Below, piece by piece: positions 1 through 64,000 of a DNA stretch of 64,000 bases. The stretch is taken from NCBI GenBank assembly GCA_034003985.1, contig JAVEXP010000001.1:155347-219346 (forward strand). Reading direction: 5' to 3'. This DNA comes from Patescibacteria group bacterium (lineage in GTDB: Bacteria; Patescibacteriota; Patescibacteriia; Buchananbacterales; UBA6539). A model generated the notes under the pieces. The model was not told where the DNA came from. It was given only the letters and a program-made list of their open reading frames with translations, and made no database searches. Numbering within the stretch: the stretch's first letter is position 1; every line of letters begins with the position of its first letter. Made by a program: the position numbers and the translations under genes.

Positions 1-68
1 TGAGCTGGCGCAGCAGTTGGGATAAATTTAAGCCAGTTAATTATAAATCATAACCGGAGATCAACTAT

Positions 69-194
69 ATGGAATGTGAACAATGCGGTTTGCCGCTAGA
101 CGAGCAGACCAGCTGTCTTTGTGAAATGATAATCTGCTATCATTGTTGCAGTTGTGAATCTGGTTGTCGCTGCGGCTGTCACGAGCGATCATAA
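69..194 (+). CDS. Small cysteine-rich protein (41 aa, 13 Cys): MECEQCGLPLDEQTSCLCEMIICYHCCSCESGCRCGCHERS. Metallothionein-like or metal-binding peptide. Not in the supplied ORF track because it is under 60 aa.
   Basis: I read the ORF manually. ATG at 69 is preceded by GGAG at 54-57. The stop TAA is at 192-194. A hairpin plus T-run follows at about 218-258. Confidence 0.4.
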   Translation: MECEQCGLPLDEQTSCLCEMIICYHCCSCESGCRCGCHERS

Positions 195-217
195 CTTATC
201 AGTTATCGGTGTAAAAA

Positions 218-258
218 CCCAGCCTTTATAAGGCTGGGTTTAGGTTTAGCTTGTCTTT
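218..258 (+). terminator. Intrinsic terminator: hairpin aaacccagcc/ggctgggttt followed by a T-rich run.
   Basis: Perfect inverted repeat cccagcc-tttataa-ggctggg, then tttaggtttagcttgtcttttttt. Confidence 0.45.
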
Positions 259-285
259 TTTTGGCAGAGTGATAAACTACAGATA

Positions 286-848
286 ACTGGTTTTTGACTT
301 TGACTCAAGTAACAAAGCGAGCGACAAGGTGCCTTTGCGAAGGCAGGGAAGAACGGTCGCGATGTGGCGGTCAGAAGTCAGCCAGCTTGTTAGCCGGCAA
401 CAGTGTTTAAGCGCAAGCTTAACCAATCAGAGTCAGCCGGTTGGCATGGCAAAACGAAGCGCAATTAGGAGAACGAACCATGAAAACCTTCGGCGCCGCG
501 GCAAACACCCGCGGCACCCCAACCAACACGGAGGCCGCGATCAATTAGGGCGGCGAGAAGAATATAGGCTAAGTAGACGGCTAGGTCTAACGCTCGCAAG
601 GTGCTGATCCCACCAATGGCCGTTAAGCGTTGCCTGCCCTCCCAGGTGACCAGTTCCTTTTTCATTCCTCAAACGGCGTTAAGCCAGCGCCGCAGTGTTG
701 TCGGCCCGGTGGCTGACAGCAAAGTAGGTAACCACGCAAGGGTATCCCGATTCCGGGTGGGGATACTTAAGACAGTCAGGCCCGGGCTAGCCTGACATTT
801 TTCCCGGCTGAGAGCCTCTTCCCCTCTCAGTTTTTTTTATCCCCAGGA
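286..848 (+). ncRNA. GC-rich structured RNA candidate of about 500-560 nt, unclassified. I considered RNase P RNA and tmRNA but could not confirm either. No credible ORF. It ends in a strong intrinsic terminator.
   Basis: GC is about 55-60% in a roughly 40% GC genome. Only Arg-rich, nonsense-like ORFs overlap it (329-607, 465-665, 601-795). There are many local hairpins, for example gtatccc...gggatac at 742-768 and gtcaggc...gcctgac at 775-797. Putative promoter: TTGTCT at 252-257 and TAAACT at 274-279. Terminator at 808-838. Confidence 0.4.
808..838 (+). terminator. Intrinsic terminator: ctgagag-cctcttccc-ctctcag followed by T8.
   Basis: Perfect 7-bp stem with a 9-nt loop, followed by tttttttt. 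Confidence 0.65.
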
Positions 849-855
849 AGAGGGC

Positions 856-884
856 TTGACACCATAATGGTTTAGTATTAATAT
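856..884 (+). promoter_or_regulatory. Sigma70-like promoter for the TrpR-like gene: TTGACA, 17-nt spacer, TAATAT.
   Basis: ttgaca at 856-861 and taatat at 879-884. An AT-rich leader follows. Confidence 0.5.
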
Positions 885-909
885 ATTAATATAGTAATAC
901 ATTAATACA

Positions 910-1212
910 ATGAAGAAAGTCAACCAAGTCAAAAATCAATGGCAAACCAAGGAAACGGCCCAGTTATTTAAGGCCATCGCCAAAATTGGCACTACTCGTC
1001 AGGCCGAGCAATTTATTCGTGACCTGTGTACCTTGGACGAAATTTATGAAATGGCCAGACGCTGGCAGGCAGTCAGAATGATTAATCAAGGCAAGTCCTA
1101 CCGAGAAATCGCCGCCAAGACCGGGTTAAGCACCACCACCGTTACCCGGGTAGCTTACTGGCTAAATTACGGCGAGGGTGGTTATCGGGCCATTTTGAAG
1201 AAAACAAAATAA
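910..1212 (+). CDS. TrpR-like protein of the YerC/YecD family, a small helix-turn-helix regulator-like protein.
   Basis: 100 aa. The C-terminal block ...SYREIAAKTGLSTTTVTRVAYWLNYGEGGY... is typical of the TrpR/YerC family. A terminator hairpin follows at 1305-1328. Confidence 0.7.
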   Translation: MKKVNQVKNQWQTKETAQLFKAIAKIGTTRQAEQFIRDLCTLDEIYEMARRWQAVRMINQGKSYREIAAKTGLSTTTVTRVAYWLNYGEGGYRAILKKTK

Positions 1213-1304
1213 TTATGAGGAATCAGATACAAACCACTAATCATCAGCAAATTACCTGGCCAGAGTCGAGGTGATTTGACATTGTTTAATTCAATTTCAG
1301 CTTA

Positions 1305-1328
1305 CCCCGCCTCTGGCGGGATTTTTTG
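1305..1328 (+). terminator. Intrinsic terminator: ccccgcc-tctg-gcggg followed by a T-run.
   Basis: Short GC stem followed by attttttg. Confidence 0.5.
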
Positions 1329-1362
1329 TGGATCTTTTCACTAACCAATGGAGGGCACAAAG

Positions 1363-1722
1363 ATGCCAAAGTATCGATTGGATGAAGACTGGCAGGTTGA
1401 TTTCGGCAAGCTTGGCGGATTGGTGGCGGTAGTCATTCAGGATTGGCGGACCAATCAGGTGCTGCAGCAGGCTTTCATGAATCAGGAAAGCTTTCGGCGC
1501 ACTCTTGCTACCGGTGAGATCTGGCTGTGGTCGCGCTCCCGCCAGAAACTGTGGCACAAGGGCGAAACTAGCGGCAATGTTATGCTCGTCAAGGAGCTTT
1601 GGCTGGATTGCGATGGGGATTGCGTTTTGGCCAAAGTTAAAGTGCTGGGCAATGCCTTGGCCTGCCACGAAGATCGTCGGTCTTGTTTCGCCCGGCGCTT
1701 GAAAAAGCAAACCGGCAAGTAA
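1363..1722 (+). CDS. hisI: Phosphoribosyl-AMP cyclohydrolase (HisI), monofunctional.
   Basis: The motifs GLVAVVIQD, WSRSRQKLWHKGETSGN, DCDGD and ACHEDRRSCF match the HisI family. GGAGGG sits 6 nt upstream of the ATG at 1363. The track's longer start is at 1348. Confidence 0.85.
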   Translation: MPKYRLDEDWQVDFGKLGGLVAVVIQDWRTNQVLQQAFMNQESFRRTLATGEIWLWSRSRQKLWHKGETSGNVMLVKELWLDCDGDCVLAKVKVLGNALACHEDRRSCFARRLKKQTGK

Positions 1723-1845
1723 CTGAGTGCTAGTCACAGCAATTCAATCAGAGCGAGAAGGCTATTGGCTTGACCGACCGTTATCGAGCGTGTTAACTTT
1801 GGTTGAGGCAAAACTTCAACGCGGTGATCCGAAGAGGAGTAAGAT

Positions 1846-2751
1846 ATGAAAGCCAAAGGATGCAGATTGATCGTCCCGGACGGTTCCTTAATGGACACCG
1901 TTCATCAGTTGTTGGCCGAAGCGGATTGCCCGGTTAGTTATCCCAGCAGCCGGGCTTATCGCGGAATCATTGCCAATCACCGGCTTTTCCCGCCGCCTTT
2001 TCATCTGGTTCACCGGATGCGGCCGTGGGATTCACCGTTGGTGGTAGCCGCGCAACGAGCGGAATTGGCGTTTACCGGCCAAGATTTGATTATCGAAGCC
2101 GGTTGCCAGGATCAGGTGGTGGTCCTGGACAAGTATCCGCTTTCGCGGGGTGGCGTTGGTTTTACCAAGTTGGTGTTGGCAGTGACAAGCGATTCTTTGA
2201 TCAAATCGGTGACAGATCTTGGTCCACAACACCAGGTGGCTACCGAATACCCCAACTACGCGCGGCAGTGGCTGGCGGCCAAGGGTGTTAATCCTCGGAT
2301 TGTCTGCTGCCACGGTTCGTTGGAAGCTTTTGCCGACTTCGCCGACGCGATTTTTGAGAATACCGAAACCGGGACTTCGTTGAAAGTCGGCGGGTGGCGG
2401 ATCATTGAAGATCTACCCAAGTCGCAGACTTGCTTGATTACTTATTCGCAAGCCTTGGAAGATGAAGTTCAGAATGCCATCATCCAGGAATTTCGGATAT
2501 TGCTGAATGCGGTCATGGCGGCGCGTGGCCGAGTGATGATCAAGTGCAATGTCAGACCCGAGAACTGCACCAGCATCGCGGCGCTGTTGCCTTCGGCCGG
2601 CAGGCCAACAATGTCACCGTTGTTCGGTAATGACGGCTTTGCCTTGGAGGCAGTTGTGATGCAGTCGGATGTCGAAAGCCTGCTGCCGGCGCTGAAAAAA
2701 GCCGGTGCGACGGCGATTGTAGTCCATAATATCGACAAATTCTTGCCCTAA
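1846..2751 (+). CDS. hisG: ATP phosphoribosyltransferase, long form, with the C-terminal regulatory domain (HisG).
   Basis: ADAIFENTETGTSLKVGGWRIIED...TCLI matches the HisG catalytic motif ADAIxDLVSTGxTLxxNGL. The C-terminal ALLPSAGRPTMSPL...KKAGATAIVV matches the HisG regulatory domain. RBS GAGGAG upstream. Confidence 0.85.
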   Translation: MKAKGCRLIVPDGSLMDTVHQLLAEADCPVSYPSSRAYRGIIANHRLFPPPFHLVHRMRPWDSPLVVAAQRAELAFTGQDLIIEAGCQDQVVVLDKYPLSRGGVGFTKLVLAVTSDSLIKSVTDLGPQHQVATEYPNYARQWLAAKGVNPRIVCCHGSLEAFADFADAIFENTETGTSLKVGGWRIIEDLPKSQTCLITYSQALEDEVQNAIIQEFRILLNAVMAARGRVMIKCNVRPENCTSIAALLPSAGRPTMSPLFGNDGFALEAVVMQSDVESLLPALKKAGATAIVVHNIDKFLP

Positions 2752-2794
2752 GCGGCCCAATTGGCCGAGTGGGCAGAAACGACTGTTGGACGAA

Positions 2795-2830
2795 GCGGAA
2801 ACCTACTTTACGGGTTTCCGTCTTTTTTTA
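2795..2830 (+). terminator. Intrinsic terminator: cggaaacc-tactttac-gggtttccg followed by T8.
   Basis: Stem-loop followed by tctttttttat. Confidence 0.6.
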
Positions 2831-2849
2831 TTCATGCTATAAAAAGATC

Positions 2850-3302
2850 ATGAATTTAAATGACAATTACCGTCAAAGTAACCGCATTACTTCAGTTAAA
2901 GTTGAGGTTGGCGACTTGGCAATCAAATTAACGAATGATTTGCTGGCTTGTGTTGAGACTAATCAGCGCCAAAATTTGGGAGAACAATTATTGGATGAGC
3001 TTTGTGACAGCGCCAAAATCGATATTGTCAAACTGAAAATATCAGACACCAGGCAATATCATAAACGGCGCGGCCGCCGGATTGTTTTCAAGCAATATGG
3101 CTATTATCGCGATAAATACATTTATATTCAAAACCGGACCCCGGCGCGCGGCCAGCTAGTGGCGCCGAAAACTTTTTTGGACACCCTGTTGCACGAATGG
3201 TTGCATCATTATGATACTTACGCCTTGGGACTTAATTCCATTCATACTAAGGGATTTTATGAGCGGTTGAAAGATCTTAGAAATCGTTTGAGGGTTACCT
3301 GA
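2850..3302 (+). CDS. Hypothetical protein with an HExxH motif (LLHEWLHHYD), possibly a zinc-dependent hydrolase.
   Basis: The track ORF 2769-3302 overlaps the upstream terminator, so I chose the internal ATG at 2850. AT-rich host-like composition. Confidence 0.45.
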   Translation: MNLNDNYRQSNRITSVKVEVGDLAIKLTNDLLACVETNQRQNLGEQLLDELCDSAKIDIVKLKISDTRQYHKRRGRRIVFKQYGYYRDKYIYIQNRTPARGQLVAPKTFLDTLLHEWLHHYDTYALGLNSIHTKGFYERLKDLRNRLRVT

Positions 3303-3337
3303 TATTATTGCTAAAGATATTTTGAAGATTCAATGTT

Positions 3338-4351
3338 TTGTGGTATAATTCAAAAGAAATGACCACTAAAAAATTGCATCAATTCATTGAATATCTGAGT
3401 CAGCAAAATTTGGTTTGGGCGCCTCAGAAACAAAATGGCCAGCTGGTCATTTCTCAAGTCAGCAGTCCTGAAGAGGTCGTTTTAACTAATGAGTTGCCAT
3501 TGCATTCGTTTAAAAAAATATTGGTGCCGCCGCAGGAGGCGCTTTTTAGTTATCAAAGAGGCAGAATCAAGGCTAAAATCGAGTCTCCTTATCAGGTGAT
3601 TTTTGGTTTAACCGTGCCGGATTTGAAGGCCGTAATATATTTGGATCAGGTGTTTGCCAAGGATCCTTACTATCAGGCTCGGCGCAAAAAAACTTTAATC
3701 GTCGGTCATAGCTTGGTGCCGGAAGCGGATTATCAATTTTTCATTGAGAAGTTCAGTGAAGATATTTTAGAGCATTTGAAGTTTGATATTTTTTTGGCCA
3801 TTCAGAAAAACCAGAAAAATTTTATCGTTTATACCGGATCAGAAGACGGTCAGCGGATTTTGGATGATTTTGGCTATAAATTATACGAACACATTGAATA
3901 TGTCGGGCCAATCAAAGAAGAGGGTCCCGACAAACAGATGCTGGAGATTAGAAGAAAGTTTTATGATAATCCGAAAATTTGGCAGGATTTGGCCCAGCGC
4001 TGTATTGAGTGCGGAAAGTGCAGTCTGGTTTGCCCGACTTGTTTTTGTCATGACCTTATTGACCAACCGGAGCTGGGTGAGGGTAACGGCACCAGAAATC
4101 GGCAATGGACCGCTTGCTTTTACGCTAATTTTTCCGCCGTGGCCGGTCGTGAATTGGGTAGCGGCAAGCCAAAATTTTTAAATAATACGGAGCAACGGAT
4201 CAGGTTTTGGTATGAACATAAATTTGTCAGGTCGGTTGACGAATTTGGCATTTCTGGCTGTGTCGGCTGCGGGCGCTGTACCAAAGTCTGTCCGGTGGCA
4301 ATTGACATTAAAAAAACTTTACAAAAAATTTTAAAAGGTGAAATTGAATGA
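3338..4351 (+). CDS. [NiFe] hydrogenase group-3b-like beta subunit (sulfhydrogenase HydB-like), a 4Fe-4S dicluster protein.
   Basis: Two ferredoxin-type Cys motifs (CIECGKCSLVCPTC and CVGCGRCTKVCP). The stop overlaps the start of the gamma subunit (ATGA). Confidence 0.7.
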   Translation: MWYNSKEMTTKKLHQFIEYLSQQNLVWAPQKQNGQLVISQVSSPEEVVLTNELPLHSFKKILVPPQEALFSYQRGRIKAKIESPYQVIFGLTVPDLKAVIYLDQVFAKDPYYQARRKKTLIVGHSLVPEADYQFFIEKFSEDILEHLKFDIFLAIQKNQKNFIVYTGSEDGQRILDDFGYKLYEHIEYVGPIKEEGPDKQMLEIRRKFYDNPKIWQDLAQRCIECGKCSLVCPTCFCHDLIDQPELGEGNGTRNRQWTACFYANFSAVAGRELGSGKPKFLNNTEQRIRFWYEHKFVRSVDEFGISGCVGCGRCTKVCPVAIDIKKTLQKILKGEIE

Positions 4352-5166
4352 TTAATCCGTATTTGCCAAAATTTGTTAAGATTAAGGCAATCCGAACGGA
4401 AACTTCCGACACCAAACTTTTTACTTTTGAGTTTGTTGACGCCAAAGATCGTCGTAATTTTTCTTTTGAACACGGTCAATTTATGATGGCTGGTATGCTT
4501 GGTGAGGGCGAAGCGGCTTTTGATATTTGTTCTTCCCGGGCGGATTTACAAAAATTTGATTTGGCGATTCGCCAAGTCGGGAGATTGACTGCCAAATTGC
4601 ATCAGCTGAAAGTTGGAGATCAAATAACAATCCGTGGGCCGTTTGGCAATGGTTTGCCTTTAAATAACTTCAAGAATCGCGATTTATTATTAATTGGCGG
4701 CGGCTGTGGTTTTATCACCATGAGATCGTTTGCTTTGGATTACTTAGCGGGAAAATTGGATATTGGTAAATTGAATATATTTTACGGTTGCGCCAATGAA
4801 GAACGCTTGCTTTTTAAAAAAGAATATAAAAGCTGGCGCAAAAAGGTTGGCTTGGAAATCGCCTTGGACAAGCCGTCAAAAAATTGGCAAGGTAAAATGG
4901 GGACAATTACTTCTTTGTTTAATTCCAGCCAAGATTTTACTGGTGCCGTGGCATTGATGGTTGGACCGCCGGCGATGTATAAATTTGTAATTGAAGAATT
5001 GCAGGACAGAGGTATTAAAGACGAGGACATTTATTTGTCATTGGAGCGCCGAATGTATTGTGGTATTGGAGTCTGTCAGCACTGCGCCATTGGCCCGTAC
5101 TATGTTTGTAAAGACGGCCCGGTTTTTTCTTGGGCGCAGCTGCGGGGAATTCCTAACGCCATTTAG
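4348..5166 (+). CDS. Hydrogenase gamma subunit: a PyrK-like FAD/NAD(P)-binding oxidoreductase with a C-terminal 2Fe-2S site (sulfhydrogenase HydG-like).
   Basis: FNR-like fold motifs (GDQITIRGPFG and LIGGGCG). C-terminal C-x4-C-x2-C...C cluster motif (CGIGVCQHCAIGPYYVC). Confidence 0.75.
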   Translation: MINPYLPKFVKIKAIRTETSDTKLFTFEFVDAKDRRNFSFEHGQFMMAGMLGEGEAAFDICSSRADLQKFDLAIRQVGRLTAKLHQLKVGDQITIRGPFGNGLPLNNFKNRDLLLIGGGCGFITMRSFALDYLAGKLDIGKLNIFYGCANEERLLFKKEYKSWRKKVGLEIALDKPSKNWQGKMGTITSLFNSSQDFTGAVALMVGPPAMYKFVIEELQDRGIKDEDIYLSLERRMYCGIGVCQHCAIGPYYVCKDGPVFSWAQLRGIPNAI

Positions 5167-5169
5167 CCT

Positions 5170-5694
5170 ATGGTGGTTTCAACAAAACAGCCAAAAAAAG
5201 TAAAAGTCAACGATAAAATGCAACAGGGATATGTTTATGAATTAACCGTCAGTGAAGGTAAAAATTTTCATCCGGAATTTAAGCCGGAATTAACGCCTAA
5301 ACAGATGCTGGAATTGGGAGTATTTGGCGGTAAATATTTGAATGATTGCCAAAAAGAATTTCCCAAATCCTGGTTTAAGCGGGCGAAACTGGCCAAACGC
5401 CATAAAAATCTTTCCTTGAATTATTTTAAAGTTGATGCGTCATTGCCGTTGAAGGAGTGGCAGCGTAAAGGCTGGATTTATAAAGACGATCCCCGCGGGT
5501 GGTTTCAATGGTATTGCCGTTATTATCTGGGCAGAAGATTGGATCAAGAAGATTGGCGGCAAATTAAGCGCTGGAAAGCAATTAGGCGCCATATCGGGGC
5601 GATTAAGAATAATTGTTTTCAAGGCGATTTAAACTGTCGGGCGCGCCAACGCCAGGCATTATTGCACTGGGCGTATGACAGCCGAAGGATATAA
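5170..5694 (+). CDS. Conserved hypothetical basic protein with Trp/Arg-rich motifs (GWFQWYCRYYLGRR, RWKAIRRH).
   Basis: 174 aa ORF, tightly packed within the hydrogenase gene array. No recognisable catalytic motif. Confidence 0.45.
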   Translation: MVVSTKQPKKVKVNDKMQQGYVYELTVSEGKNFHPEFKPELTPKQMLELGVFGGKYLNDCQKEFPKSWFKRAKLAKRHKNLSLNYFKVDASLPLKEWQRKGWIYKDDPRGWFQWYCRYYLGRRLDQEDWRQIKRWKAIRRHIGAIKNNCFQGDLNCRARQRQALLHWAYDSRRI

Positions 5695-5710
5695 ATAATC
5701 AGTTATAATA

Positions 5711-6103
5711 ATGAAACCTAAAATATTTATCATTTTCATTATGCCGGTTCTGACTTTGATTTTGGTTGGTTGCAGTTTTAAAGAAGAATACGCCATGCAA
5801 TATACAATTGTTGACCAGGCTGGTATTGAAACTAAAGTAACAGCGACTGATGATGGCGTTAAATTGGAGATTCCTTTTGCTGATTTTACTTGCGATATTA
5901 AAAGCGTTAAGGCAACGCTTGAAAGAAATGAAAGTATTTTTTCGGTTTTTATCCAGGGTAATGAAACCCCAGCGCGCTGTAGCCAAAAATTTAGCGCCGA
6001 TATTAATGGGGTTTCGCCCGGAAGTTATCAACTTAAAGTTTATTATCAGCGAGGGGAAGAAAAGCAAGTAGTTTTAGTTGAAGATTTTCAGGTAACCCAA
6101 TAA
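5711..6103 (+). CDS. Hypothetical lipoprotein.
   Basis: N-terminal signal peptide with a lipobox (LILVGC). Confidence 0.5.
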   Translation: MKPKIFIIFIMPVLTLILVGCSFKEEYAMQYTIVDQAGIETKVTATDDGVKLEIPFADFTCDIKSVKATLERNESIFSVFIQGNETPARCSQKFSADINGVSPGSYQLKVYYQRGEEKQVVLVEDFQVTQ

Positions 6104-6108
6104 TTAAA

Positions 6109-6312
6109 ATGTGCCTAACAGTACCGCTAGAGGTCACTAAAATCAAAAAACAGACAGCGGAATTGGCTGACGGGCGAGTGGTTAATATCAGTTTGGTCAA
6201 AGATGTTGAGGTTGGTGATTGGATTTTGGTTAATGCTAATTTGGCACTAGCCAAAATCACCGTGGAGGAAGCCAGGGAAATTATTGAGTTGTTAGCAATT
6301 AATAAAAAGTAA
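6109..6312 (+). CDS. hypC: Hydrogenase maturation factor HypC.
   Basis: 67 aa starting MCL, the essential Cys2. MCLTVPLEV...VGDWILVNANLAL...EEA matches HypC/HupF. Confidence 0.85.
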   Translation: MCLTVPLEVTKIKKQTAELADGRVVNISLVKDVEVGDWILVNANLALAKITVEEAREIIELLAINKK

Positions 6313-6315
6313 AAT

Positions 6316-7269
6316 ATGGAAACTAAAACAAAATTATTTAATTTTGAGCGACAGCGGATTGGAATAATATTGGTATTGCTAACCGCCTTAATTTCCGGTG
6401 TGGCTAATTTTTTCAATAAATTTGCCATGCAAATTCTAGCCAAAGATGCTTTTCAATATACTGCTTTGAAAAATATAGTAGTGGCCTTGGGTTTGAGTTT
6501 AATTTTATTGTCACCATTGGTGTTGGGGAAATTAAAAAAAATTCAAAAAACTGACTGGCTTAAATTAATCATCATTGGCTTAATTGGCGGCGGTATTCCG
6601 TTTTTGTTGTTTTTTAAAGGTTTGAGCTTAACCAGCGCGGTCAGCGCCAGTTTTATACACAAAACTTTATTTGCGTGGGTTGCTATTTTAGCCTGGCCAG
6701 TCTTGAAAGAAAAAATAGGTAAATGGCAATTTCTGGCTTTGGGGCTGCTGCTGATTGGCAATTTTGTTTTTTTGGATTTTCGAAATTTGCGCTGGGGAGT
6801 CGCTGAAACCATGATTTTAATTGCCACCATTATGTGGGCGATGGAAACAATCGTTGTTAAGGCTACTTTAGCAAAAGTCGAACCAATAGTGGCGGCCTGG
6901 GCGAGGATGTTTTTTGGCTCAATATTTTTGTTTGGCTGGTTAATAATGACTAATAATGTCACTGGTTTGGGACAATTAGATTTAGACCAATTAAGCTGGC
7001 TAGTGGGCGTAGGCGTGTTGCTGTTGGGCTATGTAATTACTTGGTATAGCGGATTGAAACGATTATCCGCCCTAACAACCGCCAGTATTTTGGTTTTAGC
7101 TTCACCAATTACGACATTATTAAATTCAATATTTGTCAGTCATAGTTTCTCGGTTCAGAATTTTTGGAGCAGTTTGATTATTGCCTTCGGTGTTTCGGGC
7201 TTCATCGCCTTGGGATTTAAACAAAACAGTAAATCCAGTTATCAAATATTAGAAAACAGTAAATCGTGA
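6316..7269 (+). CDS. EamA/DMT-superfamily membrane transporter.
   Basis: About 10 predicted transmembrane helices, with the two-repeat architecture typical of EamA. Confidence 0.6.
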   Translation: METKTKLFNFERQRIGIILVLLTALISGVANFFNKFAMQILAKDAFQYTALKNIVVALGLSLILLSPLVLGKLKKIQKTDWLKLIIIGLIGGGIPFLLFFKGLSLTSAVSASFIHKTLFAWVAILAWPVLKEKIGKWQFLALGLLLIGNFVFLDFRNLRWGVAETMILIATIMWAMETIVVKATLAKVEPIVAAWARMFFGSIFLFGWLIMTNNVTGLGQLDLDQLSWLVGVGVLLLGYVITWYSGLKRLSALTTASILVLASPITTLLNSIFVSHSFSVQNFWSSLIIAFGVSGFIALGFKQNSKSSYQILENSKS

Positions 7270-8081
7270 TGTTGTTAAACGACCAAAAATTGGCCGGGGC
7301 TTTACTGGCGGCGCGCTATGCCTTTATGCCTAACCGTTTGAAATATTGCGGACCGGATAATAATGCGGAATTGTTTGGTTATCTTGCCAATCAAACCGCT
7401 GATTTGGGTTTAAAGGAGATGCTCCAGGAATTTCAAACAATGTTTCCTTATTTAAAGTTGATTGCCGAAGCAAACCATATTGCCGATCCGTTCAACTATC
7501 GGGTGGTTGAAGCTTATTGGATTGGTAATGAACTATTGGAGAAAGTCAGGATACAAAATTTTTATCGTTATCTGGTTGATGGCCAGCAATTGAAGAAAAA
7601 GTTTAAATTAAGTTCTTTGGAAAAACTTTTTGGCAAGATTCCTTTGGGCGCCAAGCCGCACCACAGTTTTCATGTTTTAAATGTTCCGAAGCGAACCGGG
7701 TATTATCCGGTTGAACATACTTTAAAAACCATCAACGCTTGTATTATCACGCCGGCGAAAATCAAGCGCTTGAATCTTGAATCATGTTCGGCTGAAGGTC
7801 GGGTTAAAAAAATCAAAGAGCAACGAAATATTTTAAAAAAGATTATGGTTGAAGCCAGGCCATTGGTGGCTGAGGGTAATTGCCTGGAAATCGGTGAAGC
7901 CAGGGAGCAGGAAGTTTTTGTTGAATCTAATAATCAGGCCTTGGTCAAAGGATTTAAAGTTGGTGATGATGTGGCATTGCATTGGAATTGGGTTTGTGAT
8001 TTATTGACGCCAAGCCAGGCTGAAAATTTGTTGAAGTGGAATAATTATAATTTAAAATTGCTTAATCTGAATTATGCCTAA
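7266..8081 (+). CDS. Hypothetical protein, translationally coupled to the hydrogenase small subunit. Possibly a hydrogenase accessory protein.
   Basis: 271 aa. Its start overlaps the EamA stop and its end overlaps the start of the delta subunit. No known motif recognised. Confidence 0.45.
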   Translation: MMLLNDQKLAGALLAARYAFMPNRLKYCGPDNNAELFGYLANQTADLGLKEMLQEFQTMFPYLKLIAEANHIADPFNYRVVEAYWIGNELLEKVRIQNFYRYLVDGQQLKKKFKLSSLEKLFGKIPLGAKPHHSFHVLNVPKRTGYYPVEHTLKTINACIITPAKIKRLNLESCSAEGRVKKIKEQRNILKKIMVEARPLVAEGNCLEIGEAREQEVFVESNNQALVKGFKVGDDVALHWNWVCDLLTPSQAENLLKWNNYNLKLLNLNYA

Positions 8082-8898
8082 AAAAATTAAAAAACCAAGG
8101 GTGGCAATCGTTGGACTAACTTGTTGCGAGGGCTGTGAATTTGCAATTTTGGATTTGGGTCAGAGGTTTTTGGAACTAGCCAAGTATGTTGAGTTAGTCG
8201 AGTTTCGGATGATAAAAGACGATCCGCCAAAACCCGGACCTTATGATATCTGTTTTGTGGAAGGTTCGGCAGTAACCAAAAAGAATGTTGAGATTTTAAA
8301 AGAACTGCGGCGGGTGTCCAAAAAGCTGATTGTGCTAGGCAACTGCGCTCATACCGGCGGAATTCATCGGATGAAGAATTGGATTGGACGAGTTCAGGCA
8401 TTGGGGCAAGTATACGATAAGCCCCGGGGGATTGATAACCCGCCGATTGTACCGATTGCCGAAATTGTCAAAGTGGATTTTACCATCCCGGCTTGTCCGA
8501 TTAACGCCGAAGAATTTTTAATTATTGTAAAACAATTGTTGGCCGGGCGGGAGCCGTTTATTCCCCAAAATCCGGTTTGTTTCGAATGCCAGATTAACGG
8601 TTATGAGTGTTTGCTACAGCAAGGCGAACTTTGTTGCGGGCCAATCACTTTGGGCGGTTGCCAGGCTGTTTGTCTAAAAAGCAAACAGCCATGCTGGGGT
8701 TGCCGAGGTTTACTTGAAGAACCGGATGTTGATAAGTTTGTCCGTAATTGTTTTTTGACCGGTCATACTATTGAAGAAATTGAAAAAGTTTTGGAGGTGT
8801 TTGGAGTTAAAGATGACTGGATTGATCAGGCCAAACAAGAATGGCAATCGCTTCAAAAATCAAAAGCCTTAATTAAGATAACCGGGAAAGAAAAATAA
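8074..8898 (+). CDS. [NiFe] hydrogenase small subunit, group 3 (delta/HydD-like).
   Basis: Proximal FeS cluster motif VAIVGLTCCEGCEF, GNCAHTGG, and further C-rich motifs (CFECQINGYEC and CQAVC). Confidence 0.8.
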   Translation: MPKKIKKPRVAIVGLTCCEGCEFAILDLGQRFLELAKYVELVEFRMIKDDPPKPGPYDICFVEGSAVTKKNVEILKELRRVSKKLIVLGNCAHTGGIHRMKNWIGRVQALGQVYDKPRGIDNPPIVPIAEIVKVDFTIPACPINAEEFLIIVKQLLAGREPFIPQNPVCFECQINGYECLLQQGELCCGPITLGGCQAVCLKSKQPCWGCRGLLEEPDVDKFVRNCFLTGHTIEEIEKVLEVFGVKDDWIDQAKQEWQSLQKSKALIKITGKEK

Positions 8899-8906
8899 TT
8901 AAAATT

Positions 8907-9512
8907 ATGGAATGTTCAAAATGTAAAACTAACAATGATGACAAATCAAAGGTTTGTCGAATTTGCGGCGCTGATTTAACGATGGTGCCGGCCGCAATTG
9001 ATTTCAAGGCGGGAACTGAATCAAGCTCGGCGGCGGAAAAATATCAAGGGTTGGGTGGGTGGCTAATACTGGTAGGGCTAGGTTTAATTAGCGCTCCCTT
9101 AATGATTGGCTGGGCGTTGTATCAAGATTTTTTGCCGCTGGTTTTGGAGTCCCAGGTCTGGCAGACTTTAACTTCTCCAGGCAGTCTGATTTACAGTTCA
9201 TTGTGGAAGCCAACCTTAATGATGGAGGTAACCGTTAACATTATATTTTTTGTTTGGACAATATATCTGCTGGTTTTATTTTTCAGGAAGAGCGCGCATT
9301 TTCCTAAATTGTATATAATTTTTTTGGCGGTGAATTTATTATTTTTAATGATCGACGATATTTTACTTTTTCAGATCAGGCGCCAATTACCGATTCTGGG
9401 TCAGACTGTTGGTGAACAAAAATTTAGTTCATTGTCAGCGGTTTTGCCAACAGTTATTTGGATACCATATATGCTGAATTCCAAAAGAGTAAAACAAACT
9501 TTTGTTAATTAA
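8907..9512 (+). CDS. Membrane protein with an N-terminal zinc ribbon (CxxC...CxxC) and 4-5 transmembrane helices.
   Basis: MECSKCKT...VCRICGADL followed by hydrophobic helices. Sits between the small and large hydrogenase subunit genes. Confidence 0.5.
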   Translation: MECSKCKTNNDDKSKVCRICGADLTMVPAAIDFKAGTESSSAAEKYQGLGGWLILVGLGLISAPLMIGWALYQDFLPLVLESQVWQTLTSPGSLIYSSLWKPTLMMEVTVNIIFFVWTIYLLVLFFRKSAHFPKLYIIFLAVNLLFLMIDDILLFQIRRQLPILGQTVGEQKFSSLSAVLPTVIWIPYMLNSKRVKQTFVN

Positions 9513-9518
9513 TCATTT

Positions 9519-10805
9519 ATGAAGATTAGAATTGATCATTTGGAAAAAATGGAGGGTCACCTGGATTTTGTCGGTGATATTTTGGCTGGTGATGTCGCCA
9601 GCGCCAAAATAAAAACGACGGAAGGAATCAGGCTGATTGAGAGTATTTTGGTTGGTCGCAAGTATTATGACGCGCCAATCATTACGGCCAGAATTTGCGG
9701 GATTTGTCCGGTAGTTCATTCGTTGAATATGATTAAGACAGTCGAAAATGCTTTTGGCATTAAACCCAGTCAGCAGACTATTAAATTGCGGAAACTAATG
9801 GAGTTCTCACAAGTCATTCACAGCCATGCTTTACATTTGTATTTTTTGTCGATGCCGGATTTTTACGGAGTAAGAGATGATATTGACTTTATTAAACAAA
9901 ATCCAACCCAAGCCTCGGCGGCTATCAAAATTAGGGAATTTGCTTTGAAGATTTTGGAGGTGGTAGCCGGTCGGGCTATTCATCCAATTGCCTGCGAAGT
10001 CGGCGGCTTTAAAATTTTGCCCAGCCAGGAACAACTTAAAGAATTGTTGAGGAATTATAAAGAAACAATGGTCGCCGCGATGGAATTGATGGTGTTTGCG
10101 GCCAGATTGCCCTTGCCGCAGTTTGAACGCCGGATGGAATTTGCCAGTTTGTATTCGCCGGATGAATATGCGATTTATGACGGTCGGATAAAATTTTTGG
10201 ACGGCAAGATTATTAAGTCCAGTAAGTATGCCAAGGTAATAGATGAATATCAGTTGCTGGCGTCAGCAGCGAAGCGAGCAAATTATCAAGGTAAAAGCTA
10301 TATGGTAGGCGCTTTGGCCAGGCTTAATATTAATCATGACAAGTTGAGCAAGGAAGCCGCCGCCGTAGTTAAAGATTTAAAATTGAAATTTCCAATTTAT
10401 AATACCTTTGCCAATGTTTTGGCCCAAGCGATTGAAGTGGTTCATGCTATGCAAGAAGCCGGTAATTTACTGAGTGATTTGGCCGATAATTTGAAATTTG
10501 AAGAAAGCCGGGGCCATAATTTGGCTTTGATTGCCGATGCTAATCCCCAAGGTAGAGTTACGGTTGGCTATTCGGTAATGGAAGCGCCGCGGGGGATATT
10601 ATATGACATGGTAGAAATAAATGCCGATGGAGTAATCACTAGATCGGATATCATTACGCCGACCGTTCAATATTTAAACAATATCGAGGAGGATTTAAAA
10701 GTTTATTTGCCCAATTTAAAACAGTTATCAGACCGCCAGCGGCGGCAAAAAATTAAGACTTTAATCAGAGCTTACGATCCTTGTATTTCGTGTGCTACCC
10801 ATTAA
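9519..10805 (+). CDS. [NiFe] hydrogenase large subunit, group 3. It ends exactly at the DPCxxCxxH motif with no C-terminal extension.
   Basis: N-terminal L1 motif RICGICPVVHSL. C-terminal L2 motif DPCISCATH is immediately followed by a stop. Confidence 0.9.
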   Translation: MKIRIDHLEKMEGHLDFVGDILAGDVASAKIKTTEGIRLIESILVGRKYYDAPIITARICGICPVVHSLNMIKTVENAFGIKPSQQTIKLRKLMEFSQVIHSHALHLYFLSMPDFYGVRDDIDFIKQNPTQASAAIKIREFALKILEVVAGRAIHPIACEVGGFKILPSQEQLKELLRNYKETMVAAMELMVFAARLPLPQFERRMEFASLYSPDEYAIYDGRIKFLDGKIIKSSKYAKVIDEYQLLASAAKRANYQGKSYMVGALARLNINHDKLSKEAAAVVKDLKLKFPIYNTFANVLAQAIEVVHAMQEAGNLLSDLADNLKFEESRGHNLALIADANPQGRVTVGYSVMEAPRGILYDMVEINADGVITRSDIITPTVQYLNNIEEDLKVYLPNLKQLSDRQRRQKIKTLIRAYDPCISCATH

Positions 10806-12039
10806 TATGATTGATAATCTATTCTTTTTGATTATTTTAATTCTAGTTTCCGCTTTTTTCTCCGCTTCGGAAATCGCGATTTTTTCTTTGTCGCAAGCTA
10901 AAATAAAATCCTTAGAGAAAAAGAAAGTCCGTAACGCCAAGCAACTGGCGGCTTTGCGCGCTAAACCTCAGCGGTTATTAATTAATATTTTGATTGGCAA
11001 TAATTTGGTTAATATCGGTGCCTCGTCGATGGCGGCCGTGATCGCCTGGCAAATTTTTGGCAATATCGGTCCGGCGATTGCCACTGCTGTTTTAACGATT
11101 TTAATTTTGGTTTTTGGTGAAATTGGTCCCAAGACTTTGGCTTCGGCCAATGCCGAAAGGTTTTCTTTGGCAATCGCGCCGATTTTAACTTTGATTGATA
11201 TTATTTTTCGCCCGGTTTCCATTTGGTTTGAGTTTTTTAACAAACTGGCAATTAAATATCTGGCCGGCGGCCGGGCTCGACCGTCAATGACCGAAGAGGA
11301 ATTGACTGCTTTGGCCGAAATCGGCGCGGAAGAAGGAGTGGTTGAACCAAAAGAAAAAGAAATGATTAAACGGATTTTGGAATTCAATGATATTAATGCT
11401 GAGGATGTAATGAGGGTTAGGAGTGATATTTTTGCCTTGCCTCAGAATTTAACACTGAGACAGGCTTTGTCTGAAATTAATGAAGCTCATTATTCCCGCG
11501 TGCCAATTTTTGAGAGAACTATCGACAATATTACGGGGGTGATTTACCTGCCAGACATTCTTCGAGAATTGACCGCCGGTAATGATGATTTGCCAATTTT
11601 GAAGATTTCTCGCAAACCTTATTTTATTCCATTACAAAGGAAAATCGATGACATTTTTAAGGATTTTCAGCGCCGCCACAATCATATTGCAATCGTTCTG
11701 GACGGCCAGGGCAATACCGCCGGACTGGTGACTTTGGAGGATTTGTTAGAAGAGATTGTCGGGGAAATTATGGATGAGTCTGATGTGGACGAATCATTGA
11801 TAAAGCGAATTGACAAGAAAGCAATTTTGGTTGATGCTCAAACAGAAATTAGAAATATTAATAATTTTTTCAATATCAATATCCCCGGCCAGCCTCATGA
11901 CTTTGTGGCCGAAGCTTTTCTGGAAAAATTTGGACGAATTCCCAAACCGGGGGACGAGGCTTTGTTTGAAAATTTTAAAATGGTAATTGAAAAAGCGACT
12001 AAGAAAAAAATTGAAAAGATAAGAATAATTAAATTTTAA
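10792..12039 (+). CDS. HlyC/CorC (CNNM) family transporter-associated protein: DUF21 membrane domain, CBS pair and CorC_HlyC domain.
   Basis: 4-TM N-terminus with a conserved GExxPK motif, CBS domains, and a C-terminal transporter-associated domain. Confidence 0.8.
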   Translation: MLPINMIDNLFFLIILILVSAFFSASEIAIFSLSQAKIKSLEKKKVRNAKQLAALRAKPQRLLINILIGNNLVNIGASSMAAVIAWQIFGNIGPAIATAVLTILILVFGEIGPKTLASANAERFSLAIAPILTLIDIIFRPVSIWFEFFNKLAIKYLAGGRARPSMTEEELTALAEIGAEEGVVEPKEKEMIKRILEFNDINAEDVMRVRSDIFALPQNLTLRQALSEINEAHYSRVPIFERTIDNITGVIYLPDILRELTAGNDDLPILKISRKPYFIPLQRKIDDIFKDFQRRHNHIAIVLDGQGNTAGLVTLEDLLEEIVGEIMDESDVDESLIKRIDKKAILVDAQTEIRNINNFFNINIPGQPHDFVAEAFLEKFGRIPKPGDEALFENFKMVIEKATKKKIEKIRIIKF

Positions 12040-12040
12040 T

Positions 12041-12301
12041 ATGCACGATTTGCACGCGGCTGATCAAATTCTAAAATTGGTTTTAGCTCAAGCCAATGAT
12101 CACGGATTATTGAGGGTGAAAAGTATTGTTGTTGAACTTGGCAGTATGATTGAACATGGTGAAGAGATAAATCCGGACAATCTAACTTTTAATCTTAAAT
12201 TGTTGGCCAAAAATACCCCAGCCGAAGCCATGGCAGTAACAATCAACAAAGTTCAAGGGGGTAATTGGAAGCTGGTGGAAATTGAAGGAGACAATAATTG
12301 A
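12041..12301 (+). CDS. hypA: HypA-like hydrogenase nickel-insertion protein, truncated. The N-terminal Ni-binding domain (MHD...) is present but the C-terminal CxxC/CxxC zinc finger is absent.
   Basis: MHDLHAADQILKLVLAQANDHGLLRVKSIVVELGSMIEHGEEINPDNLTFNLKLLAKNTPAEAMAVTI aligns with the HypA N-terminal domain. The protein is 86 aa with no cysteines. Confidence 0.6.
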   Translation: MHDLHAADQILKLVLAQANDHGLLRVKSIVVELGSMIEHGEEINPDNLTFNLKLLAKNTPAEAMAVTINKVQGGNWKLVEIEGDNN

Positions 12302-13305
12302 TAATTAAGATGGAAGAAGAGAAAATAGAACAACCAGATCAAACCGCTGATTTGTCTAACCAGTCCGACTATTGGGATGATTATACCAGGCAAATGCGAT
12401 CTCATAATATTGGGGTGGTTGAAAGAGATGGTGGTTTTTATGTTGATACGCCCGAAGGTGAGGCGGCAGTCAGGCTGCCCGTCAGTCATGAGGCAATGCT
12501 GGATCAGGCCGAACGGGTCGGTCAAAGGGAGAGTTTAGTTAAAGCCCGTTTGACTAGCGAACAAGCTCCGCTGGCAGCTTGGGTTCAGGAAGGACGAAAG
12601 CAGATGGAACAAAATCAGTCGGCTTTTGCTGAGGCAAAAAACGCCGAGGATATTATGAGGGAATTAACCAGGCAAGGTAATTTATTGGTAGCTGAAAATA
12701 TTGTCGGTAAACTTAGGGGTTTTCCTGATCAGGCGAAAAGGTTTGTGATCCCGTCGAATGTTATTTCCGAAGTTGCTTCGGCTTTTGAGAAGTTGGGATA
12801 TTATGTTAAGAGGGTGTCGGGCAAAGGCATTTTTGTCCAAGGCGATTTTGCCGCTTACGCGTTTTTAAACGCTGACAAAGTTGAACAAGGAAATTTAGCA
12901 GAAGAAATGATTGATGATGATGGTGACGATGCGGGTGATGGGTCGTCGGGGCGGGACGGAAAGAAAGGAAAACCAACACAAGCGATGAAAGGAAAGTTGG
13001 GACCGAAATCATTTGGGCAGGGAGGTAAAGTTGGTGGTTTGGCAAAAGGTACTGGTAAACATGCCAACGGCCCAGTATCTTTAAGGAAACCGGGGGAGGC
13101 TGATGTTAATATTGGAAATGAGCCATTGGTAATTACCGAAACGGTGGTACCGATGACGGCGCTGTCTTCGCAGCCAAATATTACTTCCCATACCAAAACG
13201 GCAACGAGTCCAGAAGTCGCCGCTTCTCAACCAAGTGTGTCAAGTGGCACTAATTCGGCCGGCGGCGGAATGCCAACTGTCACTCCCGGTCCGGGCGCGG
13301 GCTAA
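12298..13305 (+). CDS. Hypothetical protein with an acidic patch (DDDGDDAGDG) and a Gly/Lys-rich, low-complexity C-terminal half.
   Basis: 335 aa ORF with no recognisable domain. Confidence 0.4.
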   Translation: MIIKMEEEKIEQPDQTADLSNQSDYWDDYTRQMRSHNIGVVERDGGFYVDTPEGEAAVRLPVSHEAMLDQAERVGQRESLVKARLTSEQAPLAAWVQEGRKQMEQNQSAFAEAKNAEDIMRELTRQGNLLVAENIVGKLRGFPDQAKRFVIPSNVISEVASAFEKLGYYVKRVSGKGIFVQGDFAAYAFLNADKVEQGNLAEEMIDDDGDDAGDGSSGRDGKKGKPTQAMKGKLGPKSFGQGGKVGGLAKGTGKHANGPVSLRKPGEADVNIGNEPLVITETVVPMTALSSQPNITSHTKTATSPEVAASQPSVSSGTNSAGGGMPTVTPGPGAG

Positions 13306-13355
13306 AAATATTATTAGTGCAGCAGGATCAATAATATGTTATAATAAAATTTGTT

Positions 13356-14585
13356 ATGAATCTAAAATCAATCAAATCGGTTAAAAATTTGAAAGGCAAA
13401 ACCGTAATGTTGAGGGTGGCTTACGATGTCCCATTGAAGAAACAAGGCAAGGGCTGGGCGGTGGCCGATGATCGTCGAATTGCCGAAACTTTGCCAACTA
13501 TTAAATATTTGCTGCAGCAACATTGCAAGATTGTAATTTTATCTTGGCTGAAGCGGCCTGGTGGTGAAGTGGTTGATAAATATCGCCTGGATCCGGTGGC
13601 TAAAAATCTTGGGATATTATTAAAGAAACCGGTTAAAAAGTTGGATGACTGCGTTGGTCCGAAGGTTTATCAGGAAATCAAAAATTTGAAAAACGGCGAA
13701 ATTTTAATGTTGGAGAATGTTAGATTTTATCCCGAAGAAGAAGCGGCCAACAAGATGTTTGGGGCTTTGTTGGTTCATGGCATTGACCTGATTGTTTTTG
13801 ACGCTTTTGCCCAAGCTCATCGGATTCACTCTTCCACGACGGTGATTACCAAGCTATTGCCAACTTATTCCGGGTTTTTGTTGGAAAAAGAATTGAAAGC
13901 TTTGGGTCAAATTAATAAAAGCCCAAAACGGCCGTTGGTAGTAATTTTGGGCGGGGCAAAAATATCAGACAAGATCGATGTTTTGCAGGAGTTGTTGAAA
14001 ATAGCTGACAAAGTTTTAATCGGCGGCGGGATGGCCAATGTTTTTATGAAGGCTAGCGGGATAGCGGTTGGTTCATCTTTTTTGGAAGATATTTTTGTTG
14101 ACAAAGCCAAAAGAAAAAAAGTTAATACCATTAAATTGGCCAGAAAACTTTTGAAAAAATACCGGACGAAAATCGTTTTGCCTGTTGATTTCGTGGCGGC
14201 TAATAAAATTGACCAAAATGCCTTGGTCGAAGTCGTTGATTTAGAAGAGTGCCAACACATTAATTCCCGTTGGAAATTCTTGGATATTGGACCAAAATCA
14301 GTGGCTAACTTTATGGTAGAAATCAAAGCGGCCAAAACGATTTTTTGGAACGGCCCCATGGGTGTGTTTGAAATAGAAAAATTTGCATTTGGCACCAAAA
14401 AAATCGCCCAGGCTGTCGGTCGTAGCAAGGCCATTAGTGTGGTTGGCGGGGGGGATACAGAAGCGGTGATTGGTAAATACAAATTAGAAAAAAAAATCAG
14501 TCATGTTTCGACTGGCGGCGGAGCTAGTTTGGAATTTTTAAGCGGCCGAACTTTGCCGGCATTAAAAAATGTAATTAAAAAATAA
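13356..14585 (+). CDS. pgk: Phosphoglycerate kinase.
   Basis: LKGKTVMLRVAYDVPL at the N-terminus, GGGMANVF, and a Gly-rich C-terminal ATP-binding motif. Confidence 0.9.
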   Translation: MNLKSIKSVKNLKGKTVMLRVAYDVPLKKQGKGWAVADDRRIAETLPTIKYLLQQHCKIVILSWLKRPGGEVVDKYRLDPVAKNLGILLKKPVKKLDDCVGPKVYQEIKNLKNGEILMLENVRFYPEEEAANKMFGALLVHGIDLIVFDAFAQAHRIHSSTTVITKLLPTYSGFLLEKELKALGQINKSPKRPLVVILGGAKISDKIDVLQELLKIADKVLIGGGMANVFMKASGIAVGSSFLEDIFVDKAKRKKVNTIKLARKLLKKYRTKIVLPVDFVAANKIDQNALVEVVDLEECQHINSRWKFLDIGPKSVANFMVEIKAAKTIFWNGPMGVFEIEKFAFGTKKIAQAVGRSKAISVVGGGDTEAVIGKYKLEKKISHVSTGGGASLEFLSGRTLPALKNVIKK

Positions 14586-14595
14586 CAATAAAATT

Positions 14596-15384
14596 ATGGA
14601 AATGCCCATCACTAATGCTAAATCCAATCTCCCAAAACAAATTCTGTTGTTGTTGATAAGTATCCTGGTGGTAATGTTGGTAATAATGTTAGCAGTGATT
14701 ATCAGAAATCAATGGCGAGCATTCGACTATATTGGTCGCAGCGATGAAAGGATATACACCATCACCATCCAGGGTGAAGGAAAGGTAACAGCTATTCCCG
14801 ATATTGCTCAGGTTAGCTTAGGGGTTCAAGCTGAAAAAATAAAAGTTGAGGATGCTCAGCGGGAGAATACCCAAAAAATGAACGACATTATTGCCGCGCT
14901 TAAGGGTCTGAATGTTGAACAAAAGGATATTAAAACTACCAATTATAACATCAGTCCAAAATATGATTGGAATAATGGTACTAGGATCTTACGCGGGTAC
15001 ATTGTCAGTCAGAATGTTACGGTAAAAATCAGAGATTTAGATCGAATTGGCGATATTTTAGACAAAGCGGCCGATTTGGGAGCCAATCAAGTTGGGGGGT
15101 TGAATTTTACGATTGATGAGCCGGAAGTGTTGCGCCAGGAAGCCAGAGAAAAAGCTTTGGCCAGCGCCAAGGCCAAGGCTGAGAGCCTGGCCAAAGTTGC
15201 CGAAGTAAAATTGGGCAAATTAGTTTCCTTTAATGAAAGTGGCGATAATTATGATTATCCTTACTACTTGGAATCACAGGCCATGATGATGGATTCATTG
15301 AAAGTTGCCGAGGAGACTACGACAATTGAGCCCGGCAGTCAGGATATTACGGTTAATGTAACAGTCACTTACGAAGTATTATAA
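14596..15384 (+). CDS. SIMPL-domain (DUF541) protein with an N-terminal membrane anchor.
   Basis: SIMPL-family pattern (GxxQVGGLNF and the KAKA helix region). One N-terminal TM segment. Confidence 0.7.
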   Translation: MEMPITNAKSNLPKQILLLLISILVVMLVIMLAVIIRNQWRAFDYIGRSDERIYTITIQGEGKVTAIPDIAQVSLGVQAEKIKVEDAQRENTQKMNDIIAALKGLNVEQKDIKTTNYNISPKYDWNNGTRILRGYIVSQNVTVKIRDLDRIGDILDKAADLGANQVGGLNFTIDEPEVLRQEAREKALASAKAKAESLAKVAEVKLGKLVSFNESGDNYDYPYYLESQAMMMDSLKVAEETTTIEPGSQDITVNVTVTYEVL

Positions 15385-15394
15385 AATATAATTT

Positions 15395-16660
15395 ATGTCA
15401 AAATATAAAATTAAATCAGTTTCGGCTTTAGAGATTTTAGATTCCCGCGGTAATCCGACGGTTAGGGTCAAGATTACTCTTAATAATAGTATTGGCGCCA
15501 GCACATCGGTGCCATCCGGCGCATCAACAGGCATTCACGAAGCCTTGGAATTACGCGACGGCGACAAGGCTCGCTATGGGGGCAAGGGCGTAATCAAAGC
15601 AGTTGATAACATTAACAAAAAAATCGCGCCAAGGTTAATCGGCCAAGATCCGACCAGTCAACGGCAATTAGATGAGCTGATGATTAAGTTAGACGGTACT
15701 AAAAATAAATCGAAATTGGGAGCTAATGCCATCTTAGGAGCATCTTTGGCTTTAGCCCATGTTTCATCAGCAGCTTTGGGCAAGCCATTGTATCAATATT
15801 TGCGTCAGACTTTTCGTTTGCCCTACCGGACTTGGCAGCTGCCGATTCCGACTATGAATATTTTGAATGGCGGCGCTCATGCCGACTGGTCGCTTGATAT
15901 TCAGGAATTTATGATTGTGCCGCGGCAAAAAACTATGGCCCAGCGGATTCGCTGCGGCGCCGAGACATTTCATGAGTTGGCAAAGATTATTAAGTCAATG
16001 GGATATGAAACCCTTAAAGGTGATGAAGGAGGATACGCCCCAAAGCTCAAAGGCAACGAGCAGGCTTTTACGGTTATTATAAAAGCCATTGAAGCCGCCG
16101 GTTATCGGGCTGGTCGGGATGTGAGTTTGGCGATTGATGCCGCCGCTTCGGAATTTTATAATTCCCAAACAAAACTTTATGAGCTTAGGGCGGATCAAAA
16201 GAAAGTGATGGCACAGCAGCTGATTGATTTGGAAGAAAAGTGGCTGGCAAAGTATCCGATTATCTCAATTGAAGACGGTTTGGATCAGGATGATTGGGAA
16301 AATTGGGAAACACTGACCAAACGGATTGGCAAAAAAGTCAGCTTGGTGGGAGATGATTTGTTTGTTACTAATGTCGAGAGGTTAAAGGAAGGAATCGATC
16401 GGAAAGTTGGTAACGCGATTTTAATCAAGCTTAATCAGATTGGTACTCTTTCGGAGACAATTGATGCCATTGAATTGGCTCATCGGCATGGTTATAAAAC
16501 CTCAATATCTCACCGTTCCGGGGAAACTGGCGATACCACTATTGCCGATTTGGCCGTGGCTGTCAACTCGGAATTTATTAAAACCGGTTCATTGTCGAGA
16601 AGTGAAAGGGTGGAAAAATATAACCGCCTGCTCGAAATTGAACAAGAATTAAAAAAATAA
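15395..16660 (+). CDS. eno: Enolase.
   Basis: Enolase N-terminal signature (EILDSRGNPTV), SIEDGLDQDDWE and the LIKLNQIGTLSET signature. Confidence 0.95.
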   Translation: MSKYKIKSVSALEILDSRGNPTVRVKITLNNSIGASTSVPSGASTGIHEALELRDGDKARYGGKGVIKAVDNINKKIAPRLIGQDPTSQRQLDELMIKLDGTKNKSKLGANAILGASLALAHVSSAALGKPLYQYLRQTFRLPYRTWQLPIPTMNILNGGAHADWSLDIQEFMIVPRQKTMAQRIRCGAETFHELAKIIKSMGYETLKGDEGGYAPKLKGNEQAFTVIIKAIEAAGYRAGRDVSLAIDAAASEFYNSQTKLYELRADQKKVMAQQLIDLEEKWLAKYPIISIEDGLDQDDWENWETLTKRIGKKVSLVGDDLFVTNVERLKEGIDRKVGNAILIKLNQIGTLSETIDAIELAHRHGYKTSISHRSGETGDTTIADLAVAVNSEFIKTGSLSRSERVEKYNRLLEIEQELKK

Positions 16661-18241
16661 ATGCCTAATCATAAAAAAAATAATACCCATAAGCCGTTAG
16701 TATTTCTGATCCTTGACGGCTGGGGGATTGCTCCAAAGAGCCCGGCTAACGCCATTGAACTTGCCAAAAAACCAAATTTTGATTATTTGTGGAACAACTA
16801 TTCCCATACCAAACTTCAAGCATCGGGAAAATATGTCGGTTTACCCGATGATCAGCCTGGCAATTCCGAAGCCGGTCATATGAATATCGGCGCGGGGCGG
16901 GTGGTTGAACAGGATTCGGTGACGATTTCCAAGGCCATTAATACCGGAAAATTTTTTAAGAATCCGGCGTTTGAGGCCGCTTGTACTCATCTTCGGAAGA
17001 ATAAATCGAATTTGCATATTATGGGAATGCTTTCTGATGGTCAAAGCGCTCACAGCGACCCCGATCATTTATTGGCGCTGATTGCCTGGGCGCGAATGAA
17101 AAAAATCAGAAATGTTTATTTACATTTGTTTACTGACGGTCGTGATTCGCCGCCACATTCAGCACTGAAATCAGTCGAGGCCTTGATGCGACAGTTGAAA
17201 AATAAGGAGCAGGGCAGTCAGCGCAGCGGCGAGTGGATTGCCACAATCATGGGGCGATTTTACGCAATGGATCGGAAAAAGGCTTGGCCCCGGACGGAGC
17301 GGGCTTATCAGGCGATGGTTTTGGCCAGGGGCATTGGTGCCAAGAGTCCTCAGGCGGCAATTACCCAGTCTTATAATCGGGGCGAGACGGATGAATTTAT
17401 TCCGCCCTATGTCATGAAACGGGGAGGCAAACCAATCGCCAAAATCAAAGACGGCGACGCAATTTTATTTTTTAATTTACGGAGCGATCGGGCGCGCCAG
17501 TTAGCCAAACCGTTTGTCCAGCAAAATTTTACCGAAGACAATTCCAACAGCTTCAAGCGCCAGAAGGTTTTAAAAAATATTGTCTTTGTGGCCATGACCG
17601 ATTTCGGTCCTGATCTTGATTCGATTTTAACGGCTTTCCCATCTGATGATATCGTCGGCACTTTACCGATGGCATTAGCCGGCTATAAGCAGCTTTATAT
17701 TTCCGAAAAAGAAAAATACGCCCATGTAACTTATTTTATTAACGGCGGTTATCCTGATCCGGTGGCCGGTGAGAACAGAATATCAAAACCATCGCCGGAA
17801 GTGGCATCTTATGATCAAAAACCGGAAATGAGTGTTTATCAAGTGACTGCTGAAGTTTTGCGAGATTTGGATAAATATGATTTTATCGCCATTAATTTTG
17901 CCAATCCTGATATGGTTGGCCATACTGGGAACATTAAAGCGGCGATCAAAGCCGTTGAAGCCTGTGACAAGTGTTTGGGTAAAATAAAAGACAAAGTTCT
18001 ATCGCGTCGGGGGATATTGGTGATTACGGCTGATCACGGTAATGCCGATAAGATGCTGGACTTGGAAACCGCTGAAATGTATACTGAACATACTACCAAT
18101 CCGGTGCCTTTTATTATCGTTGAGCCAAAAAAAATTAGTCGGCGCTTGAAAAGAGGAAAATTGGGTGATATCGCGCCGACCATTTTAAAATTAATGAAAG
18201 TCAAAAAACCTAAACAAATGACTGGTAAACCTTTGTTTTAA
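16661..18241 (+). CDS. gpmI: 2,3-bisphosphoglycerate-independent phosphoglycerate mutase (iPGM), copy 1.
   Basis: LVFLILDGWGIAP, MGRFYAMDRKKAW, NFANPDMVGHTG and ITADHGNAD motifs. Confidence 0.9.
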   Translation: MPNHKKNNTHKPLVFLILDGWGIAPKSPANAIELAKKPNFDYLWNNYSHTKLQASGKYVGLPDDQPGNSEAGHMNIGAGRVVEQDSVTISKAINTGKFFKNPAFEAACTHLRKNKSNLHIMGMLSDGQSAHSDPDHLLALIAWARMKKIRNVYLHLFTDGRDSPPHSALKSVEALMRQLKNKEQGSQRSGEWIATIMGRFYAMDRKKAWPRTERAYQAMVLARGIGAKSPQAAITQSYNRGETDEFIPPYVMKRGGKPIAKIKDGDAILFFNLRSDRARQLAKPFVQQNFTEDNSNSFKRQKVLKNIVFVAMTDFGPDLDSILTAFPSDDIVGTLPMALAGYKQLYISEKEKYAHVTYFINGGYPDPVAGENRISKPSPEVASYDQKPEMSVYQVTAEVLRDLDKYDFIAINFANPDMVGHTGNIKAAIKAVEACDKCLGKIKDKVLSRRGILVITADHGNADKMLDLETAEMYTEHTTNPVPFIIVEPKKISRRLKRGKLGDIAPTILKLMKVKKPKQMTGKPLF

Positions 18242-18242
18242 T

Positions 18243-19829
18243 ATGGCTAATCAACAGATAAAACCGATAATGCTATTGATTCTCGACGGTTTTGGTGTTG
18301 CCCCGCCAAGTAATAGTAACGCGGTTTCTTTAGGTAAGAAACCGGTTTTGGATTATTTTATTGCCAATTATCCGACTTTGACATTGCAGGCATCGGGCGA
18401 AGCGGTTGGGTTGTCTTGGGGAGAAATGGGTAATTCGGAGGTCTGTCATCTTAATTTGGGTTCGGGGCAGATAATTTATCAGACTTTGCCGAAAATCAAC
18501 AAGTCAATTGAAGACGGGACGATCAAAAAAAATGATAAACTATTGAAAGCAATCGACCACGCCAAAAAAAATAAGTCAAAGCTTCATTTGATGGGGTTGG
18601 TGTCAAACGGCGGGGTACATTCTCATCATGATCATCTATATGCTTTATTGGAAATGTGCAAGGAACGGGGAGCCGGTGAAGTCTATATTCACGCTTTTTT
18701 GGACGGCCGCGACACGGCCAAAGACGGTGCCAAGGAATTTATCAAGTCGCTTCAAGCCAAGTTGACTGAAATGAAGTTTGGTCAAATTGCCAGCTTGAGC
18801 GGACGATATTATGCTATGGATCGCGATAATAATTGGGAGCGAGAAGAAAAAGCTTACCGGGCGATTGCTTTGGGGGATTCACCGGCCAAGTTTGATGATC
18901 CGGTCAAAGCGATTGAAACCTCATATGGTAATCAGGTGTTTGATGAGGAATTTATTCCGGCGGTGATTACCCGCGGCGGCAAGCCGGTGGCAACAGTCAA
19001 CGATAATGACGCGATGATATTTTTTAATTTTCGGGCTGATCGAGCCAGACAGTTGGCCGCGGTGTTTGCGGTTCCAGGATTTGATAAATTCGCCAAGCCG
19101 GCAGTCAAAAATTTTCAACTAACTACCTTTACTGAATACGAAAAGGATCTGCCGGTTGATGTAGCTTATCCCGATGAAGACATTCAGCTGCCACTGGCAA
19201 AACTTTTTTCGAATTTGAAACTAAAACAGCTCCATGCGGCCGAAACGGAAAAATACGCCCATGTTACTTTTTTCTTCAATGGTCGCAAAGAAGACCCGTT
19301 TGAAGGTGAGGATCGGATTTTGGTGCCGTCTCCGGCGGTTTCCAGTTATGATCAAAAACCGGAAATGAGCGTTAACGAATTAACGGCTAAGCTCCTTAAA
19401 GCAATTAAAACTAATCAGCATCATTTATATATTGTTAATTTTGCCAACCCGGATATGGTCGGACATACTGGCGTAATCCCCGCAGCTGTCAAGGCCGTTC
19501 AAGCCGTTGATAAAGCCATCGGCCAGCTTTGGGATGCTATGTCACAAGTCGGAGGAACGCTGATGATTACGGCCGACCACGGCAATTGCGACGAAATGAT
19601 TAATCTTCAAACGGGAGAAGTTTCCAAAGAACATAGCACTAACCCGGTGCCTTTTATTGTGGTTGGTGAACAATGGAAAGGCAAGAGCTTGGTTTCGGGG
19701 TTGGATAGTGCTAACGGTGATTTGAGTGTTTTGACGCCCTCGGGAATTTTGGCTGATATTTCGCCGACCATTCTAAAACTATTAGAGATTGACCAACCCT
19801 CGGACATGACCGGCAGTCCGCTGGTTTAA
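18243..19829 (+). CDS. gpmI: 2,3-bisphosphoglycerate-independent phosphoglycerate mutase (iPGM), copy 2. A tandem paralog.
   Basis: IMLLILDGFGVAP, SGRYYAMDRDNNW, NFANPDMVGHTG and ITADHGNCD motifs. Diverged from copy 1. Confidence 0.9.
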   Translation: MANQQIKPIMLLILDGFGVAPPSNSNAVSLGKKPVLDYFIANYPTLTLQASGEAVGLSWGEMGNSEVCHLNLGSGQIIYQTLPKINKSIEDGTIKKNDKLLKAIDHAKKNKSKLHLMGLVSNGGVHSHHDHLYALLEMCKERGAGEVYIHAFLDGRDTAKDGAKEFIKSLQAKLTEMKFGQIASLSGRYYAMDRDNNWEREEKAYRAIALGDSPAKFDDPVKAIETSYGNQVFDEEFIPAVITRGGKPVATVNDNDAMIFFNFRADRARQLAAVFAVPGFDKFAKPAVKNFQLTTFTEYEKDLPVDVAYPDEDIQLPLAKLFSNLKLKQLHAAETEKYAHVTFFFNGRKEDPFEGEDRILVPSPAVSSYDQKPEMSVNELTAKLLKAIKTNQHHLYIVNFANPDMVGHTGVIPAAVKAVQAVDKAIGQLWDAMSQVGGTLMITADHGNCDEMINLQTGEVSKEHSTNPVPFIVVGEQWKGKSLVSGLDSANGDLSVLTPSGILADISPTILKLLEIDQPSDMTGSPLV

Positions 19830-19924
19830 TTTTTTTATTTTATCAAGATTGACAAAAACCTCTTTTGGGGTTATTTTTTTAGTGGCGAAAAGACATTGGT
19901 TTATAACCATGGAGGGCTATTGCC

Positions 19925-20197
19925 ATGAACTTTGCAATCGGTGTTCACCTGCCTCCCCAAGCGATCGGGATTGATCCTGGTATCCGGACCAGATCCGGAT
20001 ATACGATTGGTCAGGAGGTTATAATCACCTCTGAGGCCTTCACTACCACTTGGAAGTTTGGCCATAATCTGGCCGGACGCAGCGGCCGGGTCGTGGGTTT
20101 TACTCGCGGTGGTGGGGTTGTCCTCGAAGTCGGTGGTGACGGTGAAACCATGATTACCCAGCGGGTCGAATTTCGGCCCAATAGTCGGTTCGCCTAG
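19925..20197 (+). CDS. GC-rich orphan small protein (90 aa, Gly-rich), hypothetical.
   Basis: GGAGGG RBS 9 nt upstream. Putative promoter TTGACA at 19847. Terminator hairpin plus T7 at 20229-20270. About 57% GC against about 40% in the flanks. A minus-strand ORF (19901-20212) overlaps but lacks these signals. Confidence 0.45.
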   Translation: MNFAIGVHLPPQAIGIDPGIRTRSGYTIGQEVIITSEAFTTTWKFGHNLAGRSGRVVGFTRGGGVVLEVGGDGETMITQRVEFRPNSRFA

Positions 20198-20228
20198 GAC
20201 CGGATGGGTCATCTTGATTACCCTTGAA

Positions 20229-20270
20229 TTTACAGTGTCGCTATCTTTGCCGACGGCGACACTATTTTTT
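20229..20270 (+). terminator. Intrinsic terminator: gtgtcgc...gcgacac followed by T7.
   Basis: Inverted repeat followed by tatttttttag. Confidence 0.5.
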
Positions 20271-20345
20271 TAGAAACAATAACTTGCCAAAAAGGCATTT
20301 TTTTGTTTAAATTAGATTGTGTTAGAATGTTGTAAACCCAACTAA

Positions 20346-21845
20346 TTGATTATGAAAGAAGAGATTAAATTTAGAATTCTGGAAATTATTCCAGGTTTTT
20401 TAGTATGGCTGACTTTGTTGGGGGTAGTGGCCTTGTCTTTCTTCCGGCCGCTGTGGGCCATTTATTTTATTATCGCGTTTGATTTGTATTGGTTGCTGCG
20501 AATCGGCTATATGCTGATTTATCTGCTTACTTCGTGGGCGAGATTTCGTTTTGATGCGAATATTGATTGGTTTGCCAAAGTTAAGGAGCTACCAAAAGAT
20601 TATCAGGAATATTATCATTTGATTTTTTTGCCGACCTATAAAGAGCCCTATCAGGTGGTCAAAAAGCCGTTTGACGCTTTAATCAATTCAAACTACAATC
20701 AGCGAAAATTTATCGTGGTTTTGGCCGGTGAAGAGCGCGACCAAGAAAATTTTTTGGCAATCGCGGGTAAGATCAAAGAAGAATTCGCCAGCCACTTTTT
20801 GGATTTATTAATTACCGTTCATCCTAAAGACATTCCAGGTGAACTGCCGGGCAAAGGTTCAAATACCAACTATGCGGGCCGGCAGGCCAAAGGGTTGATT
20901 GATCAAATGGGGTTGGATTACAGCAAAGTGATTGTTTCCAATTTTGATATTGATACCTGTGTTCATCCGCAATACTTTGCCTATCTGACTTATAAATATT
21001 TGACTCATCCCAGGCCGACTCGCGCCAGTTATCAGCCAATCGCGATTTACAATAACAATATCTGGCAATCCAACCCGATTGTTCGGGTAGTGGCCAGCTC
21101 AACCACTTTTTGGCTGTTCACCGATTTATCGCGGCCCGAAAGGCTATTTACCTTTTCTTCGCACAGTATGAGTTTTCAGGCGTTGGTTGATGTTGATTTT
21201 TGGGACAAGACAATTGTGACGGAAGATTCCAGAATTTTTTTACAATGTCTGGTTCGTTATGATGGTGACTATGAAACGGTGCCAATGTATATTCCGGTTT
21301 ATATGGATACGGTGGATATCGGCGATTTTCGCCGGAGTTTGGTTAATCAATATAAGCAAATGCGGCGTTGGGCTTGGGGGGTGGAACACTTTCCCTGGAT
21401 GGTTAAGCAGTTTTGGTTTAAGGACGGTCAGGGCAGAAAAGTGCCATTGGTGCGCAAGCTGAATTATTTATGGAATCAGACGGAAGGAGTATATTCCTGG
21501 GCGACAGCCCCATTGGTAATTTTTTTGACCGGTTATTTGCCATTGTGGCTGGCTTCAACCCAAGATCGATCAACCGCGCTTTTTCAGAATGCTCCCCATG
21601 TTTTGTCCTCGTTGATGAGGCTATCAATGGGCGGAATGATCGTGATTGCAATCTTGTATACCTTGATGTTACCCACCAAACCTAAAGGCTACGGTTTGAG
21701 TCATTATGTTGTGATGCTGTTGCAGTGGGTGATTGTCCCGGTAACTTTAATTATTTTTGGCTCGCTGCCGGCGGCTGACGCTCAAACCAGGTTGATGTTG
21801 GGCGGAAAATGGCGGCTGGGTTTTTGGGTAACCGAAAAGAAATAA
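20346..21845 (+). CDS. Membrane-embedded processive GT2 glycosyltransferase (cellulose/chitin-synthase-like, QxxRW motif).
   Basis: DxD-type motifs (SNFDIDT), QYKQMRRWAWG (Q-x-x-R-W), and multiple TM helices at both ends. Confidence 0.65.
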   Translation: MIMKEEIKFRILEIIPGFLVWLTLLGVVALSFFRPLWAIYFIIAFDLYWLLRIGYMLIYLLTSWARFRFDANIDWFAKVKELPKDYQEYYHLIFLPTYKEPYQVVKKPFDALINSNYNQRKFIVVLAGEERDQENFLAIAGKIKEEFASHFLDLLITVHPKDIPGELPGKGSNTNYAGRQAKGLIDQMGLDYSKVIVSNFDIDTCVHPQYFAYLTYKYLTHPRPTRASYQPIAIYNNNIWQSNPIVRVVASSTTFWLFTDLSRPERLFTFSSHSMSFQALVDVDFWDKTIVTEDSRIFLQCLVRYDGDYETVPMYIPVYMDTVDIGDFRRSLVNQYKQMRRWAWGVEHFPWMVKQFWFKDGQGRKVPLVRKLNYLWNQTEGVYSWATAPLVIFLTGYLPLWLASTQDRSTALFQNAPHVLSSLMRLSMGGMIVIAILYTLMLPTKPKGYGLSHYVVMLLQWVIVPVTLIIFGSLPAADAQTRLMLGGKWRLGFWVTEKK

Positions 21846-21853
21846 TTTTTATT

Positions 21854-22882
21854 ATGGCTAAAGTCTCAGTCCAAATTATCACCTGGAATTCAATGCGCTA
21901 TATTTTTGATTGTTTAGAATCATTGATGCGCCAGAATTTTCGGGATTTTTCGGTTATTATTATTGATAACGGTTCAGACGACGGAACAGTTGAATTTATC
22001 AGAAATAATTATCCAACAGTTTCGGTCTTACAAAATTTCAAGAATATCGGACTGTCTAAAGCCAATGATCAAGGGATTAAATTGGCCAAAGGAGAATATG
22101 TCTTGATAATGAATCCGGATGTCATTTTGGCGGCTAATTTCTTGCAGGATATCGTGAATTTTGCCGATCAACATCCGGAGGGAGGAGTATTCGGCTCCAA
22201 AGTTTTAAAGTTAAAAAGTGAGGCGATTGATCAAGGAGATCAAAATGGTCTGCGCGAATCAATCCGATCTAATATTATTGATTCGGCGGGGTTGGAAATT
22301 TTTAAAAGTCGGAAGGTCATTAACCGCGGTGAAGGCCAAAAAGATAATGGTCAATATGACCGGACTCAGGAAGTTTTTGGAATTTCCGGTGCTTGCGTGC
22401 TTTATCGCCGGAAAGCCCTAGAAGAGATTAAAATTCGGCAGGAATATTTTGATTATGATTTTTTTGCCTACAAAGAGGATATTGATATCTGCTGGCGGAT
22501 GCATTTGTATGGTTATGGCTGTTGGTATCACCCCCAGGCTGTTTGTTATCATTATCGGCGGCTGTCGGCGCCGGATGATAAAAATATCAGATCAATTGTC
22601 AAGTCGCGCAAAGAAGTTTCAAAAATGTTGCGGGCGCTGTCTTTTCGTAACCAACATTTGATGATTGTCAAAAATGACCAGTTCATAAATATTTTAATGG
22701 CCTGGCCATGGTTTTTATTTTGGGAATTGAAGATTATATTTTACGCTTTAATTTTTGAACCTTTCCAGTATCGGGAGATAGTAAAGTTTTTTAAACTATT
22801 GCCTTCAATGTTGCTGAAGCGCCGGACAATCATGGCTCATAAAGTAACTAAACCTAAAGAAATTAGAAAGTGGTTTATTTAA
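21854..22882 (+). CDS. GT2 family glycosyltransferase (rhamnosyl-/WbbL-like).
   Basis: ITWNSMRYI, IIIDNGSDDGT and a DxD region. Start taken at the internal ATG after the upstream gene's stop. Confidence 0.75.
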   Translation: MAKVSVQIITWNSMRYIFDCLESLMRQNFRDFSVIIIDNGSDDGTVEFIRNNYPTVSVLQNFKNIGLSKANDQGIKLAKGEYVLIMNPDVILAANFLQDIVNFADQHPEGGVFGSKVLKLKSEAIDQGDQNGLRESIRSNIIDSAGLEIFKSRKVINRGEGQKDNGQYDRTQEVFGISGACVLYRRKALEEIKIRQEYFDYDFFAYKEDIDICWRMHLYGYGCWYHPQAVCYHYRRLSAPDDKNIRSIVKSRKEVSKMLRALSFRNQHLMIVKNDQFINILMAWPWFLFWELKIIFYALIFEPFQYREIVKFFKLLPSMLLKRRTIMAHKVTKPKEIRKWFI

Positions 22883-22884
22883 CT

Positions 22885-23763
22885 ATGAAATTATCAATCA
22901 TTATTTTGAATTATAAGCAGCAAGGTTTGGTCAAGCAATGTCTTAAAGGGATAGTTACGGCTCAGCCGCAATTAGATTATGAGATAATTGTGGTTGATAA
23001 TAATTCAGAGGATGATACTTTGGCGATGGTTGTTTCATTGTTTGAACCAAAAGATGAAACTAAATCGCAGCTGGCTTTGCCAATTGTCGATAAATTAAAA
23101 ATTCCACCGATCAAGGCTATCCAATCAGGAATCAACGGCGGTTTTGCCGCCGGCAACAATTTAGGGATTGCTCAGGCGGCTGGTGAATACATTATGATTC
23201 TTAATCCCGATATTGCCATTTTGCCCGAATCATTGGAGCGCATGGTTGAATTTATGGATGCCCATAAAGATGTGGGAATGATTGGCCCGCGGTTGATTAA
23301 TCCGGATGGAACGGTTCAATATTCTTGTCGGCGGTTTCCCAATTTTATAACACCATTGTTGCGCCGAACATTTTTTGGCAAATTGCCAACCGGTAAAAAA
23401 TCAGTAGAATGGTATTTAATGAAAGACTTTGACCATTTGTCTAATCGCCAAGTCGATTGGTTATTTGGCGCTTGTCTGTTAGTCAGAAAGACTTTGATTA
23501 ACAGTATTGGCAAATTTGACGAGCGGTTCTTTATGTATTTCGAGGATCTTGACCTTTGCCGTCGGATTTGGCAAGTCGGAAGCAAAGTCGTTTATTTTTC
23601 GGAAGTTGAGTTGGTCCATTATCATCAAAGATTATCGGCTGAACGCAGTGGGGTACTTGGGATTTTTACTAAAGGCGGACGCGTTCATTTAATTTCTGGT
23701 GTTAAGTATTTTTTGAAATATTTTGGGATAAAATTGCCACCAACTAATGCTGGACAAATTTAG
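22885..23763 (+). CDS. GT2 family glycosyltransferase.
   Basis: IIILNYKQ, VVDNNSEDDT, ILNPDI and DLDLCRR motifs. Confidence 0.75.
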   Translation: MKLSIIILNYKQQGLVKQCLKGIVTAQPQLDYEIIVVDNNSEDDTLAMVVSLFEPKDETKSQLALPIVDKLKIPPIKAIQSGINGGFAAGNNLGIAQAAGEYIMILNPDIAILPESLERMVEFMDAHKDVGMIGPRLINPDGTVQYSCRRFPNFITPLLRRTFFGKLPTGKKSVEWYLMKDFDHLSNRQVDWLFGACLLVRKTLINSIGKFDERFFMYFEDLDLCRRIWQVGSKVVYFSEVELVHYHQRLSAERSGVLGIFTKGGRVHLISGVKYFLKYFGIKLPPTNAGQI

Positions 23764-23822
23764 TCAATTCTTCTAAGATAATATCACTCAAATTAGAATG
23801 AATTTAAGTAAAATTTACAATA

Positions 23823-24827
23823 ATGATTAAGAAAATCGGAATTGATTTGGGAACCATGAACTCTTTGGTCTATGTGCCAAAGAGGGGAATTGTAATTAAT
23901 GAACCATCGGTAGTGGCGGTGTCGATAGTTGATAAAAAAATTTTGGCAGTAGGAGTAGAAGCCAAAGAAATGTTGGGTCGAACTCCCGATACGATTATTG
24001 CGGTTCGGCCAATGCGCGACGGCGTAATTGCTGACTATAAGATAACCGCGGCAATGCTGCGCTATTTTGTAAATAAATCATTGGGTGGCGTTAGGTTGTT
24101 TAGGCCGGAAGTGATGGTGGCCGTGCCGGCCGGTATTACTTCGACTGAACGGCGGGCGGTGATTGACGCGACAATTGCGGCCGGCGCCAAAGCCGCTTAT
24201 ATTATCAAGGAACCAATCGTCGCGGCGATTGGCGCCGGTATTCCCATTGGTTCACCATCAGGACACATGATCATTGATATCGGCGGTGGAACTTCGGAAA
24301 TGGCGGTTATTTCGCTGGGTGGGATTGTGGCCTCAACCTCGGTGCGAGTAGGCGGCAACCGTTTTGACAGTGCGATTGCTGAATATATCAGACGGAAATA
24401 TAATTTGGCAATCGGCGAACGAACGGCCGAACGAATTAAGATTGACATTGGTTCGGCCATGTATATGGAAGAGCGTTTAACCAGCGAAGTCAGAGGGCGC
24501 GATGTTGTGACTGGCTTGCCGCGAACAATTAGTGTTAGTTCGGACGACATTACTGATGCCATCCAAGTTGAACTGGAAGGAATAATCCAAGCTGTTAAAG
24601 ATGTTTTACATAAAACCCCACCGGAGCTTTCAGCCGATGTGATTGACAAAGGCATTATTATGTCCGGCGGTTCAAGTTTGTTGCGCAATATTGATCAGTT
24701 GATTACTCAGGTTACCGGCGTACCGGCTTATATTGCTGATGAAGCTTTATTCTGCGTCGCCAAAGGCACGGGAATAGCTTTGGAAAATTTGGAGTCTTAC
24801 AAACGAAGCATTCTGGCAATCAAGTAG
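23823..24827 (+). CDS. mreB: MreB/Mbl-family actin-like protein, paralog 1.
   Basis: IGIDLGTMNSLVYV, DIGGGTSE and an actin-fold ATPase motif pattern. Confidence 0.85.
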   Translation: MIKKIGIDLGTMNSLVYVPKRGIVINEPSVVAVSIVDKKILAVGVEAKEMLGRTPDTIIAVRPMRDGVIADYKITAAMLRYFVNKSLGGVRLFRPEVMVAVPAGITSTERRAVIDATIAAGAKAAYIIKEPIVAAIGAGIPIGSPSGHMIIDIGGGTSEMAVISLGGIVASTSVRVGGNRFDSAIAEYIRRKYNLAIGERTAERIKIDIGSAMYMEERLTSEVRGRDVVTGLPRTISVSSDDITDAIQVELEGIIQAVKDVLHKTPPELSADVIDKGIIMSGGSSLLRNIDQLITQVTGVPAYIADEALFCVAKGTGIALENLESYKRSILAIK

Positions 24828-24860
24828 TTTTAGCTAAACTGCCCGGCAGGAGGGTAAGCG

Positions 24861-25037
24861 ATGGGTTCAAATGGCAGCATTTCTACCAATGAGCCATTGG
24901 CAGAGGCTCAGCAGCGAGACGGCTGTTATGCCGTCGGATTGGCCAGGGGCTTATCAGTGGCTGTTTTGATGCAAATTTGGAATGCCAAATCCGAAGATGA
25001 ACGGAGGGCAATATTGGCGAGGTATTCCAAAAGATAG
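24861..25037 (+). CDS. Small hypothetical protein (58 aa) in a GC-rich patch.
   Basis: I read the ORF manually. GGAGGG RBS lies 8 nt upstream of the ATG at 24861. A hairpin plus T-run follows. Not in the track because it is under 60 aa. Confidence 0.35.
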   Translation: MGSNGSISTNEPLAEAQQRDGCYAVGLARGLSVAVLMQIWNAKSEDERRAILARYSKR

Positions 25038-25197
25038 CCAGGAGACTGGCTGGCTCGTTTTGGTTTTTCCCCGCGGTTTTGGCTAAGGGGTCTTTTTTTT
25101 AAAAAAAATGGCGAGGGGCGGCTTGACGCCGATACTCACCTTATTGTCTCAAATCAGTCCAAATAAACCCGTGCTTGGAGTTTATTGTCGCTCCCGC

Positions 25198-25347
25198 CTA
25201 TCTCAGGGGCAAGTTAGCAATGGTCAATCCCATCATTCTGGCAATATCAGACAGATCAAATCCGTTTTCGGGGATTGGCGGTTCCGGCCTGCTGGGCGTG
25301 ACTGATGATGTCGACGGCAGCGGCTTTGGCAGTTGGGCGTTTAACAC
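25198..25347 (-). CDS. Small Pro-rich hypothetical protein (49 aa from a GTG start; the track's longer version begins at 25395).
   Basis: AGGAGG lies 8 nt upstream of GTG at 25347 on the minus strand. Convergent with the 24861 ORF across a T8A8 bidirectional terminator-like tract at 25094-25109. Confidence 0.3.
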   Translation of the reverse strand: MLNAQLPKPLPSTSSVTPSRPEPPIPENGFDLSDIARMMGLTIANLPLR

Positions 25348-25445
25348 AGTCAATTCCTCCTGATTGTTTTTGTTGATTGGTTTGAGTAAATCCACATTAG
25401 TTTAACTGAGGTGGATGAATATCATTATCAGTCAAGGTGATTTCT

Positions 25446-25473
25446 TTGTCAAGAGCGATAATTTTGTTATAAT
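25446..25473 (+). promoter_or_regulatory. Sigma70-like promoter: TTGTCA, 16-nt spacer, TATAAT. The -10 ends 6 nt before the ATG, so the mRNA may be leaderless.
   Basis: ttgtca at 25446-25451 and tataat at 25468-25473. Start codon at 25480. Confidence 0.45.
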
Positions 25474-25479
25474 TTATCT

Positions 25480-26478
25480 ATGAAAAAAATGTTAAAAAAA
25501 TTAAGCTTGGTGCTGGCAGTAACCGTCGTTTTAGCTGGTTTTTGGGCTTGGGCGTTTTCTTTAGATTTCACTCAACCTTCGCCGATTTTTGGGGTAACTT
25601 TCAGTAATAAATATGCCAGCAGCCTGGGACTTGATTGGCGCCAGTCTTATTTGGCCATTCTCGACGATCTGGCGGTAAGCCATTTACGGCTGGTTGCCTA
25701 TTGGGACGAGATTGAAGCTGCTGAAGACCATTTTGTTTTTGAGGATTTAGATTGGCAAATAAATCAAGCTACTGAACGCGGGCGAAAAATAATTTTGGTG
25801 GTCGGCCGCCGTTTACCCCGCTGGCCGGAATGCCATGATCCCAACTGGCTGTCAGACCTTTCGGAGTTGGCCATTCAGCAGCAGCAATTAGAATTTGTTC
25901 GCGAGACGGTAAATCGCTATAAAGATAATGCGGCAATTACCGCCTGGCAGGTAGAAAATGAGCCGCTTTTTAACTGGTTTGGCGAGTGTCCCAAAGCAAA
26001 CAAAAATTTTTTGAAGCAGGAAATAGATTTGGTTAAATCTTTGGATACTCGGCCGATTATTATTACCGACAGCGGTGAACTGAATCATTGGCAGGCAGCG
26101 GCGGGAATGGCCGATTGGCTTGGTATTACGATGTATCGGATTGTTTGGAATAAATATTTGGGATTTTGGGATTATTTTTTTGTACCCAGCGCTGCTTATC
26201 GCTGGAAAGCGGATTTGACCAAATATTGGCATCCTGGATTGGAAAAAATTATGGTCACGGAATTGCAAATGGAACCTTGGACGCTGGATAAAAATATGAC
26301 TGATTTGACCATTGAGCAGCAGCAAAGGTCATTTGATTTGCAAAGATTTAATAATAACATTGCTTATGTTAAATCCGCCGGGTTTGATGAAGTTTACCTG
26401 TGGGGAGCGGAATATTGGTATTGGCTTAAACAACAAAATCATCCGGAAATTTGGGATCAGGCCAAAACATTATGGTGA
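25480..26478 (+). CDS. Clan GH-A glycoside hydrolase (GH5-like), membrane-anchored or secreted.
   Basis: N-terminal hydrophobic segment. The acid/base motif WQVENEP and the nucleophile motif VTELQ are on the expected beta-strand positions. Confidence 0.6.
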   Translation: MKKMLKKLSLVLAVTVVLAGFWAWAFSLDFTQPSPIFGVTFSNKYASSLGLDWRQSYLAILDDLAVSHLRLVAYWDEIEAAEDHFVFEDLDWQINQATERGRKIILVVGRRLPRWPECHDPNWLSDLSELAIQQQQLEFVRETVNRYKDNAAITAWQVENEPLFNWFGECPKANKNFLKQEIDLVKSLDTRPIIITDSGELNHWQAAAGMADWLGITMYRIVWNKYLGFWDYFFVPSAAYRWKADLTKYWHPGLEKIMVTELQMEPWTLDKNMTDLTIEQQQRSFDLQRFNNNIAYVKSAGFDEVYLWGAEYWYWLKQQNHPEIWDQAKTLW

Positions 26479-26717
26479 TGATGATTTTTTTAAAAAATTA
26501 AGCTTAAATTTTTTCAGTCTCTGTTTGTTTTTAGCGATTGGATGTTTTCTAGCATGGCTAGAGGTGGCATGTATAGTAGATTCTAGCGGCTAATTTCAAC
26601 TTATTAAAAACCCATTTGACGCACTGCTTTGGGGCGGGGGTGATTGGGTTTATTTTTTTATCATTTTGTGGCATAATTTAAGCTTGTCAAAAATTGAAAT
26701 TATGCTAAAATATAACC

Positions 26718-27749
26718 ATGTCAAATCAGGGAGCGCAGCATTTTAGGTGGCCAGTAATCGGCCATTCTAATATTGTTGCTTACTTACAAAATAATATTAC
26801 TAATGACCAGGTCAGTCATGCCTATTTGTTTGTCGGTCCTGACCATACAGGTAAAAAAACAGTAGCTGATTATTTTGTCAATTCACTGATTTGTGCTGTT
26901 GGTAACAACGATCAAGCGGCAATCAGGCCGTGTGGCGAATGTCAGCATTGTCGTCAATTTAAAAACGGTATTCATCCTGATATTTTTAATGTTGATCGGG
27001 AGATTAACGACAAGACTGGCCGGTTGAAAAAGAATATTAGTATTGAACAAGTCAGGGAGCTTCAGGATCGCTTAAACCTCCATTCTTTTTTGAACTCTTA
27101 CAAGGTTGGCATAATTAACGCCGCTCAGACTTTGAGTTTGGAAGCGGCTAATTCTTTGTTAAAAACTTTAGAAGAGCCATCACCCCAGACCGTTATGATT
27201 ATCATTGTTAATCATTTGTCGCAATTGCCGCGAACGCTGGTTTCCCGTTGCCAAGTCATTAATTTTTTGCCGGTTGGCACCAAAGCGATTACGGATTATT
27301 TAATCAGTCAAAAGATTGATCGCAAACAAGCTAGAAATTTAGGTTCTTTGGCTTTTGGTCTGCCAGGTTTGGCGATTAATTATTATCATGACTCTCAGCA
27401 GTACGAACTGTTACGGGAGCGGTCTAGGGAATTGGTGGCAATTCTCGGTGCGAATTTGACCGCTAGGTTCAAGCTGGTTGGCGATTTGTTGACCGGATTG
27501 GAAGTCGATTCAATTCAATTATTGTTGAATAACTGGCTAAAGACATTGCGCGATGTGCTGTTGATTAAGTGTGGTGCTAATCATTTGATCAGTCAACCTT
27601 TCCTGGCGGGTGAATTAAGCCAAGTGGCAATTAATTACCAAACCGAAAAGATTATGGCGATGATTAAGGAAATTGAAGAAGCTAAAAAAATGTTGTCGGC
27701 CAATGTTAACAATAAATTAACTATTGAAAACCTAGTTTTAAATTTTTAA
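26718..27749 (+). CDS. holB: DNA polymerase III delta-prime subunit.
   Basis: AAA+ P-loop-like GPDHTGKKT and the Zn module CGECQHCRQFKNGIHPD. Confidence 0.8.
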   Translation: MSNQGAQHFRWPVIGHSNIVAYLQNNITNDQVSHAYLFVGPDHTGKKTVADYFVNSLICAVGNNDQAAIRPCGECQHCRQFKNGIHPDIFNVDREINDKTGRLKKNISIEQVRELQDRLNLHSFLNSYKVGIINAAQTLSLEAANSLLKTLEEPSPQTVMIIIVNHLSQLPRTLVSRCQVINFLPVGTKAITDYLISQKIDRKQARNLGSLAFGLPGLAINYYHDSQQYELLRERSRELVAILGANLTARFKLVGDLLTGLEVDSIQLLLNNWLKTLRDVLLIKCGANHLISQPFLAGELSQVAINYQTEKIMAMIKEIEEAKKMLSANVNNKLTIENLVLNF

Positions 27750-27760
27750 AAAATATTTTT

Positions 27761-28813
27761 ATGAAAAAAGTTTTATTTGCCGTTTTAATTTCAACCCTGC
27801 TGGTTTCCGGTTGTACCATCAAGTTTGGCAATTCCAATGCCACCGGCGTGGCCGGGGTGTTCAAATCTTTTGATAAAGGCGAAAATTGGACAGAAAAAAA
27901 TCTATTTTTGCACTCCGGCGGTGTCGGTAGTATTGCCGGAGTCAATGTCGTCAATCTGACTTTTGACCCTCAGGATAGCCGGGCGATTTATTTGGCTTCT
28001 AGCGATAGCGGTTTATTTTATAGTTATGATGCTACTGACAGCTGGTTGAAAGCTAATCAAATTGCAAACGGCAAAATTGAATCAGTGGCCGTTGATCCAA
28101 AAAATAAATGTGTTTTATATGTCAGTTTTGCTACTACGATTTTAAAGAGCAATGATTGCAGTCGCAGCTGGTCAGAAATTTATATTGATACCAGGGCGGA
28201 TAAGAATATCACGGCTTTGGTGGTTGATCATTATGACAACTTGATAGTCTATGCCGGTAATTCAGCCGGAGATATTTTAAAAAGCGTTGACGGTGGCGGT
28301 AACTGGCGGGTGATTCAGAGGTTTAACGATCAAATTACCAAGATTTTGATTGATTCTAACGATAGTCGGATTGTTTATGTTGCCACTAAATCAAAGGGAA
28401 TTTTTAAAACCATTAGTGCCGGTGCCGATTGGTTTGACATTAATGAAAGTTTAAAACCGTATTCCGGGGCCATGGAGTATAAACATTTGATTTTTGACAA
28501 AAGTCAAGCCGATTCATTACTGCTGGTCGCCAAGTATGGTTTGATAAAAACCGCGGACGGTGGTCAGACTTGGGAGCCAATTTCTTTAATTACTCCGCCG
28601 GCCACCACCGATATCTATGCCGTTGCGATGAATCCTCAGGATAACCGGGAAATATATTATGCTACCGCCACCACTTTCTACAAGACGGTGGACGGCGGTC
28701 AAAATTGGATCACTAAAAGATTGCCCAGTTCGGCCGTACCGACTTTTATGCAGGTTGATCCGCTCAACTCCAATGTCATTTATATGGGACTAGCCAATAT
28801 TAATAATCGTTAA
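27761..28813 (+). CDS. Lipoprotein with seven BNR/Asp-box repeats (beta-propeller, Ycf48-like).
   Basis: Lipobox LVSGC. Repeated SxDxGxxW motifs: SFDKGENW, SYDATDSW, SVDGGGNW, TADGGQTW, TVDGGQNW. Confidence 0.7.
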   Translation: MKKVLFAVLISTLLVSGCTIKFGNSNATGVAGVFKSFDKGENWTEKNLFLHSGGVGSIAGVNVVNLTFDPQDSRAIYLASSDSGLFYSYDATDSWLKANQIANGKIESVAVDPKNKCVLYVSFATTILKSNDCSRSWSEIYIDTRADKNITALVVDHYDNLIVYAGNSAGDILKSVDGGGNWRVIQRFNDQITKILIDSNDSRIVYVATKSKGIFKTISAGADWFDINESLKPYSGAMEYKHLIFDKSQADSLLLVAKYGLIKTADGGQTWEPISLITPPATTDIYAVAMNPQDNREIYYATATTFYKTVDGGQNWITKRLPSSAVPTFMQVDPLNSNVIYMGLANINNR

Positions 28814-28821
28814 ATAAATTT

Positions 28822-29370
28822 ATGGATTTAATTAGCTACAAGAAAGATTTTGATAAAGCGTTAGAACTGCTAAAAGATGATTTAGCGACTTTGCGGGTTG
28901 GTCGGGCTAATCCGATTATGGTCGAGAATATTTTAGTGGAGGCTTACGGTAGCAAGACGCCCTTAAAGCAGCTGGCTTCAATTGCTGTTCCGGAAGCCCG
29001 GACTATTTTAATTCAACCTTGGGATAAGGGGGTTAACAAAGATATTGAAAAAGCCATTATCGCAGCCGACATTGGCATTAATCCTGTTAATGAAGGAGCG
29101 CAAATTAGATTGAGTATTCCACCTTTAACCGAAGAGAGCCGCAGGGAGCTGACTAAGTCGGTTGGCGAAAAGATGGAAAAGACCAGAATTACCGTAAGGC
29201 AGTTGCGAGATAAAATTAAAGATGAAATTAATCAGCAAGAGAAAGCTAAAATGATAACCGAAGACGATAAATACAGCTTACAGAAAAAACTTGATGAAAT
29301 GGTTAAAGATTATAATGAGAAAATCAAAGGCATCGGTGACAAAAAAGAAGAAGAAATAATGACTATTTAA
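28822..29370 (+). CDS. frr: Ribosome recycling factor.
   Basis: RVGRANPIMVENILVEAYGSKTPLKQLA is the classic RRF signature. Confidence 0.9.
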   Translation: MDLISYKKDFDKALELLKDDLATLRVGRANPIMVENILVEAYGSKTPLKQLASIAVPEARTILIQPWDKGVNKDIEKAIIAADIGINPVNEGAQIRLSIPPLTEESRRELTKSVGEKMEKTRITVRQLRDKIKDEINQQEKAKMITEDDKYSLQKKLDEMVKDYNEKIKGIGDKKEEEIMTI

Positions 29371-29371
29371 T

Positions 29372-30538
29372 ATGCTATTAACCTTAGTATCATTTTTTGC
29401 CATTTTAGGCATTATTGTTTTGGTCCACGAACTGGGTCACTTTTTCGCGGCCCGACGAGGGGGAATAAAAGTTGATGAGTTCGGTCTAGGAATTCCGCCA
29501 AGAATTTTTGGATTTTTTAAAAATTCTGAAGGCCGGTGGCAAATGGTTGGAATGAAAGCCAAAGAGGCCAGTTCGACAATTTGGTCTTTGAATTGGATTC
29601 CACTTGGCGGGTTCGTAAAGATCAAAGGCGAGGAAGGCCAGAATTCGCAGGATGAGGACAGTTTTGCGCACAAAAGTGTTGGTCGAAGGATTTGGGTGGT
29701 TTCCGCCGGCGTGACGATGAATATAATTTTAGCGGTGATTTTACTGACCGTTGGTTTGATCATTGGATCGCCGCAAATCATTGATGAAAATATTCCAACA
29801 GTGGCCAGAATTTCCAATCAGGAATTCAGAATTATTGAAGTACTGGCTGATTCTCCGGCCCAGCAAGCCGGTTTGGCGGTGGCCGATACGGTGTTAAGTA
29901 TTGACGGCCAAACATTTAAGCAAATTTTCGAATTGCAGGATTATGTCAATAGTCGGGCTGACCAGTCGACGGTGCTGGAAATCAAACGCGATGAAGAAAC
30001 CCTTAATATTGAAGTGACTCCCAGGCTGTTAGCCGAGACCAATGATATCGATCTAGGAATTGGTTTGGTACAAACCGGGTTGGTTTCTTTTCCTTGGTAT
30101 GTAGCGCCGTTCTACGGGGTGGGGGAAACCGTTAAGATGGCTGGCGCAGTGGCGGTTGGTTTCTATTTGATGCTTGAAAATTTAATCGTGAATCAGCAAT
30201 TGATTGGCGAAGTTTATGGTCCGGTGGGAATCGCCAGTTTGGTGGGCGACGCTGCCAGATTGGGGATTTTATATTTGATTCAATTGACGGCTGCTTTATC
30301 GGTTATTATTGCGGTGATTAATTTTTTGCCTTTTCCAGCACTAGACGGCGGCCGAGTATTTTTCTTGATTATTGAAGGGATTAGAAAAAAACCGGTGAAT
30401 CAGAAGCTGGAAGCCACAATGCATAATATTGGTTTTGCTTTGTTGATGTTGTTGGTACTGATTGTTACCTATCATGATATCGTCAGAATTTCTGGCGGAT
30501 TCATGCAATGGGGGCAAAAAATTATCAATTTGTTTTAA
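29372..30538 (+). CDS. rseP: RIP metalloprotease RseP (site-2 protease) with a PDZ domain.
   Basis: HELGHFFAAR (HExxH in TM1), PDZ region, and a C-terminal LDGG motif. Confidence 0.85.
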   Translation: MLLTLVSFFAILGIIVLVHELGHFFAARRGGIKVDEFGLGIPPRIFGFFKNSEGRWQMVGMKAKEASSTIWSLNWIPLGGFVKIKGEEGQNSQDEDSFAHKSVGRRIWVVSAGVTMNIILAVILLTVGLIIGSPQIIDENIPTVARISNQEFRIIEVLADSPAQQAGLAVADTVLSIDGQTFKQIFELQDYVNSRADQSTVLEIKRDEETLNIEVTPRLLAETNDIDLGIGLVQTGLVSFPWYVAPFYGVGETVKMAGAVAVGFYLMLENLIVNQQLIGEVYGPVGIASLVGDAARLGILYLIQLTAALSVIIAVINFLPFPALDGGRVFFLIIEGIRKKPVNQKLEATMHNIGFALLMLLVLIVTYHDIVRISGGFMQWGQKIINLF

Positions 30539-30539
30539 G

Positions 30540-30911
30540 ATGAAAATCGGCGTACCATTTGATTTCAGGCAAAATTTTTCGATATTTATGCGTCGGGCCG
30601 GGTATGCCGAATTTAACGATCCCAATACCGGTCAGACTAGTTATGTCAGGAGATTGACTCGGGATTTCTATCCCAGGTTCCACGCTTATGTCCAACAGGA
30701 TCGGGATAATCAGTGGTTTGTTAATCTGCATTTGGATCAGAAAAAACCCAGCTATCAGGGAGCCCACGCTCACAATGCTGATTATGAAGGGACTCGGGTT
30801 GAGGCGGAAGCCGCCAGACTCGAAGGTTTGATTAAAAATCAACTTGACAATCAGAATCAAGTCAGCAGCCGTCAATCTAAAAAAAATTTTTGGCAGCAAT
30901 TATTTCATTAA
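30540..30911 (+). CDS. Hypothetical protein (123 aa).
   Basis: The ATG at 30540 sits 2 nt after the rseP stop. The track's longer ORF overlaps the rseP 3' end. Confidence 0.4.
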   Translation: MKIGVPFDFRQNFSIFMRRAGYAEFNDPNTGQTSYVRRLTRDFYPRFHAYVQQDRDNQWFVNLHLDQKKPSYQGAHAHNADYEGTRVEAEAARLEGLIKNQLDNQNQVSSRQSKKNFWQQLFH

Positions 30912-30914
30912 ATT

Positions 30915-32627
30915 ATGAGACAATCAAAATTATTTGGCCGGACAAACAAAGCCGTTAAAGATTACGCTTCCAAGAACGCGGAACTGTTAATCAAGGGTGG
31001 CTTTATTCAGCAGACAATGGCTGGTGTCTACAGTTTTTTGCCTTTGGGAAAAAGGGTGCTGGATAAAATCGAAAACATTATCAGGGAAGAAATGGACAAA
31101 ATCGGCCAAGAACTTTTGTTGCCGTCAATCGTTCCCAATGACTTGTGGGAGACAACCGGCCGATTGGAAAAAGTCAGCGTGCTTTTCAAGGCGGTGCCGG
31201 GAAACGCCGCATCTAAAAAAGTTAATGATGCTGAATATGTTTTGAATTCGACTCACGAAGAAGTCATAACGCCGATTGCCAAGTCTTTCAATTTTAGTTA
31301 CAAGGATTTACCTTTTGCCGTTTATCAGGTTCAGACCAAATTTCGTAACGAGGCCCGGCCTAAATCGGGATTATTGCGCGGCCGGGAATTTCGGATGAAG
31401 GATTTGTATAGTTTTCACCGTAATGAAGCCGAACTAAAAGAATACTACGAGCAGGCCAAAGCCGCCTATTTTAAAGTTTTTGAGCGTTTGGGGATTGGTC
31501 AGGACACTTATTTGGCCGCTGCGTCGGGCGGTGATTTTACCAAAGATTTTTCTCATGAATTCCAGACCAGGTGCGCCACCGGCGAGGATACCATTTTTTA
31601 TGACCAATCAATTAAGGTGGCCTACAATCGCGAAGTGGCACCGGCTCAGGCACCCGCATTAAAACAAGATCAGGACTTTAAGGAATGCCAGGATGTTGAA
31701 GGCCAGGGAATAATCGGGGTGGCTGAGTTGTCTGGGTTTTTAAACATCCCGGCCGAAAAAACCACTAAAACTTTGATTTATGAAACTGATCGGGGTGAAG
31801 TAATCGCCGCGGCGGTTAGGGGAGTGTATGATATTAATGAAGAAAAGTTAGCCAGGATCATCGGTGTTGAAAGTTTAGAACTGGCCAGCGAGGAGACGGT
31901 TAAAAAAGTTACCGGCGCCAAAGTCGGGTACGCCGGGCTGCTTAATTTAGATAAACAAGTTCGCCAGTTTGTCGACGAGTCTTTAAGAGATCAAGTCAAT
32001 TTCGAGATGGGTGCCAATCGGACAAATTATCATACCGTTAATGTCAACTGGGGACGCGATTTGCCCAAACCGGAAAAGTTCTATGATTTTAAAATCGCCC
32101 GGGAAGGCGATTTAAATCCGGAAACTGGCCAAGTCTATGAAGTCTTTAAAGCCAGTGAGGTTGGCAATATTTTTCCCTTGAATACCAAATTTTCCAGAGC
32201 GTTTAATTATTATTATACCGATGAAGCTGGTCAACAACAGATTGTTTATATGGGTAGCTATGGAATTGGTTCCAGTCGAGTAATGGGAGTATTGGTGGAA
32301 AAGTTTTTCGATAATAAGGGGATAATTTGGCCGGAGAGTGTTGCGCCCTATCAAATCCATTTGCTGCAGTTGGGTTTTGATCAATCAGTTGTCAAAGCGG
32401 CTGAAAAGGCGTATGATAAATTACTTGCCAATGGGGTGGAAGTTCTATTTGATGACCGGATTGAAGCCAGTGCCGGTGAAAAATTCGCTGATGCTGATTT
32501 AATCGGCATCCCTTATCGGTTGGTAATATCGGCAAAAACCAAAAATAAAATAGAAGTCAAAAAAAGAAACGAAGCCAAAACCCAATTGCTGAGTTTGGGG
32601 CAGGTCTTGAAACTTTTAACGAAGTAA
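30915..32627 (+). CDS. proS: Prolyl-tRNA synthetase.
   Basis: Class II aaRS motifs with a ProRS-specific N-terminus (GFIQQTMAGVYSFLPLG) and a C-terminal anticodon-binding domain. Confidence 0.9.
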   Translation: MRQSKLFGRTNKAVKDYASKNAELLIKGGFIQQTMAGVYSFLPLGKRVLDKIENIIREEMDKIGQELLLPSIVPNDLWETTGRLEKVSVLFKAVPGNAASKKVNDAEYVLNSTHEEVITPIAKSFNFSYKDLPFAVYQVQTKFRNEARPKSGLLRGREFRMKDLYSFHRNEAELKEYYEQAKAAYFKVFERLGIGQDTYLAAASGGDFTKDFSHEFQTRCATGEDTIFYDQSIKVAYNREVAPAQAPALKQDQDFKECQDVEGQGIIGVAELSGFLNIPAEKTTKTLIYETDRGEVIAAAVRGVYDINEEKLARIIGVESLELASEETVKKVTGAKVGYAGLLNLDKQVRQFVDESLRDQVNFEMGANRTNYHTVNVNWGRDLPKPEKFYDFKIAREGDLNPETGQVYEVFKASEVGNIFPLNTKFSRAFNYYYTDEAGQQQIVYMGSYGIGSSRVMGVLVEKFFDNKGIIWPESVAPYQIHLLQLGFDQSVVKAAEKAYDKLLANGVEVLFDDRIEASAGEKFADADLIGIPYRLVISAKTKNKIEVKKRNEAKTQLLSLGQVLKLLTK

Positions 32628-32725
32628 TTTTGACATCTTAGAAAGATAAAGGCCGGTGGGAGGTTAATCCAGATCCGGTCTTTGAACTTGTATTTTGAAT
32701 CTAGAATATATTAAGCCGTAAAAAA

Positions 32726-33784
32726 ATGTTTAATCGACTATTTAAAAAGTTTTCTCGAGATGTCGGTATTGATCTGGGGACTTCCAATACCCTGATTTAT
32801 GTTAAAGATCGAGGTATTGTGGTGAACGAATCATCAATCGTGGCGGTCAATAATCGTAACGATCAGATTTTGGCGGTCGGCGAAGAAGCTCAGAAAATGT
32901 TGGGCAAAACGCCGCCGCACATTACAATTTCCAAGCCGTTGGTGGACGGAATAATTTCGGATTTTGAGGTGACGGAAAAGATGCTTAAATATTTTATCGA
33001 CCGATTGTATAAAGAAAGTTTTGGTTTATCGCCCCGGCCGCGAGTGGTTATCGGAGTACCGTTGGATGTGACGGAGGTGGAAAAAAAGGCGGTGGAGGAT
33101 GTGGTTTTGTCGGCCGGTGCCCGTGATGTTTATTTGGTGGAAAATGTGATTGCTACGGCGATTGGCGCCAGACTGCCCATTCAGGATCCGTCAGGGAGTA
33201 TGGTCGTTGATTTGGGCGGTGGCATTACGGAGATTGCGGTCATTTCGCTTTCCGGAGTGGTAGCTTGGAAATCGTTGCGGATTGCCGGTAATAAGATGAA
33301 TCAGGATATTATGGGTTTTGCGCGAAGCGAATTTAATTTGTTGGTTGGGGAACGAGTAGCCGAGGAAATAAAAATTCAAGCCAGCCGTCTAGTTGACAGT
33401 CAAGAACCTCTTGAATTAAGAATGCGTGGTCGTGATTTGATGACCGGCCTGCCCAAAGAAGTAATTGTAACAACTTCCCAAATTAAGCAATCAATGCAGC
33501 GTTCGGTTTTGGGGATTATTGAAGGTATTAAGAGTACGCTGGAAATAACCCCGCCAGAATTGGTGGCCGATATTTACCAGCGCGGCATGATTTTAGCCGG
33601 CGGCGGAGCATTATTGAGCGGTTTGGACAAGATGATTGCCCAGGCCACTCGGATTCCGGTAAAAATAATCGAAGATTCTTTAACCTGTTCGGTTCGGGGC
33701 ATGGGTTTGATTTTGGAAGACGAGAATTTATTGCGGGAAGTGGCCATCCCTTCGTCCACTCAGGAAGAGAAGACTTCGCGTTAG
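32726..33784 (+). CDS. mreB: Rod shape-determining protein MreB, paralog 2, heading the mreBCD-mrdA cluster.
   Basis: VGIDLGTSNTLIYV, DLGGGITE and actin-fold motifs. Confidence 0.9.
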   Translation: MFNRLFKKFSRDVGIDLGTSNTLIYVKDRGIVVNESSIVAVNNRNDQILAVGEEAQKMLGKTPPHITISKPLVDGIISDFEVTEKMLKYFIDRLYKESFGLSPRPRVVIGVPLDVTEVEKKAVEDVVLSAGARDVYLVENVIATAIGARLPIQDPSGSMVVDLGGGITEIAVISLSGVVAWKSLRIAGNKMNQDIMGFARSEFNLLVGERVAEEIKIQASRLVDSQEPLELRMRGRDLMTGLPKEVIVTTSQIKQSMQRSVLGIIEGIKSTLEITPPELVADIYQRGMILAGGGALLSGLDKMIAQATRIPVKIIEDSLTCSVRGMGLILEDENLLREVAIPSSTQEEKTSR

Positions 33785-33795
33785 TTTAGTGTTTT

Positions 33796-34596
33796 ATGCT
33801 TAAAATTTTACGATCACTAAAACTTTCTTGGATATTGTTGGCAGTAGTAATTCTGCTGATTTTTTTGAAGGCCGTTGGAATTCTCTCGCCCCTTGAGGCA
33901 TTAATCACCAGAGTTCTTTCTCCCATTGAGCATTTCGTCTACGCCAGCGGGGTAAAGGTAAACGGGCTTTATTCAAGTTTTACCGGTAAAGATGTTTTGT
34001 TGTCCGAGAATAGCAACTTGAAAGATCAGCTGGCCGCGTTGACGGTCCAGAATGCTCAAATCCAGGTTGAGCTGGCGGAATTAAAGGAGGCTTTAATTCA
34101 ACACGATTTTTTGGATTCACGGGATTTGCGGGCGATTACTGTTAGGGTTGTTGGTAAAAATCCTCAGCCTGATTTTCAGTCAATCATTCTTGATCAGGGA
34201 GCGAAAGCTGGGATTAGAGTTGGTCAGCCGGTGATTGTCAAAGATGGAATGTTGGTGGGCAAGATTTTTAAAGTCAATGATTATACCTCGGAAGCCTTGC
34301 TGCTCAGTGATCCTAGAATTCGGGTGGCGGCGGAAATTCAGAATAATCTTAAAAGTCGGGGGGTTGTTGTCGGTGAACACGGTTTAAGCTTAAAAATGGA
34401 ATTGATTCCTCAAAACGAGATAATCGAGATTGATAATCTGGTGATTACTTCCGGGGTTGAGCCGACGATTCCTCGCGGTTTGGTCATCGGTCGGGTCGTC
34501 AGAATTGAGAGCCAGTCCAATGCGCTTTTCCATTCAGCTTTTGTGAAGCCGATAACCGACATTGAAAATTTATTGGTCGTGTCGGTGATTGAATAA
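33796..34596 (+). CDS. mreC: Rod shape-determining protein MreC.
   Basis: N-terminal TM segment, a coiled-coil (NLKDQLAALTVQNAQIQVELAELKEA), and a beta-rich C-terminal domain. Confidence 0.8.
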   Translation: MLKILRSLKLSWILLAVVILLIFLKAVGILSPLEALITRVLSPIEHFVYASGVKVNGLYSSFTGKDVLLSENSNLKDQLAALTVQNAQIQVELAELKEALIQHDFLDSRDLRAITVRVVGKNPQPDFQSIILDQGAKAGIRVGQPVIVKDGMLVGKIFKVNDYTSEALLLSDPRIRVAAEIQNNLKSRGVVVGEHGLSLKMELIPQNEIIEIDNLVITSGVEPTIPRGLVIGRVVRIESQSNALFHSAFVKPITDIENLLVVSVIE

Positions 34597-34604
34597 CCAG
34601 TTCG

Positions 34605-35147
34605 ATGAATAAAATCATATTAAACATTTTGATAATTATTCTGCTGGGCATTATCCAAGTCAGTTTTTTGACGACTTGGCCTTTTCCAGTCAACAGTTTT
34701 AATTTGATTTTGAGTTTGGTGGTTTTTTTGGTGGTGATTGTTAATTATCATCAGGCTTTATGGTTGGCGTTTGGCGCCGGTTTATTTTTGGAAATTTATA
34801 GTTCCTCGTTTTTCGGGGTGATTGTAATCAGTTTGCTGATACTGGCAATGGCGGTTAATTTTTTATTTAACAATTTTTTTACCAATCGTTCTTCATATTC
34901 CTTGATAATTTTGGGGATTTTGGGCACCTTGATTTACAATTTATTGACGACGGCGATGGATTTTTTGGTTAATCTTTTTCGGGGCGAAGATCTGCTGTGG
35001 TATTATAATATTTGGCCCAAGCTTTTTTGGCAGCCGATTTTTAACGCCATAATTTTACTGGTAATTTTTTATGTTTATTATTTATCGACTGATCGCCTGA
35101 CTACCAGTCTGTTTTTTAGTTCCAATAGCTATGAGAAACGGTCTTAA
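34605..35147 (+). CDS. mreD: Rod shape-determining protein MreD-like membrane protein.
   Basis: Small polytopic membrane protein placed between mreC and the PBP2 gene. Confidence 0.55.
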   Translation: MNKIILNILIIILLGIIQVSFLTTWPFPVNSFNLILSLVVFLVVIVNYHQALWLAFGAGLFLEIYSSSFFGVIVISLLILAMAVNFLFNNFFTNRSSYSLIILGILGTLIYNLLTTAMDFLVNLFRGEDLLWYYNIWPKLFWQPIFNAIILLVIFYVYYLSTDRLTTSLFFSSNSYEKRS

Positions 35148-37083
35148 TTCTAATCCTTTTGGCTTGGCCGCCAACCGAAAATTTGACGGTTATTTTTTGA
35201 ATGACCGGCAAAAAGGCAAATGGTTTGAAGTTGATTTGTTAAACGAGAAGGGTTCGGGTGTAAATAAAAAAGTCAGAGATTCGTTTGTTAGTGACCGAAT
35301 AATCAATTTTTGGATGATAGTTTTGATCGGGGGGTTGTTAATTTTGGGCGGTCGAACGGCTTATATGCAGGTGATCCAAGGTGACCATTTTCGGGCGGTG
35401 GCCGAAGGCAACAGAATCCGAATCAGGGACATTAAAGCCAGCCGGGGCGTGATTTATGATCGCTATCAAAATTTGTTGCTGGAAAATGTTTCCAGCTTTT
35501 CGCTGGCGATTGTTCCGGTTGATTTGCCAAATGATGAGATTGAACTGACGACACTACTTGATCGTCTTTCTCAGATTACCGGTAAATCGGTTGAAGAAAT
35601 CAACGACTTGTTGGCCGGACAATCTGATTATTCATATCAACCGGTGATTTTAGCTGAAAATTTGAACCATGATCAAGCGACAATGGTTGAAATTATTTCC
35701 AGTGAATTTCCGGCCGTGATTTTGCGTTCCGCTAGTTTCCGGCATTATTTGACCACTCCCACCCTGCCTAGCTTATCGCACATTTTGGGTTATGTTGGTA
35801 AGATTGAGGAAAATAAAAAGGCTGATTATTTACAGCAGGGATATTTAATCGACGATTATGTTGGAAAGTCAGGTTTGGAGCTTTTTTACGAAAAAACTTT
35901 AAAAGGAATAAACGGCAAGGAGCAGGTTGAGGTTGATGCTTTCGGCGAGGCAAAAGAAATTTTAGCAAGACAAGAACCGTTGTCCGGTAATAATTTAGTT
36001 TTGACCATTGATTCGGAGTTGCAACGAGTGGCCGAAGAGAGTCTTAATAAAGTTTTGACCAGTCAGCATAAAGGCCGTGGTGCAGTAGTGATCATGAATC
36101 CCAATTCCGGAGAGATTCTCAGTTTGGTGAGCTTGCCTGGTTTTGACAATAATTTATTCAGTCAAGGGATCAGCCAAGAAAATTTCAGTAATTTGATTAA
36201 CGATGAAAATAAACCTTTATTTAACCGGGCGATCAGCGGCGAATATCCGTCCGGTTCAACTTTTAAATTAATTGTCGCGGCCGCTGCTTTGCAGGAAGGA
36301 TTGGTAAATCCCAATACGGGAGTAAACAGTAGTGGCGGAATTTCGGTTGGCAGCTGGTTTTTTCCAGACTGGAAAGCCGGCGGCCATGGTTGGAGTAATT
36401 TGTATAAAGCTTTAGCCGAGTCGGTTAATACTTACTTTTACTTGATTGGCGGCGGGTATAATGATTTTAAAGGTTTAGGTATAGACAAAATCAGGGCTTA
36501 TGCCGAAAAATTAGGTTTAAGCAAACCGTTGAATATTGATTTGCCAAATGAGGCGGCTGGTTTTTTGCCGTCGCCAGAGTGGAAGCAGGAAGCTAAAGGC
36601 GAGCGTTGGTATATTGGTGATACTTATAATTTCTCGATTGGTCAGGGCGATATTTTGGTTACCCCTTTGCAGGTTGCCAACTGGACAGCCTTTTTCGCCA
36701 ATGGCGGAGTGCTGTATAAGCCATATTTGGTCAAAGAGGTTTTGGACTCAAACAACAATGTCATTTCGGAAATTAAGCCAACAATCGTCAGTCAAGGTAT
36801 TGTCAGTGTGGAAAACATCAAGGCAGTTAATCGCGGTTTGCGTCAGGGTGTGACCGATGGCAGTTCGCGGGGATTGTCGAATTTGCCTATTAAAGTCGCG
36901 GCCAAGACGGGAACGGCCCAGTGGTCAAGCAAATATGAACCCCATGCCTGGCTGACGGCTTTTGCCCCTTATGATAATCCGCAAATTGTAGTGACGGTAT
37001 TGGTTGAGGAGGGCGAAGAGGGTAGTACGGTGGCGTTGCCGGTCGCCAGAGATATTTTGTTGTGGTGGTCGCAACATCGATAG
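35131..37083 (+). CDS. mrdA: Penicillin-binding protein 2, the elongasome transpeptidase.
   Basis: SxxK (SGSTFK), SxN and KTG (KTGTAQ) motifs, plus an N-terminal TM anchor. Confidence 0.85.
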   Translation: MRNGLNSNPFGLAANRKFDGYFLNDRQKGKWFEVDLLNEKGSGVNKKVRDSFVSDRIINFWMIVLIGGLLILGGRTAYMQVIQGDHFRAVAEGNRIRIRDIKASRGVIYDRYQNLLLENVSSFSLAIVPVDLPNDEIELTTLLDRLSQITGKSVEEINDLLAGQSDYSYQPVILAENLNHDQATMVEIISSEFPAVILRSASFRHYLTTPTLPSLSHILGYVGKIEENKKADYLQQGYLIDDYVGKSGLELFYEKTLKGINGKEQVEVDAFGEAKEILARQEPLSGNNLVLTIDSELQRVAEESLNKVLTSQHKGRGAVVIMNPNSGEILSLVSLPGFDNNLFSQGISQENFSNLINDENKPLFNRAISGEYPSGSTFKLIVAAAALQEGLVNPNTGVNSSGGISVGSWFFPDWKAGGHGWSNLYKALAESVNTYFYLIGGGYNDFKGLGIDKIRAYAEKLGLSKPLNIDLPNEAAGFLPSPEWKQEAKGERWYIGDTYNFSIGQGDILVTPLQVANWTAFFANGGVLYKPYLVKEVLDSNNNVISEIKPTIVSQGIVSVENIKAVNRGLRQGVTDGSSRGLSNLPIKVAAKTGTAQWSSKYEPHAWLTAFAPYDNPQIVVTVLVEEGEEGSTVALPVARDILLWWSQHR

Positions 37084-37121
37084 CATTTTATAATCATTAA
37101 TAATTTATAAAATTTTAATAT

Positions 37122-37505
37122 ATGAATCGGAAATCCAAAAATAAGCTATATTTGGTCGCGGCGGCCGTGACCATAATCATCATAATCGTTGGATCGACAA
37201 TCTACCAGCACCGGGCCGGTGATTTAGATGGTTTGGCCAGTTGTCTTGAAGCCAATGGCGCCAGAATGTATGGGGCATTCTGGTGCAGCGCTTGTAATGC
37301 CCAAAAAGAAATGTTTGGCCAGTCAGCCAGACTGTTGCCTTATGTCGAATGTTCAACTGCTGACGGTCAGACTATGACTTTTGCTTGTCAGGGTAAAAAT
37401 ATTTCCGCTTATCCGACTTGGGAATTTGCCGACGGCACCACTCAGGTAGGTGTAATGTCCCTTGGTGATTTAGCGGCCGAAACCGGTTGTCAAGAAGTTT
37501 TGTGA
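37122..37505 (+). CDS. Membrane-anchored thioredoxin-like protein with a CxxC motif (FWCSAC).
   Basis: N-terminal TM segment and a Trx-fold with WCSAC. Confidence 0.5.
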   Translation: MNRKSKNKLYLVAAAVTIIIIIVGSTIYQHRAGDLDGLASCLEANGARMYGAFWCSACNAQKEMFGQSARLLPYVECSTADGQTMTFACQGKNISAYPTWEFADGTTQVGVMSLGDLAAETGCQEVL

Positions 37506-37509
37506 CGAC

Positions 37510-38061
37510 ATGTTGAATTCGCAATTCAAGCTTCGGCCAAAGACATTAAGAAATTCCGTTCCCTTGGCTTCGACAATCAAAAACATCAAACGCCAGCCGA
37601 TTTATTTTATTTTGGATAATGTCTTGGATACCTATAATGTCGGCTCCATCTTCAGACTGGCTGATGCCGTTAGTGCCAGCCGAGTCTATCTTTGCGGCGA
37701 GACCGAGACTCCTCCCAATACCAAAATTAAAAAAGCTTCAATTAATACTTGGCAGTGGACAGATTGGCGTTATAAACCGGATGTTTTGGCGGCAATTGAT
37801 GAGCTGCGGCAAGAAATAAAAGGCATTAAAATAATATCGGTAGAACAAAACGAACAAAGTCAATTGTACCATCAGGCCAAGTATCCTTTGCCGTTAGCCT
37901 TGATCGTCGGTAATGAAACCAGGGGAGTGTCTGAGGTGGCAATTGCAAAATCAGACTTTTTGGTTGAACTGCCAATGTTTGGGGTTAATAGCAGTTTGAA
38001 TGTGATTGTTTCTTTGGCGGTCGTGGCTTATGAAGTATTGGAAAAAAATAAAATAAAATAA
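37510..38061 (+). CDS. SpoU/TrmH-family (SPOUT) RNA 2'-O-methyltransferase.
   Basis: LDNVLDTYNVGSIFRLADA and the C-terminal SLNVIVSLAV knot motif. Confidence 0.8.
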   Translation: MLNSQFKLRPKTLRNSVPLASTIKNIKRQPIYFILDNVLDTYNVGSIFRLADAVSASRVYLCGETETPPNTKIKKASINTWQWTDWRYKPDVLAAIDELRQEIKGIKIISVEQNEQSQLYHQAKYPLPLALIVGNETRGVSEVAIAKSDFLVELPMFGVNSSLNVIVSLAVVAYEVLEKNKIK

Positions 38062-38138
38062 TTTTGTTAAAAAAAGAGAGGCGGCAATTTTTGGTTGTCG
38101 CCCCAAGGAAAACATTGGGCACTCGGAGTGCCTTTTTT

Positions 38139-39371
38139 TCAGAAGTAGAGAGTGAAGCCGGCTGAAAATACATCGACTTCAGTCTCATACCGTCCTGGAG
38201 ACAGGTTGTTGAACGATTGTCCAATTTCCTGTTTGACCCAAGCATGGAGGTATGCTAGGTCAAATGACCAGTTATCCTGATGGTAACCCAGGCCTAGTCC
38301 GACGCAGAATCCCTGGCCGTCAGGGATCACCGGATTGGTGGTGTCGTTGGGTACGGCTGGGCCGAGCCAGCCAACCCCCATCCGACTAGTCAAATGCTCG
38401 TTGAGTTGGCGCTCTATCCCCAGATGAGCGCTGAAAGATTTGTCCCAGTCCAGGCGCTGACGGATGGTTGGCAGCTTTCCGAAATCGAAGTCGATTCGGT
38501 CAGTCTGGCTATAGTCAAACCAGTTGACATCGAAAGCCACCAAATATTCGTTGTTGGGCTGCCAGGCAAATCCCAAACCCAATCGTGCCGGAAAGGTGAC
38601 ATCGGCGTCGAAGCCGTCGCGCCCCAGATTCAGTCCTGCCAACGAGATGTCGGTGTGACCTTTGAGGGCAATTTTCATCCGTGAGGAATAGCTCAGGGCC
38701 AATGCCAGGCGTTCATCGGGTTGCCAACGAATACCCAGACGATAACCCCAACCAAATCCGTCGCCTTCAGTCACTAAATCGGTGAGATCCAGTCTGACGC
38801 CGCCAATCTGGTGCAGGGGTGTGTGGTAGAGCAATTGGCCATAGCCAAGGTCTAATCCCACCCCGATACTCAGAGTGTCGGTGAGTTCATAGCTGAATCC
38901 ACCGGTGAGGTTGACTACGGCCAGCAGACTTTGGCGGTAGTTAAGACCCGGGTAGCGGTTGTTCGGGTATTTGACGCCCAAGCCATAGGGAGCGTATATT
39001 CCCGCTCCCAGTACCAGCCTGTCGGACAGGCGGGTGGCACCGGCTACTAGCGGCATAGTGAATAGCTGATCTTCCGACTGTTCTTCGAATCCGCCCCAGC
39101 TATCCGGCAGACGGTATTCAAAGTCGGGTGAAATGAAGTCGCCCGAAATTTGCAGGAAAGAGCCATCAACCTGGCTTAATCCCGCAATGTTGTGGTACAG
39201 TGCCGAGCCGTCGGAAGCTACGGCATTGTGGGCACCAGACATGCCCAGAGCTCTGGGGGTAAGGCTGGCGCCGGGACGGATAACACCACCACCAAACGCC
39301 GTCTGACCACAAAGTACTACCACCGCTAAGCAAGCCGCCCACTTAATATTCATCAGGTTCCTCCTTATCAT
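38139..39371 (-). CDS. FadL/OmpP1/TodX-family outer-membrane beta-barrel, a hydrophobic-compound transport protein. GC-rich.
   Basis: Signal peptide. N-terminal hatch motif ...ASDGSALYHNIAGL matches the FadL NPA(G)L region. Alternating amphipathic strands. The C-terminus ends ...GFTLYF (terminal Phe). About 56% GC. Confidence 0.7.
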   Translation of the reverse strand: MIRRNLMNIKWAACLAVVVLCGQTAFGGGVIRPGASLTPRALGMSGAHNAVASDGSALYHNIAGLSQVDGSFLQISGDFISPDFEYRLPDSWGGFEEQSEDQLFTMPLVAGATRLSDRLVLGAGIYAPYGLGVKYPNNRYPGLNYRQSLLAVVNLTGGFSYELTDTLSIGVGLDLGYGQLLYHTPLHQIGGVRLDLTDLVTEGDGFGWGYRLGIRWQPDERLALALSYSSRMKIALKGHTDISLAGLNLGRDGFDADVTFPARLGLGFAWQPNNEYLVAFDVNWFDYSQTDRIDFDFGKLPTIRQRLDWDKSFSAHLGIERQLNEHLTSRMGVGWLGPAVPNDTTNPVIPDGQGFCVGLGLGYHQDNWSFDLAYLHAWVKQEIGQSFNNLSPGRYETEVDVFSAGFTLYF

Positions 39372-39552
39372 CTTGTGTGCTTAACACGGGTTTCTGTTTT
39401 TACGGCTTTTTAAATTACCACATTTAAGTAAAAAAGTCAATATTGTATATTTTATAATTGACTTTTTTGTTGTATTATGATATTAATAAGAGTTGTCCTT
39501 TTAATTGGGTATAAGTGAATCCAACCGTGCTAAACACGAAAGGGTTAGGGCT

Positions 39553-40530
39553 ATGAGTATGTCAACGATTTTGGCAGTACCTACGGTCGAGGTGGCAGTT
39601 GACCCGGAGATTCCGGATGTCACAATCACAATGGTCGAGCAGTGTCGGCCGATCTCCACCTACACCTACGAGAGGTTGCGTTGGCTCTATGTGCTGACAT
39701 TTCCTCTCTCGGTTGCCCTAACCTTGTGGGTTATGGGCAAGAAGTTTTTGTGTTTGGCATTGGGTCGTCCAATGCCAAGAATCAACACCATCTTTTTTGA
39801 TGGTTTGGGGGAGGAGTGCCGCCAGATCAAGATGGGCGAGGCCTCGTGGAAAGCCCTGCATGTCATCTATAACCATGTTTTTAAGTGGGGATGGCGGGTC
39901 GACACTTTCGTTGACAATTATTGGATCGGCATGGTCAATGCACAAGCGGTGCGTAACCGCTTCAAGTTGGTCAAGCAGGAGATCCGGCGGGCCATCATGT
40001 CGGTCTACGACGGAGCGGAAGTAAGAATTATGTCCCTGGCCTGCGGTTCGGCCCAAGCTATCATTGAAGTGATGGCCGAAATGAAACAGAAAGGGATCGT
40101 GGTTCGGGCAATGCTGGTCGACAAGGACCAGGACGCGCTTGACTATGCGATGCAACTTGCCAATGAGCATGGTTTGCAAGATCGTGTCAGCGTCGTTTGC
40201 GATACCGTCTCAAATGTCGAGTTCTTGGCAGCTGACTTTCGGCCTCAGATCATTGAGATGCTGGGGCTGCTGGACTACCTGCATCAGCTCAAAGCCATTG
40301 ATCTGGCTGCCAAGATCTATCGGTCGCTGCCCGACAAAGGCTGGTTTCTCACCTGTAACATTGCCCATAACTTCGAGATGTGGTTCCTGCGGTGGGTAAT
40401 TAACTGGCCGATGATCTATCGGACGCCTCGGCAGTTGGCGGAAGTGGTGCTCAAAGCCGGCTTTGCCGATTGTCGGCTGATTTACGAGCCCCATCGAGTC
40501 CACGGATTGGTAGTCACCCAGAAGGTGTAA
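39553..40530 (+). CDS. Membrane-associated class I SAM-dependent methyltransferase-like protein. GC-rich.
   Basis: Motif I LACGSAQ, acidic post-I LVDKD, motif II VVCDTV, and one predicted TM helix near the N-terminus. Start taken at the ATG at 39553 preceded by AAAGGG. Confidence 0.5.
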   Translation: MSMSTILAVPTVEVAVDPEIPDVTITMVEQCRPISTYTYERLRWLYVLTFPLSVALTLWVMGKKFLCLALGRPMPRINTIFFDGLGEECRQIKMGEASWKALHVIYNHVFKWGWRVDTFVDNYWIGMVNAQAVRNRFKLVKQEIRRAIMSVYDGAEVRIMSLACGSAQAIIEVMAEMKQKGIVVRAMLVDKDQDALDYAMQLANEHGLQDRVSVVCDTVSNVEFLAADFRPQIIEMLGLLDYLHQLKAIDLAAKIYRSLPDKGWFLTCNIAHNFEMWFLRWVINWPMIYRTPRQLAEVVLKAGFADCRLIYEPHRVHGLVVTQKV

Positions 40531-40602
40531 ACCTTCAAGAACGGTGGCTTGGGCCTGGGAAAAATGCTATACTGAAAGCAGTTTTCCCAGGTTCTATTTT
40601 TT

Positions 40603-42807
40603 ATGGCGTTAATATTTCCTTACGCTCTATCGGCCTTAATTAATGCACTAACCAGTTTGATACTCGGGACTTTTGTTGTTGTTAAAAATTTTCGAAATAA
40701 AGTTAATCTAACTTTTGGCTTGTTTGCCTTTAGTGTAGCTTTCTGGAGCATCGGCTATTATTTATGGCAGATGTCGGGAACAAGTGAAATAGCCTTATTT
40801 TGGTGTAGGGTTTTAATGGCCGGGGCAATATTTATTCCAATTTTTTATTTTCATTTTGTATTGGCATTGATTGGTCTGTTGGAAAAAAAACGCTTGGTCC
40901 TGGTTGTTGGCTATGTTATTTTTATTTCTTTTTTCTTTTTGAATTTTACTTCGTTTTTTGTTAATCGAGTTGAGCCAAGATTATATTTTAAATTTTGGCC
41001 ACTTCCTGGTCCTGCTTATCACGGATTTTTGATTTTATGGTTTTTGTATGTTGCTTATTCAACTTATTTGTTGTATCAGAAGTATAAGAATTCTTCCGGC
41101 ACTATAAGGCAACAAATAAAGTATGTTTTTTTGGGAATGGTCATTGGTTTTGCTGGCGGCTCAACTAATTATTTGCTGTGGTATGGTATACCAATCCCAC
41201 CAGTAGCAAATATTTTAGTTTCGGTTTATGTTGGTTCAATTGCTTATGCAATTGCCAAATATCGCCTAATGGATATTAGATTTTTTGCTCGCAAGGCATT
41301 CATTTATTTTGGAATGGCACTTTTTACTTATTTAATGTTTTATTTTGTTGCTTGGCTATATCTAGCTTTCGCTGATGGGATATTTACTTCGACATCCTAT
41401 TTGACAGGGTTAATAATTGCTCCGTTTTTTGTATTTTTCTTTTATTTAGTTAACCATTTTTTAAAGTTGGTGGCTAATAAATATTTTTTTGCCAGTCTTT
41501 ATAATTATCAAGAAACAATCAATAAATTAACTCGGGAGCTTAATTATTATACTGATTTGAATAAAATTATTGATTCAATTGTCGAGACGATCAAAAATAC
41601 CATGCAGTTGGATCGCGCCGGTGTTTTGTTGATTAATCAAAATGTTAAACCAGTTCATTATCAAATTGCCAAAGTCATCGGTTTTAATGAGCATAACGGC
41701 ATTAGCTTGGTTCAGGATAATTTTTTGACCAGATATTTGGAAAGCAGCCAGAAACCACTGGTTAGAGAGGAGCTGGCTTTGTTGGCAAACAATGCCACCA
41801 GGCAGAAAGACAAAGAAAGCTTTGAACAGTTGGCCGAACACATGAAGCGCATTGAAGCCTCGCTTTGTTTGCCGCTGACCAGCAATACCAAACTGATTGG
41901 TATAATTGTTTTAGGGTCAAAAGCCTCGCGTGATGCCTATACTAATGAAGATTTAGAGCTTTTGAGCACTCTTTCATTGCAGGCGGCTATCGCGATTGAT
42001 AATGCCAGACTTTATCAGGAGGTACAGAATTTCAACAAGAATTTACAGCAGAAAGTTGATATCCAAACTCAAGAAATAACTAAGAAAAATCAGTATCTTC
42101 AGGAATTGCTTAAAATGAAAAACGAATTTTTAAACATCGCTTCCCATCAGCTCAAAACGCCGATTTCCATTACGCGCGGGTACTTGTCAATGATTCTGGA
42201 CGGTACTATCAAAGAACAAGCCAAACAGCAGGACGCGCTGGAAAAGGCGATGGGCGGAATTAACCGGCTTAATGAAACAGTCAAGAATTTTTTGGATGCC
42301 TCCGATTTGGAGGGGAAAGAGATGGAGCTGGAAATCGCCAAAACTGATATTTTGAAATTGATCGAAGATTTAATTGCCGCCAAGAAAATTCTGGCCGAAA
42401 ATAAAGGTTTAGTTTTGGAATTCATTAAACCTAAAGAAAAGATTCCAAGTTTTAATTTGGACGGCTCAAGGTTAACTGAAGCCATTTCCAATCTGATAGA
42501 TAATGCGATATTTTATACTAACGAGGGCAAGGTTTGTGTTAGTCTTAATGTTAGCAATAATGAAATAATCATCTCGATTCAGGATACCGGCATTGGTATC
42601 TCCCCCTCAGAACAGAAAAATTTATTTAATAAATTTCGCCGCGGCAAGCGGGCAATTTTGGCTAAGCCTGACGGTTCGGGGTTGGGACTGTATATTTGTA
42701 AAAAAATTGTTGAGCTACATAAAGGCAAAATAGTCTTAGAGAGTGCCGTTGGGCAAGGAACCAAGTTTATAATTCAACTTCCGACAAATTTGAAAGCGCT
42801 AAAATAA
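40603..42807 (+). CDS. Sensor histidine kinase with a 7TM N-terminal domain, GAF, HisKA and HATPase_c.
   Basis: Multiple TM helices in the N-terminal 290 aa, H-box IASHQLKTPIS, and N/G1/G2 boxes (DNAIFYT, QDTGIGI, GSGLGL). Confidence 0.85.
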   Translation: MALIFPYALSALINALTSLILGTFVVVKNFRNKVNLTFGLFAFSVAFWSIGYYLWQMSGTSEIALFWCRVLMAGAIFIPIFYFHFVLALIGLLEKKRLVLVVGYVIFISFFFLNFTSFFVNRVEPRLYFKFWPLPGPAYHGFLILWFLYVAYSTYLLYQKYKNSSGTIRQQIKYVFLGMVIGFAGGSTNYLLWYGIPIPPVANILVSVYVGSIAYAIAKYRLMDIRFFARKAFIYFGMALFTYLMFYFVAWLYLAFADGIFTSTSYLTGLIIAPFFVFFFYLVNHFLKLVANKYFFASLYNYQETINKLTRELNYYTDLNKIIDSIVETIKNTMQLDRAGVLLINQNVKPVHYQIAKVIGFNEHNGISLVQDNFLTRYLESSQKPLVREELALLANNATRQKDKESFEQLAEHMKRIEASLCLPLTSNTKLIGIIVLGSKASRDAYTNEDLELLSTLSLQAAIAIDNARLYQEVQNFNKNLQQKVDIQTQEITKKNQYLQELLKMKNEFLNIASHQLKTPISITRGYLSMILDGTIKEQAKQQDALEKAMGGINRLNETVKNFLDASDLEGKEMELEIAKTDILKLIEDLIAAKKILAENKGLVLEFIKPKEKIPSFNLDGSRLTEAISNLIDNAIFYTNEGKVCVSLNVSNNEIIISIQDTGIGISPSEQKNLFNKFRRGKRAILAKPDGSGLGLYICKKIVELHKGKIVLESAVGQGTKFIIQLPTNLKALK

Positions 42808-42811
42808 ATAT

Positions 42812-43219
42812 ATGGCTAACCAAAAAAAAGTTTTATTTATTGAAGACGAACCGGGGTTGATTGATATTTATCATTTGACTTTTGATGCTCATGGTTATCA
42901 ATTTTTTTCGACAGCCGATATTGAAGAGGGTATGATCATCGCCAAAACCCAGCAACCGGACATTATTCTTTTGGATATTATTTTGCCGGAAAAGAGCGGT
43001 GATTCGGTTAATATCTCGGCCAAACAAGGGCTGGTATTTTTAAGCCGAGCAAAAAGCGACAAACAAATTAAGGATATTCCGGTTGTGGTTTTTACCAACC
43101 TTAACTCTTCGGCTGATCGCCAAAAAGCCAAGGAACTGGGAGCGGTGGACTATCTGGTTAAGGCGGACAACTTGCCTGATGAAGTGTTTAAAAAGGTAGA
43201 TAAATTCTTGAATCAGTAA
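42812..43219 (+). CDS. Single-domain response regulator (REC only).
   Basis: VLFIEDE, phospho-acceptor Asp in ILLDIILP, and a conserved Lys region. Confidence 0.8.
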   Translation: MANQKKVLFIEDEPGLIDIYHLTFDAHGYQFFSTADIEEGMIIAKTQQPDIILLDIILPEKSGDSVNISAKQGLVFLSRAKSDKQIKDIPVVVFTNLNSSADRQKAKELGAVDYLVKADNLPDEVFKKVDKFLNQ

Positions 43220-43255
43220 GGATTTGGACTTTGTGGATAACATAATTATTGAGAC

Positions 43256-43284
43256 TTGACAGTAGTTTGGTTTCAGCATACAAT
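43256..43284 (+). promoter_or_regulatory. Sigma70-like promoter for greA: TTGACA, 17-nt spacer, TACAAT.
   Basis: ttgaca at 43256-43261 and tacaat at 43279-43284. Confidence 0.55.
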
Positions 43285-43305
43285 AAGTTCTAATAATATT
43301 AATTC

Positions 43306-43328
43306 ATACAGTTGTGGCTGTATTTTTT
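43306..43328 (+). terminator. Leader hairpin plus T-run between the greA promoter and its RBS. A GraL-like attenuator or short-RNA terminator.
   Basis: atacag-ttgtgg-ctgtat followed by tttttat, about 15-38 nt downstream of the predicted transcription start. Confidence 0.4.
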
Positions 43329-43349
43329 ATATAAATTTAAGGAGCAATC

Positions 43350-43808
43350 ATGGGAACAAACTATATTACCAAAGAGGGACTTGAAAAGTTAAAAGAAGAA
43401 CTTGAATATTTAAAAAAGACCAAAATGCCCGAAGTAGTTGAGCGAATTTCCCGCGCCAAGGAGCTTGGTGATTTGTCGGAAAACGCCGAATATCATGACG
43501 CCAAAGACGAACAGGGCTTTATCGCTGGGCGGATTGCCGAATTGGAAAATTTGGTTATCAAATCATTAGTGATTGAAGAAAGTGGCAGTAAAGAGGTGGT
43601 CAGCATTGGTTCGACAATTAAGGTAAAATGCGATAATCATAGTTTTACTTATACGATCGTCGGATCAAATGAAGCTAATCCGGCTCATGGCCTGATTTCA
43701 AACGAATCGCCAATCGGTCGAGCTTTTTTGGGAAGAAAGAAGGGCGACAAAGTCACAGTCAAGGTTCCAAGGGGTGAAATGGAATGCCATATTTTGGAAA
43801 TTGGCTAG
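43350..43808 (+). CDS. greA: Transcription elongation factor GreA.
   Basis: GreA coiled-coil N-terminus with the acidic tip DLSENAEYHDAKDEQ, plus an FKBP-like C-terminal domain. Confidence 0.9.
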   Translation: MGTNYITKEGLEKLKEELEYLKKTKMPEVVERISRAKELGDLSENAEYHDAKDEQGFIAGRIAELENLVIKSLVIEESGSKEVVSIGSTIKVKCDNHSFTYTIVGSNEANPAHGLISNESPIGRAFLGRKKGDKVTVKVPRGEMECHILEIG

Positions 43809-43830
43809 AATCAAAATTAAAAACCAACCA

Positions 43831-43863
43831 ATTACCCCGTGAAAATCGGGGTAATTTTATTTT
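43831..43863 (+). terminator. greA terminator: attaccccg-tgaaaat-cggggtaat followed by a T-run.
   Basis: Perfect 9-bp stem followed by tttatttt. Confidence 0.65.
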
Positions 43864-43890
43864 GACTAAAATCGTTTTTTTTAGTAAAAT
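43862..43890 (+). promoter_or_regulatory. Sigma70-like promoter for lysS: TTGACT, 17-nt spacer, TAAAAT.
   Basis: ttgact at 43862-43867 and taaaat at 43885-43890. Confidence 0.5.
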
Positions 43891-43915
43891 TATTCTATAA
43901 AATTTTATAACTTTT

Positions 43916-45394
43916 ATGACTAATACCCTAAATGACGAGTATCAGACTCGTCTTAATAAACTCAAAAATCTTAGGGAGCGAGGGATAAATCCTTATCCTG
44001 AACGGTTTGAAAAACTTCAGTCAATTGCTGAAGTTTTACAGTATAAAATCGGTAGAAAGGTAAAGACGGCCGGTCGAATTGTGACGGTTAGGATAATGGG
44101 TAAGATTGCCTTTTGCCATCTTCAGGATTGGTCCGGTCGAATGCAGATTGTTTTAAAGGAAGATGAAGTCGGTAAAGATGGTTTGAAAGAGTTTAGTAAG
44201 ATTTTTGATCCCGGTGATTTTATCGGTGTCGAGGGGGAAGTATTCAAAACTCAAAAAGGAGAGCTGTCGATTTTAGTGAAAAAATATAAATTATTGAGTA
44301 AGACTTTGCGACCTCTGCCGGAGAAATGGCACGGTTTAAAGGATCAGGAATTGAAATATCGTCAACGCTACCTCGATTTAATTTCCAATCATGAAACATT
44401 AGAGCGGTTTAAACTGCGAAGCAGGCTGATTAGGTCTTTGCGCGAATTTTATTGGTCAAATGGTTTTATGGAAGTTGAGACGCCAATTTTGACCAATACT
44501 GCTTCGGGCGCTTTAGCTAAACCGTTTAAAACCCATTATAATGCCTTGGATATCGATGTTTATTTAAGGATTGCGCCGGAAACTTATTTAAAGGAGTGTG
44601 TGGTCGGTGGAATTGAAAAAGTTTTTGAGGTCGGTCGGGCTTTCCGGAATGAAGGGATGGATCCGTCTCACTTACAAGATTTTACCATGGCGGAACACTA
44701 TGTAGCCTATTGGAATTTTGAAGACAATATGAAATTTACCGAGGAACTTTTTGCCTATTTATTGGATAAACTGTTTGGAACTCTGAAATTGGAGATAAAA
44801 GATCGTCAGGGGCAATTGCACCAAGTTGACTTCAAGCCACCATGGCCGCGAGTCAGTTTTGCTCAATTGATTAAAAAGGATTGCGGCATTGATATTGATA
44901 AATTTGATTCGGCATTAAGCTTGCGAAAAGAAGTTAAAAATAAAAAAATTATTATCGAAGACATTGACCGCTTGGGTCGGGGCAATTTGATCGACGCTTT
45001 GTATAAGGCGGTTTCGCGGGACAAGCTGATTAAACCGACTTTTTTAATTAATCATCCACTTGATCTTTCACCGTTGGCCAGGAGAAACGATGACAACCCG
45101 CAGATTGTTGATCGTTTTCAGTTGATTGTTAACGGTTGGGAAATTGTTAACGCTTATTCGGAACTGGTTGACCCAGTTGATCAAGCTCAACGATTTGAAG
45201 CTCAAAACGAGGCTAAGGCCAAAGGTGATGCCGAGGCTCACGGCAAAGATGACGAATATGTCAGGGCTTTGGAGCATGGGGCGCCGCCGATTTCAGGCTG
45301 GGGCATGGGAATTGACCGCATTGTTACTTTATTAACTAAACAAGATAATTTAAGAGACGTGGTTCTGTTTCCATTACTGCGTCCGGAAAAATAA
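43916..45394 (+). CDS. lysS: Lysyl-tRNA synthetase, class II.
   Basis: OB-fold anticodon-binding N-terminus and class II motifs (FMEVETP, GRAFRNEG, GMGIDR). Confidence 0.9.
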   Translation: MTNTLNDEYQTRLNKLKNLRERGINPYPERFEKLQSIAEVLQYKIGRKVKTAGRIVTVRIMGKIAFCHLQDWSGRMQIVLKEDEVGKDGLKEFSKIFDPGDFIGVEGEVFKTQKGELSILVKKYKLLSKTLRPLPEKWHGLKDQELKYRQRYLDLISNHETLERFKLRSRLIRSLREFYWSNGFMEVETPILTNTASGALAKPFKTHYNALDIDVYLRIAPETYLKECVVGGIEKVFEVGRAFRNEGMDPSHLQDFTMAEHYVAYWNFEDNMKFTEELFAYLLDKLFGTLKLEIKDRQGQLHQVDFKPPWPRVSFAQLIKKDCGIDIDKFDSALSLRKEVKNKKIIIEDIDRLGRGNLIDALYKAVSRDKLIKPTFLINHPLDLSPLARRNDDNPQIVDRFQLIVNGWEIVNAYSELVDPVDQAQRFEAQNEAKAKGDAEAHGKDDEYVRALEHGAPPISGWGMGIDRIVTLLTKQDNLRDVVLFPLLRPEK

Positions 45395-45398
45395 AAAT

Positions 45399-45809
45399 AT
45401 GTTAGGAGTCGGTGAAATTATTTCCCGTTTATTATTAGTAACTGTTTTGGCCGGGCTGTTGGGTTTGGAGCGTGAATTCAAGGATAAACCGGCCGGTTTT
45501 CGAACCAATGTCATGGTTGGGCTCGGTTCGGCTTTGACAATGATTGTGTCTTTAATGTTTGAAATTGATTCGGCCAGAATTGCCGCGGGAGTAATAACCG
45601 GCATTGGTTTTATCGGCGGCGGCTTGATTATTCACGGTAAGAGCGAAGTCCACGGTATTACTACGGCCGCGACAATTTGGGTTGTGTCGGCAATCGGTTT
45701 GGCGGTCGGTGCCGGTTATTTTTTGCCGGCCGGCGTAGTTACCGCCATTGCCTTGTTTGTTCTCTACTTTTTCAGTGATGACCGGATGCATAAAATTTTT
45801 GGAGTTTAA
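45399..45809 (+). CDS. MgtC/SapB-family membrane protein.
   Basis: LLGLEREFKDKPAGFRTN is the MgtC signature. 4-5 TM helices. Confidence 0.75.
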   Translation: MLGVGEIISRLLLVTVLAGLLGLEREFKDKPAGFRTNVMVGLGSALTMIVSLMFEIDSARIAAGVITGIGFIGGGLIIHGKSEVHGITTAATIWVVSAIGLAVGAGYFLPAGVVTAIALFVLYFFSDDRMHKIFGV

Positions 45810-45814
45810 ATTAT

Positions 45815-46381
45815 ATGGACCGCGCCGAAGCTTATGAATTACTGAAACAGCACATGAAGGATCCGGCTAATCTTAACCATAGCCGGGAGTCCGAAGTCAT
45901 TATGCGCGCATTGGCCAGAAAATTCGGCGGCGATCAAGAATATTGGGGCAATCTCGGCCTGCTTCATGATATTGATTGGGAATATGGCGAACAGCAGCAT
46001 TGTCGGAAGTGCTGGAAAATCTTAGCAGCGGCTGGTTTTGACGATGAATTCATTGAGACGATCGTCTCGCACGGGTACGGTTTTGCCGAGCTGGGTCAGG
46101 ATTTTGCGGCTAAGCAAAGACAGGGTGATTTACAACATTTGTTGGCTGCCGCCGAGACCATCACTGGTCTAATTTACGCCTCAGCCCTGGTTAGGCCGGA
46201 TAAGAAATTGGAATCAGTCGAGGCAAGATCAATCAAGAAAAAGATGAAGGACAAATCCTTTGCCGCCAAAGTTGATCGGGAGGTAATTAAAGAATGCGAG
46301 CAGGCCGGCATTATGCTGGATGATTTCATTGAATTGAGTTTGAAAGCGGTAAAAGAAATTGCTGCCGAGATCGGAGTTTAA
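45815..46381 (+). CDS. HD-domain phosphohydrolase.
   Basis: An H...HD motif (LLHDID) in an all-helical protein. Confidence 0.6.
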   Translation: MDRAEAYELLKQHMKDPANLNHSRESEVIMRALARKFGGDQEYWGNLGLLHDIDWEYGEQQHCRKCWKILAAAGFDDEFIETIVSHGYGFAELGQDFAAKQRQGDLQHLLAAAETITGLIYASALVRPDKKLESVEARSIKKKMKDKSFAAKVDREVIKECEQAGIMLDDFIELSLKAVKEIAAEIGV

Positions 46382-46382
46382 T

Positions 46383-46817
46383 ATGACTGTGGCGTCAAAA
46401 GTAAAACCACAAAGAGTGATGGTATTTGGCACTTTTGACGGCTTGCATCAAGGTCATTTGAATTTATTCAAACAAGCCAGAAAATATGGCGACTATTTGA
46501 TTGTGGTGGTGGCGCGTGATATCAATGTTTTAAAGATTAAAGGTCATAGGCCAGAAAAATCCGAGCGGCAAAGATTAAAGGATGTGTCGGATGTTAAATT
46601 AGTTTCGTTGGCGGTTTTGGGAAATATTAAGGATCCCTATGCCGTAATTCGGCGCTATCGGCCTTCAGCCATTGGCTTGGGTTATGATCAGGACAGCTTT
46701 ACTAAAAATTTAAAAGAAAATTTTTTGGCTATTAAAATTTATCGTTTAAAACCTTATCGGGCCAATATTTATAAATCATCAAAATTAAGAAATCAAAGGT
46801 ATGTTAGACATCAATAA
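46383..46817 (+). CDS. Cytidylyltransferase-like nucleotidyltransferase (FAD synthase RibL or FMN adenylyltransferase-like).
   Basis: FGTFDGLHQGH is the (H/T)xGH nucleotidyltransferase motif. Start taken at MTVASK just after the upstream gene's stop. Confidence 0.6.
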   Translation: MTVASKVKPQRVMVFGTFDGLHQGHLNLFKQARKYGDYLIVVVARDINVLKIKGHRPEKSERQRLKDVSDVKLVSLAVLGNIKDPYAVIRRYRPSAIGLGYDQDSFTKNLKENFLAIKIYRLKPYRANIYKSSKLRNQRYVRHQ

Positions 46818-48051
46818 AATTCGTGAAGATCAGGAGGGAATCCGAGCCGCGTTGCTTAAAAGAATGGACCCGGAAAAATTGGACCTGGATTCAATTTTAA
46901 AGATTGACGACCAGCGGCGCAAATTATTGCAGGAAGTCGAAATCTTGAAGGCTGAACGCAATAAATATTCCAAAACCAAACCAGACCAGGAAACAATCGT
47001 TAAAATGAAGAAAGTCGGAGAGCAGATTAAAGAGTTTGATGAGCAAGTCAAAGCTACTGAAAATAATTTGCGAGAAAAATTGGCGGAATTGCCTAATATT
47101 CCGGCTGAAGATGTTTTGCCGGGCGGCAAAGAAAACAATAAAGTAATCAAGGTGGTTGGCCAGAAACCGGAGTTTGATTTTGAACCCAAGGATCATTACG
47201 AATTGGCCACCAGTCTAGGAATCATTGATTACGAGCGGGCGGCCAAAATGTCAGGAACGGGGTTTTGGGTGTATCGCGGCGACGGGGCGATTTTGGAGTG
47301 GGCGTTGCTTAGTTATTTTTTGGAATTTCACCGAGGCAATCATTATATTTTTATGATTCCACCGTTTTTGCTGACCGAACAATCAGCTTATACCTCCGGA
47401 CATTTGCCAAAATTTCGCGATGATTTGTTTTGGACCCAAGATCAAACTTGCCTTAATGCCACTAGTGAAATGATGCTTGGCAATTATCATCGTGACGAAA
47501 TTTTGGACGCCGAAGAATTGCCAATCAAATATGCGGCTTACTCAGCTTGTTTTCGACGGGAAGCCGGCAGTTACCGCAAAGAAGAGCGGGGGATGATCAG
47601 GGGTCATCAATTCAATAAAATTGAGATGTTCCATTACACCAAGCCGGAACAATCTTGGGACTCGTTTGACGAGTTGGTTAGTAATGCCGAAAAATTGGTG
47701 GAAGGCTTGGGGTTGCATTTTCAGACTGTTCAATTGGCCGCTGGCGATGCCAGTGCGGCAATGGCCAAAACCATGGATGTGGAAGTCTGGATTCCCAGCA
47801 TGAATATCTACAAAGAAGTCAGCAGTGTGTCCAATGCTTTGGATTACCAGGCGCGGCGCGGCAATGTCAGATTTAAAGATAAAGAGAGCGGTAAAAATGA
47901 ATTTGTTCACACCTTGAATGCTTCGGGGTTGGCAACCAGCCGTTTATTCCCGGCGATTTTGGAACAATTTCAAAATGCTGACGGCAGTGTTAGTATCCCT
48001 AAAGCCTTGCAGAAGTATACCGGTTTTAAGAAAATTGAGCCTAAAAAATAG
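46801..48051 (+). CDS. serS: Seryl-tRNA synthetase.
   Basis: N-terminal coiled-coil arm and class II core motifs (FRREAGS, GLATSR). Confidence 0.9.
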   Translation: MLDINKIREDQEGIRAALLKRMDPEKLDLDSILKIDDQRRKLLQEVEILKAERNKYSKTKPDQETIVKMKKVGEQIKEFDEQVKATENNLREKLAELPNIPAEDVLPGGKENNKVIKVVGQKPEFDFEPKDHYELATSLGIIDYERAAKMSGTGFWVYRGDGAILEWALLSYFLEFHRGNHYIFMIPPFLLTEQSAYTSGHLPKFRDDLFWTQDQTCLNATSEMMLGNYHRDEILDAEELPIKYAAYSACFRREAGSYRKEERGMIRGHQFNKIEMFHYTKPEQSWDSFDELVSNAEKLVEGLGLHFQTVQLAAGDASAAMAKTMDVEVWIPSMNIYKEVSSVSNALDYQARRGNVRFKDKESGKNEFVHTLNASGLATSRLFPAILEQFQNADGSVSIPKALQKYTGFKKIEPKK

Positions 48052-48062
48052 CTTAATTAAAA

Positions 48063-49181
48063 ATGTATAATTCCTGGGTGGAAATTTCCCGGTCGGCGAT
48101 TATCCATAATTTAGCGCAGTATCAGCGGTTAGTTGGTTCGGAAGTAGCGGTAATGCCAATAGTAAAAAGCAATGCTTATGGCCATGGTATGGCGGAAATC
48201 GCCAGGCTGGTAGCGCCGCGGGTTAAGTGGTTGGGAGTTGTCAGTTTGGGTGAAGCTTTGGAATTAAGAAGGCTGGGAATCAAACGGAGGATTTTTGTTT
48301 TAAGCTATGTTTCCCAACAGTATTTATCAGCAGGAATCAAACAGAGAATTGATTTGCCTATTTATGATTTGGAATCGGCTAAATTAATCAATGCTGTTGC
48401 CGGCAGACTTAAGATTAAGGCGCGCCTTCACATCAAAGTGGATACCGGTGCAACCAGGGTTGGAATTTTGACATCGCAAGTTGGCGGTTTTGTCCAACAG
48501 CTCACCACCCTGCCAAATTTAAAGATGGAGGGAATTTACAGTCATTTTGCGGCCAGCGAAGAAAATCAGAAATATACCGGACTCCAGCTTAAAAGATTTC
48601 AGCAAGTCTTAGCTGATTTAAAGATAGAAATTCCGACAAGGCATTTTGCTTGTTCAGCCGCAATTTTGGTTGAACCGAAAGCTCATTTTAATCTGATTAG
48701 ACTGGGTTTGGGATTGTATGGTTTGTGGCCATCTGAGCTGGTTAGAAATTTAGCCCAAAAGAAATATCCTGGGTTTGAGTTAAAGCCAGCCTTAACTTGG
48801 AAGACTACAATTATTCAAGTTAAAACTATTTCGGCCAAAACTAAGATTGGTTATGGTTGCAGTTATACCGCCAAGACCAAAATGAAAATTGCTGTCATTG
48901 CGGTTGGCTATTGGGAAGGCTATGATAGACATTTGAGTAATAAAACGGAAGTCTTAGTTGGTAATAAGCGTTGTCCGTTGGTTGGTCGAATTTGCATGAA
49001 TATTTCGATGATTGATGTAAGTAAAGTTAGAGATGTTAAGGTTGGCCAGGAGGTGGTGTTGCTGGGTAAACAAGGGAGAGAGGAAATAACAGCGGAAGAA
49101 TTAGCTGGAAGAATTGGTACGATTAATTATGAGCTGGTGACCAGGATTAACCCAATACTGGAACGCCGATATTTAGATTAA
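48063..49181 (+). CDS. alr: Alanine racemase.
   Basis: PLP-Lys motif VMPIVKSNAYGHG and a C-terminal beta domain. Confidence 0.9.
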   Translation: MYNSWVEISRSAIIHNLAQYQRLVGSEVAVMPIVKSNAYGHGMAEIARLVAPRVKWLGVVSLGEALELRRLGIKRRIFVLSYVSQQYLSAGIKQRIDLPIYDLESAKLINAVAGRLKIKARLHIKVDTGATRVGILTSQVGGFVQQLTTLPNLKMEGIYSHFAASEENQKYTGLQLKRFQQVLADLKIEIPTRHFACSAAILVEPKAHFNLIRLGLGLYGLWPSELVRNLAQKKYPGFELKPALTWKTTIIQVKTISAKTKIGYGCSYTAKTKMKIAVIAVGYWEGYDRHLSNKTEVLVGNKRCPLVGRICMNISMIDVSKVRDVKVGQEVVLLGKQGREEITAEELAGRIGTINYELVTRINPILERRYLD

Positions 49182-49184
49182 AAA

Positions 49185-49385
49185 AGACCCCACCAAACCG
49201 AGCCATTCCCTCTCCATGGTGGAGTAGGAACAGCAAGGTGGTCTGGTGGGGCTGGGGAAGGTTATCGGTAGCTGTTCCAGGGAGGTCCGGTACGCCGACC
49301 GGGATCCTGAGTGCTTGTAGGTGCTGCGCACCAATCCGCTGCGTTTTGGAACTCTCAGGCTTTTCCTCGTTCTACCGATGACAAA
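49185..49385 (-). ncRNA. GC-rich small RNA candidate of about 200 nt with its own promoter and intrinsic terminator. Unclassified; 6S-like size and architecture.
   Basis: Minus-strand promoter TTGACT (complement of 49414-49419), 18-nt spacer, TAAGAT (complement of 49390-49395). Minus-strand terminal helix ccccaccagacc...ggtttggtgggg followed by tcttttt ending at about 49181. About 58% GC. The 5' segment AUCGGUAG pairs with the 3'-proximal CUACCGAU. The only ORF is a low-complexity 81-aa reading frame. Confidence 0.45.
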
Positions 49386-49432
49386 AACAATCTTAGAAGA
49401 TTTATTAGGATAAGTCAATAAATTATTAAAAA

Positions 49433-50578
49433 ATGTCTAAAATTAGCAGAAAAATTAAGGTCGGAGTGATTTTTGGCGGCCGGAGCGGAGAACACGAGGT
49501 CTCAATTGTTTCAGCTCAATCGGTGATGAAAGAATTAGCCAAGAAGGGCTATGACATTATGCCTATTGGTATTACCAAAGAAGGTAAATGGGTAGCTGGC
49601 GCCGAGGCAGTTAGATTTCTTAAGGACGGCATCAAGCGCTTACCTTTTAAATCTGTATTATTGCCCGATCCAACCCAAAAAGGCTTGGTAAAAATCGGAG
49701 AGCGGGGGATAGTTAATGTTAAATCAAATCAACCTGGCCGATTAGATGTGATATTCCCTTTGATCCATGGCAGCTATGGCGAAGATGGTAAACTCCAGGG
49801 TTTGTTGGAAATGGCTGATTTGCCTTATGTCGGTGCTGGTGTTTTGGGTTCGGCGTTGGGAATGGATAAGGTAGTTCAAAAACAGTTGACTGATCGGGCG
49901 GGGATTCGCAGTGTTGAATATGATTGGGTTATGAATAAAGACTGGCAAAAAAATCGTGAACAGACATTGAAACGGCTGATGAAAAAATTAAGATATCCAA
50001 TTTTTACCAAACCGGCCAACTCAGGATCCAGCGTCGGCATCAATAAATGTCATAATCAACGGGAGCTAATCAATGGGATCAACGAGGCGCTAAAGTATGA
50101 TCACAAAGTGATTATTGAGCAGGGCATTGAAGATATCAGGGAAATTGAAGTGGCGGTGTTGGGCAACGATGACCCTAAGGCGTCGGTTCCGGGGGAAATC
50201 GTGGCCTCCAATGAATTTTATGATTATGACGCCAAATATATTGATGGCAAGTCTCAGGCAATTATTCCCGCCAAATTGCCAAAATCGGTAGTTGCTAAAA
50301 TCCAAAGATTGGCAGTCTCGGCTTTCAGGGCTTTAAATTTATCCGGAATGGCTAGGGTTGATTTCATGGTCAGGAAGAAAGATGGCCGGGTTTATCTGAA
50401 CGAAGTCAATACAATTCCGGGATTTACTTCAATTTCTATGTACCCGAAATTATGGGAGGCCTCCGGTTTGAATTACACCGATTTACTTGATCAGCTGATA
50501 AAACTGGCAATGGCAAAGCATCAAGAAAAAAATGAACTGCTGACCAGTTATCAACCCAAAGATGATTGGTATAAATAG
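49433..50578 (+). CDS. ddl: D-alanine--D-alanine ligase.
   Basis: KVGVIFGGRSGEHEVSIVSA and ATP-grasp motifs. Confidence 0.9.
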   Translation: MSKISRKIKVGVIFGGRSGEHEVSIVSAQSVMKELAKKGYDIMPIGITKEGKWVAGAEAVRFLKDGIKRLPFKSVLLPDPTQKGLVKIGERGIVNVKSNQPGRLDVIFPLIHGSYGEDGKLQGLLEMADLPYVGAGVLGSALGMDKVVQKQLTDRAGIRSVEYDWVMNKDWQKNREQTLKRLMKKLRYPIFTKPANSGSSVGINKCHNQRELINGINEALKYDHKVIIEQGIEDIREIEVAVLGNDDPKASVPGEIVASNEFYDYDAKYIDGKSQAIIPAKLPKSVVAKIQRLAVSAFRALNLSGMARVDFMVRKKDGRVYLNEVNTIPGFTSISMYPKLWEASGLNYTDLLDQLIKLAMAKHQEKNELLTSYQPKDDWYK

Positions 50579-50580
50579 TT

Positions 50581-51447
50581 ATGAAAGCTAAAAAAGATTA
50601 TCATCGTAAGGATTTTAATAATCCCTTTTTTCCCAAGAAATCAAAAATCAGCGCCGGGCGCAAGGCAAAAATTTTAGTCGGCCTGGTTTTAGGTTTGATT
50701 TTAATTGCAGTTTATTTGTTTAATCGGTTGCCGGCCTTGCAAATAACTAATATTGAAATCGCGGGCAATGATTACGCCTCTACTGAGGAAATCAAAGCCT
50801 TGGTTGATGATCAAATGAATCATCGTCGGTGGTTATTTTTTAATCAGCATAACATTTTATTTTTTAGTAAGTCGCAATTACGCCAAAAACTCGATAGTTA
50901 TTATTTGCTGGAGAGAATAAAGATTAAAAAAAGATATTTCAGCGGTTTGGATATTGAGATAACCGAACGACCGTCGGGACTGGTTTGGTCGAGCGATAAC
51001 AAATATTATTATTTGGATTTGAGCGGAAAAGTCTTGCGAGAGATCCAGCCTGATAATGTGGTAATTGTGGAAGGGCAGGGAACTACTAATCTTGTCAGAA
51101 ATCAGGCTGAAAGTGTTAAATATCCATTAGTAACTGATTTAAGCAATAGCGAGGTGTTTATTAATCAACAGGCCGCTAGCGAAAAACTAATCCGTTTTGT
51201 GTTGGGTTTTAGTGATTTGATAACACGGTCCGGTGATTTTGTGGTTTCTCATTATGAAATTTTTAAGTCGAATACCAGAGAAATTGAAATGGTCACGAAA
51301 GCCGGCTGGCGGGTCAAATTAAATATTGAAGAAACCCCCGAATCGCAGGCGGAATTATTGCTCGCAGTTTTGCAACAGCGGGTTAAGGATCGAAATAATT
51401 TAGAATACATTGATTTGCGTTTTGGGGACAAAATATTTTGGAAATAA
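50581..51447 (+). CDS. ftsQ: Cell division protein FtsQ/DivIB (POTRA domain).
   Basis: Single TM anchor, then a POTRA-like region (ITNIEIAGNDYASTEEI) and a beta domain. Lies immediately downstream of ddl. Confidence 0.65.
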   Translation: MKAKKDYHRKDFNNPFFPKKSKISAGRKAKILVGLVLGLILIAVYLFNRLPALQITNIEIAGNDYASTEEIKALVDDQMNHRRWLFFNQHNILFFSKSQLRQKLDSYYLLERIKIKKRYFSGLDIEITERPSGLVWSSDNKYYYLDLSGKVLREIQPDNVVIVEGQGTTNLVRNQAESVKYPLVTDLSNSEVFINQQAASEKLIRFVLGFSDLITRSGDFVVSHYEIFKSNTREIEMVTKAGWRVKLNIEETPESQAELLLAVLQQRVKDRNNLEYIDLRFGDKIFWK

Positions 51448-51453
51448 AATTCT

Positions 51454-52317
51454 ATGCCTAGGAGTTTATTAATTACCAAAGCTGATGGTAATAAAGAGGT
51501 TTTTTCGGTTGATAAATTGAAAAAATCAATGTTTCGTTCCGGTGTTAGCGAGCCGGTTATTAACCAAACCATCAGCCAAATAAAGAAAAAGATTAAGCCC
51601 GGGGTCAGTACTTCTCGGATATATCGCTTGGCTTTTAACAATTTGAAATCAGCTAATAAAGTTTACGCCGCCAAATACAGTTTAAAAAAAGCGGTGATGG
51701 ATCTTGGTCCCGACGGTTTTCCATTTGAAAAATATTTCGCCGCCCTATTGAAAGATCAGGGTTATTTGACTTTTACTAATGTGGTTGTTAAAGGCAAGTG
51801 TATTACTCATGAAGTAGATATTATTGCCGAGAAGCCCCAGAAAAATATTCACGCGATTATTGAGGCTAAATTTCATTCTCGCAGCGGCGGTAAAACCGCC
51901 AGCAAGGATGCTTTATATACCCATGCTCGATTTTTGGATATTAAAGAATTTTGGAATCGACAAAAAATTTTAGGCGCTAAACCCAGTACTGGTCAGCTTG
52001 AAAGTTGGTTAGTAACTAATACTAAAATTACGGCGGAAGCTAGACAGTACTGCTTGTGTTCCGGAATCAAAGTCGTAGGTTGGGATTATTCATCAATTGG
52101 TGATAATTTGGAGCAGATGATTCATCACAAGGGATTGTATCCGATAACGGTTTTAACCAGTCTTAATAATGAATCTAAACGCAAACTGCTTGGTCATGGG
52201 GTGGTATTATGTAAGGATCTATTGGATGATAAAAATTCCAAATTATTAAAGCGACTATATTTAAAAAAAGGGCAGTTAAATAGATTACTTGATGAAGTTA
52301 AACTATTACTACGCTGA
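51454..52317 (+). CDS. ATP-cone domain fused to a PD-(D/E)xK (restriction-endonuclease-fold) domain protein.
   Basis: N-terminal ATP-cone-like region (ITKADGNKEVFSVDKLKKSMFRSG). Nuclease-fold motif HEVDIIAE...IIEAKFH (D...E-x-K). Confidence 0.5.
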   Translation: MPRSLLITKADGNKEVFSVDKLKKSMFRSGVSEPVINQTISQIKKKIKPGVSTSRIYRLAFNNLKSANKVYAAKYSLKKAVMDLGPDGFPFEKYFAALLKDQGYLTFTNVVVKGKCITHEVDIIAEKPQKNIHAIIEAKFHSRSGGKTASKDALYTHARFLDIKEFWNRQKILGAKPSTGQLESWLVTNTKITAEARQYCLCSGIKVVGWDYSSIGDNLEQMIHHKGLYPITVLTSLNNESKRKLLGHGVVLCKDLLDDKNSKLLKRLYLKKGQLNRLLDEVKLLLR

Positions 52318-52723
52318 ATCTGCTCAGTATTAAATAAGAGTTATGTGTCGTAAAATATTATAGAAACATTTGGCAGGGCAGGGAAGAGGAGATTGAATGA
52401 TTAAGATAATTGATTGATATAATTTTTTATTTTGATGATATTTGATAGATCTATCAAATATTTTTTTAATTTAATTATCTAGTTGGATGTCCATCATTGT
52501 CCAAAAGAAATTTATTTTTAATATTTTTAGATTGAATATTTAATTCCACGGAATTTTGTTTCTTTTTAGAGCCATTGGAGTAACTTGATTGGCTCTTTGC
52601 TGCTATTTGTGGATAAGTTATTAAATATGTAGTGTCGTATAAGATATATTGTGCGACACTACATATTTAATAAAACAGCCTTAAATAATAATTAAAATTC
52701 ATCCCCTCGCTCAACGGCGAGTT

Positions 52724-52752
52724 GACAACCTGGGTAATAAGATATAAAGTTT
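52724..52752 (+). promoter_or_regulatory. Candidate sigma70-like promoter (TTGACA ... TATAAA or TAAAGT) driving the small-peptide transcript.
   Basis: ttgaca at 52724-52729, with -10 candidates 15-17 nt downstream. Confidence 0.35.
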
Positions 52753-52836
52753 ATTGTCGGGAACATTAAAAATATTTTGTCCTTCCCTATTTGACGGTTA
52801 TTCTTGAAGATTGCCAGCAGATACGGGAGGGCAAAA

Positions 52837-52878
52837 ATGCATATCTTGCAGTTGCCAGGCCTGGTCGACCTGTGCTAA
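52837..52878 (+). CDS. 13-codon upstream ORF (MHILQLPGLVDLC) with a near-perfect Shine-Dalgarno site.
   Basis: GGGAGGG lies 6 nt upstream of the ATG at 52837. The stop TAA is at 52876-52878. Confidence 0.3.
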   Translation: MHILQLPGLVDLC

Positions 52879-52897
52879 ATGCCACTCCTATTAATTC

Positions 52898-53074
52898 ATG
52901 AGCTTTAGGCTTATGTACCACGCAATCAAAACCGGAGTGACATTAGCCGTCGGCTTAGCCGTACTGCAGATGTTCCTCCCTGATGTGGGATCCAAGTTAG
53001 TTGAGTTAATCACTACGGTGATTGACATTATGCTGGTTACCATCAACCAAGCGTCGACTAACTTACCCTCATAG
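52898..53074 (+). CDS. Small hydrophobic peptide (58 aa, two predicted TM segments): MSFRLMYHAIKTGVTLAVGLAVLQMFLPDVGSKLVELITTVIDIMLVTINQASTNLPS.
   Basis: I read the ORF manually; it is under 60 aa. It lies 20 nt after the 13-codon uORF. It is followed by the terminator hairpin ggccctagg...cctgggcc plus a T-rich run at about 53075-53115. Confidence 0.35.
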   Translation: MSFRLMYHAIKTGVTLAVGLAVLQMFLPDVGSKLVELITTVIDIMLVTINQASTNLPS

Positions 53075-53132
53075 ACGACATAAGGCCCTAGGATACTCTC
53101 CTGGGCCTTTTCCTTTGTCTTTGAATATTAGT

Positions 53133-53792
53133 TTAGCTATTTATTTTTCGATAGCTTAAATAAGAGTAGATCATAATCAGTGTTACTCCGCTGATGATTG
53201 AGACAATAAATATCCGCCAATAAATTTGGTTTGGTAAAAACGCTCCTAGAATAGTTATTAACCCCATGGCCACAAATATCTTTCCGCCGAATCGGTGAGT
53301 TTGATTCCAAACCTTTTCATTGGACAATGTCCAAGGAGTTCTGATCCCGATAAACCAATTAGGTTTTATTTTTGATAGGTAATTTCCAATGATCAAAAAT
53401 AGTACCCCGATTGATAACGGTACTACTATATTGATCGGGATTTGATAACCAAGGCCGACTAAGCCAATATAAAAATAGATCAAAGCAAAATAGCCGATTA
53501 TAATAGCCTTAAAAACATGGTAGGTTTTTTGAAATTGTGAATAGCGTTCAGCTTTGGGGTCAATTAAAGGAATAATTAAGAATGTTAAATACGAAACAAT
53601 CATTATCGCCGGGATCATGAAAGCGCCAACCATTTTATTGGAATAACTGTCAATTTCTCCTTGATAATTCCAGTGCATTGGCACTTGTTCTGGAAAATGG
53701 GTATAGAAATAAAAACTACCAACTATAACCAGGATAATTGTTAGCAGCGGGATTAATTCAGTGGTTGGACTGAGGTTGACTGGATTTTTCAT
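53133..53792 (-). CDS. SdpI/YhfL-family (DUF1648) membrane protein, a putative toxin-immunity and signalling protein.
   Basis: 6-TM protein with the conserved extracytoplasmic motif PMHWNYQGEID and the C-terminal arrangement typical of SdpI-like proteins. Its start overlaps the stop of the ArsR-family gene. Confidence 0.7.
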   Translation of the reverse strand: MKNPVNLSPTTELIPLLTIILVIVGSFYFYTHFPEQVPMHWNYQGEIDSYSNKMVGAFMIPAIMIVSYLTFLIIPLIDPKAERYSQFQKTYHVFKAIIIGYFALIYFYIGLVGLGYQIPINIVVPLSIGVLFLIIGNYLSKIKPNWFIGIRTPWTLSNEKVWNQTHRFGGKIFVAMGLITILGAFLPNQIYWRIFIVSIISGVTLIMIYSYLSYRKINS

Positions 53793-54058
53793 ATTTTTTT
53801 ATTGAAAAAATTATATAACTCTTTAGCGACTTCCTCAAAGATGCTTAAATTTAAAGAGTAGATCAGTTGTTGCCCTCGTCGGCGGTAGCTGATTAAACCG
53901 GCATTTTTTAAGATAGTTAGATGATGAGATAATGACGGCAAGGTTATATCGAAGTTTATCGCCATTTCATTAACCGACAGCTCTTTCCTTTTAAGCAAGG
54001 TAAGGATTTTTCTCCTGGTCGGATCGGCTAAAGCGGCGAAAGTTTTGTTTAAGCTCAT
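53789..54058 (-). CDS. ArsR-family transcriptional repressor (SdpR-like).
   Basis: The wHTH signature ALADPTRRKILTLL...SLSHHLTIL...GLI. Start taken at the ATG at 54058, because the track's longer start would run into the palindrome. Confidence 0.8.
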   Translation of the reverse strand: MSLNKTFAALADPTRRKILTLLKRKELSVNEMAINFDITLPSLSHHLTILKNAGLISYRRRGQQLIYSLNLSIFEEVAKELYNFFNKKI

Positions 54059-54095
54059 AGCAATTATCCCTTCCCCTAATGTTTGACAGCTAAGC

Positions 54096-54139
54096 AAGTT
54101 ATTATTTAGATAGTTAGATAACTATCTAAATAATAACTT
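54096..54139. promoter_or_regulatory. Perfect 44-bp palindrome (21-bp arms around a 2-nt centre): AAGTTATTATTTAGATAGTTA-GA-TAACTATCTAAATAATAACTT. A candidate operator for the ArsR/SdpR-like repressor.
   Basis: I checked it base by base: positions i and 45-i are complementary for all 21 pairs. It lies 38 nt upstream of the repressor start codon. Confidence 0.65.
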
Positions 54140-54172
54140 AAAAGAAAGTGGTGGTCAAATTTTTATCCACTG

Positions 54173-54574
54173 CTATAAATCGTTCCAGTAAAGTATTTTT
54201 AGGTAAGTAATGCTTAAAAAAAGGATACAGGCTTGCAAAACATCAGTTAAATTAGGATTTTGGCCAAAGAAGAAAGGCGTGATTATTGTTAAAACCGGGG
54301 CTAGATACATCAATAGATCGTGTTTAATCTGCTGTTTCCAGGTAAGTCGGGCAGAAATGTAGAATTGGTTGTTAGCTTCAAAATGTTTGATTTTTTTTCG
54401 GTCACGGGTATGAACTAAAATACCAAGAGTGATAAAAACTAAAGCTGGAACCAATGACACGATTGTTTCGGTCAGTGATCTTATTTTGTAAAGATAACTA
54501 AAGTAAATATATCCAACTACCACGACGATCGACCAGGTTACTACCAAAGATATTTTTGGGAACTGGCTATTCAT
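54173..54574 (-). CDS. Hypothetical small membrane protein (4 TM).
   Basis: 133 aa ORF with hydrophobic helices. Confidence 0.45.
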   Translation of the reverse strand: MNSQFPKISLVVTWSIVVVVGYIYFSYLYKIRSLTETIVSLVPALVFITLGILVHTRDRKKIKHFEANNQFYISARLTWKQQIKHDLLMYLAPVLTIITPFFFGQNPNLTDVLQACILFLSITYLKILYWNDL

Positions 54575-54577
54575 ATG

Positions 54578-55822
54578 TTAAGGCAGGTACTCTAAGGGAT
54601 TGACTGGTATGCCGCCTAATCTGACCTCGAAATGAAGATGCGGGCCGGTGCTCAAATTACCGGAACCGGGTGTTCCAGGCATGCCGCCACTTAGAGCGAT
54701 GGCTTGACCCTTGGTGACATATTGATCCTCCTTTACCAACGGTTTGGAAACATGTCCATAGACAGTTGAAATGTCGTTATTGTGGATTAGCATGATATAA
54801 GCATAACTGGAATCGCCGGCAAATTTAACTCTGGCAACATAGCCTGATTCCGCGGCGGTGAGGGTTGTCCCCTGGTAGGCCCTGATATCAATTGCCGGAT
54901 GTTCAAAAATATAACGGAAAGGATAATCGGGATCGTGAAAGTAAGCCGATATTCCCCGACTGTGATCAAGCGGCCAGGCTAACCTGGCATCGCCGAAGTC
55001 TTTAAATCTTTCGGCTAATTCGCGTTGTTCCAGTTCAGCTCTGATTGTTTTTTCGATGCTGGATATTTCAGAGTTAGCTTGCTGTTGCTCAAGCTGAAGC
55101 TGATACTGGTAATTTTGGTATTGTTTTTGAGTTAGTCGGGCTTGAACCAACAGCATTCCTTGGGCGGTATTTCTTTCTTCCAGCTCCGATCGCTGGCTTT
55201 GGAGCTGGTCTTTAAGTTCGTTTTCCAGCTTTATTTTTCCTTCCAGGTCATTTTTTTCCTTTTCAAAATTTATCTTTTCATTTTTTAGACCGCTTAGGGC
55301 ATTTTTTAAATCATTGTGGATTTCTTCTGTGTATTTAATTTGATCAAAAAAATCAGAAAAAGAGTCATGATTGAGGACAATCTCAAGCGGACTGATTTGA
55401 TCATTTCGATGTATTAGCCTTAAATATTCTGATATTTTTGCTTTTTGATCCTTGATTCTATTTTCCAATACCTTGATTTCCAGATTAGCCGCCTGAATTG
55501 CCAGTTGGTTTTCTTCAATTCTGATATTGGTGCTTTCAATATCCAAATTAATTTTGGCAATTTGGTTATCAATAATCGAAATTTGGTTTTGCAGTCCCCT
55601 AGCCTCTTGCTGTTTAATTTTAATTTGTTCGGCATAAGCATCGATTTCTTTTTGCAAAACATCAATTTCTCGGCGTTTTTGTTCAATTTGTTGATTGAGG
55701 ATCGTGACATCTTCTTCGGCCTTGGTTGGTAAAATAAAAAAATTGGTCAACAATAAACTAACCAATAGCAGCTGGCTTAGCCGATAATATTTTTTGTATT
55801 TTTGTTTTTTATTTTGGTACAT
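54578..55822 (-). CDS. M23-family peptidoglycan DD-metalloendopeptidase with a long N-terminal coiled coil (EnvC-like).
   Basis: Heptad-rich region of about 250 aa, then an M23 LytM domain (HxxxD ... HLHFE). Confidence 0.8.
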   Translation of the reverse strand: MYQNKKQKYKKYYRLSQLLLVSLLLTNFFILPTKAEEDVTILNQQIEQKRREIDVLQKEIDAYAEQIKIKQQEARGLQNQISIIDNQIAKINLDIESTNIRIEENQLAIQAANLEIKVLENRIKDQKAKISEYLRLIHRNDQISPLEIVLNHDSFSDFFDQIKYTEEIHNDLKNALSGLKNEKINFEKEKNDLEGKIKLENELKDQLQSQRSELEERNTAQGMLLVQARLTQKQYQNYQYQLQLEQQQANSEISSIEKTIRAELEQRELAERFKDFGDARLAWPLDHSRGISAYFHDPDYPFRYIFEHPAIDIRAYQGTTLTAAESGYVARVKFAGDSSYAYIMLIHNNDISTVYGHVSKPLVKEDQYVTKGQAIALSGGMPGTPGSGNLSTGPHLHFEVRLGGIPVNPLEYLP

Positions 55823-55898
55823 GCTGAATTAATTATAATCAGAAATTTTTCCTAAAGCAATTGTTTTGAATCGTTAAAATCCATGTTTTAAATCGGCT

Positions 55899-57362
55899 TT
55901 AGCCTAAGTTGTTGCCAAGATCTTTAGCTTGGAGTTTTTCGATGGCCATTTCAATTCGATTTAGGCTTTCAGTTTTTCCCAGAATGGCGGCGACCTCAAA
56001 ATTTCCTGGACTGGCTTGGCGTCCAGTCAGGGCGACGCGCATCGGCCAAAGCATATCTCCTATGCTGTAATTATTATCTTTGATGAAGAGAGTAATGATT
56101 TTTTCCAGTGTCTCGGTTTGCCAGTCGTTGGCCGGTATTTTTTCCAGCTCAATTTTAATCAATTCCAAATTTTTCAAAGTTGCTTGGCCGGTCGATTTTT
56201 TCCAAACTAAAAGCTTGGTTTCATAATCCGGTAGCTGGAAAAAAAAGCCAGTGGCCTCAACAATCTCATTAAGGCGTTTTATCCGTTGTTGCTCGGAAGC
56301 GATAACTTTTTCAAGGTTGATTTCTTTATTTTTAACATTAATGCCGGCCTGGGAAAAATAAGGCTCACAAAGTTTTGCCAGTTGGTGTGGCGACTTGCTC
56401 CTTAAGTAGTGGCCATTGAGCCAGTCTAGTTTTTGGACATTGAATATCGCTCCTGACTTATTTATTTTATCAATCGCAAAAGTTTTTATCATTTCTTCAA
56501 GATTGAATATTTCTTGGTCGGTTCCGGGATTCCACCCCAAAAGCAGAACAAAATTAAGCAAGGCTTCCGGTAAATATCCCTTGGCTAAGTAATCTTCAAC
56601 CGCCACATCGCCTTGCCGCTTGGAAAGTTTCGTCCGGTCGGAGTTGAGCAATAACGGCAGGTGAGCAAAATTTGGTTTATCCCAGTTGAAAGCTTTGTAT
56701 AGCAATAAATGTTTGGGAGTTGACGGCAGCCACTCCTCTCCTCTGATAACATCAGTCACTTCCATATCGTGATCATCAATGACGGAAGCCAAATGATAAG
56801 TTGGAAAACCGTCTGATTTTAAAATGATCGGGTCATCCAGGAGTTTGTTGTCAAAAGTTACTTTTCCTCGAACCAGGTCAATAAATTCGGTTTGACCAGT
56901 TTTTGGCATTTTAAATCGGATGACATATTCTTGATTGTTAGTTATTTTTTCTTCAATTTCAGCTGGTGTTAAATTTCGGCAATGGCCGTCGTACATTGGT
57001 GGTAGACCTTTTTGGGTTTGAAGTTGGCGTAAATTATCTAAACGATCCTTGGAGCAGAAACAATAATAAGCTTGTGAAGCTTCAACTAATTTTTTAGCGC
57101 CAGTTTGATATTTTTCCAAGCGTTCGGATTGGAAAACAACTTTTTTATTATCGCGGTTAAGGCCAAATTTTTCCAAGGTCGTAATCAGGCTTTCGGCGGC
57201 CCCCTCAACTTTTCTGGTTTGATCGGTATCTTCAATTCTTAACAAAAAATTACCCCCGTGGTGACGGGCAAAAAGATAGCTGTATAAAGCCGTTCTTAAA
57301 CCGCCGACATGCAAAAAACCGGTGGGGCTGGGAGCAAAACGAGTGGTGATTTTTTTAGCCAT
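55899..57362 (-). CDS. gltX: Glutamyl-tRNA synthetase.
   Basis: RFAPSPTGFLHVGGLRTALY (HIGH region) and KLSKR (KMSKS-type). Confidence 0.9.
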   Translation of the reverse strand: MAKKITTRFAPSPTGFLHVGGLRTALYSYLFARHHGGNFLLRIEDTDQTRKVEGAAESLITTLEKFGLNRDNKKVVFQSERLEKYQTGAKKLVEASQAYYCFCSKDRLDNLRQLQTQKGLPPMYDGHCRNLTPAEIEEKITNNQEYVIRFKMPKTGQTEFIDLVRGKVTFDNKLLDDPIILKSDGFPTYHLASVIDDHDMEVTDVIRGEEWLPSTPKHLLLYKAFNWDKPNFAHLPLLLNSDRTKLSKRQGDVAVEDYLAKGYLPEALLNFVLLLGWNPGTDQEIFNLEEMIKTFAIDKINKSGAIFNVQKLDWLNGHYLRSKSPHQLAKLCEPYFSQAGINVKNKEINLEKVIASEQQRIKRLNEIVEATGFFFQLPDYETKLLVWKKSTGQATLKNLELIKIELEKIPANDWQTETLEKIITLFIKDNNYSIGDMLWPMRVALTGRQASPGNFEVAAILGKTESLNRIEMAIEKLQAKDLGNNLG

Positions 57363-57418
57363 AAATAATAAATTAGAGGTGAAAACCTCTGTTTAATTTT
57401 ACTATTTTTAATTAACTT

Positions 57419-57447
57419 TGACAAATAGGATGGAATCGACTAAAATA
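57419..57447 (+). promoter_or_regulatory. Consensus-like sigma70 promoter: TTGACA, 17-nt spacer, TAAAAT.
   Basis: ttgaca-aataggatggaatcgac-taaaat upstream of an AAGGAGG RBS. Confidence 0.5.
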
Positions 57448-57469
57448 AGATTTTTAAGGAGGTTTTGCC

Positions 57470-57799
57470 ATGACGATTGAACATTGGGAAATCGGCCCAA
57501 CGGCCGAAGAGGCTTGGCAGCGAGCGCTGTCTAACGGCAAAGATTGCACCTTCGTTGGTTGGACGGCCTTTGTGGCAATTATCAAGTGGTCTCAGGAGGG
57601 TCACGGTGAAGTGGTGATGGTGGAAAACGATCGGCCGGTTGAAGGCATGACTGCGTCTCAGGTAATTGAGTGGTGTCGCGATGGTCAAGTATTGCGTTTC
57701 CGGACCATTACCAAAATGGATAAACCATTTGATCATCCGTTGTGCCAACTGCTGAAAGTCGGCAAACCGGCTTTCAAGGGTGTTGCTCTCAGCGATTAG
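57470..57799 (+). CDS. GC-rich orphan hypothetical protein (109 aa).
   Basis: Strong RBS AAGGAGG. About 53% GC. The terminator-like ggggcaaccc plus T8 follows. Its 3' end overlaps the convergent tagA-like gene by about 10 nt. Confidence 0.45.
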   Translation: MTIEHWEIGPTAEEAWQRALSNGKDCTFVGWTAFVAIIKWSQEGHGEVVMVENDRPVEGMTASQVIEWCRDGQVLRFRTITKMDKPFDHPLCQLLKVGKPAFKGVALSD

Positions 57800-58547
57800 G
57801 GGCAACCCTTTTTTTTATTTGATCAATCAAGACCAACCAAGGGAAGATTACAGTAGCAGTAAAGATTCTTTTGTATCTTTGAGGTTGAAGAATTAAACGG
57901 AATAGCCATTCTAATCCGAGATTCCTTAAAATTTTTGGTGCTCGCAAAACATTGCCGGAGATGTAATCAAAGGCACCCCCAATCCCAACGGCGACTTTAA
58001 TATTTGGTAATTGATCAAGGTGATAGAAGATCCATTTTTCTTGTTTGATTTGGCCCAGGGCGACAAATAAAATGGCTGCCTGGGAATCATTAATGCGTTC
58101 AATGAGCTCATGGTCAATTTCTTTGGGGTCGGTAATATCTCCCCCGCTTTCGGCGCCGGCAACAATTAGATTGGGTAAATTTTCTTTTAACACTGTTGCA
58201 GTTTGAGCTGCAACAGTTTCGGCGGCGCCTAATAAATAAACTGAACAATTTTGTTGTTCAGCTAATTCACTGATTAACCAGACGAGGTCAACGCCGGTTA
58301 CTCGTTGCAACCGCTGGCCTAAGAGTTTGGCGATTTTAATCAATCCGACACCGTCGGCCACGGCGATATCGGCATAATTTAGGATTTCTTTAAATTCATG
58401 GTCTTGATTTGTGGCGACAATAAATTCCGGATTGGGAGTCACTAAATAATGCTGGTCATTTGAGTGCAAAAAATGGTTCACCTGTTCTAAAACTTCTTGC
58501 GGTGATAAATTATCGATTTGAACTCCCAATATATCAACCTTGTCCAT
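57789..58547 (-). CDS. WecB/TagA/CpsF-family glycosyltransferase (N-acetylmannosaminyltransferase-like).
   Basis: ILGVQIDNLS...VTPNPEFIV...ADGVGLI is the family signature. Confidence 0.8.
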   Translation of the reverse strand: MDKVDILGVQIDNLSPQEVLEQVNHFLHSNDQHYLVTPNPEFIVATNQDHEFKEILNYADIAVADGVGLIKIAKLLGQRLQRVTGVDLVWLISELAEQQNCSVYLLGAAETVAAQTATVLKENLPNLIVAGAESGGDITDPKEIDHELIERINDSQAAILFVALGQIKQEKWIFYHLDQLPNIKVAVGIGGAFDYISGNVLRAPKILRNLGLEWLFRLILQPQRYKRIFTATVIFPWLVLIDQIKKRVAPNR

Positions 58548-58559
58548 ACATTTAAATTA

Positions 58560-59123
58560 CTATTGAGATGGATTCAAAGTGAAACTTTTAATAATTTTAT
58601 ATTGCGATCCTTGGGGGTGAAGCTGGCTGTGCATCAATTCAATATGGTTGATTTTGAATTCTAGGTTTGGCGTTCTTAGATTTTGAGTCTTAAAGATTGT
58701 TTTGGTTTTGATCCGAGCCACAGTCAGATGCGGCTTCCATGGCCTGTCGTCCAGACTGATGCCGCTAGTCGTTAATTTTTTTCCGAGGGTTGCTTGTAAT
58801 TTCGTCAGTTCTGATCCAAATTTTTCTTTGACTTCAAGGATAATCGTAGTGGGATTTTTCAAATCAGGGAAAGCGTTAATTTTAGAAGTAATTAGCGACA
58901 TGGGACTATGCTGACGGCAAGTGGTCTTGATAATTTCTTCAATCAATTTAATTTCGCGTTCGTTGCGGTTGCCTAAAAAGTGTAAAGTCAGGTGTAAGCC
59001 GGCGGGTTTGACATAATGAATTGCCTGATGGGGGTTAATTTTTTTGGCTTGGGAAATAAAACCAGCTAGGATATTCTTCATTTCATCAGGTAAGCTGATG
59101 GCAATAAAAATTCGCTTGTCCAT
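58560..59123 (-). CDS. RNA 2',3'-cyclic phosphodiesterase (2H family, LigT/ThpR).
   Basis: Two H-x-T/S-x motifs (HLTLHF and HLTVAR). Start taken at MDKRIF to avoid overlapping the divergent radical-SAM gene. Confidence 0.75.
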   Translation of the reverse strand: MDKRIFIAISLPDEMKNILAGFISQAKKINPHQAIHYVKPAGLHLTLHFLGNRNEREIKLIEEIIKTTCRQHSPMSLITSKINAFPDLKNPTTIILEVKEKFGSELTKLQATLGKKLTTSGISLDDRPWKPHLTVARIKTKTIFKTQNLRTPNLEFKINHIELMHSQLHPQGSQYKIIKSFTLNPSQ

Positions 59124-59162
59124 AATTGAATTATAGCATTCAAAAATGGTATAATCAAGCCG

Positions 59163-60182
59163 ATGAAAGAAGCAAAACATTATCAAAAGTTGGCAAATAA
59201 TTTAGCGGCTTGTGGACTTTGCAATCATTTTTGCCGGATTGAAAACGGTCGGCGCGGGCTGTGCGGGGTGAGATTGAATTGTGATGGGGTGCTATATACT
59301 TTAGTGTATGATAAAGTCGTGGCGGCCAATATTGATCCGATTGAGAAAAAACCCTTGTATCATTTTTTACCAGGTTCCAAGACATTTTCAATCGCCACGG
59401 TTGGTTGTAATTTTCATTGTGACAACTGTCAGAATGCCGATATTTCCCAGCTACCCAAGGATTCCAATTGGTCGACGAAAGATTTACCCGGTTCTGCTTT
59501 GACACCGGCAGAAATTGTTGAATCAGCTTTGATGTCCGGCTGTCAAAGCATTGCTTATACTTATACCGAACCAACAATTTTTTTTGAGTTGGCCTTGGAT
59601 TGTATGAAATTGGCCAGGTCCAAGGGGCTGAAAAATGTTTGGGTTTCCAACGGGTATACCAGTACGCCAGCTTTAATACAAGCCAGAGATTATCTGGATG
59701 CTGTTAATGTCGATTTAAAATTTTTTAATCGTCAGAGCTATTTAAAAATTGCCGGGGCCAAGCTAGAACCGATTTTGGAAAATTTAAAGTGGTATAAGAC
59801 TAATGGCGTTTGGTTGGAAGTAACAACTCTAATTATCCCCTCCCTCAACGACAATCCGCAGGAGCTAAACAATATCGCCGAATTTATCAGCGGCGAATTA
59901 GGCCAAAATGTCCCTTGGCACATTTCAGTTTTTCATCCGGCTTTCAAATTATTGGATCATCCGGCCACTTCTCGTGATATAATTAATTTAGCTTGGGATA
60001 TTGGCCAGCAAGCCGGGTTGAATTATATTTATGTCGGAAACATTGAAGACCAAAATCGGAGCAACACTTATTGTCCGGGATGTAAAAGTTTGATCGTTCA
60101 GCGTACCGGGTATTTAGTTAAACGGTTTGACGAGGATGGCCAATGTCCAAAATGTCATGCGAAAATTGATTTGATATTATAA
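59163..60182 (+). CDS. AmmeMemoRadiSam-system radical SAM enzyme.
   Basis: N-terminal CxxC...C cluster (CGLCNHFCRI), the radical-SAM CNFHCDNCQN (CxxxCxxC) motif, and a C-terminal CPGC...CPKC. Confidence 0.8.
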   Translation: MKEAKHYQKLANNLAACGLCNHFCRIENGRRGLCGVRLNCDGVLYTLVYDKVVAANIDPIEKKPLYHFLPGSKTFSIATVGCNFHCDNCQNADISQLPKDSNWSTKDLPGSALTPAEIVESALMSGCQSIAYTYTEPTIFFELALDCMKLARSKGLKNVWVSNGYTSTPALIQARDYLDAVNVDLKFFNRQSYLKIAGAKLEPILENLKWYKTNGVWLEVTTLIIPSLNDNPQELNNIAEFISGELGQNVPWHISVFHPAFKLLDHPATSRDIINLAWDIGQQAGLNYIYVGNIEDQNRSNTYCPGCKSLIVQRTGYLVKRFDEDGQCPKCHAKIDLIL

Positions 60183-61520
60183 ATGAAAAAAATATTATAC
60201 CTGATTTTATTTTCTAGCTTGTTGGCCTTGCCCAATTACGCGCGGGCCGATTATTATTTTAATCCTCATTTTGTTATTACTGACGAAGAGATGACGGATT
60301 ATTTGTCCTTGTCATTGGCGCAAATCCAGCGGTTTTTGGAAGACAAAGGAAGTTATTTGGCCGAGTGGTCGGCGCCGGATTACAATGGCGTTACCAGGCC
60401 GGCGGCCGAAATCATTTGGCAGGCCGCCCAGGAGAGCCAAATTAGCCCCAAAGTACTCTTGACGACTTTGCAAAAAGAGCAAAGTTTAATCGGTGATAAA
60501 TCTCCCAGCCAAAATCAATTGGATAAAGCCATGGGCTACCGTTGCCCTGATGGCGGCTCTTGCAATGTTAAGTCTTTGGGATTTGGCAAGCAGGTTGACG
60601 GCGCGGCTTGGCAATTTCGTCAGTATTATAATACGCCAAATACCTGGACTTATCGGATTGGTGAAACCTATATCATCGACGGTTATTGGACGATGCCGGT
60701 TAATCAGGCAACGGCCAGTTTGTATAATTATACTCCTCATTATTCGGGCAATAAAAGATTTTGGGAATTGTGGCAAAAGTATTGGGGTAAAAATTATCCC
60801 GATGGGACATTGCTTAAAGCTGATGACAATCCTGGAGTTTGGTTGATTCAATACGGCACCAGAAGATTAATTAAATCTTGGGGAGTTTTGCTGTCACGAT
60901 TTGACCCTCGTAAAATTATCACCGTCAATAAGACTGATTTGGAAAAGTATGCGGTCGGTCCTGATATCAAGTTTCATAATTATTCATTATTGCGAGTTGA
61001 TAAAAATGATATCTATCTGTTGGTTAATGATGAGTTGCGCCAGATTGTGTCTTTGGATATTTTTAGGAATATCGGTTTTAATCCCGAGGAAATTGAAGAT
61101 GTTGCTTCGGCTGATTTAGCTGGTTATCAGTATGGCGCGGATATTACGGCTCAAACAGCTTATCCAACCGGAGCCTTATTGCAAGATCAAAATACTGGCG
61201 GCGTTTATTTTGTGGAAAACGGTGTCAAATATCCGATCTATTCCAAGGAAATTATGGCTGCTAATTTTCCTGATCGGGTATTGACTGCTGTTGCTCCAGA
61301 GGTGTTAGAAGGCTACCAAACTGGCGTGCCAGTAAAATTCAAGGATGGCGAATTAGTGATGGCCGATGGTGATTCAAAAGTTTTCGTAATTTCCGGCGGT
61401 TACCGTCGCTGGATTAAAACCCAGGCCGGATTTGAAAAATTAGGCTATAAGTGGGATAATATAATTGTGACTTCGGCCAAAGCAATAGCCATTCATTCCT
61501 TGGGCGAAGATATTGACTAA
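60183..61520 (+). CDS. Secreted hypothetical protein with four tandem repeats of about 55 aa.
   Basis: Signal peptide. Repeats centred on VWLIQYGTRRLIKS, IYLLVNDELRQIVS, VYFVENGVKYPIYS and VFVISGGYRRWIKT. Confidence 0.45.
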   Translation: MKKILYLILFSSLLALPNYARADYYFNPHFVITDEEMTDYLSLSLAQIQRFLEDKGSYLAEWSAPDYNGVTRPAAEIIWQAAQESQISPKVLLTTLQKEQSLIGDKSPSQNQLDKAMGYRCPDGGSCNVKSLGFGKQVDGAAWQFRQYYNTPNTWTYRIGETYIIDGYWTMPVNQATASLYNYTPHYSGNKRFWELWQKYWGKNYPDGTLLKADDNPGVWLIQYGTRRLIKSWGVLLSRFDPRKIITVNKTDLEKYAVGPDIKFHNYSLLRVDKNDIYLLVNDELRQIVSLDIFRNIGFNPEEIEDVASADLAGYQYGADITAQTAYPTGALLQDQNTGGVYFVENGVKYPIYSKEIMAANFPDRVLTAVAPEVLEGYQTGVPVKFKDGELVMADGDSKVFVISGGYRRWIKTQAGFEKLGYKWDNIIVTSAKAIAIHSLGEDID

Positions 61521-62331
61521 AATTGGGCCAAATATGCCAATTGTTTTTTCAGCGATTACGCCGCATCCGCCGATTTTGATTCCCGAAATCGGCAAAGACA
61601 ATTTAGAAAAGATCAAAAAAACTCAGGAAGCAATGAAAACTTTGGAGCAGAATCTTTATGTTGCCAAGCCCGAAAGTATTGTGATCATTTCGCCTCATGG
61701 TCAGGTTTTTGATGATTCTTTTGCCATCAATCTGAATGCCGACTACGCCGCTAATTTTAAGGAGTTTGGCGATTTTAGTTTGGAGCTTAAATTCAAAAGC
61801 GATTATATGTCAATTCAGGAAATCAGAGCAGCTGATGAGAGCCATAAAGAAGCGCCCATTGTTTTAACCAGCGAGCAAGAGATTGATTATGCTTTCTCCG
61901 TACCGCTTTATTATTTAACCCAGCATTTGAAAAATATTCCCATCATTCCCATTACTTATTCGACTTTGGACAATCAGCAGCATTTTGAGTTCGGTCAGTT
62001 TTTGTACCGTCAGCTGGCTAAGATTAATAAGCGGTTTGCAGTGATTGCCTCGGCTGATTTATCACATAAACTTACTCAAGATGCGCCTGGCGGATACTCT
62101 CCTCAGGCTCAAGAATTTGATGAGCAGGTTGTAACTTTGGTAAAGCAAAAAAAATTCGCCGAGTTTTTGAAAATTGATCCGAATTTGGTTGCTCAAGCCG
62201 GTGAAACCGACTTGCGGGCGCTGATTGTTTTAGCCGGGCTGCTTCAGGCTTTGAATGTCAAATCGGAAGTGCTATCTTACGAAGGGCCTTTTGGGGTTGG
62301 CTATCTGGTGGCCAGCTTTCAAATGGTTTAA
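61513..62331 (+). CDS. LigB-fold (class III extradiol dioxygenase / Memo-like) protein, a candidate AmmeMemoRadiSam system protein B.
   Basis: ISPHGQVF and SADLSHKL His-containing motifs are typical of the LigB/Memo fold. It lies 1.3 kb from the system's radical SAM gene. Confidence 0.5.
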   Translation: MTKIGPNMPIVFSAITPHPPILIPEIGKDNLEKIKKTQEAMKTLEQNLYVAKPESIVIISPHGQVFDDSFAINLNADYAANFKEFGDFSLELKFKSDYMSIQEIRAADESHKEAPIVLTSEQEIDYAFSVPLYYLTQHLKNIPIIPITYSTLDNQQHFEFGQFLYRQLAKINKRFAVIASADLSHKLTQDAPGGYSPQAQEFDEQVVTLVKQKKFAEFLKIDPNLVAQAGETDLRALIVLAGLLQALNVKSEVLSYEGPFGVGYLVASFQMV

Positions 62332-62356
62332 CCAGTTTGATCTAGCCATATTTTTT

Positions 62357-62650
62357 TCACCCTTGAGGGGGTGATTTTTTGTTGGAAATAGAATTTTCAA
62401 TCAGTTTGAAAAAATATTTCCATTTTTCGCCGGTTTGGCACAGTTCTTTGGTGTCATTTATTGCCTTTTGAATAATGGCGGGAGAGTTTTTTTTGCATAC
62501 TAAAAAGACGGAGTTTCTTTTAGAACCCGGAACGGCCAGTTCATCAATGATTTTTAAAGCCAAATCCTGCCAGGGGTAAGCCGGCGGTTTAATGATTTTT
62601 TTGGCATTAATAATGTCGCTGAATTTTTGAGGACCTTGGTCAGCTGGCAT
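62357..62650 (-). CDS. Hypothetical protein (97 aa).
   Basis: ORF only. AT-rich composition. Confidence 0.35.
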   Translation of the reverse strand: MPADQGPQKFSDIINAKKIIKPPAYPWQDLALKIIDELAVPGSKRNSVFLVCKKNSPAIIQKAINDTKELCQTGEKWKYFFKLIENSISNKKSPPQG

Positions 62651-62681
62651 AGTATTGATATTATACCAAATTTAATCAGAT

Positions 62682-62715
62682 TAAAAAAAATCGGCCGAAA
62701 GCGAACTTCCGGCCT
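62682..62715 (-). terminator. Intrinsic terminator of the small-membrane-protein operon: ggccggaagttcgctttcggccg followed by T8 on the minus strand.
   Basis: On the plus strand it reads aaaaaaaatcggccgaaagcgaacttccggcc. Confidence 0.55.
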
Positions 62716-62746
62716 AAGATTGCGGGATAGTATAGTGGGTCCGAGA

Positions 62747-62941
62747 TTAGTTCTCGGGATCTATCTCGATTATGGCTTGAATCAAGAGTGGCAATCCCCA
62801 AAACAGGAGGATTAGCCTTTCTTTCAGGGTCAGGCCGGCACTCATGGCCAGAGAGATATTGGCGCCGAAGTAAACCACTGCTGCAAAACCTACAACAATG
62901 GCTACCATGATCAGTAACGAGTAGACGACTATCATTGTCAT
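62747..62941 (-). CDS. Tiny membrane protein (64 aa, 2 TM), gene 4 of a GC-rich four-gene operon.
   Basis: AAGGAGG RBS. A 4-nt ATGA overlap with the upstream gene. Confidence 0.5.
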   Translation of the reverse strand: MTMIVVYSLLIMVAIVVGFAAVVYFGANISLAMSAGLTLKERLILLFWGLPLLIQAIIEIDPEN

Positions 62942-63174
62942 GGTTTTTGGTCCTCCTTTTGTTCGTTCGGATCAGGTTTTGCTGGGGTTAGAATCAAAGC
63001 CGCCAATTCAATCAGCACCAGGCTGATTTGGGAGAAAGGCAGCGAAACAATGTCGACCAACTGATCTATTGCCGACTTTCGTCGACAATGATTTCGCCGA
63101 CTTTCGAGGTGGATTCCCACCCCAATCCAGACCAGCCCGGCGAGCGCCAAGGCAGCTAACTTTGCTTCGTTCAT
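62938..63174 (-). CDS. Tiny membrane protein (78 aa, 2 TM), gene 3. Weak resemblance to MnhF/MrpF-like subunits.
   Basis: AAGGAG RBS. A 3-nt gap to the upstream gene. Confidence 0.5.
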   Translation of the reverse strand: MNEAKLAALALAGLVWIGVGIHLESRRNHCRRKSAIDQLVDIVSLPFSQISLVLIELAALILTPAKPDPNEQKEDQKP

Positions 63175-63177
63175 CGG

Positions 63178-63369
63178 TTACTCCTTGGGTTCAGTTTTGC
63201 TGAGCAGAATGGCCAGATACAACAGCAGGTAGTTAACCGGCTCCTCGTGAATTTGCCTCAGGTAAGCCCGCCAGCCGGTTTGACTGCCAAAGTGGCCGGT
63301 TAAGACAACGCCAGTTGCCAGATATAACCCGTAGATTATCCCGGCGCCAATCAGAATGTCAGTAGCCAT
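63178..63369 (-). CDS. Tiny membrane protein (63 aa, 2 TM), gene 2.
   Basis: AAGGAG RBS. Confidence 0.5.
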   Translation of the reverse strand: MATDILIGAGIIYGLYLATGVVLTGHFGSQTGWRAYLRQIHEEPVNYLLLYLAILLSKTEPKE

Positions 63370-63383
63370 GGTGGTCTTCTCCT

Positions 63384-63503
63384 TTAGGCGATATCGCCTT
63401 CACAAGGGATGCCGATGAACCATCGAAACAGCCGATACACTGAGACTGAGATTACAAATCCCAGTACGAGCGTTATTATCACGCCAGAAAGCAGTCGTTG
63501 CAT
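63384..63503 (-). CDS. Tiny membrane protein (39 aa, 1 TM), gene 1. Not in the track.
   Basis: I read the ORF manually: MQRLLSGVIITLVLGFVISVSVYRLFRWFIGIPCEGDIA. AAGGAGGGG RBS. Confidence 0.4.
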   Translation of the reverse strand: MQRLLSGVIITLVLGFVISVSVYRLFRWFIGIPCEGDIA

Positions 63504-63717
63504 GGGTTACCCCTCCTTGTCAAGTTGTTAACATTCCCGTAATTAATTAATTTTAATGGCAAGTTGCTATTTAAGTCAAGTTATCCCCAAAACCGATAGG
63601 TTTGACAGAAATATTAATCGGTTATATAATTAATTCTTCCCAATGGAATATTCCCCTAGCTTTTGGCAGGGGTTTTCGTTTTTTCTTAAAACTAACATAA
63701 TAAAATAAAAACCAACT

Positions 63718-63855
63718 ATGCCTAAAGTTTTTGATTCCCCAATCGAAGAATTAAAGTTTTATTTAACCATGCAGATTCAGGCTTATCATGAAGAGGATTT
63801 CAAACTTTACGACAGGTTGGAAAGCAAAATTTTGGAAATTGAAAAAAAATTATGA
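63718..63855 (+). CDS. Small hypothetical protein (45 aa) upstream of def.
   Basis: I read the ORF manually. No strong SD. Confidence 0.25.
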   Translation: MPKVFDSPIEELKFYLTMQIQAYHEEDFKLYDRLESKILEIEKKL

Positions 63856-63890
63856 AAAATTGTTGATTTGTGTTATAATAATTTAAAATT

Positions 63891-64000
63891 ATGACAAAAG
63901 TTTATCCCCTAACGCTTTATCCCGACAAGATCTTGCGTCAATCCAATCGGACAATAAAATTAGAGGAGCTGCCGACCAAGGAGTTTGCGCAGCTACTTTT
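63891..64000 (+). CDS. def: Peptide deformylase, N-terminal fragment. It continues beyond the window.
   Basis: MTKVYPLTLYPDKILRQSNRTIKLEEL...EFAQL matches the PDF N-terminus. Confidence 0.65.
   Translation, partial: MTKVYPLTLYPDKILRQSNRTIKLEELPTKEFAQLL

Follow-up and report, generated by a model that had tools for sequence, protein, structure and literature searches.

The minus strand of the window, that is, of the whole 64-kb stretch of DNA analysed here, carries a block of four small ORFs encoding proteins of 39, 63, 78 and 64 amino acids (Table 1). The host is a Patescibacteria genome, the nearest named relatives of which are ‘Ca. Buchananbacteria’. An earlier note on this sequence had described four consecutive tiny membrane-protein ORFs, the 39-aa one found by hand, each preceded by an AAGGAG(G) Shine-Dalgarno (SD) sequence, and both descriptions are confirmed. 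The AAGGAG or AAGGAGG motifs (6-7 nt) are located 6-10 nt upstream of the ATG in all four cases, and four of the nine AAGGAG-N4-11-ATG sites found across the 64-kb window fall inside the 760-nt operon block. The SD core is 3 nt or shorter in 41 of the 57 other genes, and among the small ORFs of the window only ORF1-ORF4 combine a strong SD with a transmembrane (TM) segment. The spacing of 3 nt or ATGA overlap claimed for the block holds for ORF2-ORF3, which share a frame and lie 3 nt apart, separated by a TAA and one codon, and for ORF3-ORF4, where the ATG of ORF4 overlaps the preceding stop (ATGA), but not for ORF1-ORF2, where the gap is 14 nt. The cistrons are packed so closely that translational coupling is probable. 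The N-terminus of ORF4 reads M-T-M, a possible dual start.

Table 1. Features of the four-gene operon and of the borders of the slot that it occupies (positions in the 64-kb window).
Feature	Position	Strand	Product length	SD sequence (position)	Description
ORF1	63384..63503	-	39 aa	AAGGAGG (63518-63512)	single TM helix (~residues 4-23); conserved Cys34
ORF2	63178..63369	-	63 aa	AAGGAG (63384-63379)	clear TM helix 5-25, polar loop, short hydrophobic C-terminal segment
ORF3	62938..63174	-	78 aa	AAGGAG (63186-63181)	two-TM hairpin; strongly basic loop RRNHCRRK; Glu56 inside helix 2; polar tail
ORF4	62747..62941	-	64 aa	AAGGAGG (62958-62952)	two-TM hairpin; acidic C-terminus
Promoter-like site of the four-gene operon	63550..63579	-			TTGACT-18-TAAAAT; 10/12 matches
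Intrinsic terminator	62683..62714	-			GGCCGGAAG-TTCG-CTTTCGGCC then GATTTTTTTT
p97	62357..62650	-	97 aa		conserved protein; own extended -10 promoter; one slot edge; dN/dS 0.07
p45-def-fmt promoter	63602-63630	+			TTGACA-17-TATAAT, perfect
p45	63718-63855	+			first gene of the divergent p45-def-fmt operon; other slot edge; protein 100% identical in L003

The promoter-like site of the operon is arranged back to back with the divergent p45-def-fmt promoter. At the other end, the intrinsic terminator proposed in the earlier note is present and consists of a GC-rich hairpin of 9 bp followed by T8. The public entry for ORF2 is GenBank MDX9892995.1, a hypothetical protein. ORF1 is absent from the public protein collection, having been missed by gene callers or merged into a spurious 118-aa extension; in the window a TGA interrupts this longer reading, which is the one called in relatives. 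An Rfam search of the window gave no match, and a riboswitch was discarded because the 5' UTR of ~40 nt is too short. Judged by these signals, the four very small predicted membrane proteins are encoded by a true operon with strong expression signals.

All four peptides are hydrophobic, with maxima of 1.9-2.8 in Kyte-Doolittle windows of 19 residues. Hydropathy predicts one, one to two, two and two TM helices for ORF1 to ORF4, respectively, and the AF2 helices agree for ORF3 and ORF4. The description of all four products as TM peptides therefore stands, with a reservation for ORF2, where the second, C-terminal hydrophobic stretch is only 13 residues long, so that the operon would total six certain helices and possibly seven. 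The AF2 model of ORF3 contains helices 3-24, 33-43 and 47-62 (pLDDT 59), while ORF4 is modelled as two helices, 2-32 and 39-58, in a hairpin (pLDDT 76). A Foldseek search of the ORF4 hairpin against PDB returned no match below E = 1, and only generic helical hairpins at E >= 1.

Searches for homologues of these proteins yielded no family assignment. The best hmmscan match of the four peptides in Pfam and NCBIfam had E = 0.019, PHROGs gave no match below E = 0.35, and the PADLOC-DB models gave none at E <= 1 for the four peptides, p97 or p45. A phmmer search of ORF3 against 1.84e9 representatives recovered itself and two repeat-protein artefacts only, an ankyrin-repeat protein and a He_PIG Ig-repeat protein, in which weak repeat matches are summed and which were rejected as homologues. 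The ORF4 profile searched against 5.8e9 proteins found the window and L003 versions only, and jackhmmer started from each ORF recovered only the window and the related loci L003 and L004. Viral, plasmid, phage-genome and metagenome scans revealed no relative of the operon. The negative result for ORF2 rests on the local jackhmmer and the contig scans, since its profile search did not recover known self-matches; likewise, the concatenate of the four peptides had no match among 5.8e9 proteins in a search that also missed the known self-entries and is thus unreliable. A DUF202 match of the concatenate (17.7 bits against a cut-off of 23.4) was rejected, as it spans the artificial ORF3/ORF4 junction. 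Nothing specific was found in the literature on slot-like loci or on small membrane proteins in Patescibacteria/Buchananbacteria. At the sensitivity of these methods, the operon proteins have no detectable homologue beyond their own species-level lineage, and no family assignment holds, in agreement with the earlier note, which had considered none secure.

Within that lineage the operon is conserved. In L003, which is 87.5% identical at the nucleotide level over the operon, the four frames, their starts, stops and SD sites are each kept separately, and all indels are multiples of three. The condition under which the earlier note would have abandoned its reading, namely that the ORFs align as consecutive segments of a single protein in relatives, is therefore not observed, and no larger protein covers them. 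ORF1 is 39 aa long in both L003 and L004, with a dN/dS of 0.36 and 8/2/10 substitutions at the three codon positions. Identity to L003 is 94% for ORF2 (dN/dS 0.13), 85% for ORF3 (0.22) and 74% for ORF4 (0.46), the last with two compensating 3-nt indels and with its second Met deleted in L003. Over the whole operon the substitutions are distributed 32/15/45 by codon position (chi-square p = 6e-4). The terminator stem is kept in L003 (a G-U pair replaced by A-U, plus one loop change), the promoter-like sequence is identical in L003 and L004, and identity to L003 reaches 96.7% in the intergenic region 63504-63717, as compared with 87.5% in the operon. These data, obtained from one divergent relative plus one partial, with 4-19 nonsynonymous changes per gene, indicate that the four proteins are under purifying selection within the species-level lineage.

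On one side the operon borders on p45-def-fmt; on the other lie p97, Memo and the genes of a secreted protein (445 aa) and of a radical SAM enzyme. The comparison covered about 90 related loci of Patescibacteria, of which the named ones belong to ‘Ca. Buchananbacteria’. Homologues of p97 adjoin Memo and def-fmt in ~90 loci, and p97, Memo, def and fmt are clustered in 12 loci from GTDB and 80 from metagenomes. In relatives, the slot between def-fmt and p97 is either empty or contains one to five genes for other small membrane proteins, likewise with strong SD sites; its length ranges from 130 to 1870 nt and the sets of small SD+TM ORFs differ. Arrays of at least two such ORFs were found in 8 of 55 p97-containing gaps versus 0 of 57 other gaps, while lone small SD+TM ORFs are fairly common elsewhere (10 of the 57 other gaps). 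By position, a slot operon is defined here as one that lies on the p97 strand in the gap from (p45-)def-fmt to p97 and consists of ORFs of 40-120 aa that have a strong SD and one or more TM helices; the window operon fits this definition. Comparable slot operons are found in L005/L025, L006, L008/L026, L009/L063, L010/L020, L018, L019, L022, L027, L033, L052, L064, L070, L072 and L083. Some slots also hold an excisionase-type HTH protein or XRE-like proteins.

The contents of the slot diverge rapidly. Between L064 and L070 the flank proteins are 91-94% identical and the slot proteins 33-51%, and the next-closest species (Memo 68-71% identical) have other slot contents or none. The operon occupies a recurrent variable slot, the genes of which, in relatives, evolve several times faster than its flanks.

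Links between the window peptides and those of other slots are weak. Pairwise phmmer comparison in a database of ~130 sequences, with ~7% decoy matches, connected ORF2 to the 84-aa protein of L010/L020 (E = 0.002) and ORF4 to L022/L070 (E = 0.009). In hhalign, ORF4 aligned to hand-picked last-gene slot peptides with a probability of 74%, and an HMM built without the window placed its ORF4 as the first non-member (E = 0.0018), although the seed was picked by eye, which makes the test partly circular. Smith-Waterman z-scores among slot peptides reached 4.7 at most, and 3.85 or less for pairs including a window ORF; they were not accepted as proof of homology because shuffling destroys the clustering of TM residues. 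A single-linkage phmmer cluster of 23 slot peptides was also rejected, since it reflects TM composition bias.

Taken together, these features favour a small, fast-evolving membrane complex or modulator whose parts are translated together, a reading to which we assign a probability of roughly 55%. The four peptides would be co-produced and would enter the cytoplasmic membrane; there, as the packing of the genes suggests, they could form a small hetero-oligomeric bundle of six to seven helices. ORF3 and ORF4 would be present in it as hairpins with basic loops, probably on the cytoplasmic side, and with the Glu of ORF3 buried. As no enzymatic domain is found in any peptide, such a bundle may assist or modulate some larger membrane machine, or may itself be a small pore or an envelope determinant. 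Since the genes turn over quickly from one species to the next, their role is more likely to be lineage-specific and dispensable, for example at the envelope, in host contact or at the phage interface, than one in core bioenergetics.

The earlier note had proposed that the block is an acquired membrane module. In this case a donor of higher GC content and strong SD usage, possibly a cassette pool exchanged among Patescibacteria, would have supplied the block, which was then inserted between def and p97; we consider this a possible origin, albeit a minority view. Part of the compositional argument has to be revised, since the GC content, given as 55%, was measured as 0.496 over 62682-63540 and 0.498 over the ORFs, with a peak of 0.537 in a 300-nt window. 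Equal or higher values are found in 4.9% of the 757-nt windows of the sequence, so the operon ranks at about the top 5%. Its GC3 of 0.56 is ~2 SD higher than that of the long ORFs of the window (0.436 +/- 0.063 for 42 ORFs; 0.43 +/- 0.06 in a second measurement with 44 ORFs) and close to that of the window's other outlier genes. The composition is thus atypical, not unique. The SD strength, which is atypical of the host genome, and the different or missing slot contents in the next-closest species agree with acquisition. So does the GC3 of slot genes, which is ~0.5-0.58 in most loci measured across host GC3 values of 0.35-0.70 and fits a shared pool; the excisionase-type and XRE-like proteins of some slots also point in this direction. 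On the other hand, the dS of the operon (0.22-0.38) is comparable to that of the flanks (0.33-0.51), which means that the operon and its neighbours co-diverged and that any acquisition predates the split between the window and L003. Neither flanking recombination sites or repeats nor a nearby integrase or recombinase accompany the operon: repeats that might represent insertion scars are at chance level (one exact 11-mer at 62794 and 63583, with one copy inside ORF4), the 14 kb around the operon contain no integrase, and the window has no tRNA. Nor was a donor or relative detected in the viral, plasmid, phage, metagenome or 1.84e9-protein searches. Finally, comparable fast-evolving operons occur at the same site in relatives, and those of L064 and L070 show that such operons can be passed on vertically and simply diverge at a high rate.

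A more speculative extension of the small-complex reading, which we regard as improbable at present, is that the def/p97 slot is a dedicated hot spot in which coupled micro-membrane-protein operons are continually replaced or diverge beyond recognition, with a GC3 of ~0.5 decoupled from that of the host. The window peptides would then represent one allele of a hypervariable envelope module, a small hetero-oligomeric complex that determines a trait of the strain, for example the exclusion of phages or the recognition of the host cell by an episymbiont. If true, such a variable surface or immunity locus would be of a kind not described before in CPR bacteria.

It is unlikely that the operon is a membrane-damaging or pore-forming cassette, whether holin-like, a small toxin with its immunity protein or a multi-peptide bacteriocin with immunity, in which some peptides permeabilise membranes and their partners neutralise them. 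In size, hairpin topology and polar tails the peptides fit what is generally known of class II holins and small immunity proteins, the M-T-M start of ORF4 might be a dual start, conflict genes typically evolve fast and are patchily distributed, as seen here, and HTH regulators occur in some slots. However, the tails are not basic, ORF4 of L003 has no second Met, and PHROGs and PADLOC contain no significant match, which applies equally to holin families and to PADLOC-DB models of anti-phage defence. The operon has no viral or phage relatives, no lysin or phage genes are found near it, no endolysin, ABC exporter or peptidase gene is adjacent, and the peptides lack a double-glycine leader.

Still less probable is the possibility that the ORFs are functionless or newly born, being transcribed and perhaps translated without a selected function. 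Their orphan status and fast turnover, the GC3 near 0.5 in most slots regardless of host composition, and a dN/dS as high as 0.46 are what such ORFs could show. Against this, dN/dS is below 1 for all four with a significant codon-position bias, the terminator is conserved, and four strong, optimally spaced SD sites occur in a genome mostly without them. Moreover, a recent origin from local non-coding sequence is at odds with the GC content of the operon, ~50% versus ~31% in the intergenic DNA next to it.

The earlier note had also seen a resemblance to the small subunits of multi-subunit cation/proton antiporters (MrpE/F/G- or MnhF/G-like), and the same might be asked for another bioenergetic complex. 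Several small hydrophobic proteins in tandem and a membrane-embedded Glu in ORF3 are consistent with it, but this resemblance did not hold up and the assignment is very improbable. The Pfam/NCBIfam matches of the peptides are weak (E >= 0.019) and none is to an Mrp family; even at E <= 10 neither the four peptides nor their concatenate match MrpE (PF01899), MrpF/PhaF (PF04066) or MrpG/PhaG (PF03334), and ATP-synt_C is likewise not matched. Large subunits of the NuoL/M/N-like MrpA and MrpD type, as well as MrpB/C, are not found nearby, and the genes are missing from sister species, which is unexpected for a core ion-transport complex. Equally hard to sustain is a pseudogene origin from frameshifted pieces of one larger membrane-protein gene: ORF2 and ORF3 do lie in one frame with a single TAA between them and the concatenate would give 6-7 TM helices, but the stops, starts and each SD are conserved in L003 with indels in multiples of three, dN/dS is below 1 in every frame, no longer protein matches ORF3 among the 1.84e9 representatives, and the concatenate has no Pfam match above noise, its sub-threshold DUF202 match crossing an artificial junction.

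In CPR bacteria, the majority of lineage-enriched protein families are associated with membranes and have unknown functions (PMC6744442). If the reading as a small membrane complex or modulator is right, the operon is a clean natural example of the generation of lineage-specific membrane proteins in genome-reduced, uncultured CPR bacteria, in which a fixed slot with strong expression signals changes its contents within the divergence of a single candidate phylum-level group. Annotation underrepresents small membrane proteins, as illustrated by ORF1, which is missing from public protein sets, and a recurrent, defined slot offers a handle for comparative and heterologous-expression work. The result is so far descriptive: the orphan genes are real, while their role is inferred.

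Known systems share some of these features. In layout, ORF3 is similar to the c-subunit of F/V-ATPases, being a 78-aa hairpin with an Ala/Gly-rich helix 1, a basic loop and the Glu56 carboxylate in helix 2, but it has no ATP-synt_C (PF00137) match at E <= 10, is an orphan and lies outside an atp operon, no atp genes being present nearby. The operon resembles psbEFLJ and the MrpE/F/G operons in that genes for very small hydrophobic proteins follow one another at short distances, an arrangement suggestive of stoichiometric co-production; it differs from them in the lack of a sequence or profile match and of large-subunit genes nearby, and whereas the subunits of core complexes are conserved across species, the operon proteins are confined to one species-level lineage. 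Multi-peptide secreted or lytic operons include psm-alpha of S. aureus and aurABCD of aureocin A70, to which class II holins may be added. With the former two the operon shares consecutive mini-ORFs, each with its own SD, that are lineage-specific and fast-evolving, and with the holins the hairpin-plus-polar-tail layout; unlike all of these, its peptides are longer, form full-length TM rather than amphipathic helices, and are not accompanied by an exporter, an endolysin or a leader motif. Another group is formed by small bacterial membrane proteins such as KdpF, AcrZ, MgtS and CydX, which attach to larger membrane machines and modulate them. Although these are usually encoded by single genes, often beside that of the partner, and here four proteins that share no sequence with any described family are co-encoded in an operon of their own with no obvious partner gene, the operon proteins are like them in being 39-78 aa long, with one or two TM helices and no enzymatic domain, and in being, as with ORF1, often missed by annotation.

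The four minus-strand genes ORF1 to ORF4, read from the minus strand of 62300-64000 together with a mechanical ORF list, form one transcription unit and are, with a probability of about 0.85, a real co-expressed orphan membrane-protein operon. As the earlier note had described, each of the consecutive ORFs is preceded by a Shine-Dalgarno (SD) sequence, AAGGAG or AAGGAGG, and an intrinsic terminator follows ORF4; the SD sequences are located 6-10 nt 5' of the ATG. The spacing it claimed, 3 nt or an ATGA overlap, applies to ORF2 and ORF3, which share a frame and are separated by a 3-nt gap (TAA plus one codon between), and to ORF3 and ORF4, which overlap by ATGA, but not to ORF1 and ORF2, which are 14 nt apart. 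The four cistrons have strong, optimally spaced SD sequences, and their proximity allows translational coupling.

Features of the operon, its surroundings and related loci (window coordinates unless a locus is named)
Feature	Coordinates	Strand	Description
ORF1	63503..63384	minus	39 aa
ORF2	63369..63178	minus	63 aa
ORF3	63174..62938	minus	78 aa
ORF4	62941..62747	minus	64 aa
Terminator	62714..62683		9-bp hairpin, six G-C pairs, then T-run; 3' of ORF4
Promoter-like element	63579..63550		TTGACT-18-TAAAAT; a perfect TTGACA-17-TATAAT adjoins it back to back on the opposite strand
p97	62357-62650	minus	97-aa gene adjoining Memo
p97 extended -10 element	62651-62680	minus	TGGTATAAT, 9 nt 5' of ATG
Divergent-promoter intergenic region	63504-63717		96.7% identical to L003
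p45-def-fmt 5' UTR hairpin	about 63650-63690		CCCCT...AGGGG, then T-run
p45	63718-63855	plus	45-aa non-membrane ORF directly upstream of def
Secreted protein	60183-61520	plus	445 aa, N-terminal signal peptide
Two-gene island	38139-40530		GC-rich; FadL/TodX-type protein and methyltransferase
Double HTH_17 protein	L072, 2701-3294		197 aa, two excisionase-type domains, in slot
XRE-like protein	L064, 2161-2454		97 aa, weakly XRE-like, in slot
XRE-like protein	L070, 857-1150		97 aa, weakly XRE-like, in slot

SD signals of this kind would hardly arise by chance: of only nine AAGGAG-N4-11-ATG sites in the entire 64-kb window, four fall within the ORF1-4 block, and in 41 of the 57 other window genes the SD core is at most 3 nt, even if every start among the first 30 codons is considered. 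No other small ORF of the window has both a strong SD and a transmembrane (TM) segment. Most window genes have no recognisable SD.

By exact look-up, ORF2-4 are deposited under MDX9892993-5 as hypothetical proteins from a MAG of Patescibacteria, whereas ORF1 has no entry in any protein collection. The same DNA is carried by L001, a contig from Logan, and L002, a contig from JGI, and a diverged relative is present in L003 (NCBI GCA_030154545.1) and L004 (ENA). That the four ORFs are fragments of one gene, or that their frames are unconserved, as the earlier note had considered, is contradicted by L003: in an operon alignment of 87.5% identity it keeps all frames, starts, stops and SD sites and the terminator stem, the sole indels being a -3 and a +3, both in ORF4. 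Substitutions in the operon at codon positions 1, 2 and 3 number 32, 15 and 45 (p = 6e-4). ORF1-4 are under purifying selection within the lineage, with dN/dS values (Nei-Gojobori, against L003) of 0.36, 0.13, 0.22 and 0.46, respectively; those of the neighbours are lower (p97 0.07, Memo 0.03, p45 0), while dS is comparable (0.22-0.38 in the operon, 0.33-0.51 in the flanks). The 118-aa 'ORF2' that gene callers assign in relatives results from extending the frame upstream across the SD region; in the window a TGA closes this extension, so that ORF1 is preferred and the longer reading was rejected.

The operon occupies a slot, the variable interval between (p45-)def-fmt and p97. The p45-def-fmt genes, of which def and fmt are located past the window end, are on the plus strand and are followed by the divergent promoters, ORF1-4, the terminator and p97. 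Beyond p97 are Memo, the 445-aa secreted protein, which has no Pfam match, and an AmmeMemoRadiSam radical SAM enzyme; these three are plus-strand genes and thus convergent with p97. The p97 protein, found in about 90 loci (L005-L096), carries invariant motifs including PPAYPWQ, KRNSVF, TKEL and YFFKL. Pfam, NCBIfam, PHROGs and PADLOC returned no match to it, and it appears to represent a conserved, uncharacterised protein family of CPR bacteria with ties to the Memo/radical-SAM system. Its extended -10 element is kept in L003, there is no SD, and its mRNA is probably leaderless. The conservation of the divergent-promoter region exceeds that of the operon and of the synonymous sites of the neighbours (dS 0.2-0.5). 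The hairpin in the 5' UTR of p45-def-fmt, a region without an Rfam match, is a possible attenuator or leader element. The p45 protein is 100% identical in L003, with six synonymous changes, and is restricted to the clade in which the slot is usually filled.

A Memo search of GTDB genomes yielded 12 loci, four of them named Ca. Buchananbacteria, and a p97-alignment search of JGI metagenomes yielded 80. The p97, Memo (AmmeMemoRadiSam protein B), def and fmt genes are kept together almost everywhere, arranged either divergently, as in the window, or colinearly as Memo-p97-def-fmt. In colinear loci (e.g. L055-L057, L060, L077, L078, L091, L093) the def-fmt gap is about 600-740 nt. In divergent loci the distance from (p45-)def to p97 varies between about 130 and 1,870 nt, and the longer slots contain different small ORFs, hydrophobic and with strong SD sequences, on the p97 strand, none with a Pfam family. 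L005/L025 have four, of 48-53, 49-51, 75 and 55 aa, spaced 2-4 nt; L022 has three; L006, L010/L020, L027, L033 and L083 have two each, and L008, L009, L018 and L052 one each. The L064/L070 slot holds five ORFs including an XRE-like protein, and that of L072 a 63-aa TM protein and the double HTH_17 protein; these DNA-binding proteins hint at mobile-element or toxin-antitoxin-like content. Arrays of at least two small SD- and TM-bearing ORFs occur in 8/55 p97-containing gaps versus 0/57 other gaps of the same loci, where comparison gaps were at least 250 nt and some loci are redundant, making the effective numbers smaller. Single ORFs of this kind occur in 10/57 other gaps, and so are not rare.

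Homologues of ORF1-4 were found only in copies of the window's own lineage (phmmer/jackhmmer, 9,800 six-frame ORFs), and either rapid divergence or replacement may account for this. The proteins of the colinear L064/L070 slot operon are 33-51% identical, versus 91-94% for p97, Memo and def, and between the window and L003 the slot proteins are 74-94% identical, versus 94-100% for the flanks. At such a rate, slot orthologues would be unrecognisable at next-species distance (Memo about 70%), so that ORF1-4 and the four genes in the L005 slot could be orthologous operons that have diverged. Replacement of the slot contents between species is hinted at by ORF2, whose dN is about twice that of Memo (0.029 vs 0.015, with just 4 nonsynonymous changes) and which should be detectable in the next species, but was undetected in relatives. 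In most loci the GC3 of slot operons is near 0.5-0.58, irrespective of whether that of the host is 0.35 or 0.70; the exceptions are L033 and L063, with values of about 0.35. Weak codon adaptation would explain this pattern, as would exchange from a shared pool. Two weak hints of remote relationship, of ORF2 to an 84-aa protein of L010/L020 and of helix 2 of ORF4 (K-x-L-x-L-x-x-x-G-L-P-x-L) to last-position hairpins of other slots, are insecure, since the seed had been picked by eye.

The earlier note had described a foreign insert of 55% GC. The actual value is 0.496-0.498, a level reached or exceeded by 4.9% of the windows of that length within the 64 kb; apart from this figure and the one spacing, its observation is essentially right. 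Foreign origin is unproven: the mean GC3 of ORF1-4 is 0.56 versus 0.436 +/- 0.063 for 42 long window ORFs, resembling that of three other outlier window genes, but no flanking repeats, integrase or tRNA were found around the operon. No tRNA genes or Rfam families were found in the 64-kb window. In the two-gene island, the FadL/TodX-type outer-membrane transport protein (PF03349, E = 7e-44) has a signal peptide, GC of 0.55 and GC3 of 0.60, and the methyltransferase has GC3 of 0.65. Because an outer membrane is thought to be absent from CPR bacteria, this island suggests horizontal transfer or chimeric assembly.

The absence of a secure family assignment is borne out, since Pfam and NCBIfam at E <= 10 returned only noise for each peptide and the concatenate, and PHROGs and PADLOC gave no match to ORF1-4. 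A phmmer search of ORF3 against 1.84 billion cluster representatives recovered itself and two repeat proteins; the ankyrin and He_PIG matches were rejected as repeat proteins accumulating weak matches. Among 5.8 billion proteins, the ORF4 profile matched no versions other than those of the window and L003, and Foldseek of the ORF4 model against PDB gave generic hairpins (E >= 1). ORF2 was absent from JGI metagenome contigs and IMG/VR, ORF3 and ORF4 from IMG/VR, and the operon DNA had no relative in phage or plasmid records. The suggested MnhF/G-like resemblance is unsupported, there being neither a Pfam or NCBIfam profile match to Mnh/Mrp antiporters nor large subunits nearby.

As previously proposed, the products are predicted TM peptides; each is hydrophobic, with one or two TM segments. 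By hydropathy, ORF1 has a single TM helix, ORF2 has one that is clear plus a hydrophobic segment of 13 residues in its tail, and ORF3 and ORF4 have two helices apiece. The AF2 models agree with this (ORF3, helices 3-24, 33-43 and 47-62, pLDDT 59; ORF4, hairpin 2-32 / 39-58, pLDDT 76). The peptides would be produced together and may join as a small hetero-oligomeric bundle of 6-7 helices in the membrane; that they form one complex is plausible at somewhat below even odds. The positive-inside rule would place the basic loops RRNHCRRK (ORF3) and KER (ORF4) in the cytoplasm, with the termini of both proteins directed outward. Glu56 of ORF3, within helix 2, is conserved. Because ORF1-4 contain no catalytic domain, the bundle would act by association, modulating a larger membrane machine or serving as a small pore or a determinant of the envelope. 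Turnover at the species level favours a dispensable role peculiar to the lineage over one in core ion transport, and any particular biological role, taken singly, is unlikely.

ORF1-4 are a real orphan operon that is functionally opaque. Protein families enriched in CPR are mostly membrane-associated and unannotated (PMC6744442), and orphan small membrane proteins are therefore expected in a CPR genome. Bacterial small membrane proteins are a known broad kind; what is new here is a fixed slot with recurrent, quickly replaced or diverging micro-protein operons, a description not found in the literature, although it is improbable that the slot represents a truly new class of hypervariable envelope locus. 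The membership features tested for known systems were each absent from ORF1-4, and the likenesses are by analogy only: to small membrane-protein modulators such as KdpF, AcrZ, MgtS and CydX, to class II holins and, in the layout of ORF3, to the c-subunit, and, for the operon, to the tiny-subunit operons psbEFLJ and Mrp small subunits and the multi-peptide operons psm-alpha and aureocin A70.
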